NCBI GenBank assembly: GCA_963729625.1 | Contig: CAVSOU010000007.1 | Span: 64,001-128,000, forward strand | Source: an uncultured bacterium | GTDB taxonomy: Bacteria > Chloroflexota > UBA5177 > JANWHV01 | Direction: 5' to 3' | Length of the DNA stretch: 64,000 bases | Shown here: piece by piece, positions 1-64,000 of the stretch | Layout of the letters: each line of letters opens with the position of its first letter | Numbering within the stretch: the first letter of the stretch is position 1 | Notes under the pieces: generated by a model | The model's input: the letters and a program-made list of their open reading frames with translations, nothing else | Database searches by the model: none | What the model was told of the DNA's origin: nothing | Program-made: the position numbers and the translations under genes

Positions 1-195
1 ACCGTACTCCAGAACACTTACACAATCCCTGAGCCGCAACTGCTGCCATGCTGTATGTGCATGGTCCATTGTGCGCACTCGAACTCCATAGCGCAAGAGC
101 CACACTGGGGTGATCGACGGGAACCCAGCGGATGTTGGCTGGCCCTGCTCCAGGATAAGCATGACAAGGGCATGACTCCAAAGTAGTACGCTCAA

Positions 196-891
196 GTGAT
201 GGACGAAGAAACCGCGGCCCTGCTAAGTATCCTTCGGACAAGCCGCCGGCCCTCCCTGCGACTTGAGGTCGTACGGCAGATCGCCGAGCGCAACGCGTCT
301 GAGGCGATTCCAGCCCTCCTGGAAGTCCTTGACGAAGCCGGCGATCCACGCGCGGTAGCTCTGGTCACGGCTGCTGTCTCCGCTATACAGCGCATGGGCG
401 CCGCGGCAGCCCCGTACGTCCTGGCTGCACTTGACGACCGAGGTGGCAAGCGCCGGCAGTTCGTTCCGCTCCTGCTCGCGTCGTCCCTTGGTAACGATTC
501 GCTGTGGAGATTGCTTGATGCGCTGCGCGACAGTGACGTCGAAGTGGCGGTGAACGCCGCGACACAACTTGGCCAGTTGCGTGTGCCCGAAGCATTCGAC
601 CGACTCCTCGACCTCGTGCGTGACACCACTGAACCAGCCGCGCTCCGCGGCGCCGCCGCAGCCTCACTTGGCGCCTTGCGAGACCGGAGGGCACTGCCAA
701 TCCTCGTGGACCTGTTGTCCGCGCCGGAACGCGATCTGCTCGCGGGGGCTATCGATGGATTGGCCGATCTGCGCGATCCGGACGGGATACCGCATCTGGA
801 GGCCCTGTTGGAGCAAACAGATCTCGACCCATCTACAGAGCGCGCCATTCGCCTTGGGCTGCTGGCCATGGAGCGATATCGGTCTCACTAG
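196..891 (+). CDS. HEAT-repeat (PBS lyase-like) protein
   Basis: Repeated helical units such as LRDSDVEVAVNAATQLGQL, LRGAAAASLGAL and LLAGAIDGLADL. An in-frame TAG at 184 bounds the ORF upstream. Confidence 0.8.
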   Translation: MMDEETAALLSILRTSRRPSLRLEVVRQIAERNASEAIPALLEVLDEAGDPRAVALVTAAVSAIQRMGAAAAPYVLAALDDRGGKRRQFVPLLLASSLGNDSLWRLLDALRDSDVEVAVNAATQLGQLRVPEAFDRLLDLVRDTTEPAALRGAAAASLGALRDRRALPILVDLLSAPERDLLAGAIDGLADLRDPDGIPHLEALLEQTDLDPSTERAIRLGLLAMERYRSH

Positions 892-1110
892 ATCGCCTGG
901 ACGAACGACGCGACGATTGTTGCAAGATGCTCAACCCGGCACACAAAGGCACGCACCGTATTCCTCACCGAACGTCATGGTCAAAACCGGGAGGTCTGCC
1001 ACCCCGCCGCCATCGAGACGTCTGCCACAACGTGTGGGATGCCGCGGGCTGTGCACAGATCGATGTGGGGCGCCCGGCGGGCGCCCCACATCTTGTTTCC
1101 TCGCAGCCGA

Positions 1111-2106
1111 TCAGCCGAGGTATTCGCGGAGGCTTTCTATTTCCTGCAGGCCGCGGATGCGATTGAGTGCCTGGGCCTCAATCTGGCGAATCCGCTCGCG
1201 CGTCAGGCCAAACTCGCGACTAACTTCCATGAGCGTGCGGCTGCGTCCATCCGTGATGCCATACCGCAGCTCAAGTACTTGCCGCTCGCGATCCGGCAGC
1301 CGATTCAGCAGCGTGCTGACGTCATGCCGCATCGTGCTTTCGACAGCACTCTCGACTGGAGATGCGGCGCCGGTGTCCTCGGTGAAATCCCCCAGTGTGT
1401 GCTCATCGTCGCTACCCAAAGTTGTTTCCAGAGAAATGGGCTGCTGCACGACATGCATCAGTCCGGCAACCTTTTCGGGTGTCATTCCGACTTCTTCGCT
1501 GATGCTCTCGGCCGTGGGATCCTCACCGAGCTCCTGCCGGAGATAGTCCACGGCAGCGCTCAATTTGCTCATCTCCTCGTACACGTGTACAGGCACGCGA
1601 ATGGTGCGGCCACGATCGGAGAGAGCGCGAGTCACAGCCTGGCGGATCCACCACACGGCATACGTGCTGAACCTGTAACCCTTCCGGTAATCGAACTTCT
1701 CTACGGCCCGGATCAGGCCGATATTGCCCTCCTGGATGAGGTCGAGGAGAGGAAAGCCCTGATTCAGGTAATGCTTCGCAACGCTGACTACAAGGCGCAA
1801 GTTTGCCTCGATCATACGTCGCTTGGCGCCCTCATCGCCTTCTTCGATGCGCTTCGCCAGCTCAATTTCTTGTTTTGGCGTGACGCGCGGAATCTTGGCG
1901 ATTTCCCTCAAGTAGTTCGCGACACTGTCAACGACGACGCTATGCTCGGCAACCTCCTCCGGCTGCTCCGCCTGCTCACCCGTCAGCTCAGGCAGATCCT
2001 CGCGGGGTGCTTTGCGTCGCAGCGGCAGGATTCGTTTCACACGGACAGGCGCGCGATCGTCGCTGGTCTCCTGCCGTTCCTGCACGCGCGTCTCCAATTC
2101 AATCAT
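1111..2106 (-). CDS. Sigma-70 family RNA polymerase sigma factor (RpoD-like, probably group 2)
   Basis: Region 1.2 [10 protein letters not shown]; region 2 [11 protein letters not shown] and [33 protein letters not shown]; region 4 TRERIRQIE. Confidence 0.95.
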
Positions 2107-2586
2107 TCGTACACATCTCCATCATGGGCTCACCGCGCGACCGATAGAATAGAACGGGTCCTTCCCGCGGCGTGTTGTAGAAGGCCCCACGAAATGACAT
2201 GCGAAAGTCGCTGAAAGTACAGTATTTTGGTCCGACCTAATAATACGCCAGGGAAAAGAACCTGTCAACAGTTGATCCCCGATATGTTGTGGTCTTCGTG
2301 ACACTTTATGCTACGTGACACCAACTGTTCATTTCCTATAGAATGGATTCCACGATAACAGGGCAACGCGCTCCGGCCGCCGCCCCGCGCGCACGGCTGT
2401 TCTGCCGGTCCGTTCGCAATCGGCAGGGCGGGCCACCTGACATGGAGGCACGTCCCTCTCGCCGCGTGCTCCTCGGTCGAACCGTGCGGCACCGCCTCGC
2501 GAACAGGTTCAGCCCGGGCGAGGCCGGATGACTCACTCTTTGCCTTAGGATCAAGGCGGGCAAGAGAAGGGCTGCGTCCTGACATG

Positions 2587-2611
2587 AAAAAGTGCAGAGC
2601 CCCCGCTCTGC
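2587..2611 (-). terminator. Intrinsic terminator of the 2673-2987 gene
   Basis: Minus strand reads GCAGAGC-GGGG-GCTCTGC followed by ACTTTTT. Confidence 0.75.
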
Positions 2612-2672
2612 CCAGGAATTCCTCTCATTGCTCCTTGAAATAGCTGTTTCGAGCCGTTGAAAGAATACAGCG

Positions 2673-2987
2673 CTATGGCTCGAAGACTAGGATGATCATT
2701 ACTTCAGCCTCGTGCTCGTCATTGCCCTTTCTGTTTTTGTACATACGGCTTGCGGCTGTTTGGAAGCGAATCTTTACCCCTTCCTCCTTGGCAATTGTGC
2801 GATAGCGAGCCTTAATTGTCTCGTCGCGCTCGTCCGGGCCCAGAGTGAGCTCAAGAGCGCGTCCCTCATCCTTGGCCTGATGCAACCATTGGCGCGCGTC
2901 TTCGCGCTCCTTCTGAGCGTGTTCCCCCGCACGTCGCCGCGTAGCTCTTTGTACCTCATGCCTTTCAATTAGCCGAACTTTTGGCAC
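2673..2987 (-). CDS. Small charged hypothetical protein (104 aa, MPKVRLIERHEV...)
   Basis: GTG start at 2987 after AAGGTAGGTG, extended -10 upstream, terminator downstream. The upstream part of the 201-aa track ORF overlaps the next gene and is unlikely to be translated. Confidence 0.7.
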   Translation of the reverse strand: MPKVRLIERHEVQRATRRRAGEHAQKEREDARQWLHQAKDEGRALELTLGPDERDETIKARYRTIAKEEGVKIRFQTAASRMYKNRKGNDEHEAEVMIILVFEP

Positions 2988-3035
2988 TTGAGCACCTACC
3001 TTACATCTTGCACATGAATTGCGTTCTTTGAGAAC

Positions 3036-3044
3036 AATATAGCA
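3036..3044 (-). promoter_or_regulatory. Extended -10 promoter element (TGCTATATT)
   Basis: TGnTATATT in an AT-rich stretch about 50 nt upstream of the 2987 start. Confidence 0.5.
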
Positions 3045-3167
3045 TACAACGATTTGCACATTGAGCCTCCGTTTCTTGACAGGCGGCCCACTGCGGCCTA
3101 CCATCAGCGTGAACGGCGCGCTGCCGGCGCTGCACAGGGTCACCCATCGACGTAGTAGGGCAGAGCG

Positions 3168-4274
3168 ATGAGTCAGAGCGTTCTCCATTTCGCGAATCTG
3201 CGCTTGGGTGCCGCGTTCGCATCTCTCGGAATCCGCGGACGCGACGTCCGCGCGGAGCTGGTGGCAACGCTCGCACATATCGGTGATATCGCGACGAGCC
3301 GTCAGATCACAGCGGTGGTCGTGTCCGGTGATCTATTTGGGTGTGCGGTGCCTGCAGCCGTGACTCTCAAAGCCGTACAAGCCTTCTTCACAGGACTGAA
3401 GGACGCGCATATTCCGGCAGTCATTCTTCCCGGAGCCCGCGACCCTGAGGGCGCGTTCGATAGGACCTTCCAGCCCGACAGCCAGGACTACTGTCCCGGT
3501 GCATTTGTACTGGGACCGGACACGGCGTGCGTGAGCCTTCCCACCGAAGAAATCGACGTCTATTCAGTTTTGCTGACTTCCGGCGCGTCCGGAGTGGTCA
3601 CTACCCGCGTTCCCGTGCTGACAGCGGCGCCCCGCCTGGCAATCGGCGTCGGCTACTGGTCAGGCAGATCCGCGCCCGACCTGGCGGCTATGGCCGAGGC
3701 CGCGGCGGCAATCGGCATTCGCTACGTCGGTGTTGGTGGGTCTTCACCGTTCGATTTCGGCACTGGCAACGGCTCAGTCGCCTGTTCTCCGGGAGTTCCT
3801 GAACCTGTGGACTGGGATCACGCCGATGGGACTGTAGCACTGGTCCAGTTTGACGACGAAGGTAATTGCCGGGTCGAGCGTTTGCCGACTGGCACGCTTC
3901 GCTTCGTGCGGCGCGAGCTCAACATGTCGACCGGGTCGAAGAGTGGGGTTGACGAGCTGCTGACCGACATGAGTGATGCGCGCCTGGGACTGGAGCTCGT
4001 GCTTACTGGCGCGTGCCCGCCGGGCGCCTCCATCAATCCCGCGGCAATTGAGACAGAATTCGGTGATAGGTTCTTCAACTTGCGTGTAGTGGACCGCACT
4101 GAGTTGCAGACCGGCGCAGGCGGTGCCGTCTCAGCCCCGCAGGGCACCGTCCTCGGTAACTTCGCGCAAATAATGGAAGGGCGAATCAGTGCCTCAGCGG
4201 ATGCGGAAGAGGCTGATCTTCAGCGTGAAGCGTGTCGTCTCGCAATACACCTTCTGCAGGGAACTCAAACGTGA
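3168..4274 (+). CDS. SbcD/Mre11/YhaO-like metallophosphoesterase-fold protein, predicted catalytically inactive
   Basis: Motif positions are recognisable (HFANLRLG, VSGDLFG, ILPGARD, YVGVGGSS, SPGVPEP) but most metal ligands are substituted. Coupled to an SMC-like ATPase. Confidence 0.8.
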   Translation: MSQSVLHFANLRLGAAFASLGIRGRDVRAELVATLAHIGDIATSRQITAVVVSGDLFGCAVPAAVTLKAVQAFFTGLKDAHIPAVILPGARDPEGAFDRTFQPDSQDYCPGAFVLGPDTACVSLPTEEIDVYSVLLTSGASGVVTTRVPVLTAAPRLAIGVGYWSGRSAPDLAAMAEAAAAIGIRYVGVGGSSPFDFGTGNGSVACSPGVPEPVDWDHADGTVALVQFDDEGNCRVERLPTGTLRFVRRELNMSTGSKSGVDELLTDMSDARLGLELVLTGACPPGASINPAAIETEFGDRFFNLRVVDRTELQTGAGGAVSAPQGTVLGNFAQIMEGRISASADAEEADLQREACRLAIHLLQGTQT

Positions 4275-6418
4275 CCGTTAACTTCTCCTCGCTGTCGATC
4301 GACAATTTCAAGGCGTTCGAGCGAGCTGTGGTTCCGTTCTCTCCTGGGTTCAACGTCATAAAGGGCCCCAATGAAGCGGGAAAAAGCAGTATCCAGGCGG
4401 CCATCCTGATGGCGTTGTTCGCCGATCCGCGAACAATGGACACGCAGCTCGAAGAGTTTATCCGCTGGGGGCAGGAAGAGCGGCCGAAAGTCAGGCTCGA
4501 GTTCGACACTGACACCGCAAAGTACGTGATCGAGAAGGACTTCCAGCAAGGCACGGCATTGCTTTCCTGGGTGAGCGACACCGACGATTCCTCGACAAGC
4601 GACCCGTCAGAAGCGCTTCGAATTGTCGGCGATCTGCTTGGCTCTGCGTCTCTGGAAACCTACGTCAATACGGCTTGCATTCGCAGCGAAGAGGTGAGCA
4701 AGCTTCCGTCGGCGGCAGCGCCTGTCAGCCAGCGCCTGCAATCGAAGATGACGTCAGGGCGCCAGGCCGAGGCGGCGGATGTGCTTGCCCTGATCGAGCA
4801 CGAGATTGCATCGCTGTCACCTGGCGGTCTACGGAAGATAAGCGATCCCACCCCGCTGCGTGCATCGCGCGAACGAATCGAGGCTCTGCAACGAAAGGCG
4901 AAGGCCAGTGCGGAGAAGCTCGCAACGTACGTGTCTAGCACCAGAGTACTGGTGCGCCTGCGGCGCGACCTCGCGGCGGTCGAGCAAGATATTGCCGAGT
5001 GGTCTCGCAGACTCGAGCTGAGTGACCAAGCCCAGACGTTGGCCGAAGATATCGCGTTGCTCGAGGAGCATGAGTCGGAGCTCAAAGGCGTGGAACAATT
5101 GCACGAGAGTGTGGGCCAAGCCGCGGAGCAACTGAGCGATCTCGATTATGACACCGTCTCGCGCACCTTCGAGCATGTTCAGGCCCTGGAACGGGACCTG
5201 CAGAAGCAAAGAGTGCGCGAGGCCGATATCAACCACCAGCTGGCCTTACTTGTGCTGGATCGGCTGCAGGACCTGCCGGCGATCTCGCCGGGCACGCTTG
5301 TCGCAGGAGGCGCGCTGACGTCGATTGGCTTCGCCGGGCTGGCCGCGGCGACACATATTATGGCACTGTTCGCAGGAATACTCGTCGGATTCGCTATCGC
5401 CGCTGGCTCTTTCTTTGCGCGGCGAAATGTCCGCGTCGACAATTCGCGAGAATACGCGGACGAGCTGACAACTTGCGTGGCGCAGATTGAGCAGATCCAG
5501 CGTGAGATCAGCCGGCTGCTCTCGATCTACGGGCTGCGGTCTGTGGGCGAGATGGGCATCGCACTTCGCGCCATACGGCCGGGCACCGACGCACGCGCGA
5601 TTCGGCAAGAGCGCATTGAGAAGCTGCTCGGTGACGAACGAATTGGCAACCTCCAGGTTGGGTTATCGGATGTCGCCGCGCAGATTGCCGCGAGGCGGGC
5701 CGAGCTGGACCAGCTCGCGGCGTCTCGTCTGTCTGGCTCAGCGTACGAGCAGGTCGACGGCATGGTCCATTCGCTGAACGAGAAGAAGGAGTCGCTGCAG
5801 CGCGAGCTCTACCGCCTCGAAGGCGAGCTCATAGCCAACACGGTAACAAGCGAGTCACTCGCCGAAGTGGAAGAAGAATTAGCCACGGAGCAAGTTCACT
5901 TGGCCCGACTCGAACGACGCTACAAGGGTCTTGACCGCGCCCGGAGCGGCGTGCGCGAGGCGATATCCGCTACGCTCGGACAGGTGAGCGGCGCCTTCCG
6001 CGAGGGCATCTCCAGACATATTGCGCAAATGACAGACGGCCGCTACAGCGAAGTGGACGCACAGATCGATGAAAGTGGGCTGCGCCTCATGGTCCAGACT
6101 TCCGACCGCAGGCACGCAGTACGGGCGGACAGTCTCAGCCGCGCAACACAGGACCAGATTTACCTGGCTGCAAGGATGGCGTTACTCGAAGTCGTGTCCG
6201 ATGGACGTAAGCCCCCGCTGCTCCTCGACGATCCCTTCGTCAACTACGATGAGAGCAGAATGGGCAATACGCTCGGACTCTTGCTCGACTTGTACCGGAA
6301 TTACCAGGTGATCCTGTTTACCTGCGTCGACCGATACGACCGATTTGCCGGCAGTGTGTTCAGCCTTCCGGATCCGACGGCAACACTCGAAGCTCCGACT
6401 CAGGCGGCTACGTCGTAG
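4271..6418 (+). CDS. SMC/Rad50-like YhaN-type ATPase with long coiled coil and central transmembrane hairpin
   Basis: Walker A GPNEAGKS, signature LSRATQDQIYLAAR, Walker B LLLDDPFVNYD, central hydrophobic TLVAGGALTSIGFAGLAAATHIMALFAGILVGFAIAAGSFF. GTGA overlap with the upstream stop. Confidence 0.88.
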   Translation: MTVNFSSLSIDNFKAFERAVVPFSPGFNVIKGPNEAGKSSIQAAILMALFADPRTMDTQLEEFIRWGQEERPKVRLEFDTDTAKYVIEKDFQQGTALLSWVSDTDDSSTSDPSEALRIVGDLLGSASLETYVNTACIRSEEVSKLPSAAAPVSQRLQSKMTSGRQAEAADVLALIEHEIASLSPGGLRKISDPTPLRASRERIEALQRKAKASAEKLATYVSSTRVLVRLRRDLAAVEQDIAEWSRRLELSDQAQTLAEDIALLEEHESELKGVEQLHESVGQAAEQLSDLDYDTVSRTFEHVQALERDLQKQRVREADINHQLALLVLDRLQDLPAISPGTLVAGGALTSIGFAGLAAATHIMALFAGILVGFAIAAGSFFARRNVRVDNSREYADELTTCVAQIEQIQREISRLLSIYGLRSVGEMGIALRAIRPGTDARAIRQERIEKLLGDERIGNLQVGLSDVAAQIAARRAELDQLAASRLSGSAYEQVDGMVHSLNEKKESLQRELYRLEGELIANTVTSESLAEVEEELATEQVHLARLERRYKGLDRARSGVREAISATLGQVSGAFREGISRHIAQMTDGRYSEVDAQIDESGLRLMVQTSDRRHAVRADSLSRATQDQIYLAARMALLEVVSDGRKPPLLLDDPFVNYDESRMGNTLGLLLDLYRNYQVILFTCVDRYDRFAGSVFSLPDPTATLEAPTQAATS

Positions 6419-7784
6419 AGGTCCCATAGCCCGGACGTATGTGCATGCTTCCTCCTGGCTTGCCGCAGACACGTCCCTCGCGCGCAACGATCTTTCCGCG
6501 AAGTAACGTCATGTCAGGCGCTCCCGTAGCCGCCACGCCGTCAAACGGTGTCAGCTTGTTGGGAGACAGCATATCCGCATTGCGAATCACGGATTGAACT
6601 GCAGGGTCGACGACGACAAAATCGGCGTCGGAACCGATGGCGATGCATCCCTTTCGTGGGCCCAAGCCGTACAGTCGCGCCGGTACCGTACACATCACCT
6701 CCACGAGCCTGTCAAGACCGATATTCCCCTCGTGCACGGCGCTCAACATCAGCGGCAATGATGTCTGCACGCCAATTGCACCCGGACTTGCCTGCCACAC
6801 GTCGCGCATCTTCTCTTCTAGAGTATGTGGCGCGTGATCCGTTGCAATGCAGTCGATAGTGCCGTCAAGCAGTGCGCCCCACAGCGCCATCCTGTCCCGC
6901 TCGTGCTTCACGGCCGGATGAATCTTCATCGCAGTACCCAGGCGAGCATAGTCCCGCGAATCCAGAAACAGGAACGGCGGGATAGTCTCCGCCGTGACGG
7001 GAAGCCCGTCGCGCTTCGCCTGCCGCACCAGCTCGACTCCAGCGGCAGAGCTGAGATGATGGACGTGCACCCGGGCGCCGGACCGGCGGCACAGATCAAT
7101 GGCGTGGCGAAGAGCCAACGTTTCAGCCTCGATCGGCCGTGCCTCGACATGTGCCGCGGCGTCCATGCGCCCTGCGGTGCGAAGTCTGCCCGTACAATCG
7201 AGCACGAGCTGACGATCTTCGGCATGCACGCCGATGATCGCGCCGGCACGAGCGACGCATTCGAAGTAGGGAAGCGCCTCGCCTGGCAACGGAAGGCGGA
7301 CTCCAGGTGCAACTTCGATACCGGCGAGCGACATGTCCCACTTGAATCCGGCAACGCCCGCCGCGACAAGTGCTGACACCTGGCCTGAATCGGCCGAGCA
7401 CAGGTAGGCATAAGCGCCAAAGTCGACAAACGACGACCGTCGTGCCACTTCCAGCTTTGCCAGGAAGCGATCGACGCTGACGACCGCCTTGCTACCGTTG
7501 TTCGGCATGTCGAGTATCGTTGTGACGCCGCCTGCCGCCGCGGCGGCCGACTCGCTCTGGTATGTTGCCTTATACTCCAGTCCTGGCTCGCGAAAATGAA
7601 CGTGAACGTCCACGACGCCGGGCAGCAGGTACTTCCCGCGTGCGTCGAGCGAGGGACCCATGTCCGGTGGCGCGCCACCTGCGTAGATGCCGCTCACGCG
7701 ACCGCCGTACACGCCTACCGCGCCGTCGACCAAGCCGTGGGACGTCACGATCCTGGCGTTTACGACGAGAAGATCGAGTGTCAT
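6408..7784 (-). CDS. Cyclic amidohydrolase (allantoinase/dihydroorotase family)
   Basis: DVHVHFREPG, GGVTTILDMPN, VHAED, HVHHLS and ATDHAPH motifs. Confidence 0.88.
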   Translation of the reverse strand: MTLDLLVVNARIVTSHGLVDGAVGVYGGRVSGIYAGGAPPDMGPSLDARGKYLLPGVVDVHVHFREPGLEYKATYQSESAAAAAGGVTTILDMPNNGSKAVVSVDRFLAKLEVARRSSFVDFGAYAYLCSADSGQVSALVAAGVAGFKWDMSLAGIEVAPGVRLPLPGEALPYFECVARAGAIIGVHAEDRQLVLDCTGRLRTAGRMDAAAHVEARPIEAETLALRHAIDLCRRSGARVHVHHLSSAAGVELVRQAKRDGLPVTAETIPPFLFLDSRDYARLGTAMKIHPAVKHERDRMALWGALLDGTIDCIATDHAPHTLEEKMRDVWQASPGAIGVQTSLPLMLSAVHEGNIGLDRLVEVMCTVPARLYGLGPRKGCIAIGSDADFVVVDPAVQSVIRNADMLSPNKLTPFDGVAATGAPDMTLLRGKIVAREGRVCGKPGGSMHIRPGYGTSTT

Positions 7785-7939
7785 TGCACATCAAAGGATA
7801 CCCGTTTCCGGCTTGCCGGCGGCAAGGCTGCGTGTGCCCCATCGCCACGTGGTACCTTGGAGCTCTACAGAGGTGGTGCCGGTGGTTCAATGCCCAGCCT
7901 CAGCGACGTTCGTAACACCCACAGGACGAAAGACGGCAA

Positions 7940-8728
7940 ATGGTCAAGAATGCCGTGAGCGGAAGCGCGGATCTCTATGCACGCATCAGGGCCGCCTGGG
8001 ATGAGGACGCGGCCGAATACGACCAGAGGCCGGGCCACGGCATGCTCTCCGATCTCGAGCGGCGGGCCTGGACTTCTGTCCTTGCCAGGATGCTGGCGGC
8101 GGTGCAGCCTAACGACAGCCTTCGTATCCTTGACGTGGGCACCGGAACGGGGACGCTCGCCCTCGTTCTCGCCGCGATGGGACACAGGGTGACCGGCGTA
8201 GATTTCTCAGAGGCGATGCTCAATCATGCTCGCGACAAGGCTCAACGCGCTAAGCTCAGCATCGACTTTGTGCTAGCCAACGCCGCACGCCTCCCGCTCG
8301 AAGACAACGCGGTAGACGTCATTTTCTCGCGTCACGTGTTCTGGACGCTTCCACAGCCGATCCGGACCGTGCGCGAGTGGAGGCGGTGCGTGCGCCCGGG
8401 CGGCATCGTCGCCATCGCCGATGGTTGGTGGGGTGAGCCCTCGGCAGCCATGCGACGGCGCAGAGCAGTTGGCACGTGTATTCGGCGGATTCTGGGCCAG
8501 CCACATCGAGAGCACGTGGGCTACGCGGAGCTTCGAGGTAAGCTACCGGTAGCCGATGGAGTCTCTCCGTACAGCATCCGCTATTACCTCGACCAAGCCG
8601 GTCTCGATCGCTTGAAGGTTACTGACTTGGGGACAATCCGCGCGGCGGAGCGACGTTCCGTACCACCGTGGTACTGGGTTGACCGCGCGCGCTACACATG
8701 GCTCGCGACGGGTCACAAGCCGGTATGA
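7940..8728 (+). CDS. Class I SAM-dependent methyltransferase
   Basis: ILDVGTGTG, VTGVDFS and RPGG motifs. Confidence 0.9.
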   Translation: MVKNAVSGSADLYARIRAAWDEDAAEYDQRPGHGMLSDLERRAWTSVLARMLAAVQPNDSLRILDVGTGTGTLALVLAAMGHRVTGVDFSEAMLNHARDKAQRAKLSIDFVLANAARLPLEDNAVDVIFSRHVFWTLPQPIRTVREWRRCVRPGGIVAIADGWWGEPSAAMRRRRAVGTCIRRILGQPHREHVGYAELRGKLPVADGVSPYSIRYYLDQAGLDRLKVTDLGTIRAAERRSVPPWYWVDRARYTWLATGHKPV

Positions 8729-8916
8729 TCGGGCTGTGCCGCGATCGATGCCCGGAGTGCGCACTGCCCGGGGAGCAACACCAGGGGGGCGCGTGGGAAG
8801 CGAGTGCGTGACCCGCACTTCGCCGTTGCCGTGCGTTGGCTGCGTCAGTGACCGAATGAACGGTGGATTCGGTCGCGCACCTTATCACGCGGTGCGGTAA
8901 ACCGGAATCGGTGTCG

Positions 8917-9642
8917 TCAGGGAAGCAGGAGCAGCCGCGAGCAGGCAGGGCAAGACGGCACGCCTACTCCCATGCGGAGCATCTGCATCGCCTCACCCGG
9001 AACCGAGCGGTGACAATGAGAACACTCGCCACCGGCAGCGGTGGCGAACGGATGACCGCCCGTGGTCGGATACAGTACGCGATATCTTTCGCGAAGAGCC
9101 GGCGGGAGCTTTCGCGCGGCCTCCCGGCGCAACACATCTACTGCCGCCAATCGCTCCTCTGCGTCGTGAACTTCACTCTCTGCCCGGGCCCGCCGCACCT
9201 GTGCATCTCGCTCTTCGATCAGCAACGCCGCGCGTGCCGGTGCCAGGGCCGCCAGCGCGGCCTCTTCACGCTCAGACGTCTCCATCCAGGCGTTTTCGTT
9301 ATCCGCAATCAGGTGCTGGAGCGTGGAAATCTCGTGTTGCGCCGCCTCGATTTCGCGTGCCGCCTGCAGCCTTCCTGAGGCAAGGCGCTCCTCGGTCCGC
9401 TGGTTCTTTGCTTTTGCGTCCTCGACTGTTGCCTCGAGTTGCCGGCGATACGTTTGCAGCTCGGCAAACGTCCTTTCAGCCAAAACATACTTAGTATGTG
9501 CACGCTGCAGACGATCATCGTGCTCGAGCTGCTGCTTCGCATGAGCGATTGCGGATAGTATCCCCGCCCGTTCCCTGTCGCCGTATGCCAGTTGGCGAAG
9601 TGCCTCCCAAAGTGCAGCGGGCAGCGCAGTATCAGGCATCAT
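8917..9642 (-). CDS. Coiled-coil protein with C-terminal C4 zinc ribbon (DUF164/CT398-like)
   Basis: Long coiled coil followed by CSHC...CPACSRLL. Confidence 0.82.
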   Translation of the reverse strand: MMPDTALPAALWEALRQLAYGDRERAGILSAIAHAKQQLEHDDRLQRAHTKYVLAERTFAELQTYRRQLEATVEDAKAKNQRTEERLASGRLQAAREIEAAQHEISTLQHLIADNENAWMETSEREEAALAALAPARAALLIEERDAQVRRARAESEVHDAEERLAAVDVLRREAARKLPPALRERYRVLYPTTGGHPFATAAGGECSHCHRSVPGEAMQMLRMGVGVPSCPACSRLLLLP

Positions 9643-9720
9643 GCAACAAACGACCGCGGAGCCCGGACCTGCGGCGCCCGACCAAGCTTGAAACCTGGCG
9701 ATGAGCAGCGATGGAGCATG

Positions 9721-9849
9721 CTACTCGGCAGATTCGCTTGCCGGTTCCTTCACACGGCTCTGAATCACCGGCGCAACTTTCTCCTTCTTCTTGTTCACGG
9801 CGGTCTTTGGCTTGCGGGTTTCTTTGCGGCCCTTGTCCTTTGAGCCCAT
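9721..9849 (-). CDS. Small Lys-rich protein (42 aa, MGSKDKGRKETRKPKTAVNKKKEKVAPVIQSRVKEPASESAE)
   Basis: ATG 9849 preceded by AAGGGAG, TAG at 9721-9723. Below the ORF-track size cutoff. Confidence 0.6.
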   Translation of the reverse strand: MGSKDKGRKETRKPKTAVNKKKEKVAPVIQSRVKEPASESAE

Positions 9850-10164
9850 AGTAAGTCTCCCTTCACGTGATCCATCCCCGAGATAGAAGTGTACGCGCTT
9901 TGCCGGGTTCGATGCGAGTATGTTATAGAACTGTCGGGACTTCTGGCCGACTTTGTCGAGTACAGGCAGACTAAAGGAAGGCGCCGGGCCCAGGACGCCC
10001 GAGGCGTTTCGGCTCGGGTGTCTCGCAACCCAACGACGTGAGACGCAGGGTAGTATTGGTGCGATTTCCCACGCGGTTCAGGCGGTCAGCGGATCGAGAC
10101 ACGCGTTCGCATCGCGGCCCAGTGCACCGCGATACCTGACCAGACAAGGAGGGACGACAGGGCA

Positions 10165-11217
10165 ATGCGGATGGTCGGTCTGTCGTGGCGGCCTGGCTCC
10201 ATCAAATCCCTGCTCAACCGCGACGGCGGCGCCGGCCGGTCAATGTGGCGGGCGTTGCGATGGCTGGCAGTTATCGCATCAATCGGCATGTGTCTGGTGC
10301 TGCAGCAGGGCACCCTCGTCACGAATTCAGGCTCCGCCGCGGGCTGCGGAAACACCTGGCCGCTATGCCATGGCAAGATTCTGCCGGAGTTCAGTGGTGT
10401 GGGTGGAGCGGCGACCGCGATTGAGTTCAGTCATCGCGTTGCCGTTCCCGTTGAGAGCACGCTGGTAATCGCGCTCGCCGCCGGCATGCTTTGGTTCTGG
10501 CGAGGCCGGCGTGAGGCGATGGTCCTGGCTCCAGCGATGATATTCTTCCTGTTCCTTCAGGCCGTGCTTGGCGCAATGGCCGTCGCCTGGCCGACCTCGG
10601 CCGAAGTCCTGGCCGCGCACTTCGGCATATCGCTCCTGGCGTTTGCGAGCATCGTGCTGTCCGCTGCGTTCGTCTGGGAAGCAGGCGGGGCCGAAGCGCT
10701 CCGAGATCGAACGCTCTCCTTTCGAATTCGCTGGGCCATCCGGGGTACCCTTGTCTACACGTACGTCGTCGTCTATCTCGGCGCCTATGTCCGGCACGTT
10801 GGAGCGAGCCTCTCATGTCTGGATTGGCCACTCTGCAACGGACGGGTGATACCGAGGTTTGTCGGAGGCGTGGCAACACAGTTTACGCATCGCGTTGGCG
10901 CGGGACTCCTTGTGCTCTCGATCGCGGGCTTGTTTGCCGCTATCTGGACCATCAGGGACCAGCGACCCGACCTCTTCCGAGCGAGTGCAGCGTGCGTCGT
11001 GCTGGTTTGTCTGCAAGCTCTGAGCGGCGCCTTGGTCGTGGAAACCCGCATCTCGGTTATAAGCACGCTGGTCCACGCCTTCTTTGTCAGCCTGCTCTTT
11101 GTCGTCGAAGCGTATATGTGGCTGCACACCGTCGAGCGTCCAGCCGGCGCGTTCGAACAGGCGTCCGGAACCGCCCGCCTGGCTTCTCGCCGGTTACCGC
11201 GGCCGGTTCGTGCATAG
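10165..11217 (+). CDS. ctaA: Heme A synthase (COX15/CtaA family)
   Basis: GCGNTWPLCHG and SCLDWPLCNG cysteine pairs; conserved His in EFSHR, AHFG, QFTHR and VHA; multiple TM helices; AAGGAGG RBS. Confidence 0.88.
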   Translation: MRMVGLSWRPGSIKSLLNRDGGAGRSMWRALRWLAVIASIGMCLVLQQGTLVTNSGSAAGCGNTWPLCHGKILPEFSGVGGAATAIEFSHRVAVPVESTLVIALAAGMLWFWRGRREAMVLAPAMIFFLFLQAVLGAMAVAWPTSAEVLAAHFGISLLAFASIVLSAAFVWEAGGAEALRDRTLSFRIRWAIRGTLVYTYVVVYLGAYVRHVGASLSCLDWPLCNGRVIPRFVGGVATQFTHRVGAGLLVLSIAGLFAAIWTIRDQRPDLFRASAACVVLVCLQALSGALVVETRISVISTLVHAFFVSLLFVVEAYMWLHTVERPAGAFEQASGTARLASRRLPRPVRA

Positions 11218-11525
11218 TGACGGCTCCAACCCAGGGACCTATGTCGCGTGCGGCAATGCCGGCGTCAGTCGTCGGTCTCGATTCGGCCCGAGGCCGTTTG
11301 CGCGCGGAACCGCCACTGTCGTTCAAACACGAAGACGTGGGGCGATGGCCTCCTTCGCGCCATGCAGATGCTCGGCAAGCACTCAAATTTCATCCATGGG
11401 TTCCGCCATTTCGTCGATTTGCTGGCTTCCGGCGGTGGAGGCAATGTGCTACCTTGTATGAGATTATTCGTTGGCCGGGCGGGGAGCCGGGTCATGACAA
11501 ACCTTTTGACAGAGTTCTTGTCGTG

Positions 11526-11555
11526 GAGGCGCTTCGTAGGGGCGCCTCTTCTCTT
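11526..11555 (+). terminator. Terminator-like hairpin in the leader of the MBL-pyrG-priA operon (possible attenuator)
   Basis: GAGGCGCTTC-GTA-GGGGCGCCTC followed by TTCTCTT. Confidence 0.5.
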
Positions 11556-11593
11556 ATGCACGGGAGAGAGCCGGCGAGCCGTGGGAGAAGCGC

Positions 11594-16476
<4,883 letters not shown>

Positions 16477-16592
16477 GCATATGGCGTCCAACCCCCGGCA
16501 ACGATCGAGTGGCACCCAGTCCTCCCTCGATATTCGCCAAAGAATGACATCGGTTGCAGCATTGCTTCTCCACGCCGTAAAATGGCGGGACT

Positions 16593-17099
16593 ATGGCAAC
16601 ACGAGAAATGTCCACGGCGCCAAAACAGAAGCCACCCGATCTGACGGTCGCAGGAAACCGGCGCGCGTATCATGATTACTTCATCGACGAGACCATGGAG
16701 GCCGGCCTCGTACTGACCGGCACCGAAGTAAAGTCGGTGCGTATGGGCCGCGTGAACCTACGAGAAGCCTACGCGCGGATTGAGAACGGTGAAGCCTGGC
16801 TCTGGAACGCGCATATCTCGCCATACGACCACGGCAATCGCTTCAACCATGATCCACAGCGCACGAGAAAGCTTCTGCTACATCGATCCGAGATTTCGCG
16901 TCTCAATACGAGTATCAAGAAGAAAGGCTACACGCTCGTGCCGCTTCGCATGTATTTTCGCCACAACGTTGCCAAGGTCGAGCTTGGGCTGGCCCGTGGC
17001 AAAAAGCTGTACGACAAGCGCGACTCCATCGCTGAGCGCGATGCGAAGCGGGAAATGGAGCGTGCCTTGCGGGGAAGAACGCGTGATTACAACGCATAG
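16593..17099 (+). CDS. smpB: SsrA-binding protein
   Basis: [29 protein letters not shown] and GKKLYDKR. Confidence 0.98.
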
Positions 17100-17117
17100 T
17101 GCTTGAACGGTACGCCG

Positions 17118-17999
17118 ATGGAAGTAACCGGCATCGACCATGCGATCATCACCGTACGCGATCTAGAAGCCGCGGCAGCGCTATTCTCAGATGGCCTTGG
17201 ATTCCACGTGAGCGGCGGTGGAACCCATCCCCAGTTCGGGACTGCAAACCGGATCATCGTGCTCGACGACGAGTATATTGAGCTTCTGGCGCCGCAATCG
17301 GAAGCACTACCGCGCGGCCTCGTCGGCAACCTCCTCGCGAACGGCGAGGGGAATCTGGCCTGCGTCCTGGGATTGCGCGATCCGGCGGCGTTCGCCACCG
17401 GCACCCGCGCTCGAGGGTTACCCGTCGACGGACCGCATCCGGGACGGCTCGACGCCGCCGAGGGCTTCAGCCGCGGGTGGCAAACCGTCACGTTCGTGGA
17501 TACGCATGTACCCGGCTTGCCCTTCTTCATCAAGCATGACAGCACAGGCGATGAGCGGCGGCGCCTGCTTGGCGGGCCGGCGGGACTCGCACCGCATCCA
17601 AATGGGGCCGGGCGCATAGCCGGAGTCATCCTGGCCGTCGTGGATTGCCGCGCATCCATCGGTGTATTGCAACGAGTGCTTGGGCTCACGGCGGATGCAG
17701 AAGGGCGAGATGCGATGCTGGAAGCCGAAACGGTGACGACGACACTGGTGTCCGGCGCCAAGATCGTGCTTGCCTCTCCGGCCGAACCTGGCCGAGGCCC
17801 GCTTGCGGCCGCGCTTGCTCAACGCGGTGAATCGATGTTTGCGGTCACCATTGCGGTGGATCACCTCGCGGAGACCGTGGCGATGCTCCGCGGGCGAGGC
17901 ATAGGCGTGCGCGTGGACGAGCCCGGAGGAGTGCTCGTCGCGGCGCAGATACACCACCGCAACGCGCTCGGCGTGCGACTTGGACTGGTCAGAATCTGA
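17118..17999 (+). CDS. VOC/glyoxalase-like family protein (Glyoxalase_3 type)
   Basis: IDHAIITVRDL, GGTHPQFGTANRI, YIELL and LPFFI. Confidence 0.82.
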   Translation: MEVTGIDHAIITVRDLEAAAALFSDGLGFHVSGGGTHPQFGTANRIIVLDDEYIELLAPQSEALPRGLVGNLLANGEGNLACVLGLRDPAAFATGTRARGLPVDGPHPGRLDAAEGFSRGWQTVTFVDTHVPGLPFFIKHDSTGDERRRLLGGPAGLAPHPNGAGRIAGVILAVVDCRASIGVLQRVLGLTADAEGRDAMLEAETVTTTLVSGAKIVLASPAEPGRGPLAAALAQRGESMFAVTIAVDHLAETVAMLRGRGIGVRVDEPGGVLVAAQIHHRNALGVRLGLVRI

Positions 18000-18112
18000 G
18001 ACCGGTGCAACGTGTGCAGTAGTCGGCCATGCTCGGGCCTGGCACGGGACGAGGCCCTATGCGCCAGGATCCGCGTGTAGTATCGCGCCAGAGCCGAACT
18101 GCCGCCCAGAGG

Positions 18113-20377
18113 TTACTGGATCATCAGCGCAGCCCGAGCGTGCGCCTTGCTCCTCATTCCCGCGGCCTCGACCGTGGTCGCGCCATGCGCAGCGGTGGCC
18201 GGCACCGTGAACGTAGCTTTGAAAGCGCCATGCGCGTCCGAATTGGCAGCGGCGAGGACAGCACCATGCACGCTTATCACGACGATCTCGTTGGCGCCAA
18301 ACGCGGTGCCCATGATCGCTATCGACTGACCAGCATGAACCGTGACCGGCTTCACCACAATTGCCGAAACAGGCACGAGGCTCACCTGCACTGTCGTCGA
18401 CGCCGCGCGGCCAGTTCGAGCCCCGGTCACTTTGAGCGCGTAGCGGCCCGCCTTCAGCTTCCTGGAAAGATGGAAGGTCGCCTTCGTGAAGCTTCCGTTA
18501 TTGCCGGCCACGGAATTCTCAACCACCGCACCGTTGAACCGGATCAGCACGATTTCACCCGGCTGAAAACCCCCTCCGGATACTATCACAGCATCGCCGG
18601 GATGGAGTTTGGACGACGCCAGCCTCACCGTGGCAGGCCTGGGCGCCACGACATGCAGGGTCGCGGCAGCCGATAGTTCGCTCTGAGTCCCAAGGGCCAT
18701 GATCCCGTGATCCCCTACCTTGACCTCCGGGCCTAGGTGAGTTGAGAATCCGCCGGAGGCATCGCATATGACCGTTGCCTGAAGGACGGTGTCTACGCGA
18801 ATAAGCACCTGCTCTTTGGGCTCGAAGCCCAGGCCGGATACTTCGACGGATCCGCCTGCCACCACGGTGCCGGGGTTCAACGTGAGTTGGGCCACCGGAG
18901 CCTGAGCTACCGTAAGTGTCGCGGTCGCCGTTCGCCCGCTGGTTCCCTGCACTGATACCACGTAGTCTCCCGGAGCCAGGCCGGCCGGAACTGCAAAGGC
19001 CACGCCGTCAAAGGAGCCGCTTGCACTGACAACAGCGTGCTGCACGATGGCGCCCTTGACAGCAACGCTGATGGTCTCCCCACCCACAAACCCCGACCCG
19101 GCGACTACCACCCTGCCACCAGGGGCGGCGGTCGCTGGACTGATTGTAATGCCGGCTTGAGCAGCCTGGAGCGTGAGAGCAGCCGACGCGACACGCCCAC
19201 TGGACTGACCGGTCACGGTAAGCGCGTACGTACCAGGGCTCATTGACGTCGCGACCGTGAAGACGTAGCCGCTAAAGCTGCCGTCCGGCCCAACGAGGGT
19301 CGTTGCCCCTGGGCTGTCTCCAAGCTTCACCACGATCTGTTCCCCAGGTGCGAAGCCCGCGCCAGCCACCGACACCTGGCCTCCCACCACGACCGTACCC
19401 GGTGTAAGCGTAAGCGCCATGGGCACAGCTGTCGGGCTTGGCGTCGCGGCCTGGAGGCCAATGCTCAGTGGCTGCGAGGCATACTGACCGCTCGACTGCC
19501 CTTGCGCCAGAACGGTGTAGTCGCCAAGCGGGGTGGACGGAGACAGGAGTTCGTGCAAAGGCCCGAACGAGCCTGTGGAGCTTGCGGTCACTTGCATCGC
19601 CATCAAACGGGAGAGGAAGACATTTACCTGCTCACCGCCCTGAAAGCCCGACCCGGAGATATCGACATACGCATTCGGCTGCACCGGCGATGGAGAAGCA
19701 GTCACCTGCGCCGTCGCGGATGAAACCACGTGGACGATTTCGAGGCCGAAATCGTTGGATTGCCCGATCACAAAGATGCGCGCCGGACCGGGAGCCCATG
19801 ACGCGGGCACTGCCAGCGCCGTCGAGAATCCGCCGTGCATATCCGCTGCCAGTGGATAGGGATACGGAAGCCAGGGAAGGATCAGTCCAATGGACTCTCC
19901 GGGATGCAACCCCGCGCCGGTAAGCTGCACGCTCTGGCCGGCAACGACGCTGGCCTGCCCAAACGTCAGCGTGATGTTTGGATTGGCGATCGGCGAGAGC
20001 GGGAACGGCAGGCCGTTTCCTACTGTGTCCAGGCCGAGTGTGCTGCCCTGTGGAGACGCGGCAAGGTTCTGTGCAACGATCATCACCGCGTTAGGGTCAA
20101 GGTATCCAAGCGCAAACCACGCCTGTGGATTGAGTACCGGGTGCAGCTCGCCGTCCCAATAGAAGTAGATGTTAGTGTCGACAGAATCTTTGACCAGTTG
20201 TCCGTTGGTGAACGCGAGGCCGGCCGGCGCTCCGTGGGCTGAACTCGAACACGCCGGCAGGTTCAGCGCACCCACCAGGAATGCGAAAGCGACGAAGATG
20301 GCTGCCAGCCTGCGATACCGCTGCGAAACGCGCGCGCGTGATGCATCCATCGAGCCCTCCGAGCCTAGTTCTACCAC
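18113..20377 (-). CDS. Secreted or surface protein with seven tandem Ig-like beta-sandwich repeats
   Basis: N-terminal signal peptide; seven ~85-aa repeats with consensus SP..V..G..V.V.G.GF..GE.V.....G.F......G.Y.....G. Confidence 0.8.
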   Translation of the reverse strand: MVELGSEGSMDASRARVSQRYRRLAAIFVAFAFLVGALNLPACSSSAHGAPAGLAFTNGQLVKDSVDTNIYFYWDGELHPVLNPQAWFALGYLDPNAVMIVAQNLAASPQGSTLGLDTVGNGLPFPLSPIANPNITLTFGQASVVAGQSVQLTGAGLHPGESIGLILPWLPYPYPLAADMHGGFSTALAVPASWAPGPARIFVIGQSNDFGLEIVHVVSSATAQVTASPSPVQPNAYVDISGSGFQGGEQVNVFLSRLMAMQVTASSTGSFGPLHELLSPSTPLGDYTVLAQGQSSGQYASQPLSIGLQAATPSPTAVPMALTLTPGTVVVGGQVSVAGAGFAPGEQIVVKLGDSPGATTLVGPDGSFSGYVFTVATSMSPGTYALTVTGQSSGRVASAALTLQAAQAGITISPATAAPGGRVVVAGSGFVGGETISVAVKGAIVQHAVVSASGSFDGVAFAVPAGLAPGDYVVSVQGTSGRTATATLTVAQAPVAQLTLNPGTVVAGGSVEVSGLGFEPKEQVLIRVDTVLQATVICDASGGFSTHLGPEVKVGDHGIMALGTQSELSAAATLHVVAPRPATVRLASSKLHPGDAVIVSGGGFQPGEIVLIRFNGAVVENSVAGNNGSFTKATFHLSRKLKAGRYALKVTGARTGRAASTTVQVSLVPVSAIVVKPVTVHAGQSIAIMGTAFGANEIVVISVHGAVLAAANSDAHGAFKATFTVPATAAHGATTVEAAGMRSKAHARAALMIQ

Positions 20378-20515
20378 CTATGCGTAACGCAATCTGCCGC
20401 TGCCGGTGCTTCGCGACCGATGACTGCTATCCGGATTATGGAAGGACTGCCGGTCGAACGTCAACTCTGAGGCCTGAGACTGCCCAAGTACCGCAAAATG
20501 GTCTGCTTCAGCCCA

Positions 20516-22102
20516 TTATTTGAGAAGACTCCGTACCACCCAGCCGTCAATCCGCGACGCGGGCAGGGCCACCCTGGCCCAGTGTGGCGTGACCCCGAGC
20601 ACGAGTACTCGGGTCAAACGAGAGATGTGCGCAATCACCCTGTAGCGAGTGCCGGGGCCCTGGCGAAGCTCGGCAGTTCCCCGCAACACGCGCGCGCTTA
20701 CCGGCGCAACGGTCTTTTGAGGGCTGGAACGTTGTCTCGACGATGAGCTGCTGGGCTTCAGATTGGTGTACGGCCTCGCGACCCACCCCGCGGTCCCGCC
20801 TGGAAGGATAACTGCAGCCCAATGAGGGCTCACCTTGACCAGCTGCATGGAGGTGCCGCGGAACACGGACCCGACCACGGGATACTTCAAGCCCGGACCG
20901 GAGCGCACATGAAGCACGTCTGCTTCGGCAAGAATACTCACACCGCCGCCAATCGGTTGCTTTTCGCCCGGTCTCACGAGATAGCGTGACAGGACCCAGC
21001 CAATCGTGCCTTCGCGCGTAGTCACCTGCGTCCAGTGTGCCGTGCGGCTATGCACCGCCACGATCTCGCCCTCGAAACATGTTCCGAGAACAAGGTTGCC
21101 CTGACCGGGTTTGACATGAATGTTCAGGCCGTCCGAGCCCACGCCTGCCAGAGGGCCTCGCGGCGGCCACGGCGTATCCCAGAATCCATATCCGGAAACC
21201 CAATCCTGGCTGACCCAACCCTGGACGTTCTGCGGCAGCGCGACGTTGAGCCACTGCCCGCGCGCCTTGACAAATCCAAGCTTGGCGCCGCGCAGAGCGA
21301 CGCCGAGCGTGCGATAGCCGATGCCCGGGCCTGCGCGGACGTTCAGCCCGTTATCTACGTTGACCACGACGTAGTGCGTGTATTGTTTCAGGAACGCGTG
21401 TATCACGGAGTCGGCCTCGGCCGGCCACTCGGGGATCGCCTGCCCGCTCGGGGTGATCAGAACCTGAGGGCTGATCGAGTGCGCGGCGACAAACGCCAAT
21501 GGGTCATAGAACGAGGCGATCAGCGACGCGTTGCCGAAGGTGTATCCCGGGCCGCCTCCGTCAAAGTCCTTGATCTCAAAATGCAAGTGGGTGCCGCTTG
21601 CGAAGCCCGTGGCGCCGACGAGCCCCAGCACTTGACCCTGGCTGACCACCTCTCCCACGTACACCTGAAGGCTACCGTACTGCATGTGCTCATATTGCGA
21701 ATACACATATGCTCCAGTTGGAAGCATGTGCCGTAACCTGACAGTCACTCCGTAGCCACTGTCGTACTGCGCCTCGGTCACCACGCCTGCCGCGGTCGCG
21801 TGCACGTTCGCATCCGAGCCGTCACTTGCTAAATCAATGCCCGTATGTCCGCAGTAGTACAGCCCATATGCGTAGTAGCCTTGTCCCAGGCTCGGGTCGC
21901 AGGAGTCGTTGAACCCCTGGGTGATGTAGTATCCGTTCGCGTTGGCCTTGTCCCATGTTGGCGCGACCGAGGGATTCCCGACCGGATAGATGAATGTCGT
22001 CGCCACTGGGTCGGCCTGGATTGGACGAGCGTCGGCTTGCACGTCGCCCCAGCTCACGACCAGGAACAGCGAAGCGGCAAGCCTTAGAACTCGACGAAAC
22101 AT
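20516..22102 (-). CDS. Secreted M23 peptidase with four SH3b domains
   Basis: Signal peptide, HTGID, YEH and HLHFE motifs; four SH3b-like units (LNVRAGPG, LNIHVKPG, LHVRSGPG, ELRQGPG ... GWV). Confidence 0.9.
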   Translation of the reverse strand: MFRRVLRLAASLFLVVSWGDVQADARPIQADPVATTFIYPVGNPSVAPTWDKANANGYYITQGFNDSCDPSLGQGYYAYGLYYCGHTGIDLASDGSDANVHATAAGVVTEAQYDSGYGVTVRLRHMLPTGAYVYSQYEHMQYGSLQVYVGEVVSQGQVLGLVGATGFASGTHLHFEIKDFDGGGPGYTFGNASLIASFYDPLAFVAAHSISPQVLITPSGQAIPEWPAEADSVIHAFLKQYTHYVVVNVDNGLNVRAGPGIGYRTLGVALRGAKLGFVKARGQWLNVALPQNVQGWVSQDWVSGYGFWDTPWPPRGPLAGVGSDGLNIHVKPGQGNLVLGTCFEGEIVAVHSRTAHWTQVTTREGTIGWVLSRYLVRPGEKQPIGGGVSILAEADVLHVRSGPGLKYPVVGSVFRGTSMQLVKVSPHWAAVILPGGTAGWVARPYTNLKPSSSSSRQRSSPQKTVAPVSARVLRGTAELRQGPGTRYRVIAHISRLTRVLVLGVTPHWARVALPASRIDGWVVRSLLK

Positions 22103-22162
22103 TCTCTATCCTGTTACCGCTACAAGCATGTCCAGAGCGCGATGCCGGAAAAGTCCCCCGCA

Positions 22163-22191
22163 ACTTTACCAGCAGCCTGAGCGGGCGTCAA
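22163..22191 (-). promoter_or_regulatory. Sigma70-type promoter for the M23 gene
   Basis: TTGACG-N17-TAAAGT with TG extension on the minus strand. Confidence 0.55.
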
Positions 22192-22296
22192 CCAGGATAC
22201 TCACCACCGGCGCTCCCACACGTGCGTTGCCTCTCACCGCCGAAGGTGGCCACCCGCGCCCGCGTCGCGCGACAGAGCATGGGTTCAGACTGAAAA

Positions 22297-22325
22297 TTGA
22301 CAACGCAGCAGCCCGTTGATAGGTT
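22297..22325 (+). promoter_or_regulatory. Sigma70-type promoter for the nicotinate phosphoribosyltransferase gene
   Basis: TTGACA-N17-TAGGTT. Confidence 0.5.
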
Positions 22326-22392
22326 TGGTGTATTGCCGGAACCCATTGTTGGTGCAGCGAGTGTCCACGGCCGGGCTCGGAAAGGAGTGAGC

Positions 22393-23751
22393 ATGAGTGC
22401 ATTCGATGGAATTCGACTTCCATCGTCCACGTTCAAGCTCGACACGGAGCGCCTCCGCACCGGCTGGTATTCCGACAAGTACTTCTTGAACATCGCTAAC
22501 TTGCTTCGAGATCTCGCCGCCACTGGCTATTCGTTCGAAGGCGACGGGGTCCCGCACGATATCGATCGCGCCGCAATCTGCACGGGAGATATCGAAGTTG
22601 AGATGCAGTGGTTCACGCGTCGAGAGCCGTTCAGCGTGATCGCAGGTGTCGATGAGGCTCTGGCAATACTGCGTGAAAACACCGGCTACATCCACGACGG
22701 CCAATTCATCAACACGTTCGGCCGCGTGAAGGTCGAGGCCGTGCAGGACGGCGTCATTCTGCCGTACGACGGCAACCCCATGAACGTCCTGCCCGTGATC
22801 CGCGTTCGAGGTCGATACCGCGATTTCGCCGTCCTGGAAACTCCGACGCTTGGAGCCTTAACCGAGGCTTCGAGGGTGGCAACGAACGTCTACAATGTGC
22901 TGCGCGCCGCCAACGGAAAGGACGTCCAGTTCTTTCCGGCGCGTTTTGCTCACTACAAGCTCCAGGCGTTGCACGGATACGCGTACTCGCTCGCAGTGAA
23001 AGCCTATAACCGCGAGGCCGGCGGCCATACGGGCCTTTTCATCTCCACCGACGAACAGGGCTCATGGTGGGGAGGGCGGGGCGGGGGCACCGTAGCCCAT
23101 GCTGCGATCGCCGCGTTTCTCGGCGACATGGCGGAGGCGATGGTGCAGTTTGCTCGGCACGGACCGATCGAGACGCCACGGATAGCCCTGGTCGATTTTC
23201 ACAACGATTGCGTCGGCGATACGTTGAAGGTCATGGGCAAGATGTTCGATTGCTATCGCACTGAGGTCGATGCCGGCCGGTGCGACGAGGCGCGCCGGTA
23301 CAGGTTGTTTGGGGTCCGGGCGGATACCGCGGGGTCGCTGCGCGATGTCAGCGTTCCCCCGATCGGCGACGCAAGGCTCGATCTGGGCGTGACACCACGA
23401 CTCGTGTACATCCTGCGAGACGCTATCAACTCAGCGTGGAAGAATTGGGATCTGCCATCCGCATGGGAAGCGCGAGCACAAGAGTGGTGCAGCGACGTGC
23501 GTATCGTAGCCACAGGCGGGTTCGATCCCGACAAGATTCGCCGATTCGAGCGTCTGAAAGTACCCGTGGACATCTACGGCGTGGGAACCGCGCTGCTGAA
23601 CAACTGCGCCAGCTGCGGAACCAACACCGACTTCACCGCGGATGTGGTCCGCGTGAAACTCGGTGAGCGCTGGGTCGATATGGCGAAGGTTGGACGCCAG
23701 TCTCGGGAGAACCCGATGCTTGAAGCCATCAACACGGGCTGGGAAGGTTGA
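22393..23751 (+). CDS. Nicotinate phosphoribosyltransferase-family protein
   Basis: YSDKYF, ETPTLGAL..ASRVATN, FFPARF, GTVAH, LVDFHND, GVRADT, IVATGGF and DFTAD; AAGGAG RBS before ATG 22393. Confidence 0.85.
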   Translation: MSAFDGIRLPSSTFKLDTERLRTGWYSDKYFLNIANLLRDLAATGYSFEGDGVPHDIDRAAICTGDIEVEMQWFTRREPFSVIAGVDEALAILRENTGYIHDGQFINTFGRVKVEAVQDGVILPYDGNPMNVLPVIRVRGRYRDFAVLETPTLGALTEASRVATNVYNVLRAANGKDVQFFPARFAHYKLQALHGYAYSLAVKAYNREAGGHTGLFISTDEQGSWWGGRGGGTVAHAAIAAFLGDMAEAMVQFARHGPIETPRIALVDFHNDCVGDTLKVMGKMFDCYRTEVDAGRCDEARRYRLFGVRADTAGSLRDVSVPPIGDARLDLGVTPRLVYILRDAINSAWKNWDLPSAWEARAQEWCSDVRIVATGGFDPDKIRRFERLKVPVDIYGVGTALLNNCASCGTNTDFTADVVRVKLGERWVDMAKVGRQSRENPMLEAINTGWEG

Positions 23752-23879
23752 GCAGTACACCAATGGTGCTCTGCTGCGATGGCTCTCGGGTCAAGGGCCG
23801 TTCCCGCGGGCCGGGACGTGTTCACCGGCGCTCACCCAGGAGGCCGCAGCAATGCATGGCGAAAGCGCAACCGATCCTA

Positions 23880-23908
23880 TTGACAAGGTGGCACCCCGGA
23901 CATACGAT
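23880..23908 (+). promoter_or_regulatory. Sigma70-type promoter
   Basis: TTGACA-N17-TACGAT. Confidence 0.6.
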
Positions 23909-23997
23909 CGCGGGGCCGATTGCCCCAATGGAGCTCACGTAGTAGGCTTACCGGCTTTAAGCGGACGGTCTGGCAACAACTGGAGTCCTCAAGCATA

Positions 23998-24165
23998 GTG
24001 AACGCTCTGATTACGTTCTTCGCGTCGTTTAACCCGTTTATCATTGGGACCGCGTTTTCGCTGGGGTTTATCATCCTGGTGCGAACGCCAGATAGACTGT
24101 TCAGGGCTGCGTCGGCACTACCCAAGTCGCATGCCATCAGGTCGGTGTTTCGGCGGAACACGTAG
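23998..24165 (+). CDS. Small membrane protein (55 aa, MNALITFFASFNPFIIGTAFSLGFIILVRTPDR...)
   Basis: GTG after GGAG, hydrophobic N-half and basic tail; sits between a good promoter and the response regulator. Confidence 0.5.
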   Translation: MNALITFFASFNPFIIGTAFSLGFIILVRTPDRLFRAASALPKSHAIRSVFRRNT

Positions 24166-24194
24166 TATCAGATGAAGTTGAGAGTGTCGGAAAC

Positions 24195-24599
24195 GTGAGT
24201 CAAAAACCATTTCGCGTCCTAGTCGTCGATGACGAGCCAGACCTTGTCGTTCTTCTGGAAGAACACTTGACCCATGAGGGCTACGAAGTGGTGAGTGCCA
24301 CCAGCGGCATGCAAGCGATATCCAGAGCTCGGGAAGATCGTCCCGACGTCATCTTGCTCGACGTCATGATGCCCGGTGTCAGTGGCTTCGACGTATGCAA
24401 TATCCTTCAGGATTTCCCTGAGACCGCGAGCATTCCTGTTATCTTCCTCACTGCCGTGGCAGAGACGAAGCGCAAGGTGATGGGCCTGAACCTGGGAGCG
24501 GATGACTATATCACCAAGCCGTTCGACCTGCACGAGCTGGCGGCGAGAGTTCAGGCCGCGCTTCGCCCGCGAATGCAAAGCCCGGAACAGGAAGCATAA
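24195..24599 (+). CDS. Single-domain response regulator (receiver)
   Basis: VLVVDDE, LLDVMMP, FLTA and YITKPF. Confidence 0.93.
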   Translation: MSQKPFRVLVVDDEPDLVVLLEEHLTHEGYEVVSATSGMQAISRAREDRPDVILLDVMMPGVSGFDVCNILQDFPETASIPVIFLTAVAETKRKVMGLNLGADDYITKPFDLHELAARVQAALRPRMQSPEQEA

Positions 24600-24784
24600 C
24601 GTAGCTTGACATTGTGCGGGAGCGTCCAAGCGGCGTCAAGTCTGCTCTCCCGCGGCAACTGAGGGCGCATTGGCGCGCCGGATGACATCCCCTCCGCAAA
24701 AAGCTCGTTGCGCATGAACGTGGCCATGGCGGTGCAATAACCGTGCTGACACCGTTGCATCCTTCTGCTACAGTACATCTCGCT

Positions 24785-26806
24785 ATGCTGACAGCCGACC
24801 GACGTACTGTGAACCAGAGAGCCATGGCGTGGCGTGCCACTGCGGCAGCCACACCTCGACGACGTGCCTACTTTGAAGAGCTTTCTCTCTTCGCTCTGAT
24901 ACTCCCCCTGTTCGTTGGGACAGTCATCGTGCTTGCGCTTCAGCGTGAGCACGAGGCGACATCTCCGGACTTACTGCTTCTCGGGATGGCCGTCGCGTGC
25001 GCGGCGGGACTGATCTATCGCATCGATAGCCGCCGACGCGAGCGGCCGGCAGTAGGGATCGCCCGCGTGGCGTGCACGGTACGCCCAGGTCTGCCGGTGC
25101 TCATAGCCGTTGCCCTCTCTTCAGTCGCCGCGATCCTGACCGCCCGATCGACGGGTCCCGTCTATGCAACGATCGCCTGGTTAGCGGGAATGTCGCTCCT
25201 TCTCGCCTATGCCGTGCTGCTCGAACGGCCAAGGCTGCACTGGCCAACGCCCATTGATGCAGTCTGCCTCGGCGGACTGGTAGTGCTGGCCCTCGCGCTT
25301 CGCTTGCCGGACCTGGCGACGTTGCCCTCATTCATCCACTCCGACGAGGCGCAGATGGGCTTGAAGACACGCGTCGCCTTCGAAGGTGGAATGCCGTCGA
25401 TATTTGGCACCACGGATTGGTGGAGCGTGCCGTGGCTTGGCCCGGCCTTGCAGGCGCCGATCATGCTGGTCCTCGGAAATGGTCTGACCGCCGTCCGTGC
25501 GGCCTCGGTGATCTCGGGCGTGCTCGCCATGGCCGGTATCTGGTTTCTGGGGTCGGAAATGTGGTCGCGGCGTGCCGGGTTTGTTGCTGCGCTGCTGTTT
25601 GCGTTCATGGCGCCAAGCGTGCAGTTCAGCCGCGACGGCGTCCACTACATGCAGAGCATCGCAGCGCTCGTCTGGACTATCCTTTGTTACACGCGCGCGA
25701 CCAAGCGCTACTCGGGCGCCTATGCCGTGCTTACCGGCATCCTCCTCGGAGTCGACGTTCAGCTGTATTACGCGGCGAGGCTGGCGGTGCCGCTTGTCCT
25801 TGCGCATGCGGCCATTCGCGCGCTTATCGAGCGAGGGCTGCTCAAGAACTGGATCAAGCTCATGCTGTGGACGGGGATCGGCGTCGTCGTAACCTTTCTG
25901 CCCATGGCCCTATTCTACGCCATGCATCCGGCAGCGTTCGGCCAGCGCACTGATGCGGTCTTCATTTTCTCGTCCGCCGCGCTGGCCAAGGGAGCCGTGC
26001 TCGGGGAGTACGGCCACGACGGGTGGCTCGAGATTCTCTGGCTCCAGGCGCAGCGGGTCGTGCTTGGCTTCCTCTCGATAGGCGACCGAAGCGAACAATA
26101 CGGTGCGCATTCGGCGTTGCTCGACCCGGTGACGGCGGCAATGGTGCCCGCTGCCTTCGCACTTGCACTCGCGCGAGCCAAGCAGTCTCCCTGGTTGCTT
26201 TGCCTGGCTTGGGCCGCCATCACGCTGGTGCTGGGCGGCGTGCTGACAACCTACCAACCTGACGCGCCGCGATTGCTGCCTGCGCTCCCCGCCATATGCC
26301 TGCTCGTGGGTGGGCTGGCCCACACGGTGTTGGATACTGCCGGCCAAACCCGCCTCCGCGATGCGAAACCGCTGCTGGCTCTGGCGCTGGCCGGCTCACT
26401 CGTCGGCGCCGGCGCGTTGAATGCCGCGAGCTATATTCAGGACTATCCCGCACAAGTGGCTGACCAGCAGGTCACGCTGATTACGGACATCGGCCGCTAC
26501 CTCAGCTCGATGCCGGCAAGCCGGCCTGTTGTCCTCTACGATCATCGGGAGTTCTACCTGGCCCATTGGACGATTCAGCTACTTGCGCCTCAGGTGTCCG
26601 GCACGACTGTCTGGACTGACAAGCAGCTGGAAGCGGTTCTGGCCCGACAACGAGGCGGATTCCTGGTCATTTCAGTAGATGAAGCAGCTGCCGATCTCGC
26701 TCGGGTGCGCACCGAATACCCCGGAGGCGTTACACAAACCCCAGCGGTGCACAATCGCCAAAACTCTGTGACCGCCTATTTGTACCAGGGCGACGGAATC
26801 TCGTGA
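24785..26806 (+). CDS. Membrane glycosyltransferase, ArnT/PMT (GT39/GT83-like)
   Basis: LALRL...HSDE motif, many TM helices, FSR and YYAAR. Confidence 0.82.
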   Translation: MLTADRRTVNQRAMAWRATAAATPRRRAYFEELSLFALILPLFVGTVIVLALQREHEATSPDLLLLGMAVACAAGLIYRIDSRRRERPAVGIARVACTVRPGLPVLIAVALSSVAAILTARSTGPVYATIAWLAGMSLLLAYAVLLERPRLHWPTPIDAVCLGGLVVLALALRLPDLATLPSFIHSDEAQMGLKTRVAFEGGMPSIFGTTDWWSVPWLGPALQAPIMLVLGNGLTAVRAASVISGVLAMAGIWFLGSEMWSRRAGFVAALLFAFMAPSVQFSRDGVHYMQSIAALVWTILCYTRATKRYSGAYAVLTGILLGVDVQLYYAARLAVPLVLAHAAIRALIERGLLKNWIKLMLWTGIGVVVTFLPMALFYAMHPAAFGQRTDAVFIFSSAALAKGAVLGEYGHDGWLEILWLQAQRVVLGFLSIGDRSEQYGAHSALLDPVTAAMVPAAFALALARAKQSPWLLCLAWAAITLVLGGVLTTYQPDAPRLLPALPAICLLVGGLAHTVLDTAGQTRLRDAKPLLALALAGSLVGAGALNAASYIQDYPAQVADQQVTLITDIGRYLSSMPASRPVVLYDHREFYLAHWTIQLLAPQVSGTTVWTDKQLEAVLARQRGGFLVISVDEAAADLARVRTEYPGGVTQTPAVHNRQNSVTAYLYQGDGIS

Positions 26807-26899
26807 CCCGCACCCGCCTCTCCTGTTGCGCCCCGCGTATTGTGCGACACCACGATCGTGACAGGTGACCCGCCTGAACGCCGCGTCGGAGCATAAGCC

Positions 26900-27436
26900 T
26901 CAGTCAGGCTGGGTCAGCATCTCCTGGTACACGTAGGTAGGTCCCGCGGGATTGCGCGCGTCTATCGCGATGCCTACATCACTTTGACCGGACGAGTACT
27001 CCGTGTAGAAGTAGTTCGCTGCAAACGCATCGTGCGGGTCGCCAATGGCAAACACTGGAGGCATCTTCTGCAATGCTTCAGGCGCTCTTGCCGGAAGAAT
27101 AGTATCGGCCTGCTCAAGAAACCCGCCGACCTGGTGCGCGTAGCCACCGAGAGCAGTGCGGTAATAGTGGATCAGTTGAACGGGCGTGTCCGTCGATCTG
27201 TACAGCGCCGTCTGAGTGACAAAGTTGCCTTGCAGCATATCAGTCTCGGTCTTTTGTGCGAGCACCGTGGCGTGCGGCGGCGCCACCGGCAAAGGTGGCG
27301 TGTTACCAGTAGTATTCGTTAGCCAAATAGAATACCCTGCGCCGGCAAGGATGACCAGAATGGCAATACTGCCCATCAGTATGCCGGCCGTCCGGTTGCG
27401 GCTGCGCACCGCGGACACGTCCAACGAGCCTATCAC
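26900..27436 (-). CDS. Hypothetical membrane-anchored protein
   Basis: Single N-terminal TM helix followed by a soluble domain; GAGG RBS. Confidence 0.65.
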   Translation of the reverse strand: MIGSLDVSAVRSRNRTAGILMGSIAILVILAGAGYSIWLTNTTGNTPPLPVAPPHATVLAQKTETDMLQGNFVTQTALYRSTDTPVQLIHYYRTALGGYAHQVGGFLEQADTILPARAPEALQKMPPVFAIGDPHDAFAANYFYTEYSSGQSDVGIAIDARNPAGPTYVYQEMLTQPD

Positions 27437-27666
27437 CTATTGACCTCGGACCCTTTTCACAATCAAGACCGGCGCGCCAGCAACTGTGTCGCGGGTCGCA
27501 TCCACCAATTCTGCTCGCCACTTCGAATATGCCTGAAGAAGCAGCAACCATTTGCAGTCGTGCACGTCTATAGCGGCGCCAGCTCAAGCGTCGGATCCGT
27601 AGACGTGCAGCGTGCCTGGCCCATTCGACGAATGGCAACGGCTCGATCGACTCCCCGACAAGGAGC

Positions 27667-27698
27667 GCAGCCCCAGCGCCGGGGAGCGATAGGGCTGC
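27667..27698 (-). terminator. Hairpin directly 3' of tmRNA
   Basis: GCAGCCC...GGGCTGC inverted repeat; no clear U-tract. Confidence 0.35.
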
Positions 27699-27700
27699 TT

Positions 27701-28057
27701 TGGTGGAGATGGGGGCGAATCGAACGCCCCGTCCAGAAAAGGACCAACAAGCGCGTCTACGATGCATATCCGGTAATTGTATCTTGCGTCCAGGCGACTC
27801 TACCGGCAGGGGTCCCGAGCGCCAGCCCGTGAGCTCACTCCGGTCTTACAGGCATGGGACCGGCAGCCTCCCTGACTAAGTCACGCCCTGCACCGGCCCG
27901 TCAAGGAGAGGCCGGCCGGACGGCTCTACTGACTATGCAGCGAGAGCGTAGCTTGTGTTTGTGTTGCCGTTTATTGGCGTGCCACCTGATTAACGAGGCG
28001 ATGGCACCTCGGCACGCAGCGCTAGCCTTTCCTCCCCTGTCGACACCTAACATCCCC
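27701..28057 (-). ncRNA. ssrA: Transfer-messenger RNA
   Basis: 5' GGGGATG pairs with 3' CATCTCC-A-CCA with a G3.U pair; T-loop TTCGATT; tag ORF 27968-27933 encodes GNTNTSYALAA-stop; 357 nt. Confidence 0.96.
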
Positions 28058-28093
28058 GTGTTGCGCGGCGCAAATCTGCACCCAGCAACCATT

Positions 28094-28122
28094 ACTGTAC
28101 CACCACTGCGACTTCAGTCCAA
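28094..28122 (-). promoter_or_regulatory. Candidate ssrA promoter
   Basis: TTGGAC-N17-TACAGT with TG extension, about 36 nt upstream of the mature 5' end. Confidence 0.4.
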
Positions 28123-28268
28123 CCGGCTGATCCCCATGCCGCTCTATGCCATCGATCGGCGATCGACACCGGCAGCGGGCAGCGTCGCCTGGGGGCAGCT
28201 CTGCGTGCCGGCCGCATTCGCGTTCGTGGGTCGCTCAGGTATCCTCGAGCGACCTTGATCACGCAAGG

Positions 28269-28952
28269 CTACGCTACAATGCGTGCCGCTTGATAGGCAA
28301 AGCTCGTCGCGAAGCCGAGCAGGACAAGCCCTGACAGCGCGCCGACGAAGTCGAGCATGATCGGTAGGCGCGTCGCGGCAGCCCTGGCCATCCACACCAG
28401 GCCGGCAAGAATCGTGAACCACGCGGCGCTGCCAGCTCCGATACCGAGCAGAATAACAACGGCTACCGGGACAGCGACCGAGCCGAGATTCACGGCCACA
28501 AACGCGCCACCAAGAGTGAGCCACGACGTTATAGTCGCCGGATTCACTACCGTGATGGACAGACCAAGGGCGAACGCGGCACGCCAACCGGGCGCAAGGT
28601 CGCGTCTGTTCTTGGGCCCAGACGCGGCCGCTGGGCCGGATGCAGATTGACGACGGCGAACGATCACGTCACGGAGCGCGCCGAACGCCATCTTGCCCAG
28701 CACCAGGGCCCCCACGACGTACAACACAAGCGGTAGCCAGCTCAGGTGCGCGATTGCGGGCCCAAGCCCTGCATACGTAACCATGACATAGACGTAGTCC
28801 GTAACGGCCGCCCCCATGCCGATCCAAAACGCCGTCGCCGCGCCTCGGTCGAGTCCCAGCCGGATAGCCGTGATTCCGGTCGGGCCAACCGGCGCGGCGA
28901 CCGCGAACCCAAGAGCCATGGCACCACCGAATCGAGCCACCATCGTCACCAC
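28269..28952 (-). CDS. LysE/RhtB family translocator
   Basis: AAPVGP, GMGAAVTD and ITVVNP motifs; six TM segments. Confidence 0.9.
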   Translation of the reverse strand: MVTMVARFGGAMALGFAVAAPVGPTGITAIRLGLDRGAATAFWIGMGAAVTDYVYVMVTYAGLGPAIAHLSWLPLVLYVVGALVLGKMAFGALRDVIVRRRQSASGPAAASGPKNRRDLAPGWRAAFALGLSITVVNPATITSWLTLGGAFVAVNLGSVAVPVAVVILLGIGAGSAAWFTILAGLVWMARAAATRLPIMLDFVGALSGLVLLGFATSFAYQAARIVA

Positions 28953-28961
28953 GCCGGACTC

Positions 28962-29435
28962 CTATTCCTGAAGTGGCAAGTGGGCAAGGGGCGTGAACGT
29001 CGATTCTTTGATCGTTCTCAACACAACTGTCGTGTGCGTCCGGGCCACGCCCGGAGAGGATTTGAGCTCGTCACTTACGACTCTGTCCAGGTCGTCGGTG
29101 CCTGCGCAGCGCACCTTCAACAGGTAGTCGTGCTCACCGGCTACGTGGTGGCACTCTTGCACGTCATCCAGGCGTGCGACTCGCTCAAGGAACTCCGCAC
29201 GATAGCCGGGACCCGCCAAAGTGACTTGCACGAACGCCGTAAGCCCACATCCAACCGCGGATGGAGTCACCAGGGCGACATAGCCCCGAATCGTCCCCGC
29301 GTCCTCAAGTCGCCGAACTCTTTCGGCAACTGCCGGAGCCGACAAGCCAAGACGCTGGGACAGATCGGCCCATGTTGTTCTGCCGTTTCGCATCAACGTC
29401 TCGAGAATAGTCCGGGTAATGTCCTCTTTGGGCAC
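28962..29435 (-). CDS. Lrp/AsnC family transcriptional regulator
   Basis: HTH (LSQRLGLSAPAVAERVRRLE..G.I.GY) and ECHHVAGEHDYLLKV. Confidence 0.95.
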   Translation of the reverse strand: MPKEDITRTILETLMRNGRTTWADLSQRLGLSAPAVAERVRRLEDAGTIRGYVALVTPSAVGCGLTAFVQVTLAGPGYRAEFLERVARLDDVQECHHVAGEHDYLLKVRCAGTDDLDRVVSDELKSSPGVARTHTTVVLRTIKESTFTPLAHLPLQE

Positions 29436-29767
29436 TTCCCTCTTCCCTCTCACGTGGGGCGATGCGTAGTTCGTTCACTCCCGCAGGCCAGTTCGCCCGT
29501 CTATAATGAGTATGAGAGGTTATGATTACGAATACAAGGAAATATGTCGGAAAGGCTTTGATAACCTCGGAACATGCGGAGGATGTGCCTCGAGCAACAC
29601 GAGTATGCGGGATTGTTTGGGCGTATCCGGCGGCGCGTGAAAACCGCATGGGACGGCTTTGCCAATAGTACAGATGCAACGGCTATGGTAGATTTGTGTA
29701 ACATCGGGATGCCGGGACCCTGGGCGGAATTGCCTTGACCGGCATTGGGTTAGTGAATGGAACGCAG

Positions 29768-30154
29768 ATGGCTGAAACACCAGCGCGCGCTGAGCCATTG
29801 TCCCCGCAGCAGCTTCTCGATCTCCGGGAGCGCCTGGAGCGCGAACTCGAGCGCCTGAAAGGCAAGATCGCTCTGGCAACAAGTGCTCGGACCGCGCAGG
29901 GGATGCAGGATCCATTGCTGAGCGACCCGGAAGACTTCGCCGAAATGGCCCAGGATATCACCCAGGAAGAGACAGAGGCAGCGCTGTCCGCCAACGATGT
30001 TCAGCTCCTCGCCAGGGTGCAGCACGCGCTCCAACGCGTTTACGGAGGCACCTACGGCCACAGCGAAGTCACCGGGGAACCCATTCCCTTTGAGCGCCTG
30101 GATGCTCTGCCGTGGGCCACGACGAACGTTGGCGATGCTGGTCAGCACAGTTGA
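29768..30154 (+). CDS. TraR/DksA family regulator lacking zinc-finger cysteines
   Basis: Coiled coil followed by ALQRV..GTYGHSEVTGEPIPFERLDALPWA. Confidence 0.85.
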   Translation: MAETPARAEPLSPQQLLDLRERLERELERLKGKIALATSARTAQGMQDPLLSDPEDFAEMAQDITQEETEAALSANDVQLLARVQHALQRVYGGTYGHSEVTGEPIPFERLDALPWATTNVGDAGQHS

Positions 30155-30299
30155 GATCGGATCGGTCTGGCGGTCCGCCGGCGAACGCGCTTTCGCCCTG
30201 GTAAGTTATCCCGGCCGGCGCGAGCGTCGGGCTGAATCCTCTTGGAGAGGGCGCGGGCTCACCTGAGCTCTGCCCGTAGTGATGCGGAGCTGCACGAGA

Positions 30300-31610
30300 A
30301 TGCCAGAGAGTCGAACGGCAATCCTTGGAGCCGGCATGCTCGGGCTGACCTTGGCCTATAGGTTGTCTCGTCAGGGTCAGCGTGTCACGGTCATCGAGCG
30401 CGAGCCGCAGGCAGGTGGGCTGGCAGCAGGCTTCAAAGTGGCATCCAATGCGGATGGCTCGCCGGTCTACCTGGACAAGTTCTATCATCACCTGTTCCGT
30501 GCCGATCACGCAGTCATCGGTCTCATCGACGAATTGGGCCTCACCGAGCGCCTGGTTTGGCCCTCGCCCACATCATGCATCTTGCGCGATGGCAAGATCT
30601 ATCGGATGGACGGCCCCCTGCCCCTTCTGTCCCTCAAGCCGCTACCGTTTGTCGACCGTGTGCGGCTGGGCATGGTCCTGGCATATCTCAAAGTGGAGAA
30701 GGCGTATCAGCGATTTGAGCGCTATACCGCCGAGGAGTGGCTCACGACTTGGGCAGGAAGGAATGTCTACAATGTGTTTGCCGAGCCCCTTCTACGCCAG
30801 AAATTCGGCGAATTCAGCGGCCAGATCGCCATGCCCTGGTTCTGGTCTCGCGTCCACCTGCGCAGCACGTCACTTGGTTACCTGCTGGGAGGCTTCCAGC
30901 AGCTCTACGATGCGCTCGTGCAAGCGGTGGCGGCTCGGGGTGGCGACGTGCGTCTGGGCGCTGCGGTGACCGGAATCGATCCTCAGCCTGACGGTTCCTT
31001 GCGCGTGTCGACGTCGGACGGGTCTGAGCGCTTCGATCGCGTCATCTCCACGTTGCCCGCGCGGGTGACCATCGGCCTCACTTCGAACATGCCCGCGGAC
31101 TTCAAGGTGCGGTATGGCGGCGGCGAGGCGTTGGGCGCTCACTGCTTGATCCTGGAGCTCGATCGGCAGGTCACCCAGCACTACTGGATCGCGATCAACG
31201 ACCCTGGCTATCCCTTCCTGGCCGTTGTCGAGCACACGAACTACATACCGCCGGAGCACTACGAGGGCAAACACTTGATCTACGTCGGCAATTACTTACC
31301 GATGATCCATCCCCTCTACAAGAAATCAGGCGAACAGCTGCTTGAGGAGTTCCTGCCTTACCTCAAGCACATCAACCCGGACATGCGTGCCTCGTGGGTT
31401 ACTCGCGTGCATTCGTTCGCTGCTCCATATGCTCAGCCGGTGGTCACGACGCGCTTTAAGGAATCCATCGCACCCCATGTGACAGCTGTACCGAACCTGT
31501 TCATGGCCAACATGTTCCAGATCTATCCCCAGGACCGCGGCCAGAATTACAGCGTGACCATGGCAGAGCGTATGGTGCGCTTGCTCGACAGATGCAAGAA
31601 CGCCGGCTAG
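30300..31610 (+). CDS. FAD-dependent oxidoreductase (protoporphyrinogen/amine oxidase superfamily)
   Basis: ILGAGMLG, GGLAA, DKFYHH and IYPQDRGQNY. Confidence 0.88.
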   Translation: MPESRTAILGAGMLGLTLAYRLSRQGQRVTVIEREPQAGGLAAGFKVASNADGSPVYLDKFYHHLFRADHAVIGLIDELGLTERLVWPSPTSCILRDGKIYRMDGPLPLLSLKPLPFVDRVRLGMVLAYLKVEKAYQRFERYTAEEWLTTWAGRNVYNVFAEPLLRQKFGEFSGQIAMPWFWSRVHLRSTSLGYLLGGFQQLYDALVQAVAARGGDVRLGAAVTGIDPQPDGSLRVSTSDGSERFDRVISTLPARVTIGLTSNMPADFKVRYGGGEALGAHCLILELDRQVTQHYWIAINDPGYPFLAVVEHTNYIPPEHYEGKHLIYVGNYLPMIHPLYKKSGEQLLEEFLPYLKHINPDMRASWVTRVHSFAAPYAQPVVTTRFKESIAPHVTAVPNLFMANMFQIYPQDRGQNYSVTMAERMVRLLDRCKNAG

Positions 31611-32416
31611 CGCAGCCCGTCGTCTACCACCGCACTGTCGTTCCCATCGCCCTCGGAGCCGGCGCGCACGATGATGTCGAGTATCTCACCCGGACTGTCG
31701 GTCACGCGCAGCAGCCGAAGATCGTCCTCCGCGATGTTCTTCTCTACGAGCAGCGTGCCGCGGATCCAGTCGAACAAGCCCTTCCAGTAGGAAGAGTCGA
31801 ACAGCACCACAGGAAAATTGCGGACCTTGCGCGTTTGGATGAGCACGAGAGCCTCGAAGAGCTCGTCAAGCGTGCCGAAGCCGCCGGGGAAGATCACGAA
31901 TGCCTGAGCATACTTCACGAACATCGTCTTACGCACCATGAAGTAGCGAAAGTTTATCGGCACTGTGACATAGTGGTTGATACCCTGCTCGAATGGAAGC
32001 TCGATGTTGCAGCCCACGCTTGTCGCGTTCGCCTCGAACGCGCCGCGGTTTGCCGCCTCCATGACGCCCGGCCCGCCACCACTGATGATCGCGAAGCCCG
32101 CTTCGCCAAGCAGATATGCAGTCTCACGCGCTGCCTCATAGTGCGGGCTACCTTCCGGCGTGCGCGCGGAGCCAAAGAACGTGACTGCGGGCCCTATGTG
32201 CGCAAGAGTGTCGAACCCTTCGACAAACTCGCCGGTAATCCGGAGCACCCTCCACGGGTCCGTGTGCGTGAAATCAACCTCGTGCGCCAGGCCGGCAGGA
32301 CTCGCGAGAAGCCGCTCGTCTTCGGTGACCAATCCGAGGTGCGCGGCTCTGTTCAGCGTAGGATTCGGTTTCATGCGATTGATAGGTCCGGACATCGTCA
32401 TCTCGTTTCTCACCAC
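31607..32416 (-). CDS. LOG family (TIGR00730) nucleotide phosphoribohydrolase
   Basis: FFGSAR, SGGGPGVMEAANRGA, RKTMF and PGGFGTLDE. Confidence 0.93.
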   Translation of the reverse strand: MVRNEMTMSGPINRMKPNPTLNRAAHLGLVTEDERLLASPAGLAHEVDFTHTDPWRVLRITGEFVEGFDTLAHIGPAVTFFGSARTPEGSPHYEAARETAYLLGEAGFAIISGGGPGVMEAANRGAFEANATSVGCNIELPFEQGINHYVTVPINFRYFMVRKTMFVKYAQAFVIFPGGFGTLDELFEALVLIQTRKVRNFPVVLFDSSYWKGLFDWIRGTLLVEKNIAEDDLRLLRVTDSPGEILDIIVRAGSEGDGNDSAVVDDGLR

Positions 32417-32519
32417 GACTGCAAGAGCCGCTTCCGGCCGGCGCCTTACAGGCAGTCACGGCCATCTCTACGCTCCAAAGAATACGTGAAGTGATGGATT
32501 CCCTGGTATCACACGTTTG

Positions 32520-33494
32520 TCAGCCAGAGAACGAAGCTTCATTGTAGTCGGGCTGGGAAGACGCCACGGCGACGGTCACGAACTGATCGCCTTTATGAAA
32601 GCTGCCATGATGGCGCAAACCTGCGCCGGCAATTCGCAGCACCGTGCGGTCCGGCGTCCCTGCGGGAATGCGAAGCTTCTTCGGTCCTCGCAGCGTCGGG
32701 ACCTCAACAGTACAGCCTGCCTCTGCGTCATGCGGGCTCAAAGGCAAGTTCATCAGAATGTCGATGCCACTGCGCATCAGCACGTCGTCGGGTCGCACAG
32801 CTATGCGCAAAAGGAGGTCGCCGCGTGGCCCATTCCGCGGTCCCGAATCGCCTTCGCCCTTCAAGATGAGCTGTTGACCGTCGTCGACAGCAGGAGGGAT
32901 CGTCACCGTAAGCGGCGTGTTGCCACGCTTCCTGCCATAGCCAAGGCAGTTGGGACAAGGAGGGTCACCCTTCACGCCGCTTCCCTGGCAGCTCGAGCAT
33001 TCACCTCCGCCGCTTCGCGTTCCGCCGGTGCCGTTACAGACGCCGCATCGAGCGCTGGTTCCTCCTTCGGCGACACCTCGACCCCGGCACGGGGCACATA
33101 CCTCGCGCCTGGGCACATGGACACGTACAGCAGTGCCAAACGCTGCCTCGCGCAAGGACAAAGTAATGGACAGCTCAACATCCGCGCCTCGAAGTACGCC
33201 GCGGCCGACGACAGCCGGTCTGCCCACAAGCGGGCTCCGCACGGGAACGCCGGGCGGGGGCCTGCGAGAAGCGTCGTATGCGCGACGTCGCTCGGGGTCG
33301 CTCAGCACGGCGTATGCCTGCGCCACGGTGACAAAACGCTGGACCGCGTCCTGCGAGGGATTGAAATCAGGATGGAGAATTCGCGCAAGAGAACGGAAAG
33401 CGCTTCGAACCTCTTCAGGGTCGGCGTTCGGTGCCACGCCGAGCACATCGTAGAGGTTGAGGCCGCCCAATGCCGCGTCCACGCTCATAGTCAT
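32520..33494 (-). CDS. DnaJ-like co-chaperone
   Basis: J domain with HPD, four CxxCxGxG repeats and a C-terminal domain. Confidence 0.9.
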   Translation of the reverse strand: MTMSVDAALGGLNLYDVLGVAPNADPEEVRSAFRSLARILHPDFNPSQDAVQRFVTVAQAYAVLSDPERRRAYDASRRPPPGVPVRSPLVGRPAVVGRGVLRGADVELSITLSLREAAFGTAVRVHVPRREVCAPCRGRGVAEGGTSARCGVCNGTGGTRSGGGECSSCQGSGVKGDPPCPNCLGYGRKRGNTPLTVTIPPAVDDGQQLILKGEGDSGPRNGPRGDLLLRIAVRPDDVLMRSGIDILMNLPLSPHDAEAGCTVEVPTLRGPKKLRIPAGTPDRTVLRIAGAGLRHHGSFHKGDQFVTVAVASSQPDYNEASFSG

Positions 33495-33733
33495 CTTCCA
33501 GTGTACCGGCCGAGTGACGATTAGGGCACGGATCGCGTCTTGTCCCGGGAAACCGCCCCGGGTTCGAGAATCAACATTCGGCGAGACGTAGAACACGCGT
33601 CCTACTTACAGCTGCGGACTTGCGTCCCGAGCAAAATGGCGCTATTCTAGCTGCGGGTTGCGAGGCACGCGGAGTGGCTGACTCCGGGCGCGATGCTGAT
33701 TGGCGTGTTCATCGTAGAAGCTGCGGAGGCAAG

Positions 33734-34585
33734 ATGGCGGGAACTGCGGGATGGAAACGTTTCGTTCAGAGCGCACTTCTCGTAGCACCGTTCCTCGCTT
33801 TCACCAGCTCACCTGCGACAGCGTCCGCAGCCATGTCCGGCGCGCGCACGAGGAGCCTGTGTCCTACCACTCCATGGTCCGGGTCTCCATCGGTCCAGGC
33901 CGGACACCCATATCTTTCTTTGGCGTTTGATGCCTTGGCGCGCGATCGGCAGCGGTATGCCGGCCTGGGAGCAATGCGACGGAGCCTCACGCTGAGTGCC
34001 GTCGCGGAAGCCCATTCGGCCTATATGGCGTCGATCGGGGGTTGGTCCGACGGCGACCCCAATGGGTACATCCTGACGAGGGTCCAGGCCGCGGGCATCA
34101 ATGCAACGTACGCCGGCCAGAACGTCGTGACCGTAAACGGCGACACCGTTGCGCATGCCGTGCAGAACGGCGAAGCTTTCTTCGCCCGCGAGGCCGGCAC
34201 GACCGGACCGCACTGGGACAACATGACTAATCCTGATCACCGATACGTCGGCATGGGAATCGCCCTCCTTGGCGAGTCTGGCGACTATACCATCTATCTA
34301 ACTCAGGTCTTCGCGGATGCAGGCGGCTGCGCCCCTGCCTCCGGCTCCGATACGATTGTCCAGGCGGGCTCGGTGAGCGGGCCTCCTCGCATCGGCAGCG
34401 TGGTGCGCACGGGCACGGACTACCTGAGCCTTCGATCTGAGCCGGCAGGTAAGCTCATCCAGACGTTGCGTGCTGACCAAACGCTGAAGGTCGTCGCCGT
34501 CCGGGACGAGTGGGCGCAGGTCGAGGTTCTCGCTATCCATATCTACGGCTGGGTGTATATTCCGCTGCTGGGACCACCGGCGTAG
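33734..34585 (+). CDS. Secreted CAP (SCP) domain protein with C-terminal SH3b
   Basis: Signal peptide; AEAHSAYM, AGQNV, HWDNM..P....VGMG and YLTQVF; LSLRSEP...YGWV. Confidence 0.8.
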   Translation: MAGTAGWKRFVQSALLVAPFLAFTSSPATASAAMSGARTRSLCPTTPWSGSPSVQAGHPYLSLAFDALARDRQRYAGLGAMRRSLTLSAVAEAHSAYMASIGGWSDGDPNGYILTRVQAAGINATYAGQNVVTVNGDTVAHAVQNGEAFFAREAGTTGPHWDNMTNPDHRYVGMGIALLGESGDYTIYLTQVFADAGGCAPASGSDTIVQAGSVSGPPRIGSVVRTGTDYLSLRSEPAGKLIQTLRADQTLKVVAVRDEWAQVEVLAIHIYGWVYIPLLGPPA

Positions 34586-34759
34586 CCTGAAGTTGAGCGT
34601 GCGCTGCCGACTAGCGCTCGCAGATCTGCAGTGAGACTGCCGGCCTCCGACACGTGCGCGCATCCGACAGCGCCTGCGCTCCACGACCGACCCGCCGAAC
34701 CCCATCATGCGAGGGTGCGTCGTTGGACTGCGCCGCCGTGGACGACCGTTGCCAGACCG

Positions 34760-36100
34760 CTAGGAGTCCAGTATACGCAACGTCAGACCCGTCGCAGGCT
34801 TGGGATAGAAGTACGTCGACTTCTGCGGCATCACCGCGCCCGCCCGTGCAACGTTAAGCAGTTGGCTGACCGGCGTGGCCGCGAGCAGCACGGCGACCTG
34901 TTCCTCGCCGTGAGCAACTGCAAGGCCTGCCCTGCGAATGTCGCGCGTGTAGGTCAGGAACGTCTGCCGCTCCAACTGAATGGACGTAATTCCCAGGCAC
35001 TTCTCCAGGATCAATGATTGGACCAGCCAAGCGTCGAGAGCCGCCAGTTCAGGCGCCGGCGGAGTTCCTGCCAACGCGAGGTCGCGTGGTGTAATAACCA
35101 GAATGCGCCCAGCCTCGACACCCACCAGCGCGAAACGGTTTGCAGGCTCGCCCACACTCGGCGGGGCCAGCAGCGGCTCGACAACCGCCGCCAAGTCGTC
35201 CAGGGCGGGCGGAGCATCAATCCTTGTGATGGTGAAGTAGCGTTCCAGTATCGACGGAAGTTGCTCCAGCTGACTGGGTGTCAACCCATGGATGAGGCGA
35301 TGCGTTGGAAGAATCACCAGCCCAGGGTCATCGACAGCCGTCAACACCATCATCACGAAATCACGCGGCCCGACGTCGCGCGGCCCGGTGCCTAGCAACG
35401 CCTCGTCTCGATAGGCCAGCGCCGTCTCATACCGGTGATGGCCGTCCGCAATGAACAATGGATGTTCCACGAGCGCGCGGCGGATCGCATCGACCGCCGA
35501 ACGCGCGCTTATCGGGGCTACGGCGTGAGTTACGCCCTCGTCATCTTCTGCCAGATCTTCGGTGAGCAGCTCGGCCGAAATTGCCGCTTGCACGGCATGA
35601 TCCACGTGGCGGCCATAGTCTTCGTACAACGCCCAAATAGGGCTGACATTGGCGTTCAGGGCGCGAAGCAGCGCAAGTCGCTCGGCACGTGGCGCGGCGA
35701 GCGTCCGCTCGTGCGGGAGAATGCTGCCGCTGCTCCATGAGGACAGGCGAACATTCGCAAGCAAACTCTTGCGCTCGTAGCTCTGCCCCCCGTAACGGAA
35801 TGACTGGCGGTAGAGGTAAAATGCTGGCTCTGAATCCTTCTGCAGAATGGCCTCATCCTTCCACTGCTGCAAGATGGTGTGAGCTCGTGCATGGCGAACC
35901 GACTCACCGGCGCGACCTTCAGGGTCGCCTGGCTCGGAGGCCGTCAATTCCAGTCGCACGACATTGAACGGGCTTCGCTCATAAAGCGATCGTTGTTGTT
36001 CAGGCGAAATCACGTCGTACGGCGGCGCAATCAGCGTCGCAATGGGCCCCGCACGCTCGGTATCGTAGCGCCAAGCCCGAAATGGTCGGATTTCCGGCAT
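34760..36100 (-). CDS. DUF1015 family protein
   Basis: IRPF, APPYDVI, PHERT, IADGHHRYE and MPQKSTYFYPK. Confidence 0.93.
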   Translation of the reverse strand: MPEIRPFRAWRYDTERAGPIATLIAPPYDVISPEQQRSLYERSPFNVVRLELTASEPGDPEGRAGESVRHARAHTILQQWKDEAILQKDSEPAFYLYRQSFRYGGQSYERKSLLANVRLSSWSSGSILPHERTLAAPRAERLALLRALNANVSPIWALYEDYGRHVDHAVQAAISAELLTEDLAEDDEGVTHAVAPISARSAVDAIRRALVEHPLFIADGHHRYETALAYRDEALLGTGPRDVGPRDFVMMVLTAVDDPGLVILPTHRLIHGLTPSQLEQLPSILERYFTITRIDAPPALDDLAAVVEPLLAPPSVGEPANRFALVGVEAGRILVITPRDLALAGTPPAPELAALDAWLVQSLILEKCLGITSIQLERQTFLTYTRDIRRAGLAVAHGEEQVAVLLAATPVSQLLNVARAGAVMPQKSTYFYPKPATGLTLRILDS

Positions 36101-36203
36101 AGTCCCCCCGCGGCCCGAACATCGCATAGATTACATTCAGCCAGTACGGCATTACTGTACCAGTGCGGAGGACGATCTGGCGAGGGAAGCCCCTCGAGCA
36201 TCG

Positions 36204-36587
36204 CTATGAGGCGAGCAGGTCGCTTACAACCTTCACGAAGCTCTGAATATGGAACGGCTTCACGACCAGTGCAGTCAGCGGATCGCCGCTTAAGTCCCGG
36301 CGCGCGCCCAGCTCGAATACCGCGGCCGTACACACGACAATCGGCGTGCTCGTGGAGCCCGGCTCAGATCGCACCGCATCGAGTACCTGCAATCCGTCGC
36401 CGTCCGAAAGCATGACGTCAAGAACGATCAGGCGAAGCGGCTGTGATCGCACTACCCGCAGCGCGCTCTCCACTGAATCCGCAACAATCGTGTTGAACCC
36501 GATGTCGCGCAGTACATCGCCGAGGAGGTCGACGCACCCCTGGTCGTCCTCGACGATCAGGATGTCCAATGGAACCCCATCGCTCAT
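36204..36587 (-). CDS. Single-domain response regulator (receiver)
   Basis: ILIVEDD, LDVML, CTA and KPF; AGGAGG RBS. Confidence 0.88.
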   Translation of the reverse strand: MSDGVPLDILIVEDDQGCVDLLGDVLRDIGFNTIVADSVESALRVVRSQPLRLIVLDVMLSDGDGLQVLDAVRSEPGSTSTPIVVCTAAVFELGARRDLSGDPLTALVVKPFHIQSFVKVVSDLLAS

Positions 36588-36804
36588 GAATCCTCCTGGG
36601 CCTTGTGCATGGCCCTTAGCTAACCTCATCCTAGTGCATGTCGCCGCGGCGCGCATTCCCGGAAGGCGTAAGGCCCGATAGAGTGACTTCCTCGGTGCAT
36701 GCCTTCCTATCGACAGCGCATAGGACGGGCGAAGCACCGGAACACCTAATCATCGCGACGGCTACGATCAAGATTGAAATTGAGCGTAAAGGGGCCATGC
36801 GAAG

Positions 36805-39435
36805 ATGACGGCGGAATACGAACGGCTCAACTCAGGTGGTGATGGCTGGAAGCGCTGGGGACCGTACCTGAGCGAGCGCGCATGGGGCACGGTTCGAGAA
36901 GATTATAGCGCCGACGGTGAAGCGTGGACCTATTTGCCTCACGATGCCGCAAGATCTCGCACGTACCGGTGGAATGAAGACGGTCTTGCCGGGGTCTGTG
37001 ATGACTGTCAGCGTCTATGCCTTGCCATCGCCCTCTGGAACACGCGCGATCCCATCCTCAAGGAGCGCCTGTTCGGACTTGCCGGCCCGGAGGGAAACCA
37101 TGGTGAGGATGTTAAGGAAGTCTATTACTACCTCGACAGCACGCCGACCCACAGTTACATGCGCATGTTGTACCGATACCCGCAGAGCGCATTCCCCTAC
37201 GCAATGCTTGTCGATGAGAATCGCCGCCGGACCCGAGACGATCCCGAGTTCGAGCTGATCGATACCGGCGTATTCGAGGACAACCGCTATTTCGATGTGC
37301 TAGTCGAGTACGCCAAGGCGGCACCGGAAGACGTGCTCCTCCGCATCACAATCGTCAACCAGGGCGCCGAAACAGCGCCGATTGTCGTACTGCCCACGCT
37401 CTGGTTCCGGAATACGTGGTCGTGGCGGGACACGCAGCGACCAGCGTTGCGCGCGGCCGACGAGCGAGGTACCCCGATCATCTGCGTCGATCACCCGGAC
37501 CTCGGCCCGCTGGTCCTCTGGACGGAGGGTAGTGGTGAGCTCATCTTCACAGAGAACGATACTAACCATGCTCGCCTCGACGGCACGCCCAACACCGCGC
37601 CGTTCGTCAAGGACGCGTTTCATGCGTATGTCGTCGACGGGCGGGAGGACGCAGCCAACCCGTCGCGAATCGGAACAAAGGCCGCAGCCGTCTACAAGGA
37701 CACCATCGCACCTGGTGCGTCGATGACCCTGCGGTTGAGACTCTCCCGACGCGACATCGAGCCGTTCTCCGGCTTCGACGATCTCATGGCTCTTCGAAAG
37801 CGGGAAGCCGACGAGTTTTACGCGGACCTGTTGCGCGACGTCCAGGATGCCGAGCTCCGAGGGATCGCCCGCCAAGCATATGGCGGCATGCTGTGGAGCA
37901 AGCAATACTACCACTACGATGTCAAGGTCTGGCTCGACGGCGATCCCGCGCAGCCTTCGCCACCGCCCGAGCGAGCGAACGGAAGGAACCACAAGTGGCT
38001 TCACCTGGCGAATGCCAATGTCTTATCGATGCCCGATACCTGGGAGTACCCATGGTATGCCGCTTGGGACCTCGCCTTCAATTGCGTCGCGCTGGCGCGA
38101 ATCGATCCGGACTTTGCCAAGGCGCAGGTAGAGCTACTTACGCGCGAGTGGTTTCAGCATCCGAATGGTCAGCTACCTGCGTATGAGTGGTCATTCGACG
38201 ACGTAAATCCGCCAGTCCTCGCCTGGGCAGCACTCCGCGTCTATGATATCGAGCGGCAGCTTCGCGGTAGCGCGGACCACGCATTCCTCAAGCGCGTGTT
38301 CCACAAACTGCTGTTGGATTTCACGTGGTGGGTCAACCGTGAAGATTCCGAAGGCAACAACATCTTCCAGGGCGGCTTCCTCGGACTTGACAATATCGGC
38401 GTCTTTGACCGAAGCAAGCCGCTGCCGACCGGCGGTTTCATTGAGCAGAGCGACGGAACGAGCTGGATGGGGATGTACTGCTTGAACATGCTGTCGATTT
38501 GTCTCGCGCTTGCTCGCGAAGATTCCACGTACGAGGATATCGCCGGCAAGTTCTTCGATCACTTCCTGTTCATTGCTGGCGCGATGCACAACATCGGTGG
38601 ACGGGGCATTCAATTATGGGACGAAGACGATGGGTTCTACTACGACATGCTGCATCTTCCAGACGGCAGCCATATCCCCCTGAAAGTGAGGTCGTGTGTT
38701 GGCCTTATTCCCCTCTTTGCCGTCGTACTGATCGATCCTCCTACGCTTGCCGCCCTGCCCCGATTCGCCGAGCGTATCCAGTGGTTTCTTTCGCTCCGGC
38801 CTGAGCTCGCGGCATTGATATCCCGATGGCAAGTGCCGGGAGAAGGCGACCTACGCCAATTGGCGCTCGTGCGCGGGCATCGCCTGAAATGTCTGCTCAA
38901 GTATGCGCTGGACCCGGAAGAGTTTCTGAGCGACCACGGCGTGCGAAGCTTGAGCAGATTCCATCTGCAACACCCATTCAGCGTGCCTGTCGAAGGATCG
39001 ACGTACACAGTCGCCTACGAGCCGGCGGAGTCGCGCAGCGGGACGTTTGGCGGCAACTCGAACTGGCGCGGCCCCGTGTGGTTTCCCATCAATTACTTGC
39101 TCATCGACGCGTTGCGTCGATTTCATGGCTACTATGGCGACGAGTTTCTCGTGGAATGCCCGACCGGCTCTGGTAAGAACATGACGCTGCTACAGGTCGC
39201 CGACTTCCTCGCGGACCGAGTGATCGCGCTCTTTCGACGAGATAGTACGGGAAACCGTCCTTTCAACGGGAGCAGACTCCTCCTGCAGCAAGACGAGCGC
39301 TGGCGCGATCTCCTGCTTTTTCACGAGTACTTTCATGCTGAGACCGGTCAGGGCCTGGGCGCCAGCCACCAGACGGGCTGGACCGGCCTGGTTGCCAACA
39401 TCATTCTGTCTATGGCCTCGGGCTCATGGCTCTAA
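36805..39435 (+). CDS. GH63-like (MGH1 type) glucosidase
   Basis: WGPYLSERAWGTVREDYS, WEYPWYAAWD, LGLDNI, NWRGPVW and GASHQTGWT. Confidence 0.92.
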   Translation: MTAEYERLNSGGDGWKRWGPYLSERAWGTVREDYSADGEAWTYLPHDAARSRTYRWNEDGLAGVCDDCQRLCLAIALWNTRDPILKERLFGLAGPEGNHGEDVKEVYYYLDSTPTHSYMRMLYRYPQSAFPYAMLVDENRRRTRDDPEFELIDTGVFEDNRYFDVLVEYAKAAPEDVLLRITIVNQGAETAPIVVLPTLWFRNTWSWRDTQRPALRAADERGTPIICVDHPDLGPLVLWTEGSGELIFTENDTNHARLDGTPNTAPFVKDAFHAYVVDGREDAANPSRIGTKAAAVYKDTIAPGASMTLRLRLSRRDIEPFSGFDDLMALRKREADEFYADLLRDVQDAELRGIARQAYGGMLWSKQYYHYDVKVWLDGDPAQPSPPPERANGRNHKWLHLANANVLSMPDTWEYPWYAAWDLAFNCVALARIDPDFAKAQVELLTREWFQHPNGQLPAYEWSFDDVNPPVLAWAALRVYDIERQLRGSADHAFLKRVFHKLLLDFTWWVNREDSEGNNIFQGGFLGLDNIGVFDRSKPLPTGGFIEQSDGTSWMGMYCLNMLSICLALAREDSTYEDIAGKFFDHFLFIAGAMHNIGGRGIQLWDEDDGFYYDMLHLPDGSHIPLKVRSCVGLIPLFAVVLIDPPTLAALPRFAERIQWFLSLRPELAALISRWQVPGEGDLRQLALVRGHRLKCLLKYALDPEEFLSDHGVRSLSRFHLQHPFSVPVEGSTYTVAYEPAESRSGTFGGNSNWRGPVWFPINYLLIDALRRFHGYYGDEFLVECPTGSGKNMTLLQVADFLADRVIALFRRDSTGNRPFNGSRLLLQQDERWRDLLLFHEYFHAETGQGLGASHQTGWTGLVANIILSMASGSWL

Positions 39436-39659
39436 ATGCATCCCGATGCTGCCTGTGGGGCTAGTGGGGACCGACGTGCGCTTGCTGTCGGGGCTGTGTC
39501 AAGCCTCTTGTGGCCACTTCGTACCAGGACGCGAGCATGGCGGACTGGATCGCGATCCAGCACCTTGCCTGTCGCAAGCCAGTCCGGGCCGTCAACTGCG
39601 TGCAGGCTGTCCGTCGATGGCCGGGTTTGCGTGCTCGCCTGCGATGCGCGATACATTGA

Positions 39660-40970
39660 ATGAGCACCCACGGCCGAAGGGGTAGCGCTCCGCGCCGCGC
39701 AGAACACGCCGGCCGCGCGCCACAGGAGAGATCGGAATCGCCCTTGCTGACGCAGCATCTCTTGCTTGAGCTTGCCGTCATTCTGGTCGTGGTGCAGGTC
39801 TGCGGCTATTTGTGCGGACTGATCGGGCAGCCATGGGTGATCGGCGAGGTGATCGCGGGCATTGTTCTCGGCCCGAGCGTGTTCGGAGCCCTGTGTTCCA
39901 GCCTCAGCGCACAGGTGTTTCCTCGTGATGTTTTGCCAACGTTGCAATCGCTAGGCGACCTGGGTCTGGTGCTCTACATGTTCACGGTCGGCGTGAGTTT
40001 GGATAGAGATCATCTCCTTCGTCAGAGCCGGCGAGCAGCCGTGCTATCCGCGTGCAGTATCGGGATGCCGATGGCCGTTGGCGCGACGCTAGCCTTCGTG
40101 CTCTACGCGCGGGCTGGTTACGCAGGCCCACATGCCACCAACCGGGGAACCTTCATGCTGCTGGTGGGTACGGCAATGGCGATAACCGCCTTCCCGGTCC
40201 TGACGCGCATCCTGGTCGATAGAGGGATGACGGGCTCCAGGATCGGCATGCTGGCGCTGACATGCGCCGCTGCCGGAGACGTTCTGGCCTGGTGTCTGCT
40301 GGCGTTGGTCGTCGCACTGGCGAACTCCGTGGGCGTCCCCACGGCAGGCATGCAAGTCCTGGAAACGCTCGTCTTCCTTGGAGTACTGGTTGTCGCCGTT
40401 CGCCCCTTGGGGGCATGGGCAGTACAGCAATTGTCCTCCCCGCGTCTGCAGCTGGTGCTGATCGTCACCTTGCTCTGGCTGGCGGCGGAGACCACCTCGG
40501 TTATCGGGATACACCCGGTCTTCGGCGCCTTCCTGATGGGCGTGGTGACGCCACGGTCGACGGCGATAACCGAATTCGCCCGGAACATCGACTCCGTCAA
40601 CTCGGTCATCTTCCTGCCCTTGTTCTTCATCTTCAGTGGGTTGCAGACAAGTATCGGGCTGATCGATTCACCGGAGTTGTGGATAGTCTGCTTGACGGTA
40701 CTCTGTGCAGCGGTGGCGGGCAAATTGCTGTGCTGTGCTCTGGCTATGCGCGCAACCGGCGCGAATTGGCGAGACTCTATGACGCTTGGCGTGCTGATGA
40801 ACACACGCGGCCTGGTCGAGCTGATCGTGCTGAACATCGGCTTGGCCGACGGCATTATCTCGCCGCGTTTCTTCAGCATGTTGGTGATCATGGCTCTGGG
40901 CACGACCATGATGACGTCGCCACTCTTGGATCTCCTTGGACACAGGGCCGTGAGCGAGCGGGCAGCGTGA
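39660..40970 (+). CDS. Cation:proton antiporter (CPA2)
   Basis: QPWVIGEVIAGIVLGPS, ITAFPVLTRIL, FLPLFF and LMNTRGLVELI. Confidence 0.93.
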   Translation: MSTHGRRGSAPRRAEHAGRAPQERSESPLLTQHLLLELAVILVVVQVCGYLCGLIGQPWVIGEVIAGIVLGPSVFGALCSSLSAQVFPRDVLPTLQSLGDLGLVLYMFTVGVSLDRDHLLRQSRRAAVLSACSIGMPMAVGATLAFVLYARAGYAGPHATNRGTFMLLVGTAMAITAFPVLTRILVDRGMTGSRIGMLALTCAAAGDVLAWCLLALVVALANSVGVPTAGMQVLETLVFLGVLVVAVRPLGAWAVQQLSSPRLQLVLIVTLLWLAAETTSVIGIHPVFGAFLMGVVTPRSTAITEFARNIDSVNSVIFLPLFFIFSGLQTSIGLIDSPELWIVCLTVLCAAVAGKLLCCALAMRATGANWRDSMTLGVLMNTRGLVELIVLNIGLADGIISPRFFSMLVIMALGTTMMTSPLLDLLGHRAVSERAA

Positions 40971-41264
40971 TGGTCACCCGCACCCGCGAAGGGATCGCCG
41001 GCGATGGCTCGAGCGCTGCAAGCTCGATACCTCGCGGTAGTCACTTCCTTTCTGCGCTCGCGGGCGTTGGTCGGGCCGTGGCGAAGCGACCAGTCGCTCG
41101 CGACAAGCCAACTCGGGACACCGCCTCTGGGATCGCCCGAATTCGTGCGACCTCGATGCTTGCCCGCGACACGTGCCAACGCAGAGCAGGCTGCATGGGA
41201 CGCGTGGTCGGAGCGTCAACGATTTACTACGGCGGGCGTTACACCAAACGGCCAAGAATGGTTC

Positions 41265-41293
41265 TGTAACCTCGTCCGTAGTGAACTCTGTTG
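41265..41293 (+). promoter_or_regulatory. Candidate ECF sigma-dependent promoter
   Basis: TGTAAC-N17-CTGTTG about 60 nt upstream of the cupredoxin ATG; resembles the AAC/(C)GT ECF consensus. Confidence 0.45.
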
Positions 41294-41353
41294 CCGCCGA
41301 TGTGACTTCGCCGGCAGGAAGGTAACAGTTAGCAATTGAGGAGGTTCGCCTGC

Positions 41354-42169
41354 ATGTCTCGAATACTTGGCTTGATTACCACCGTGGCAACTCTGGGCGC
41401 TCTCGCGATCAGCGTCGCGGCCTACCAGGGAGCCCTGGCTGCCACGCCGTCGGCCACCGCGCACGCTGCTGCTAGCGTTGCCATACAGGGCTTCGCCTTT
41501 GACCCGGTGACGTTGAAAGTGCCAGTGGGCACGACGGTAACCTGGACCAACAAGGATAGCGTCGCGCACACGGTCGTCAGCGACACCGGAGCTTGGCCAG
41601 ATTCAAGTCCGATCGACACCAACAAGACATTCTCGTTCACGTTTACCAAGCCAGGGACGTACAACTATCACTGCTCCATCCATCCATCTATGACGGCTGC
41701 GATCGTCGTGAGCGCGTCCGGCGTCGCGCCAACGGGCACCGGCCAGCAGCCGTCCGCCACGATGATGGCGATGGGCAAGGCAACCATGAGGTCGCTCAAT
41801 ACGTGGACAGGCTATTATGATGGAAAGGCCTCAACCTACGTCGTGACCGACACGTCGAGCAAGGCGGAAGCCGCTCAAGACCACATCAACTACTCGGCCA
41901 GCCTCGGCAAGACGCTCGCGGACAGCAGCCTGATCTATTTCGCCACGAACGGGACCTTCGCCGGCTATGGCGCTGTGTTCGGCACGGCCCCGGGGGAAAG
42001 CGACTACACGCCGATCTTTCAGAAGGTTTTGGTCACCTGGAAGGATCCCGCTAAAGCCGCAGCCCTGACCTCTGACAATCAGATCAACAGCCTAGCGTCC
42101 AAAGGACTGGTCTCACTGAACAGGACCGGCATCGTGCTCGACGCGCCGTACGTGTTCCCGGCGCACTGA
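41354..42169 (+). CDS. Secreted cupredoxin (amicyanin/plastocyanin-like) fused to an uncharacterised C-terminal domain
   Basis: Signal peptide, WTNKDSVAHTV and YHCSIHPSM type-1 copper site; GAGGAGG RBS. Confidence 0.9.
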   Translation: MSRILGLITTVATLGALAISVAAYQGALAATPSATAHAAASVAIQGFAFDPVTLKVPVGTTVTWTNKDSVAHTVVSDTGAWPDSSPIDTNKTFSFTFTKPGTYNYHCSIHPSMTAAIVVSASGVAPTGTGQQPSATMMAMGKATMRSLNTWTGYYDGKASTYVVTDTSSKAEAAQDHINYSASLGKTLADSSLIYFATNGTFAGYGAVFGTAPGESDYTPIFQKVLVTWKDPAKAAALTSDNQINSLASKGLVSLNRTGIVLDAPYVFPAH

Positions 42170-42323
42170 GCGAGCATCTGCGGTCGTCCTTGAGGGGCGC
42201 CGACGCCGGCGCCCTTCGCAGGCCGTCACATGCCGGCAGCACCACGGGACGGCCGGTTACTCCGGCCCACTGGGTGTACGGGATACGTCGACGAATTCTG
42301 GCACGACACTTTCGGAGGGGTCC

Positions 42324-42860
42324 ATGGGGTGGGAGGCGCCGGAACAGCAGCGCGTATCGCTGGATGGCGATGCCTTATACCGCGCGAACGTTCGGCCAGT
42401 CTATGGGTTCGTATACAGTAAGGTCGGAAACCGCGAGGCCGCGGAGGACCTCACGAGCGAGGTATTCGTGCGTGCTCTGGCCCACGTCGATCCGGACCGA
42501 GATGAACGCAGCGTCGTCGCCTGGCTGTTCCGGGTGGCACGAAACCTGGTCAATGACTATTGGCGAGCAGGGTACTCTGCACACGTCATCGATATCGACC
42601 AGATGCGCAATCTGCGAAGCCCGACCGTGTCTCCGGACATGGGCCGACAGGCTCAGGCTGCGCGGCGAGCTACCAGACTGCTGGAGATGCTGCCTGACAA
42701 CTATCGAGCAGTATTGCAATATCGACTGCTCGAGGGTCTCAGCGTCGCGGAGACCGCCGAGAAGATGGCAACGTCCCCTGCCAACGTCAAAGTGCTGCAA
42801 CACCGCGCGCTGAAGCGGGCTGCTGAGCTTCGAGAGAGCGATGATTCCAATGGAAGATGA
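42324..42860 (+). CDS. ECF RNA polymerase sigma factor
   Basis: AEDLTSEVF, WLFRVARN, LPDNYRAVL and VKVLQHRAL; GGAGG RBS. Confidence 0.93.
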   Translation: MGWEAPEQQRVSLDGDALYRANVRPVYGFVYSKVGNREAAEDLTSEVFVRALAHVDPDRDERSVVAWLFRVARNLVNDYWRAGYSAHVIDIDQMRNLRSPTVSPDMGRQAQAARRATRLLEMLPDNYRAVLQYRLLEGLSVAETAEKMATSPANVKVLQHRALKRAAELRESDDSNGR

Positions 42861-43611
42861 AGTGGACCGGCTGTCAAGCGTCATCGACGATTTGGTGGCT
42901 GAGCACGATCCCTCCGCTCGCAAAGAACTCTCTGTGCAAGAGGCGGAGCTCGCCGCAACTGCGGCCATGCTGCGCGCGGCGGTCGAGAATCGGCTTGAGC
43001 CGACCGAGGAGTTTGTCGATTCGCTGGCGCGGCGGTTAGCGTCCGGCGAGGAGAACGCGCTCGCGCGGGGGGAATCTCGTGGGCGGACCGGCATCTCCCG
43101 GAGGTCGGCGCTCCGGCGCGTGGCAGCAGCCGTGGCCGGCCTTGCCGCGGGCGGCGTCGGCATTGGCGCCCTCTATGAGAAGGGGAAATCCGACGGTGGC
43201 CACGAGGAAGTAGCTAGCGCGCTCACGGCCCCGATGGTGCCGCAGGACCGCGGAACCTGGCAGACTGTCGGTTACACGATCTCGAGTGTTCCTGCCGGAT
43301 CCGCGGTGCGGTTCAGAGCGGGCGCTCTGGAAGGATTTGTGGTCAACCCAGGTCAAGGCGGGCCGCCCTATGCCCTATCGGCGGTGTGCACGCATATGGG
43401 TTGTATGCTCAGTTGGTTGAAAGATGCGGGCACGTTCCTCTGTCCATGCCATGGCGCGCAGTACGATGGCAATGGGGCGGTACTCTCCGGCATCGCTCGC
43501 CACCCCTTGCCGCGACTGCAGATCAACGTAGATGACGGTGGCGAAATATACGTCTGGACCGTGGGGGAGCTCCCCGCGAACACTACGATCGCCCCATATA
43601 GCCACGCGTAA
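42850..43611 (+). CDS. Putative anti-sigma factor with TM helix and Rieske [2Fe-2S] domain
   Basis: Overlaps the sigma stop; helical N-terminus, SRRSAL plus hydrophobic helix, CTHMGC and CPCHG boxes. Confidence 0.82.
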   Translation: MEDEVDRLSSVIDDLVAEHDPSARKELSVQEAELAATAAMLRAAVENRLEPTEEFVDSLARRLASGEENALARGESRGRTGISRRSALRRVAAAVAGLAAGGVGIGALYEKGKSDGGHEEVASALTAPMVPQDRGTWQTVGYTISSVPAGSAVRFRAGALEGFVVNPGQGGPPYALSAVCTHMGCMLSWLKDAGTFLCPCHGAQYDGNGAVLSGIARHPLPRLQINVDDGGEIYVWTVGELPANTTIAPYSHA

Positions 43612-43800
43612 TCGCCGCGATCTGCAGGATGGGACGGCCCGGTCCACCGGCCGGCCGGCCGGATCCGCCTCATCGTGCTATTGAGCGGGACCCGCTGGGC
43701 GACGACAATAGTGTCTCGGCGCCGATTGCCGGCGACCACCGCCGCGCTGGAGCAGTCGATGCGCGGTATTCTCCGCCTGGCCATGGCAAGGGGGATGTAG

Positions 43801-45360
43801 ATGCCCAGACGCATGGCTGCCATCACGTTCGTCCTGCTCGCACTCTCAGCCGTGCCATTCAACCAACACGCGATTCCAACGGCCGATGCGGGCGCTGCAA
43901 CGGTGCTCCCGGACGCTCCGAACTGCCCTGTCTTTCCGGAGAACAACGTCTGGAACGCAGACATCTCCCGACTGCCTGTCGCCGCGAACTCCGCGGCAAT
44001 GATCCAGTCCATCGGCCCCGCCACCGGATTGCACCCCGACTTCGGCTCCTACCTGGGCTACGGCATCCCATACAACGTTGTGAGCGAAAACCAGGTCAAG
44101 GTGCCGGTGACCTTCGACTACGCGAGCGAATCGGATCCCGGACCATACCCGATTCCCGCTGATCCAAAGGTCGAAGGGGGCGGCGACCGCCACATCCTGA
44201 TCGTCGACAAGGACCGTTGCGTGCTCTATGAACTGTACGACGCACGACAGAATGGCGGCGCGTGGTCGGCGGGGTCCGGGGCCATCTGGAAGCTGCGATC
44301 GAACGCCCTTAGGCCCGATAGCTGGACAAGCGCCGACGCGGCTGGATTGCCTATCCTGCCGGGACTCGTCCGCTACGACGAGATCGCCGCCGGGTCAATC
44401 AACCACGCGCTCCGCTTCACGGCTGCCCACACCGCCAAGATGCACATCTACCCGGCACGGCACGACGCCGGAGTAAACAGCCCAGGCTATCCGCCGATGG
44501 GCCTGCGCGTGCGGCTCAAAGCATCGGTGGACATCGGCCACTTCAGTCCACGCGTGCAGGTGTTGCTCAGCGCGCTGAAGAAGTACGGCATGATCCTGGC
44601 CGACAACGGATCGAACTGGTACATCTCCGGCACATCCGACCCCCGCTTTAACGACGACGAGTTCCACACCCTCAACCAGATCACCGGCGCCGACTTCGAG
44701 GTTGTGGACACCAGCGGCCTGATCAACGGACCTGACAAGGGCGGGGCCCCGCAGCCCAGCGCGGGCGCAACCGCCGCCGAGCCCACGCCGACAACGACCC
44801 ACCAGCCCTCGGTCGAGCGTGCAACGGCAGCAGTGCAGCACGTCGTCGTTCTGACACCGGTCGCCGATGCCTCGGTGCGAGACGGCGCGTATGCCACCAC
44901 GCACTACGGCGCGGCAGGATCCTTGCTCGCCGTGTGGTCGCCCGCGGCAGGATATCAGCGCCACATCTACGCGCGCTTCAGCCTCCAGAGCGTCGCTGGC
45001 GCCGTCAACACGGCAACTCTGCGCCTGTACGGACAACACCTGGCAATCGGCCCCGGTGCCGACAAGGTGAGCCTGTTCCCGGCAGCCCCCACCGCGTGGA
45101 CGGATGCGGGACCGAGCGGCATCACCTGGGCCACGCGGCCGGGAGCGGGAACGACCCCGCTGTCCACCGCCCAGATTGGCGAAAGGCTCCAGTACTACAC
45201 GTGGAACACGGGCGCGTACGTGACCGCGCAAGGTGCACGCGCGTCACAGGTCAGCTTCATGCTCGCCGTGCAGCCACCGCGCAGCTCGAATGGCATAGAC
45301 GTCTTCAACTCCCGAGAGGACGGCACGAATCCGCCGCAGTTGGTCTTGGTCCTGCAGTAG
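43801..45360 (+). CDS. Secreted protein: uncharacterised N-terminal domain, Pro/Thr linker, DNRLRE/CBM96-like C-terminal domain
   Basis: Signal peptide; GDRH..IVD and DAAGLPILPGLVRYDE core; C-terminal PVADASV..ATLRLY..ITW..RP..SRE..PQL. Confidence 0.72.
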   Translation: MPRRMAAITFVLLALSAVPFNQHAIPTADAGAATVLPDAPNCPVFPENNVWNADISRLPVAANSAAMIQSIGPATGLHPDFGSYLGYGIPYNVVSENQVKVPVTFDYASESDPGPYPIPADPKVEGGGDRHILIVDKDRCVLYELYDARQNGGAWSAGSGAIWKLRSNALRPDSWTSADAAGLPILPGLVRYDEIAAGSINHALRFTAAHTAKMHIYPARHDAGVNSPGYPPMGLRVRLKASVDIGHFSPRVQVLLSALKKYGMILADNGSNWYISGTSDPRFNDDEFHTLNQITGADFEVVDTSGLINGPDKGGAPQPSAGATAAEPTPTTTHQPSVERATAAVQHVVVLTPVADASVRDGAYATTHYGAAGSLLAVWSPAAGYQRHIYARFSLQSVAGAVNTATLRLYGQHLAIGPGADKVSLFPAAPTAWTDAGPSGITWATRPGAGTTPLSTAQIGERLQYYTWNTGAYVTAQGARASQVSFMLAVQPPRSSNGIDVFNSREDGTNPPQLVLVLQ

Positions 45361-45705
45361 CATCGCCGGCGGCGCTCGCGCACATGAGGGCGGGGCACTT
45401 GGCCGGCCACGGCGCCACTTGGTTTGACGGCGTTGGCGAAAGCCTTGGGTAGACCTGGTCCGCGGACCGCCACCGCGCATGAAACCGCCGTACACCCGGC
45501 CGCAGCCGGCGGGACCACACCGCTGTGGCGATCTCCTTCCACCCGGATGCATCCGGAGGCCGGTTTCACCGCGGCTAACTTGACGGACGTGTTCTCCTGT
45601 GCCGGGCCGGAAACGCAGTGACTCGACACCGCCCCGGAAAAGTGGGTGTGGGCTATCATGTGGGTGGACGTCCGTCTTGAAATCAGCCAGCGGACACGGG
45701 AGTAC

Positions 45706-47751
45706 GTGAAAGTGATTGAGACCACGGAAGACATACAGGCTCGTGAGGCCGACAGTCTGGACAATTTGTGCGTCAACGCGATTCGTACGCTGTCTATTGA
45801 TGGCGTGACCAATGCTAACTCCGGCCACCCCGGCATGCCGCTCGGCGCCGCCCCGATGGCCTACGTGCTGTGGACACGCTTTCGAAAACACTCGCCGGCC
45901 AAGCCAAACTGGATAGATCGGGACCGCTTCGTACTGTCAGCGGGTCATGCCTCAATGCTTCTCTACAGCCTCCTCCACCTCACCGGCTACGACCTTTCAC
46001 TGGACGACATCAAGGCCTTTCGCCAGTGGAACAGCAAGACGCCCGGACATCCGGAGCATCATCTCACGCCCGGCGTCGACACGACGACCGGCCCTCTGGG
46101 TCAGGGCTTTGGCAACGCGGTCGGCATGGCCATGGCGGAGGCGTATCTCGCGGCACACTTCAACCGGCCTGGGCACGAGATCGTCGACCACTACACCTAT
46201 GTGATGTGCTCGGACGGCGACTTGATGGAGGGCATCTCTTCCGAGGCGGCATCCATGGCCGGGCACATGCGCCTCCACAAGCTCATCGTGCTATACGACG
46301 ACAACACTGTGTCGCTGGACGGACCGACGTCGTTGACCTTCGATAACGAGGACGTCACGCTGCGTTTTGAGGCGCATGGCTGGAACGTGCTCTACGTCGA
46401 AGACGGAAACGATCTCGAGGCGATCGACGGCGCCATTCGCTCCGCGCACGATGAGCATGAAAAGCCGACACTGATTCGAGTGAGAACCCACATCGGGTTC
46501 GGCAGTCCGAAACAGGACTCGAGCAAAGCCCACGGCAGCCCGCTAACTCCGGATGAGGTGCTGGCGACCAAGCGGAACCTTGGCTGGCCGAGCGAAGAGC
46601 CTTTCTGGCTGCCGCCGGAAGCCATCGCGCACTTCCGCGAAGAGATCGAGAAAGGCGCCAGGGCCGAGCACGACTGGCAGGAGAGGCTTGCTGCCTACGC
46701 CCGGGCATTCCCGGACCTCGCCGAGCAGTGGGACGTGGCCACGACCGGCAGGTTGCCTGCAGGCTGGGATTCCGACGTGCCAGTCTTTGGTCTGGAGGAC
46801 GCTCAGGCCACGCGCCAGGCCAGCGGCAAGGTGCTGAACGCGATCGCTCCCAAGCTGCCTACGCTGATCGGTGGGTCTGCCGACCTGTCCTCGTCCACGG
46901 AAACGGACCTCAAGGGCTACGGCGTGTTTGGCCCGGGTAAGTATGCCGGACGCAACATCTACTTTGGCGTGCGCGAGCACGCCATGGCCGCCGCGGTGAA
47001 CGGAATGTCGCTGCATTGCGGCGTCCGGCCGTTTGGTGGCACGTTCCTGATGTTCTACTCGTACATGGCAAATCCGGTGCGCATGGCAGCACTGATGGCC
47101 ACTCCATCGATCTTCGTGTACACGCATGACTCCATAGGCCTCGGCGAGGACGGCCCAACCCATCAGCAGGTCGAAGTGCTGGCCGCACTGCGCGCGATCC
47201 CCAATCTGGTCACGCTCAGGCCGGCTGACGCCAATGAAACGGCCGAAGCCTGGCGGATAGCCATCGCTCGACAGGATGGGCCGACGGCGCTGTGCTTCTC
47301 GCGCCAGAAGCTGCCCATTCTGGATCACTCCGAAGGGGATCCGCTGGGCGCGACAAACAAGGGAGGCTACATCCTGGCACGTGAAACGGGCAAGGCCTCA
47401 CCGGACATCATCCTGATCGGCGCCGGATCTGAGGTGCACTTGCTGGTCGGCGCGCGCAAGGCACTGCAGCTGGAAGGCCTCGCCGTACGTGTTGTCAGTA
47501 TGCCTTCGCATGAGCTATTCCTGGCTCAGCCCAAAGCGTATCAGGATGCGGTGCTGCCACCGACAGTTCGGGTGCGACTGGCCTGCGAGTCGGCGGCAAG
47601 CCAGCCGTGGTATCGCTTTGTCGGTCTGGACGGAGAGGTACTCGGACTCGATCGCTTCGGCGCCTCCGCGCCGGCCAATGTCGTCTTTAAGCAGCTTGGT
47701 TTCACCGCCGAGAACGCGGCGGAGCGAGCTCGAGCCCTGCTAGGCAGATAG
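45706..47751 (+). CDS. tkt: Transketolase
   Basis: [31 protein letters not shown] and [15 protein letters not shown]. Confidence 0.98.
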
Positions 47752-47763
47752 TGAGGTGTGGTA

Positions 47764-48900
47764 ATGGCTGCGAACGCATTGGGAATACTGCAGGAGCACG
47801 GGCAGAGCCCGTGGATCGACAACATCACTCGTGGCATGCTAACCGGAGGCGAGCTTCAGCGGCTCATTGACCTCGGCGTGGTTGGACTCACCTCGAATCC
47901 GACTATCTTCCAGAAAGCGATCGGCGGAGGTGCGGATTACGACCAGGCCCTGGCGGATCTCGTCAAGCAGGGGAAGGACCTCGACGGTGTCTTTGAAGGC
48001 CTCGTCTTGTCCGATATTGCGGAGGCCGCGCGGATACTTCGCCCTGTCTACGACAAGACCGGTGGCCGCGATGGGTACGTGAGCATCGAAGTGTCACCGG
48101 AGCTGGCATTCGAAACCGAGAAGACGATCGCGGACGCACGGCGATACTTCGGTTTTCTCGCACAACCCAATATCATGGTGAAGGTTCCCGGCACCGTGGA
48201 AGGCGTCGCGGCGTTCAGGACGCTCATCGGCCTCGGGATCAACATCAACGTGACGCTGCTCTTCTCGCTTGAAAGCTACCGTGCGGTCGCGGAGGCGTAC
48301 GTCGACGGCCTAGAGGCGCTCGAACGCAGCGGCAAGCAACTGTCCGGGGTGTCGTCGGTGGCCTCGTTCTTCGTCAGCCGTGTCGACACCGCCGTGGATG
48401 CAATCCTGGTGCAAAAGGCCAAGAGTGATCCTGGTCAGGCGGATCGCTGTAACGCGCTGCTGGGCAAGGCGGCTATCGCGAACGCCAAGCTAGCCTACTC
48501 GGACATCTACAAGCAGGTCTTCAATGGAGACCGCTGGAAGGCGCTTTCCGCAAAAGGAGCAAAGAGACAACGACCGTTGTGGGCAAGCACGAGCACCAAG
48601 AATCCTGCTTACCGGGACGTCGTGTACGTTGAGGAGTTGATCGGCCCTGACACCGTTAACACCATGCCGCCTGCAACTGTCCACGATTTCCTCGACCACG
48701 GACGTGTGCGGAACTCCCTGGAGGACGATATCGACGGCGCGCGCAAGGTAATGCGGGGGCTGAGCGACGTCGGCGTCGACCTGACCCTGGTCACAGAGAA
48801 GCTTCAGCAGGACGGGGTCGCATCGTTCGCCAAGTCGTATCGCGACCTGCTGAGTACCATCGAGGCTCGCCGGAAGGAAATGGCCGCGAAGGTAGGCTGA
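47764..48900 (+). CDS. tal: Transaldolase
   Basis: GQSPWID, TSNPTIF, MVKVP, NVTLLFS, SFFVSR and LWASTSTK. Confidence 0.97.
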   Translation: MAANALGILQEHGQSPWIDNITRGMLTGGELQRLIDLGVVGLTSNPTIFQKAIGGGADYDQALADLVKQGKDLDGVFEGLVLSDIAEAARILRPVYDKTGGRDGYVSIEVSPELAFETEKTIADARRYFGFLAQPNIMVKVPGTVEGVAAFRTLIGLGININVTLLFSLESYRAVAEAYVDGLEALERSGKQLSGVSSVASFFVSRVDTAVDAILVQKAKSDPGQADRCNALLGKAAIANAKLAYSDIYKQVFNGDRWKALSAKGAKRQRPLWASTSTKNPAYRDVVYVEELIGPDTVNTMPPATVHDFLDHGRVRNSLEDDIDGARKVMRGLSDVGVDLTLVTEKLQQDGVASFAKSYRDLLSTIEARRKEMAAKVG

Positions 48901-48993
48901 TGCGACGGTGGCGGCCGTCCACCCGTATCGACTGCTGGCTCGAGGCAAGCGCGCTACCATTATCGATGCGCGAAGGTCCTGCGAAGGGCTGCT

Positions 48994-49428
48994 TTGGTAA
49001 AGGAGAAGGAAGCAACGGAACCGAGAAGCGTTGATCCGGCGGGCCGCCATGCGTCTGTGCCCTATACAGGGGTCGATGCGGCGGAAATTCATCGAATCGC
49101 GCGCGCGGTCGAGCGTTGGGGCCAAAGATTCCTCGATCGCGTGTATACGCCCGCGGAGCAAAGTTATTGCGGATCCCGCATGCAGCGCCTCGCCGGGCGC
49201 TTCGCGGCGAAGGAGGCAATCAGCAAGGTGCTCGGTACGGGCGTGCGATACATTCGCTGGCGGGAGATGGAGATCCTGCCCGATCCCAGAGGCAAGCCTG
49301 TGGTTAGCCTTTACGGCAGGGCTCAGACGGTGGCCGCCGCTCTGCGCCTCGGCGAGATCAGCGTCAGTATCACGCATACCGGCGACCTCGCTCTTGCCTT
49401 CGCCATGGCTCTGGGAAGCGACGGATAG
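48994..49428 (+). CDS. acpS: Holo-ACP synthase
   Basis: GVD, LAGRFAAKEAISK.LGTG, GKP and SITH. Confidence 0.93.
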   Translation: MVKEKEATEPRSVDPAGRHASVPYTGVDAAEIHRIARAVERWGQRFLDRVYTPAEQSYCGSRMQRLAGRFAAKEAISKVLGTGVRYIRWREMEILPDPRGKPVVSLYGRAQTVAAALRLGEISVSITHTGDLALAFAMALGSDG

Positions 49429-49432
49429 ACCG

Positions 49433-50968
49433 ATGAAGGCACTGGTCACGTCGGATGAAATGCGCGCGGCGGAGGCTGCCGCCGTTCTACGAGGCCTGAC
49501 ACTTCCCGCGCTCATGCAGCTGGCCGCGCACGGGGCCGCGGAAAGACTGCTGGCCGCGCAGCAGCCTGGTCGTGACCGCTACCTGATCCTTGCCGGTCCT
49601 GGCAATAACGGCGGCGACGCTCTGGTCGTCGCTGGCCTCATCCGTGACAGGGGGGCTCATGTTCGATTGTTTACCTACCGTCGCAACGCGCCTTCCCCTG
49701 TCGATCCCCCTGGCTTGACCAGCACCGTCCTCGGCGCGCCCGGCGCAGCGTTCGTCGAGGCATTGGCGTGGTGCGACGTCGTCGTCGACGGCTTGCTCGG
49801 GATCGGGCGCGCCCGGCCGATCGAAGCGGACCTGGCAGGCGTGCTGGCGGCGGTCAACGAGGCGCCGCACCGACCCCGCGTCGTCGCGCTCGACGTGCCG
49901 ACCGGCGTAGACGCAGATTCCGGACGCGTGGACGAGGCGGCCCTACGCGCCGGCGAGACGATCACCTTCGGCTACATCAAGCGCGGCTTGCTGCTCTATC
50001 CGGCCCGCGCGCTCTGCGGCACGATTTCCCTGGTGGATGTCGGGCTGCCTTTGGCCCCGGCTGTTCCCGTGGCTGCTCGGCAGCCCGAGCCGAGCGATAT
50101 CGCCGCGATCTTGCCGCGCCGAGAACCAACCACGCACAAGTATCGCGCTGGAGCGGTGCTTGCCCTGGCCGGCTCACCCCAGTACGTGGGTGCGCCGATC
50201 CTGGCAACGACAGCCGCACTGCGCGCCGGGGCGGGGTACGTGACCTTGGCAGCACGTCAGAGCGTCATCGACAGACTGGCGGCGCGATTGCTTGAAACGA
50301 CCATGGTCCTCTTGCCTGCCGATCACGACGGTGCGATGGCTGCTCTCAGCGACGCGGCTACGCGCTACGACGCACTGCTGATTGGTCCAGGGTTGGGACG
50401 GAGTGAGGAAGCCGGACGTCTCGTCCTGGGCGTGCTTGCTCGCCCGCCTCATGGCCCGCGCGCGGCGGTGGTCGATGCCGACGCACTCTATGCATTGAGC
50501 GCCTCGCCCGACTGGTGGTCGTCGGTGGCGCTACCTGTCGTGCTCACTCCACATGCTGGAGAAATGGCGCGCTTAACCGGACTTGCCGGTGCGGACGTCG
50601 AGCATCGCAGACTGGACATCGCCGCCGCGTACGCAGCGAAATGGGGCCAGGTCGTGCTTCTGAAAGGCGCGCCGACGATCGTTGCGTCGCCGGACGGCCG
50701 CTTGGCGATCAATCCGACCGGTAATCCCCTCCTTGCCACGGCTGGAAGCGGAGATGTCTTGACCGGAGCAATTGCCGCGCTCTTGGCGGGAGGCGTGGCG
50801 CCATTCGAGGCCGCGACGGCCGGCGCCTATCTGCATGGGCTCGCCGCGGACCTCGCTCTGCCGGTTTTTGGCGACCGCGGAATGCTGGCCGGCGATTTGT
50901 TCGAGTATCTTCCCAAAGCAATCCAGTGTGTGCTTCGAGAGGGCCGAACTTGGGCCGAGCTCTCTTGA
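49433..50968 (+). CDS. nnr: Bifunctional NAD(P)H-hydrate epimerase/dehydratase
   Basis: GPGNNGGD, DVPTG, GPGLG, DADAL, TPHAGE, KG and ATAGSGDVL. Confidence 0.95.
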   Translation: MKALVTSDEMRAAEAAAVLRGLTLPALMQLAAHGAAERLLAAQQPGRDRYLILAGPGNNGGDALVVAGLIRDRGAHVRLFTYRRNAPSPVDPPGLTSTVLGAPGAAFVEALAWCDVVVDGLLGIGRARPIEADLAGVLAAVNEAPHRPRVVALDVPTGVDADSGRVDEAALRAGETITFGYIKRGLLLYPARALCGTISLVDVGLPLAPAVPVAARQPEPSDIAAILPRREPTTHKYRAGAVLALAGSPQYVGAPILATTAALRAGAGYVTLAARQSVIDRLAARLLETTMVLLPADHDGAMAALSDAATRYDALLIGPGLGRSEEAGRLVLGVLARPPHGPRAAVVDADALYALSASPDWWSSVALPVVLTPHAGEMARLTGLAGADVEHRRLDIAAAYAAKWGQVVLLKGAPTIVASPDGRLAINPTGNPLLATAGSGDVLTGAIAALLAGGVAPFEAATAGAYLHGLAADLALPVFGDRGMLAGDLFEYLPKAIQCVLREGRTWAELS

Positions 50969-51011
50969 ATACACCCGGGCGTCGGAAATCGGCAAGTGCA
51001 AAGGACGTTGT

Positions 51012-51497
51012 ATGAAAGTGCGCGCGATCATGGCGACTCCCCCGGTAACCGTTGATGCCGACACACCTGTGATGCAAGTGGCTAGAGTGATGCTCGAACA
51101 CCGGCTGCCCGGCGTTCCCGTGGTCGACGAACACGGAACCCTCCTGGGCGTCGTCACCGAAGCGGACCTCATTGTGCGAAACGCCAACCTTCATCTACCC
51201 CGGTTTCTGACCTTTGTCGATGCTTTGGCTCCGACAAGCGGCGTGCGCGAGTTCGAGGCGGAGTTGCGACGCATGCTTGCTACCTCCGCTCGGGAGGTTA
51301 TGAGCGACAAGCTCCATGCGGTGTCCCAGGACGCCGACGTGGCCGATGCGGCCACTACGATGTTTGAGAACCACGCAAATCCATTGCCGGTCACGGACGA
51401 CGGCAGGCTTGTGGGCACCGTCAGCCGGACCGATATTATCCGGCTCATGCTGCTCGAGGAGGATCAATCCGCCGGCGGATTGGCGCCCGCGGAATGA
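51012..51497 (+). CDS. CBS-domain pair protein
   Basis: IMATPPVTV, PVVD..G.LLGVVTEADL and LPV..GRLVGTVSRTDI. Confidence 0.9.
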   Translation: MKVRAIMATPPVTVDADTPVMQVARVMLEHRLPGVPVVDEHGTLLGVVTEADLIVRNANLHLPRFLTFVDALAPTSGVREFEAELRRMLATSAREVMSDKLHAVSQDADVADAATTMFENHANPLPVTDDGRLVGTVSRTDIIRLMLLEEDQSAGGLAPAE

Positions 51498-52645
51498 GCC
51501 CATCGCCCTGGACAGCCTCACGCGGCGGCGCATCTCGCCGTGCTACTCGTGCTACGGTGTTTCTTGACCGCATAGCGTCCAATGTGCGGGCTATCAGAGG
51601 CGTGGCCGGTCCCGGTGTCCAGGTGATGGCAGTTGTCAAAGCAAACGCATACGGGCACGGGGCGGTGCCGGTCGCGGCAGTGGCGCTCGAGGAGGGCGCG
51701 GGCTGGCTTGGCGCCGCGTGTGTCGACGAGGGACTGCAACTCCGCGAAGCGGGCATATCCGCGCCAATCCTGATTCTTGGCTACGTGGCGCCAGATGAGC
51801 TCGCGACTGCGGTGGAGGGCAATCTCTCTGTTGCCCTGGGGACCACCAAGCAGGGCGCCGCCATCGCAGCCGCCGCGCGCGGATTACGTGGCCGTGCGCG
51901 GGTCCATGTCAAGATAGATAGCGGCATGGGTCGCTATGGCATTCTGCCAGAGCAAACTGAAGGTGTTGCGCTCGTGTTGGCGAAGACGCCTGAGATTCAC
52001 GTGGAAGGCTGCTTCACCCATCTCGCGCGTGGCGAAGAGAACCCCGCTATCGCGACAGATTGCCAGCTTGCGCGCTTTGAGGATGCGCTCCAGGCGCTGG
52101 CCCGCCATGGCGTAAGGCCGGAGTTCGTTCACGCGTCAAACAGCGGCGCCACGCTTGCCGCGCCCCAGGCGCGTCTGAACATGATCCGTACCGGTCTGCT
52201 GCTGTACGGCTATCGGCCTGAGAGCTCTCTCGCGCCCGACGTGACGTTCAGACCGGCACTTGAGGTCGTCTCGCGTCTGGCACGCGTCCAGATGCTGCCC
52301 GCCGGCGCAGGTATCGGCTACGGACACACGCATGTCTTGCCGGAGGCAGCTATCGCGGGCCTGGTTCCGATGGGCTACGCCGACGGGCTGCAACGCGCCC
52401 TGTCCGGCAGGGGTTACCTGGTTGCCGGCGGCAAGCGGGTGCCGATCATCGGCCGTGTGAGCATGGACCAATGTATCGTCGACTTGTCGGATGCTGGGCC
52501 CGTGGTCGAAGGCGATCCCGTCGTGGTGATCGGCGCGCAGGGACTCGCCAGTGTGTGGGCAGACGACCTCGCACGGTGGGCAGGCACCATTTCCTACGAA
52601 ATCCTCTGCGGTATCAGTTCCCGCGTGCCACGCAGCTATTATTGA
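51494..52645 (+). CDS. alr: Alanine racemase
   Basis: AVVKANAYGHG, KIDSGMGR, GYADG and GRVSMDQ. Confidence 0.97.
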   Translation: MSPSPWTASRGGASRRATRATVFLDRIASNVRAIRGVAGPGVQVMAVVKANAYGHGAVPVAAVALEEGAGWLGAACVDEGLQLREAGISAPILILGYVAPDELATAVEGNLSVALGTTKQGAAIAAAARGLRGRARVHVKIDSGMGRYGILPEQTEGVALVLAKTPEIHVEGCFTHLARGEENPAIATDCQLARFEDALQALARHGVRPEFVHASNSGATLAAPQARLNMIRTGLLLYGYRPESSLAPDVTFRPALEVVSRLARVQMLPAGAGIGYGHTHVLPEAAIAGLVPMGYADGLQRALSGRGYLVAGGKRVPIIGRVSMDQCIVDLSDAGPVVEGDPVVVIGAQGLASVWADDLARWAGTISYEILCGISSRVPRSYY

Positions 52646-52678
52646 GGGCGCAAGCCTCTAAGCAAACTGCCGATCTCG

Positions 52679-52687
52679 TGCTATACT
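52679..52687 (+). promoter_or_regulatory. Extended -10 element upstream of the CvpA gene
   Basis: TGCTATACT. Confidence 0.45.
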
Positions 52688-52782
52688 GGCGCCATCCCGG
52701 ATTGGGTTGAGAGCGGTAGCGTGGATCGCGGCTCTCTGAACGCCGGCCCGCGGACGAAGCAGAAGGTCGAGAGGATCGCTCC

Positions 52783-53370
52783 ATGGTGTCGGTTGTTTTG
52801 AACATGCCGGATGGCCTGACGCATCTCAATTGGGTTGACTATTTGTTCCTGGTTGTGCTGGTGTACTCTGTGCTGTCAGGTGCGTGGATCGGGTTCTTCG
52901 CCGAGTGCCTGTCGCTTGCCGGGGTCGCAGGTGGCACGTTTGTCGCCGGACTCACCTATCATGACGCCGGCAAACTGCTGGCGCACGTGAACGTTCCTGA
53001 AGACGCCCGCGATTGGGCTGGGTTTGTCGCAGTATTTGTCGCGATCTCTCTCGTGTGCCGTCTGTTTTCCATCAAGGCGCACAAACTGTCAAGCGTCCTG
53101 GTCGCAGGCAGGGCGAACCAGTTGGCCGGCGGACTCATGGGGGTCATCGTCGGCTCTATAATCTGCCTGTTCGCCCTCGTTACCGTCTCCTACTTCCAGG
53201 TGGGCAAGGTTGTCGACCCGCTGTACAACTCGCAGATTGCCCTGAATTCGAAGGGCCTGGTGCAGGAGTATGTAACATTGCTTCCTGTCAAGATGCATAA
53301 GGTGCCGTGGCCGTGCCCGACAACCAGCGACAAGACCTATTACGGAACTTGCTACGTCGTTAGTAGCTGA
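52783..53370 (+). CDS. CvpA family membrane protein
   Basis: NWVD, G...GF..E and NQLAGGLMG; four TM helices. Confidence 0.85.
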   Translation: MVSVVLNMPDGLTHLNWVDYLFLVVLVYSVLSGAWIGFFAECLSLAGVAGGTFVAGLTYHDAGKLLAHVNVPEDARDWAGFVAVFVAISLVCRLFSIKAHKLSSVLVAGRANQLAGGLMGVIVGSIICLFALVTVSYFQVGKVVDPLYNSQIALNSKGLVQEYVTLLPVKMHKVPWPCPTTSDKTYYGTCYVVSS

Positions 53371-53427
53371 GCCACGTTCCTTGGACAGTCGCAAGAGGGC
53401 GGAAATCCACGTGTGCGGTCCATCCCC

Positions 53428-53456
53428 TAGACAGGCTACCTGAGGAAGTGTAAACT
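53428..53456 (+). promoter_or_regulatory. Sigma70-type promoter
   Basis: TAGACA-N17-TAAACT. Confidence 0.55.
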
Positions 53457-53496
53457 GGCTCCAGCCTTTGGGAATTGTCAACCATGGGAGGACGAG

Positions 53497-53706
53497 ATGG
53501 CATTCGCGTACACGAACAAGAAAGGCCAGACGTACTACCTGCACGAGCAGCTCGTCACGCTCAGGGGTAACAATCGCCGGCAGCCAATATTCTTCTTCGC
53601 ACGGCAGGCAAGAGATGGCGTGTTGGAGGCCGTTCCGGATGGGTGGGAAGTGAAGGAGACCCCAAGTTCCGGGATGCCAGTCCTGAAACGAGTCGCCTCA
53701 CACTAG
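53497..53706 (+). CDS. Small hypothetical protein (69 aa, MAFAYTNKKGQTYYLH...)
   Basis: GGGAGG RBS, own promoter, globular-looking sequence. Confidence 0.8.
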   Translation: MAFAYTNKKGQTYYLHEQLVTLRGNNRRQPIFFFARQARDGVLEAVPDGWEVKETPSSGMPVLKRVASH

Positions 53707-53814
53707 TTCGGGCAATGGTGGGCGCGTCCTTTGTGATTGGAGGGTTGTTGCGGCTGAACGGCGCGACAACCCTCCTTCGCTGCATGGCAGCCCAATCTGC
53801 GCGGAAGCTCTCCG

Positions 53815-54846
53815 CTATTGCGGCTCGCCGGTTTGTTCGTCGCGCATGAGCCGCGACAGTAGAGCTTCCATTGCCGCGCGCGGTTCCTTGCCGTCGAACA
53901 GCACGTCGCACACCTCGTTGGTAATCGGCATCTCGACTCCGTGGCGAGCGGCCAGTACCTGGGCAGCCCTCGCGGTATGCACCCCTTCGGCAACCATGGT
54001 CATGCTCGCCAGAATATCGTCAAGATTGCCACCGCGACCGAGGAGTTCGCCGACGTAGTGATTGCGACTCAATGGGCTCACGCACGTGGCAAACAGGTCC
54101 CCGTACCCGCTGAGACCGGCGAACGTATGCGGATCCGCGCCACAAGCCTGGCCGAGTCGGACGATCTCGGCCATTCCTCTGGTCACGATCCCGGCCTTGC
54201 CGTTCGTACCCATGCCAAGTCCGTCGCAGATCCCGGCCGCCAGGGCCACCACGTTCTTCAGCGATCCGCCTAGCTCCACGCCGATCACGTCTTCCGATGT
54301 ATAGAGCCGGAAGTGGCGGGTTCCGATAAGGGCCGCACAGTCGACCGCGACCGCGCGGTCGGCACAGGCAAGGACAGCGGCAGCGGGCAATCCGGACGCG
54401 ATCTCGCGCGCCAGATTCGGGCCTGAGAGAACGCAAAGGTTTGGCAGCTGGCCGAGCTCCGCCCGCATGACCTCGGAAACGCGCAGGCCGGTACCAGTCT
54501 CAAGACCTTTGACAGCACTCACTACCGGCTGGTGTTGACTCAGGTGCCGGACCAAGCCGGAGCACGTCGAGCGCACGTGCTCGCTCGGCACCACCACGAG
54601 TACGCAGTCGGCCAGCGCCGCGGGTTCGTAGCCGTTCACCACGGAGAGCGTGGAGGGGATCGGCACGCCCGGCAGCGAAGCCGTGTTCTCGCCATCCGTA
54701 AGAATCCGATGCGCTCGCGCCGGATCGCGCGTGCACAACACCGTGCGACGCCCGCTAGTTGCTTCGAGGATGGCAAGGGTAGTTCCCCAGTTGCCGGAGC
54801 CTATCACGCATATGTCGAACCGACTCAGTCGCGTAGACGCACGCAC
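53815..54846 (-). CDS. gpsA: NAD(P)H-dependent glycerol-3-phosphate dehydrogenase
   Basis: VIGSGNWGT, KGLE, SGPN, GGSLKNV, GYGDL and SRN; exact start uncertain. Confidence 0.95.
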   Translation of the reverse strand: MRASTRLSRFDICVIGSGNWGTTLAILEATSGRRTVLCTRDPARAHRILTDGENTASLPGVPIPSTLSVVNGYEPAALADCVLVVVPSEHVRSTCSGLVRHLSQHQPVVSAVKGLETGTGLRVSEVMRAELGQLPNLCVLSGPNLAREIASGLPAAAVLACADRAVAVDCAALIGTRHFRLYTSEDVIGVELGGSLKNVVALAAGICDGLGMGTNGKAGIVTRGMAEIVRLGQACGADPHTFAGLSGYGDLFATCVSPLSRNHYVGELLGRGGNLDDILASMTMVAEGVHTARAAQVLAARHGVEMPITNEVCDVLFDGKEPRAAMEALLSRLMRDEQTGEPQ

Positions 54847-54884
54847 CAGTAACCCCAATCGACGGCGTTCAAGCCCTCGGGCGG

Positions 54885-55511
54885 TCAGCCGACGTGCTGG
54901 GCAGGCTGTCCTATTTTGCGCTCGGTCCCCGCCAGCAACCGCTGAATATTGTCGGAGTGTCGGAAGATTATGAGCAGCGCTCCGGCGACGGTGTAGATCA
55001 GTACCCAGGGCGAATAGAGTCCAAGTACGACGAGCGGAATTGCCGCGACCATGGCGATGATCGCTCCGATGAGAACGCCAAACGATACCATCCTGCTGAC
55101 GACAATCAGCGTAACCCCGATGCAGGTGGCAACCAACGCCGCAGGCCAGCACAGCACAAAGAAGATTGCGAAGCTCACCAGGACTCCCCTGCCGCCTCGG
55201 AAACCCGCGTACACCGGCCAGTTGTGGCCAACCGCGGCGGCGAATCCGGCGAGCGCCGCCGCGGAGGCTGTATCGGCCAGTACGTGAGCGATGAGAATCG
55301 CCAGCAACCCTTTTCCAGCATCGCACAGCACCACGAGTACCGCAGGACCGTAACCCAACGTCCGCAGCGCGTTCGTCGCACCTGTTTTCCCGCTGCCAAA
55401 TTCGCGCAAGTCGACACCCTTGACGATCTTGCCCACGATCAGCCCGCTCGGAAAGGCGCCGAGCATATAGCCTATGCCGATCGACAGCACGTACGCGGCT
55501 ATTGCGCTCAC
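54885..55511 (-). CDS. plsY: Glycerol-3-phosphate acyltransferase PlsY
   Basis: GSGKTGATN, DAGKG, GHNWP..FRGGRG and RHSDNIQRL. Confidence 0.95.
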   Translation of the reverse strand: MSAIAAYVLSIGIGYMLGAFPSGLIVGKIVKGVDLREFGSGKTGATNALRTLGYGPAVLVVLCDAGKGLLAILIAHVLADTASAAALAGFAAAVGHNWPVYAGFRGGRGVLVSFAIFFVLCWPAALVATCIGVTLIVVSRMVSFGVLIGAIIAMVAAIPLVVLGLYSPWVLIYTVAGALLIIFRHSDNIQRLLAGTERKIGQPAQHVG

Positions 55512-55550
55512 TGTGTCACCTCCCGTTCCCAGCAGAGGCTGCTCGGAGAG

Positions 55551-57038
55551 CTATGCCTTGGGCGCCGGTCGCTTCACACGTACCAGAGTTCTGGACCCCA
55601 AACGCTTGCCTCTTTCGCCTTTCGCCCTTCCGCCGGCCTTCGCGGGGCCTCGCTTCTCAACCGCCGCCCTCATGGTGCGCGGCGGGCTGACTCTCGGTAT
55701 TGCCACCGCATCGGCGGGCACTTCTCGCGACGATCTGAAATAGAGCCGTAGCGCGGTTCCTGCGAGCTTGAAGCTCGCGCGAAGCTGATTCTCTAGAAAC
55801 CGCCGATACGAAAAGTGCACAATCTCTGGATCGTTAACAAAGAAGACGAACGTAGGCGGGTCCGCCCTGACCTGGGTCACATAGCGAAGCTTGAGCATCT
55901 TGCCGCTGTGACTCATAGGTTGGTGCTTGCTCAGCGCATCCTGTATCACTCGGTTCAGCTCACCCGTAGGAACGCGCAGGCTTCGGACATCCTTCACATC
56001 GAGTGCGAGGTCTAGTATGCGGCGGACACGCTGCCTGGTCAATGCGGATGTGAAAAGTATGGGCACGTCGTGTACAAAGTGCAGTTGACGGTGGATCTTC
56101 TTCGTATAATCTGCCACGGAGTGGTCGTCCTTGGGCACGACAAGATCCCACTTGTTGACGACGACAACCAGGCCCTTGCCAGCCTCCCACACGTATCCGG
56201 CGATGTGGGCATCCTGCGAAGCGATCGGCTCAGTTGCGTCGATCACGAGCACTGCTACATCCGAGCGGCTGATCGCCCGCATTGCGCGCATCACGCTGTA
56301 GCGCTCGACCCCGCCTTCGATGTGACCCCGCTTTCGAATGCCGGCGGTGTCGACGAGAATAAGCTGTCGATCGGCATGCGCCACCAACGTATCGGTCGAA
56401 TCTCGCGTGGTACCTGGAATGTCGGATACCAGTGCGCGATCTTCTTGCAGAATGGCGTTCAGGAGACTCGACTTGCCCACGTTCGGCCTGCCGACAAGCG
56501 TGATTCGCGGCACGTGGTCCGGCTCGGGCTCTTCAACCTTCGGCAGGTGGCCGGCGATTGCATCCAGCAAGTCACCCGTGTTGAGGCCGTTGAGTCCGGA
56601 AATCGCTATCGGCTCGCCCAGTCCGAGCGCATAGAACTCCGCGGCGTCCAGGCGCCGCGTTTCATTCTCCGCCTTGCTCGCGGCCACGATGACCGGCTGC
56701 TTGGACAAGCGTAATTGATCGGCAACGTCATGGTCCATGGCGGTCAGACCGGAGCGCGCATCGACCATCAGAACGATCACGTCGGCCTCCTCTATGGCCA
56801 TTTCGGCCTGTCGGCGGATGTCGCGTGCCATATCGCTGGCGGCAGAGAAGTCTATCCCGCCCGTGTCGACCACCATGAATGGTTTGTCGTTCCACACGGC
56901 CGCACCGTAGACGCGATCTCTGGTGGTTCCAGGCTCATCCTCGACAATCGCCTGTGGGCGCCCCACGAGGCGGTTGAAGAGCGTAGACTTGCCCACATTC
57001 GGCCGGCCCACGAGGGCTACGATCGGCAGTCCACTCAT
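55551..57038 (-). CDS. der: Ribosome biogenesis GTPase Der
   Basis: Two GRPNVGKS G-domains, DTGG/DTAG, and a KH-like C-terminal domain. Confidence 0.98.
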   Translation of the reverse strand: MSGLPIVALVGRPNVGKSTLFNRLVGRPQAIVEDEPGTTRDRVYGAAVWNDKPFMVVDTGGIDFSAASDMARDIRRQAEMAIEEADVIVLMVDARSGLTAMDHDVADQLRLSKQPVIVAASKAENETRRLDAAEFYALGLGEPIAISGLNGLNTGDLLDAIAGHLPKVEEPEPDHVPRITLVGRPNVGKSSLLNAILQEDRALVSDIPGTTRDSTDTLVAHADRQLILVDTAGIRKRGHIEGGVERYSVMRAMRAISRSDVAVLVIDATEPIASQDAHIAGYVWEAGKGLVVVVNKWDLVVPKDDHSVADYTKKIHRQLHFVHDVPILFTSALTRQRVRRILDLALDVKDVRSLRVPTGELNRVIQDALSKHQPMSHSGKMLKLRYVTQVRADPPTFVFFVNDPEIVHFSYRRFLENQLRASFKLAGTALRLYFRSSREVPADAVAIPRVSPPRTMRAAVEKRGPAKAGGRAKGERGKRLGSRTLVRVKRPAPKA

Positions 57039-58387
57039 GCAACCAACCTTTCGACATCTTGCACGCCCCGCGCGAGGCGCACCGGACGGTGCAGGAGATT
57101 CTCGAGCATGCTGACACTCATGTCGTCGAGCGTCACCTCGCCGGCTAGATCGAACATCACGCGCGGCAGTACCACTGTGTCGCCCAAACGCTCCCGCGCG
57201 AGGCGCTCGATCAGATCTCCCCCAGTGATCAGGCCAGACACCGTCACCTCCGCGCCGAACACCCGGTTCTCGATCGGAACGAGATCTACTCTCAAATTCT
57301 CTACCTCGTTGAGTCTTCGCGCAACCCCAAGCAGCACCGGGGCAATCAATTGCCCGCACGCGAGAGTTAAGTGGCGAGGCGCAGGGAGCGCCGGAGGCAG
57401 ACGGCGCTTCAGTCCGTGCCAGTCATCGACCAGAACGCGGACCATGCCCACCCCGTTTTCAAGCTGCGACAGATCCATGTAGTGCGCGCGTCCAGGTACC
57501 CGCATGCCCGCCAGGAGGTAGAATTCGTCCGCGAGATAGACTACCGGCTCTCCAAGCACGTCCTTGTTGCGTCGCTGATACGGCTGCACGGCGCGGACGA
57601 CGCCGCGAGCCTCACCGGCGCTGAAGCGTCGCAACGGGTTCTTCGACGATGCCGTTCGCTCCGTCCGCACCCGTGTCAGGCCGACGGGAACCACCGCTAC
57701 TGACCGCACGTGCGGATAGCGGTCAAGCAACTCCTCCACGCTTGCATGCAGGTCCTGGCCGTCGTTAATTCCCGGACACAGCACTATTTGCGTATGCACG
57801 ACGATGCCGAGCGCCGCGAGTCTGTCGAGCTGTTCGCGTATATCGGGAGCATGGCGGTTCCCCAGCAGCTTGCGGCGCAGCTCCGGATTCGTGCTATGCA
57901 CAGAGACATAGAGCGGCGAAAGGCGCTGTTCCGCGATGCGCGACCAGTCATCTTCAGACAAGTTGGTCAGTGTGACGAAGCTCGCGTTCAAGAAAGAGAA
58001 GCGATAGTCGTCGTCCTTGATGTGCAGAGAGGAGCGCATTCCCTTCGGAAGTTGGGTCACGAAGCAGAATGGGCAGTGGTTATTGCACTCAGAGATGTCT
58101 TCGAGTGTCAGCTCGGGCAGCTCAATGCCAAGATCGACATCCGGGTGCTTGCGAAGCCGCACGTCCTGGAGCGCACCCTCACGCCTGATTCGCAGGACGA
58201 GGCGATCCTCGGAGCTATAGAAGCGATAGTCGATGGGATCGCGCAAGGGGTGGCCGTTTATCGAGAGCACGACGTCACCCACCAGTAGCCCGGCCTCAGC
58301 CGCGAGGCTGTTCGACGAAACTGCCAGAATCGTGCCCGGATGCTCCGCCCGCCGCGCGAGCGAGTTGACGAGAGGTACCAGAGACAT
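57035..58387 (-). CDS. DUF512/PDZ-containing radical-SAM-like Fe-S protein
   Basis: CNNHCPFC, KDDDYR.SF, VPVGLT and QLENGVG. Confidence 0.9.
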   Translation of the reverse strand: MSLVPLVNSLARRAEHPGTILAVSSNSLAAEAGLLVGDVVLSINGHPLRDPIDYRFYSSEDRLVLRIRREGALQDVRLRKHPDVDLGIELPELTLEDISECNNHCPFCFVTQLPKGMRSSLHIKDDDYRFSFLNASFVTLTNLSEDDWSRIAEQRLSPLYVSVHSTNPELRRKLLGNRHAPDIREQLDRLAALGIVVHTQIVLCPGINDGQDLHASVEELLDRYPHVRSVAVVPVGLTRVRTERTASSKNPLRRFSAGEARGVVRAVQPYQRRNKDVLGEPVVYLADEFYLLAGMRVPGRAHYMDLSQLENGVGMVRVLVDDWHGLKRRLPPALPAPRHLTLACGQLIAPVLLGVARRLNEVENLRVDLVPIENRVFGAEVTVSGLITGGDLIERLARERLGDTVVLPRVMFDLAGEVTLDDMSVSMLENLLHRPVRLARGVQDVERLVA

Positions 58388-58513
58388 GCTTACACCCGGC
58401 CCGCGATCATGATATGCTGAGATCAGACGAAAACGCGCCTGCGAGGGCACGGTTCGAGCCCCAACACCAGGCGCCAGTAGCTAGTATACCAGTCGCCGCG
58501 TGCATGTCGAAAC

Positions 58514-58759
58514 ATGATGCTGCGCGCCTTGTGGGTGTCCTTCGAGGAGGATGAAGCGGTGCTGAAGGGGTTCTTGGGACAGGCAGTCGGGGTCATCTCC
58601 ATACCGCTATGGCTGGGCGGCTCCGTATACTTCATGTCACGCGCGGCGGACCCCACTGCCACCGATACCGGCAACTGGTTTGCCTGCTTCATCGTTGCTA
58701 CCGTCGTGTTCCTCGGCATCATGGCATTCTGGAACCGGGTGTTCCGCGAGGAAAGCTGA
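58514..58759 (+). CDS. Small two-TM membrane protein
   Basis: Two hydrophobic helices; fills the gap between two minus-strand genes. Confidence 0.6.
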   Translation: MMLRALWVSFEEDEAVLKGFLGQAVGVISIPLWLGGSVYFMSRAADPTATDTGNWFACFIVATVVFLGIMAFWNRVFREES

Positions 58760-58779
58760 GGGTTAGTGCAACCCTCGGT

Positions 58780-59442
58780 TCATGCGTCAGACGCATAGAC
58801 GCCATGGTAGGCGGGCGGCAACAGGGCGATGATCTTCCGCATTACCATATCCGCGGCCAGCTTCTTGGCCGCCCCGTGACTGCGCTCGCCCAAATAGATA
58901 GGCTCCCCCACATTCACGTGAAATTCCGGACGGGAGGCCAGCCGTCGCAGGAATCTGGGCAAGGGCTGCTTCAGGCGCAGATTCTCTGTGCCTGAGATAC
59001 CCACTGGCAGGATCGGGGAGTTGGTGCGGGTCGCGAGAAGCACCGCCCCGGCGCGTGCAGCCTGAGCGCCCCCGTAGTCGCTCCGGTGCCCTTCCGGGAA
59101 GACCATCACGACCTTGCCTTCAAGCAACAGCGACTCAGCACGCTTGATCGCGGTGCGGTCGACCTCCCCGCGGCGTACTGGGAACGTGCCGGCCTGGGTC
59201 AAATACCAGCCGAGCGGCGTGATCTTGAACAGCTCCTCTTTGGCCATGAAATGCAGTTGCCGGGGAAATAGCACGCCAAGAAGCCAGGGATCGAGCATAC
59301 TGAGGTGGTTGCAGGCGAGGACGACGCCTCCCGTTGCCGGCATCCTGCCTGTTCCCGTTGCCTGTGTGCGCGAGATCGTTGTGAACAGGATGCGCAAAGG
59401 CAGGCGGTGTCCATCGTAAAAGGAATTGACTTCGGCCGTCAC
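58780..59442 (-). CDS. plsC: 1-acyl-sn-glycerol-3-phosphate acyltransferase
   Basis: NHLSMLD, FMAKEELF and FPEG. Confidence 0.92.
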   Translation of the reverse strand: MTAEVNSFYDGHRLPLRILFTTISRTQATGTGRMPATGGVVLACNHLSMLDPWLLGVLFPRQLHFMAKEELFKITPLGWYLTQAGTFPVRRGEVDRTAIKRAESLLLEGKVVMVFPEGHRSDYGGAQAARAGAVLLATRTNSPILPVGISGTENLRLKQPLPRFLRRLASRPEFHVNVGEPIYLGERSHGAAKKLAADMVMRKIIALLPPAYHGVYASDA

Positions 59443-60137
59443 GATACCTTCTCCGCCAGACGCTCTCGAACAATGCCGAGCACCAGGGCCACGGCCCGCC
59501 CCAAATCGTATCCCGTCGTGTCTACCAGTATGGCATCCTCCGCCGGACGGAGGGGCGACAGCGTCCTCTCGGTATCCAGCTTGTCCCGGCGCTTCAGATC
59601 GGCAAGAGTCGCCTCGAACGATGCCTCAAGGCCCATTGCCAGGCGCTCCTCAAAGCGCCGCCGAGCGCGATCCTCGACGCTGGCCGAGAGATAGATCTTG
59701 ACGTCGGCGTCGGGCGCAACCACGGTACCGATGTCGCGCCCGACCATCACGGTAGAACGCTCCTGCCGGATTTGGCGCTGCTGCGCCACCATGATCTCCC
59801 GAACTTCACCGTAACTCGAGATGAGAGAGACCATTTTATCGACAATCGGCGTCCGCAGCCGATCGGTTATATCGGCGCCGTCGGCCAGGAGCGGCGGGTT
59901 CACCGCCTGCGCCGTCGCCAGGGTCGGGAAGCTGAACGTAACCGATCGTGCTATCTCCGTCACGCCAGGCACGTCTGCCGGATCTATGCCCAGATCAAGA
60001 ACGAGACTGGTCACGCCGCGGTACATCGCCCCTGTGTCCAGATACAGGTATCCCAATGTCGCCGCCAGGTGCTTCCCTATCGTCGATTTGCCCGACGCCA
60101 CGGGCCCGTCGATAGCGATGCATACGCTCCGTGTCAC
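59439..60137 (-). CDS. cmk: Cytidylate kinase
   Basis: IAIDGPVASGKST, LDTGAMYR, GRDIGT and RRD..D. Confidence 0.96.
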   Translation of the reverse strand: MTRSVCIAIDGPVASGKSTIGKHLAATLGYLYLDTGAMYRGVTSLVLDLGIDPADVPGVTEIARSVTFSFPTLATAQAVNPPLLADGADITDRLRTPIVDKMVSLISSYGEVREIMVAQQRQIRQERSTVMVGRDIGTVVAPDADVKIYLSASVEDRARRRFEERLAMGLEASFEATLADLKRRDKLDTERTLSPLRPAEDAILVDTTGYDLGRAVALVLGIVRERLAEKVS

Positions 60138-60930
60138 TCGCCGCTGCCTCCAAGTCCCTGTCTTCTCCCATTTGCCTGTGTCCGATGGGCCAAGCTGAGG
60201 CGGCACGATGCCTGCGCCCCCGATTCGAAACGAGTGACTTGACCTCCTGAACGTCGAGATTTCTCCAGTGCCCGAGCGCCAACCAGCCCAATAGCACGGG
60301 TCCGATCCTGCGCCGTACCAGGTGCTTCACGCGCATTCCGGCCGACGCGCAGAGCATCCGCACTTCACGCTTTCGCCCTTCGAGCATCACGATTGTCATG
60401 GTGGCGGTCAAACCCGTCTGGTCGGTCAGTAGCACTGTGAGCGGTCGAGCCGGCTTGCCCTCCAGCATGATACCGTCGCGCAGCGCCGCCAGATCCTCGG
60501 GCCAGACAGGACCGGCCACTTGAACTTCGTATTCCCGCTCGACCTCATATCGCGGGTGCGCAACCTGCTCCGCCCACGAGCCATCGGTCGTCAGCAACAG
60601 GATGCCTTCAGTCTCGCGATCGAGCCGCCCTACGGTGAAGAGTCCGGGAATCTCCGGAACCAGCTCATAGACAGTCGGGCGACCCTCTGGGTCGTGACGT
60701 GTCGTCACGTACCCCGCGGGCTTGTGCAACATGATGTACGTATGCGTTGCTGCCCTGACGATCGGCCGGCCATCGACGGCGACAACCGCCGAATCCGGAT
60801 CCGCTCGTGTGCCGAGCTCGGTTACTACCACGCCGTCGACGCTCACGCGACCCGAGAGAATCAGCCACTCCGACGCTCGACGCGAGGCAACACCACCTCG
60901 TGCAAGTATCTTCTGCAGTCGCTCTTCCAC
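59995..60930 (-). CDS. rRNA pseudouridine synthase (RluB/RsuA family)
   Basis: ERLQKILA S4 domain, HKPAG, VGRLD.ETEG and EGRKREVR; C-terminal tail overlaps cmk. Confidence 0.93.
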   Translation of the reverse strand: MEERLQKILARGGVASRRASEWLILSGRVSVDGVVVTELGTRADPDSAVVAVDGRPIVRAATHTYIMLHKPAGYVTTRHDPEGRPTVYELVPEIPGLFTVGRLDRETEGILLLTTDGSWAEQVAHPRYEVEREYEVQVAGPVWPEDLAALRDGIMLEGKPARPLTVLLTDQTGLTATMTIVMLEGRKREVRMLCASAGMRVKHLVRRRIGPVLLGWLALGHWRNLDVQEVKSLVSNRGRRHRAASAWPIGHRQMGEDRDLEAAASDTERMHRYRRARGVGQIDDREAPGGDIGIPVSGHRGDVPRRDQSRS

Positions 60931-60978
60931 GTATTCCGGTCCACCTTTTCCGCGAACCACGCATGCCGCGCGGATTGC

Positions 60979-62472
60979 CTACGCCGTGGCGAGATCCAGG
61001 GCAAATTGTACCAGCGTTCGCACGGGATGGCCCGTTGCAAGGCCCTTGGCGTAGTAGTCGCTCTCGGTGTCCGCGAATGCCGTGGGAGCAATATCAAGAT
61101 GCGCCCAAGGGCGGTCACCGGCAAACTCCGCGAGGAACATGGCCGCGGTGATCGCTCCGCCTTCGCGACCGCCGACGTTGCGCATATCAGCACAACTGGT
61201 ATCGAGCAACGTGCGGAAGTCGGGATCCATCGGCAGTGGCCACAGGCGTTCACCTGTGAGCTTCGACGCCGCGAGCAGGCCGTCACGAGTCCGATCGTCG
61301 CTGGAGAAGAGACCGGAGTAATAGGGGCCCAGTGCGATACCGCACGCGCCCGTCAGAGTGGCAGCATCGACAATCGGCGACAGTCCAAGCTCGACCGCGT
61401 AGCTCAGCGCGTCGGCAAGCACGATGCGTCCCTCAGCGTCGGTATTCTGGATTTCGATTGTCTTGCCGTTCATCGCGCGCAGGATATCACCCGGGCGATA
61501 GGCTGCGCCGTCCGGCATGTTCTCGGCGGTCGCAACCAAAACGGTCACGTTGAGCACGGGCTCGATGTCGGCAATCGCGTGCATCGCACCCAGCATCGCT
61601 CCCGCGCCTGCCATGTCTGTTTTCATAATGTGCATGTCCGCCCCGGGCTTCAGGGAGATGCCTCCGGTATCGAATGTGATACCCTTCCCCACCAGCCCAA
61701 GAGTGGGATGCTTTCCCTCGGGATCGCCCCTGTAATGCAACGCGATAAGCCGCGGTGGGGTTGCACTGCCCGAGCCCACGGCGAGGAGCGCGTTCATGCC
61801 GCGGCGCCGCAGTTCTTCGGGTTCAAATACCTCAATCTGCAGACCCTTATCAGCCGCAAGGATCCCTGCCCTGTGCGCAAGTACTGCAGGATTGAGTACG
61901 TTGGGCGGTTCATTGACGAGGTCTCGTGCGTAGTTGGTACCGGCCATCATCGCCTCCGCAACACGGATCACCGGTCCAAGGTCGGTCTCGGCGGGGCCGA
62001 ACAGCGTGACCTGCTCGAGGCGAAGGAGCGGCCGTTCTGAGCTGAAGTATGAATCAAAGCTATATGCCGCAAGCAGCAGGCCCTCCGTCGCAGCCCGGGC
62101 TGCTTCCTCGGCCGTCACCGTGCCGTTTGCCGCGATTTCTATTCCGACGGATGAATGGCCCGCATGTCGCAGCAGCTTCGTCGCCTTGCCCATTGCTCGG
62201 CGGACGGTCTCCGCACTGCATCGCGCCCGCTTGCCAAGTCCTGCAATGACGACGCGCTCCGTGGGCAGTGTGCCAAGGGTCAGTATCGAAGTGACCTCAC
62301 CCGCCGAGCCCTTAAGCTCTTTTCGCCCGACCATTGCCGAGATCGCGCCGCGAAGCGCCGCGTCAAGTTGAGCCACTGGCGCGGACAGCGGCTCATCTTC
62401 GAAGTGAAACACTACTATTGCGTCGAGCGCGGCATGCACGATGGCGCCGCCTTGCTGAGTGTCAATGCGCAC
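60979..62472 (-). CDS. pepA: Leucyl aminopeptidase (M17)
   Basis: GKGITFDTGG, MKTDMAG, NTDAEGR, ATLTG and WAHLDIA. Confidence 0.96.
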   Translation of the reverse strand: MRIDTQQGGAIVHAALDAIVVFHFEDEPLSAPVAQLDAALRGAISAMVGRKELKGSAGEVTSILTLGTLPTERVVIAGLGKRARCSAETVRRAMGKATKLLRHAGHSSVGIEIAANGTVTAEEAARAATEGLLLAAYSFDSYFSSERPLLRLEQVTLFGPAETDLGPVIRVAEAMMAGTNYARDLVNEPPNVLNPAVLAHRAGILAADKGLQIEVFEPEELRRRGMNALLAVGSGSATPPRLIALHYRGDPEGKHPTLGLVGKGITFDTGGISLKPGADMHIMKTDMAGAGAMLGAMHAIADIEPVLNVTVLVATAENMPDGAAYRPGDILRAMNGKTIEIQNTDAEGRIVLADALSYAVELGLSPIVDAATLTGACGIALGPYYSGLFSSDDRTRDGLLAASKLTGERLWPLPMDPDFRTLLDTSCADMRNVGGREGGAITAAMFLAEFAGDRPWAHLDIAPTAFADTESDYYAKGLATGHPVRTLVQFALDLATA

Positions 62473-62761
62473 GGATTACGCCTCCCATCCTGAATCTTCG
62501 TGGATCGGCAGTCAAATGCACCTGGAATCGGCCCGGAAGGCCCCGCCACGAGACGCTCCCGCGACCATCCCCGTGCGATCACCGGACTCACTCGCCGGCC
62601 GGTACATGAGGATCCTGCCACGTTCACGGAATCCGGTGCGGGCAAGCCTCGGTACACGTACCTGCCAGGGTAACACATCGCCCAACCCGGTGTCGGGCTG
62701 GCGGGCGGCCGGCGAACGTGCATCACACGGCCGGCGGGGATTGAGGACAGTGTGTCCTCCC

Positions 62762-63409
62762 CTACCGACTGCGCTCGTGTCGAACCAGCAGGCACCCGGT
62801 GTCCACGCCGATTGTAGCGTGCGTGTCGACGAGTTCGTTGCTGATGCCGCGTGTACTGCCTTGCATCAAGGTGTCCCCAGCTAGAGAGTACTTGAGCCCT
62901 GCCGTGACCACACCCGTCACGCAAGATGTCAGCGGCATGAGCGACACGTAGTCTCCCGCCATGCCGTCGATGGTACGTCGACTCCATACCGCAAGAGCCT
63001 CGCCTGACCGGTCCAGCATGCGCACGTCAATCGCCTTCAGAGACGGGAGGGCTAGCAGCATCACGTTCCCAAGCGTGTGATCGAGCCTGGCGCCACCCAG
63101 AGCCCCCAGGACCGTTATCCGCTGAGCGTCGAGCGTCAAGGCGAAGTCAAGAGCAAGCTCAAGGTCCGTCTTGTCCTTGTCGGGCGGATACTCGAGTATT
63201 CGCACGCGGCTGGCGTCAAGCCGCGCCCCGGCTGCAAGGGAAATCGAATCCATGTCCCCGATCACGGCCACGGGAACGATATGCGCGGAAAGCACGACAT
63301 CCGCCCCACCGTCCGCGCAAACAACCAGGTCCGCCGCTCTTGCGGCCCTTGTGAGGTCGCTGAGGTCAACGGGCGCGCTTCCGACAATCAGTATGTGTGG
63401 CACCATCAC
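62762..63409 (-). CDS. thiN: Thiamine diphosphokinase
   Basis: CADGG, GDMDS, KDKTD, GARLDH and GISN. Confidence 0.93.
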   Translation of the reverse strand: MMVPHILIVGSAPVDLSDLTRAARAADLVVCADGGADVVLSAHIVPVAVIGDMDSISLAAGARLDASRVRILEYPPDKDKTDLELALDFALTLDAQRITVLGALGGARLDHTLGNVMLLALPSLKAIDVRMLDRSGEALAVWSRRTIDGMAGDYVSLMPLTSCVTGVVTAGLKYSLAGDTLMQGSTRGISNELVDTHATIGVDTGCLLVRHERSR

Positions 63410-64000
63410 GGCTGTCCGGCGCCATCCGCATCTTCGCGGGGCGCCGTCGCATCTTCCGGCGCCGGCGGCGACTCGGCGCTCTCCGACGCCAACTGCGCGG
63501 GCCGCACTCGCCCCGGCAAGCGCAATCTGCTTCCGATGGCGGCAGCGGCAATTGCCGCGCTTTGACCGGCGCCGACGACAAGCATCTTGCCGGCTCTGCG
63601 AGTGTGCGAGAGCACCGACGGGCTGGCATGACTCCCGCGAAAGGCTCTTCCGGCCAAAGCGCCCGCAAGTAATGTGCTGGATGCACTCAGGGCGGGCCGC
63701 GCTACATACGCTGCCAACTGACCGTAGAGTTTCCCGTATTTGCGACCGTCTCCTCCAGTCGCCAATCGTGATATTCCCGCCTCTGCACCGTCCAGGAGCA
63801 GCGTTGGTACGAGGGTAGACGCCGCGCGCTTGAAAATGGCGGTCTTATCGTCCAGGGATGATCCGGATATCGCCGCGACCGCTACGATCAGCGCCGCCTG
63901 GTGCATGAGAAGCTGAGCAGTGGCCGCGGTCGGGGCCCCCGTCCTGCCTGCTCCCGCGCCCGCGACCGATCCGAGCAGCACGCGAGGATCCTTGGACGCA
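63406..64000 (-). CDS. Partial hypothetical protein (5' end beyond window; weak EcsC/DUF697-like appearance)
   Basis: Frame open to the window edge; Ala-rich amphipathic helices; GTGA overlap with thiN. Confidence 0.5.
   Translation of the reverse strand, partial: ASKDPRVLLGSVAGAGAGRTGAPTAATAQLLMHQAALIVAVAAISGSSLDDKTAIFKRAASTLVPTLLLDGAEAGISRLATGGDGRKYGKLYGQLAAYVARPALSASSTLLAGALAGRAFRGSHASPSVLSHTRRAGKMLVVGAGQSAAIAAAAIGSRLRLPGRVRPAQLASESAESPPAPEDATAPREDADGAGQP

Follow-up and report, generated by a model that had tools for sequence, protein, structure and literature searches.

A candidate ECF127-type signaling unit with a putative Tat-anchored Rieske anti-sigma factor outside the Actinobacteria

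RESULTS

In the window, by which we mean the whole 64-kb stretch of DNA that was analyzed, positions 41266-43611 carry a promoter-like motif, a cupredoxin-DUF7482 gene, an ECF sigma factor gene, and an overlapping Rieske gene, all on the + strand. The motif, GTAACC-N5-CGTA (GTAACCTCGTCCGTA, 41266..41280, + strand), lies 88 nt 5′ of the ATG at 41354. All of the parts listed in the original prediction, namely a copper protein, an ECF sigma factor, and an overlapping Rieske gene with a helical N terminus, are present.

The reading frame of the first gene is open from a TTG at 41336 (41336-42169). Because GAGGAGG at 41338-41344 precedes the ATG at 41354, and because the database copy of the protein (P0121) has 271 aa, the true start is likely this ATG (41354..42169, + strand). 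The product matches the Pfam families Cupredoxin_1 (PF13473) and Copper-bind (PF00127) over residues 33-125 and DUF7482 over residues 162-273, begins with a hydrophobic signal, and contains the type 1 copper ligands H78, C113, H116, and M119 (C113-x2-H116-x2-M119; numbering from the TTG start). With these fold families and the full His, Cys, His, Met set, it is a type 1 copper cupredoxin, predicted to be secreted and extended by a C-terminal DUF7482; its scores against the amicyanin-like and plastocyanin equivalog models of NCBIfam fall below their cut-offs.

Between the cupredoxin and sigma genes lies a strong, intergenic, 12-bp G+C hairpin without a U-run (42191..42218, + strand; region fold z = −2.3). 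A scan of 40900-43900 for consensus sigma-70 promoters and terminators found none. The sigma factor gene (42324..42860, + strand) encodes 178 aa, in which Pfam detects only the sigma-2 (Sigma70_r2, PF04542) and sigma-4 (r4, PF08281) domains. A score of 76.1 bits against the sigma70-ECF superfamily model TIGR02937 (cut-off, 42.9) places the protein among the ECF (group 4) sigma factors; the best matches to individual NCBIfam sigma families were below cut-off (the BldN family, at 103.3 bits against 206, and the SigM family). Orthologues at 60 loci are 35 to 69% identical to it, and its start region, GGAGGnGTCCATG, is kept in the closest related locus, L001.

The third gene (42841..43611, + strand) shares 20 nt with the sigma gene, or 11 nt if translation begins at the alternative start ATG 42850. 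Its 256-aa product is a putative anti-sigma factor whose sensor domain is of the Rieske type. Residues 1-75 (42841..43065, + strand) form a helical N-domain, predicted to be cytoplasmic and a candidate sigma-binding module, with helices at 4-19, 25-29, 32-46, and 56-72 in the AF2 model and a pattern conserved across alignment A4. A hydrophobic helix begins at residue 87 of the model. The original prediction had called this segment a transmembrane helix; a hydrophobic stretch (residues 90-112) is indeed there, mildly hydrophobic, but because S86-R87-R88 precedes it we read it as a twin-arginine (Tat) signal-anchor (43096..43176, + strand). Beyond the anchor is a predicted extracytoplasmic bc-type Rieske [2Fe-2S] domain (43243..43575, + strand; Pfam Rieske at residues 147-223) with box 1 CTHMGC at 43387-43404 and box 2 CPCH at 43441-43452, both on the + strand.

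Is this arrangement kept in other genomes? Among 80 fetched loci, 64 have an ECF sigma gene directly upstream of the Rieske gene and on the same strand; of the remaining 16, 2 are truncated by the end of a contig, and 14 encode ordinary Rieske proteins matched in the Rieske domain only. The overlap between the two genes is 4 nt at 27 of the 64 loci. Sigma and Rieske genes are a conserved, often translationally coupled pair. Going by the titles of their records, the hosts are 46 Chloroflexota (15 of them Ktedonobacteria and 2 Limnocylindria), 13 Dormibacterota, and 5 others (1 labelled Actinomycetes), and they include the cultured Ktedonobacteria Dictyobacter vulcani (L059) and Thermogemmatispora tikiterensis (L073).

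The genes around the pair are more variable. A cupredoxin gene adjoins it at 6 of the 64 loci, downstream there and in no case with DUF7482; the trio originally proposed is conserved only in part. L001 starts 152 nt 5′ of its sigma gene, so that a cupredoxin gene preceding the pair would lie outside its span. Other loci have Lipoprotein_15 (14), YtkA-like (7), or DUF326 (1) genes instead, and 12 of the 120 homologues listed combine Lipoprotein_15 with a cupredoxin in one protein. YtkA/CtaK and CtaM have roles in copper handling (PMC13344008). The YtkA-like, Lipoprotein_15, and DUF326 genes point to an extracytoplasmic copper theme among the neighbors. Copper-linked genes were absent from 36 of the 64 loci (same-strand open reading frames at −1, +1, and +2 were scanned); some of these loci have DXP synthase, glycosyltransferase, or other genes.

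These neighborhoods bear on the role of the cupredoxin. The original prediction held that electron transfer between the Rieske protein and the cupredoxin sets sigma release; the cupredoxin would then be a co-sensor, and its one-electron exchange with the exported Rieske domain would report the redox poise of extracytoplasmic carriers. Both domains are predicted to lie outside the membrane, the window cupredoxin sits under the motif shared by the family, and the Rieske domain is similar to the small subunits of arsenite oxidase, for which the NCBIfam name cites azurin as partner. In addition, homologues of the cupredoxin-DUF7482 protein and of the Rieske protein occur on same-sized contigs in four relatives (5,459, 5,739, 7,981, and 481,231 nt), which suggests that the two are co-located in the near clade. 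Set against this, the sensor is conserved and its neighbors vary, a pattern that fits the neighbors as outputs, and none of the six adjacent cupredoxins has the DUF7482 extension. The idea is weakened by these counts, and we consider it unlikely. Because the cupredoxin is adjacent at so few loci and other genes replace it elsewhere, it seems to be one of the circuit's outputs, a member of its regulon, and not an obligatory co-sensor.

We then turned to the Rieske protein itself. Its Rieske domain was modeled with a pLDDT above 90, and the structure matches Rieske folds: Foldseek returned the Chlorobaculum Rieske protein, PetC3, the arsenite oxidase subunit AioB, and b6f Rieske subunits. With the Rieske proteins of bc1/b6f complexes and arsenite oxidase and with stand-alone PetC3 (PDB 8hn2, 5cxm, 1g8j, and 7qrm), the window protein shares the fold, the CxHxGC...CxCH boxes with their disulfide pair, and a Tat signal-anchor; it differs from them in an extra N-terminal cytoplasmic domain of ∼85 residues, and the window yielded no gene for a cytochrome b or molybdoenzyme partner. 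It has all the hallmarks of a bc-type Rieske domain, and none of the 65 sigma-linked Rieske proteins lacks either cluster box or the disulfide cysteines. All of its NCBIfam matches were below the family cut-offs, those to the PetC and QcrA models far below. A Pfam scan of the whole 64 kb, including 47 further open reading frames (E ≤ 1e-5), found no cytochrome b family, which bears out the absence noted originally and does not fit a subunit of a bc1/b6f complex encoded here. All clusters returned by an Atlas search with the whole protein were Rieske clusters of Chloroflexota and Actinomycetota, which we regard as a lead only.

The Tat motif is as well kept as the cluster. Alignment A3 (106 sequences) shows R87 without exception and S86 and R88 at a frequency of at least 90%; in alignment A1 (22 sequences), both arginines are invariant. 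Of 65 proteins, 64 have an RR pair at most 20 residues ahead of their most hydrophobic 19-mer, and 16 of the 106 family members match TIGR02811 (TAT target region).

The N-domain resembles nothing known so closely. It gave no Pfam match at E ≤ 0.01, and a scan of 58 N-domains gave nothing recurrent. Its profile matched PDB sequences at chance level only (best E, 0.098), and Foldseek returned no PDB match to its fold, the query there being a poor AF2 model (pLDDT 64, pTM 0.25). The zinc motif HxxxCxxC is absent from it, and residues 1-85 contain no Cys; neither in sequence, fold, nor motif does it look like a class I or zinc-binding anti-sigma domain. A homologue search with residues 1-85 recovered a single near-identical fragment (P0028), and an Atlas search with residues 1-115 gave no usable match. 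Nevertheless, 48 of the 106 family members match the "antisigma" model NF052375 below threshold (best E, 1.1e-6, short of the curated cut-off). The N-domain family comprises 639 representative clusters at E ≤ 1e-3; among the members listed with at least 200 aa, 52 of 63 have a Pfam Rieske domain and none has another Pfam sensor domain. Taken with the gene order, these comparisons suggest that the Rieske protein is probably an anti-sigma factor that holds the co-encoded sigma factor.

Could it instead be an electron-transfer component resembling PetC3, made under control of the sigma factor, which would itself be regulated in some other way? In structure it comes closest to Rieske domains that are respiratory or stand alone (8hn2 and 5cxm), and our searches detected no homology between its N-domain and known anti-sigma domains. 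Such a component would have no use for a conserved domain of ∼75 residues that precedes the Tat anchor and faces the cytoplasm, nor would one expect its gene to stand invariably at +1 and often to overlap that of the sigma factor. The sub-threshold anti-sigma matches and the lack of cytochrome b or another partner enzyme in the window also argue against this role, which we judge less probable still than that of the cupredoxin as co-sensor. Tat exports folded, cofactor-loaded Rieske proteins. This property, together with the joint conservation of Tat motif and cluster ligands, would suit an internal signal, in which proofreading exports only the cluster-loaded protein, the unexported apoprotein fails to hold the sigma factor or is degraded, and the unit reports the supply of iron or Fe-S clusters or the capacity of Tat export; with neighboring output genes that indicate copper, not iron, and no recurrent iron-uptake or Fe-S assembly genes beside the pair, we hold this reading as a whole to be the most doubtful.

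The motif that opens the window locus recurs across the family. Using the pattern GTAACC-N5-7-GTA, we found it upstream of the sigma gene at 48 of 64 loci. Of 66 upstream regions, 50 carry GTAACC on the coding strand and 4 carry it on the other strand, and 25 have the longer GTAACCC; the window copy reads GTAACCT. In all, 664 kb contain 71 copies of the bipartite motif, against 9.1 ± 2.6 in 30 mononucleotide shuffles. The motif lies directly upstream of cupredoxin genes at L017, L019, L036, L050, and L060 and directly upstream of Lipoprotein_15 genes at L005, L006, L016, L027, L035, and L038. The window has two copies (0.22 expected); the second, at 1675-1689, is intragenic and was rejected as a chance occurrence. 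The element originally described as an ECF-like promoter at 41265 thus belongs to a strand-specific motif common to the family.

The sigma gene of the window has no GTAACC of its own within 250 nt upstream. Since a strong hairpin also follows the cupredoxin gene, autoregulation would require read-through. The conserved CGTA comes only ∼6 nt after GTAACC, a spacing that departs from the canonical −35/−10 arrangement, and the assignment as a promoter is therefore incomplete.

DISCUSSION

The sigma-Rieske unit described here has a counterpart in the ECF127 group, which reportedly goes back to Huang et al. 2015, and we take this group to be the similar clusters that the original prediction had mentioned in Actinobacteria. 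In the 2021 classification of Casas-Pastor et al., the part of supplementary file 1 that deals with ECF127 (PMC7826278) gives the group as 100% Actinobacteria, with a Rieske [2Fe-2S] protein at +1, in some cases with a TAT signal, that is proposed as the regulator and stated to be similar to ECF121 anti-sigma factors. It gives a predicted −35 element, GTAACCC, with no conserved canonical −10, describes the Rieske protein as soluble, and names an acyltransferase and a calcineurin-like phosphoesterase as context genes. ECF127 is listed elsewhere under "unknown mechanism" (PMC8999054). The window and its relatives share with this description the Rieske protein at +1 (64 of 80 loci), an RR motif (64 of 65 proteins), and the GTAACC motif, which coincides with the predicted −35 even though the window copy precedes the cupredoxin gene and not the sigma gene. 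They differ in their hosts, here mainly Chloroflexota and Dormibacterota, in the near-universal RR plus hydrophobic anchor as compared with the soluble protein of that entry, and in neighbors that are secreted copper-linked proteins where that entry has the acyltransferase and phosphoesterase. By gene order and motif, the window unit is an ECF127-like system outside the Actinobacteria.

Our literature searches found no characterized Rieske anti-sigma factor. Canonical single-pass ECF anti-sigma factors, such as RsiW and RslA, have a class I anti-sigma domain. The window protein is like them in its overlapping +1 gene, a predicted cytoplasmic helical N-domain, a single membrane segment, and a sensor domain outside the cytoplasm; it differs in having no anti-sigma match in sequence or fold and no zinc motif, in a membrane segment that is a Tat signal-anchor, and in a sensor that would carry a metal cluster. 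RsmA of Streptomyces is an iron-sulfur-containing anti-sigma factor. RshA of Mycobacterium tuberculosis coordinates a [2Fe-2S] cluster, as stated in the portion of the same supplementary file on this protein (PMC7826278). In both, as in the proposal made here, an anti-sigma factor senses by means of an iron-sulfur cluster. RsmA and RshA are soluble proteins of the cytoplasm, with the cluster within the sigma-binding domain, whereas the Rieske centre of the window protein is placed in a separate, exported domain.

We consider it reasonably likely that the window unit works as an ECF127-type sigma/anti-sigma pair with a Rieske sensor exposed outside the cell. The 256-aa protein would sit in the membrane with its N terminus inside, its first ∼75 residues forming a cytoplasmic helical domain, and the twin-arginine signal-anchor would place the folded, cluster-loaded Rieske domain on the outside of the membrane. 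At rest, the N-domain would sequester the sigma factor. The exposed cluster might be oxidized or reduced, or copper or oxidants might damage it so that it is lost; such a change would inactivate the anti-sigma factor and free the sigma factor. Comparison among loci supports the last step, in which the freed sigma factor would use the GTAACC-N5-7-GTA promoter. Because the window motif sits before the cupredoxin-DUF7482 gene, the cupredoxin, sigma, and anti-sigma genes may be co-transcribed as a single autoregulated operon, provided that transcription reads through the hairpin.

What would such a sensor respond to? The family outputs are small secreted copper-linked proteins, and for this reason we rank copper or redox stress outside the cytoplasm, with the Rieske cluster as its sensor, as the most likely signal. 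The most specific version of the proposal is that the Tat-exported Rieske centre is itself the direct anti-sigma sensor and that copper or oxidant attack on it frees the sigma factor to transcribe genes for secreted copper-handling proteins from an atypical GTAACC-N6-CGTA promoter, as a widespread but uncharacterized sensing principle in Chloroflexota, Dormibacterota, and Actinobacteria (ECF127); we put this forward only tentatively.

Sigma-Rieske pairs occur widely and have been catalogued before, in Actinobacteria, but their mechanism has never been characterized; ECF127 is among the ECF groups whose regulator is proposed only. The window and its relatives carry the ECF127 architecture into other phyla; with few exceptions, their Rieske partners combine Tat anchoring in the membrane with a conserved domain in the cytoplasm. 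They provide a testable promoter candidate, the GTAACC-N5-7-GTA motif, and suggest a regulon of secreted copper proteins, and the system is open to experiment because cultured Ktedonobacteria have it. If the proposed mechanism is true, this would be the first anti-sigma factor with an iron-sulfur centre as its extracytoplasmic sensor and would give these bacteria a new route by which to sense copper or redox stress beyond the cytoplasm.

Gene organization of the locus

Three co-directional genes were identified at the locus by ORF listing together with Pfam and NCBIfam scans. The first (ORF 41336-42169, + strand) encodes a cupredoxin domain (PF13473 and PF00127, residues 33-125) followed by a C-terminal DUF7482 (residues 162-273). 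Its start is probably ATG 41354, because GAGGAGG precedes this codon at 41338-41344 and the database copy of the protein (P0121) has 271 aa. The product has a hydrophobic N-terminal signal, and its copper ligands follow the type-1 pattern (H78 / C113-x2-H116-x2-M119). The second gene (42324-42860, +) encodes an ECF sigma factor consisting of sigma-2 and sigma-4 only; TIGR02937 scored above its cut-off, and the best specific NCBIfam models, BldN and SigM, scored below theirs. The third (ORF 42841-43611, +) encodes a protein with a Rieske domain at residues 147-223. Its overlap with the sigma gene is 20 nt, shrinking to 11 nt if translation starts at ATG 42850, the start position of most homologues. 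Pfam detected no cytochrome b family in the 64-kb window (47 further ORFs and six ORFs around the locus). The original prediction had described a cupredoxin, an ECF sigma factor and an overlapping Rieske gene with no cytochrome b, and this description was confirmed. A COX15/CtaA haem A synthase gene lies ~30 kb away, at 10165-11214, and points to the presence of a haem-copper oxidase in the source organism.

The sigma-Rieske pair is conserved

Does the Rieske protein travel with the sigma factor in other genomes? A scan of species-representative genomes yielded 80 loci, 64 of which have an ECF sigma gene directly upstream on the same strand. The other 16 loci comprise 2 cut at contig ends (L041 and L048) and 14 ordinary Rieske proteins that match only in the Rieske domain (9 from Poribacteria, 3 from Acidimicrobiaceae, and one each from Oryzomonas and a cyanobacterium). 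A 4-nt overlap of the sigma and Rieske genes was seen in 27/64 loci when ORFs were called from the first start. According to the record titles, 46 of the 64 loci are from Chloroflexota (15 of them Ktedonobacteria and 2 Limnocylindria), 13 are from Dormibacterota and 5 are from other groups; Dictyobacter vulcani (L059) and Thermogemmatispora tikiterensis (L073) are among the cultured carriers. Each of two MAGs has two sigma-Rieske loci on different contigs (L018/L034 and L023/L042); thus, the pair can occur as paralogues within one genome.

Of 8000 scored candidates, 1090 were homologues of the Rieske protein at E<=1e-3, and 81 of the best 120 listed of these reached E<=1e-40. A profile of its helical N-terminal part alone (residues 1-75, hereafter the N-domain) retrieved 639 representative clusters at E<=1e-3. 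Among the 63 listed N-domain representatives of 200 aa or more, the Pfam Rieske domain was present in 52 and absent in 11; most of the latter look frameshifted or truncated, two keeping cluster box 1 and one keeping box 2. Also among these 11, P0371 (219 aa) has a different, non-Rieske C-terminus without a Pfam match, and in it the cytoplasmic module may be joined to another kind of sensor. P0028, a 94-97% identical relative of only 163 aa, diverges from the window sequence after about residue 147, reflecting either a frameshift or truncation in that copy of the Rieske gene or a faulty assembly.

The Rieske protein as a probable Tat-anchored anti-sigma factor

An AF2 model of the Rieske protein built from 106 homologues (mean pLDDT 81.9) contains helices at residues 4-19, 25-29, 32-46 and 56-72 (pLDDT about 70-82) and then a low-confidence linker. 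Next come a hydrophobic helix that starts at residue 87, another helix (108-125) and the Rieske beta-domain, whose pLDDT exceeds 90. The sequence I-S-R-R-S-A-L-R-R stands before the hydrophobic stretch; in the 106-sequence alignment every member has R87, and almost all have S86 and R88. In 64/65 sigma-linked family members, RR occurs <=20 residues ahead of the most hydrophobic 19-mer. All 65 keep C-x-H-x-x-C and C-x-C-H, which we take, from bc1 structures, to comprise all four ligands of the cluster together with the two disulfide cysteines that typify bc-type Rieske proteins. The NCBIfam TAT-target model was weakly matched by 16/106 family members. Foldseek neighbours of the Rieske domain include the soluble Rieske domains of Chlorobaculum (8hn2, 36% identity) and Synechocystis PetC3 (5cxm), as well as arsenite oxidase small subunits and b6f Rieske subunits. 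On the basis of the conserved RR motif, the retained cluster boxes, the TAT-target matches and the fold matches, the hydrophobic helix that had been described as a TM helix would be an uncleaved Tat signal-anchor. Such an anchor would place a folded, cluster-loaded Rieske domain outside the membrane, with about 85 residues staying cytoplasmic.

We consider it likely that the Rieske protein is an anti-sigma factor. In favour of this role, its gene always sits at +1 and often overlaps that of the sigma factor, its topology is single-pass, and it has a conserved cytoplasmic helical domain without an electron-transfer role. The NCBIfam model NF052375 ('antisigma') gave sub-threshold matches in 48/106 members (best E 1.1e-6; window protein E 4.4e-5, 23.6 bits against a cut-off of 100), which point the same way. 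In addition, the Rieske proteins of the catalogued group ECF127 are described as having no homology to described anti-sigma factors, yet as similar to those of ECF121 (ECF127 entry, PMC7826278). Counting against this role, the N-domain had no match in Pfam, PDB sequences or folds and has no zinc motif.

A bipartite motif precedes sigma genes and neighbouring genes

The most widespread hexamer in the 250 nt upstream of sigma genes was GTAACC, present on the coding strand in 50/66 regions and on the other strand in 4/66; GTAACCC occurred in 25/66. Alignment on the hexamer revealed a second element, GTAACC-N5-7-(C)GTA. The bipartite motif is found upstream of the sigma gene in 48/64 loci, with 71 copies in 664 kb versus 9.1 +/- 2.6 in 30 mononucleotide shuffles. 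Additional copies directly precede neighbouring genes for cupredoxins (L017, L019, L036, L050 and L060) and for Lipoprotein_15 (L005, L006, L016, L027, L035 and L038). With only 5-7 nt separating it from GTAACC, CGTA stands about one helical turn (roughly 10 bp) nearer than a canonical ECF -10 would; similarity at the canonical spacing is weak and clade-specific only. For comparison, the SigW promoter reads TGAAAC-N16-CGTA.

The window holds 2 copies versus 0.22 expected. One, a promoter-like copy at 41266-41280 (+), lies 88 nt before the cupredoxin start, exactly where a promoter had been predicted. The other (1675-1689) falls inside ORF 1039-2214, which has no Pfam family, and is probably a chance match. 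The motif is absent in front of the gene for a 519-aa protein with a C-terminal DNRLRE/CBM96 carbohydrate-binding domain (43801-45360), 190 nt 3' of the Rieske gene. The window sigma gene has no GTAACC copy of its own within 250 nt upstream, and in the gap that separates it from the cupredoxin gene, just past the cupredoxin stop codon, there is a 12-bp G+C hairpin with no U-run (42191-42218). Autoregulation therefore needs read-through of a cupredoxin-sigma-anti-sigma transcript, and the hairpin could determine how much cupredoxin transcript is made relative to sigma/anti-sigma transcript. The layout of L035 matches that of the window, with a Lipoprotein_15 gene in first place.

Neighbouring genes, output and signal

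A Pfam scan of 131 proteins (115 same-strand ORFs at -1, +1 and +2 of the 64 loci plus 16 recurrent-cluster representatives) revealed as recurrent neighbours Lipoprotein_15 (PF03640; 14 loci), YtkA-like proteins (PF13115; 7 loci) and cupredoxins (5 loci, plus L060 by phmmer). DUF326, the Cys-rich copper storage protein family, and Mn catalase occurred at 1 locus each, and a weak CMD/AhpD-like 82-aa ORF at 4. At least one of Lipoprotein_15, YtkA-like, cupredoxin and DUF326 is present in 28/64 loci; the rest have unrelated genes or contig ends. Outside support for the link of these neighbours to copper includes fusions: among the best 120 of 357 cupredoxin homologues, 12 are fused to Lipoprotein_15 (P0207-P0233), which suggests that Lipoprotein_15 works with cupredoxins, and one (P0223) to DUF420/YozB (CtaM). 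Four cupredoxin-DUF7482 homologues lie on contigs of the same sizes as those of four Rieske homologues (5459, 5739, 7981 and 481231 nt), with matching divergence, which is indirect evidence that the two genes are co-located in the near clade; 9 other Rieske homologues (contigs of 18-488 kb) had no such match among the best 120 of 357 cupredoxin matches. Of the trio proposed in the original prediction, the sigma-Rieske pair is thus kept, whereas the cupredoxin occurs only in some loci. The conserved unit is the pair together with a small secreted protein that shares the motif and in many cases is linked to copper. On this pattern, the cupredoxin looks like an output of the circuit.

What, then, is the signal? 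Copper damages exposed Fe-S clusters, and the signal we favor is an alteration of the exposed cluster by copper or by oxidants. Redox coupling between the Rieske domain and the cupredoxin, originally proposed to set sigma release, is possible but is not required by the data; overall, the original interpretation is partly supported. Alternatively, the system may sense Fe-S supply by way of Tat proofreading.

Relation to ECF127

Full-text literature searches found no characterised Rieske anti-sigma factor. ECF127 was reportedly first defined by Huang et al. 2015. In its entry in PMC7826278, this group is 100% Actinobacteria (supplementary file 1), encodes 'soluble' Rieske proteins at +1, some with a TAT signal, by which it 'might be regulated', and has a predicted -35 of GTAACCC with a -10 that is not conserved. 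'Rieske' appears only under ECF127 in the part of the PMC7826278 supplementary text that reaches at least ECF293, and the ECF127 passage of a 2022 review places the group under 'unknown mechanism' with no experimental data (PMC8999054). The window system shares with ECF127 the Rieske protein at +1 and the GTAACC(C) motif, whereas host phylum and neighbouring genes differ; judged by such context features, it appears ECF127-like, and we do not call it a member. The type of system is thus already catalogued as ECF127, its mechanism uncharacterised. What is new is that it occurs widely beyond Actinobacteria, that nearly all of its Rieske proteins are predicted to be Tat-anchored, and that sigma genes and target genes have the bipartite motif in common; the copper-protein neighbourhood is also new.
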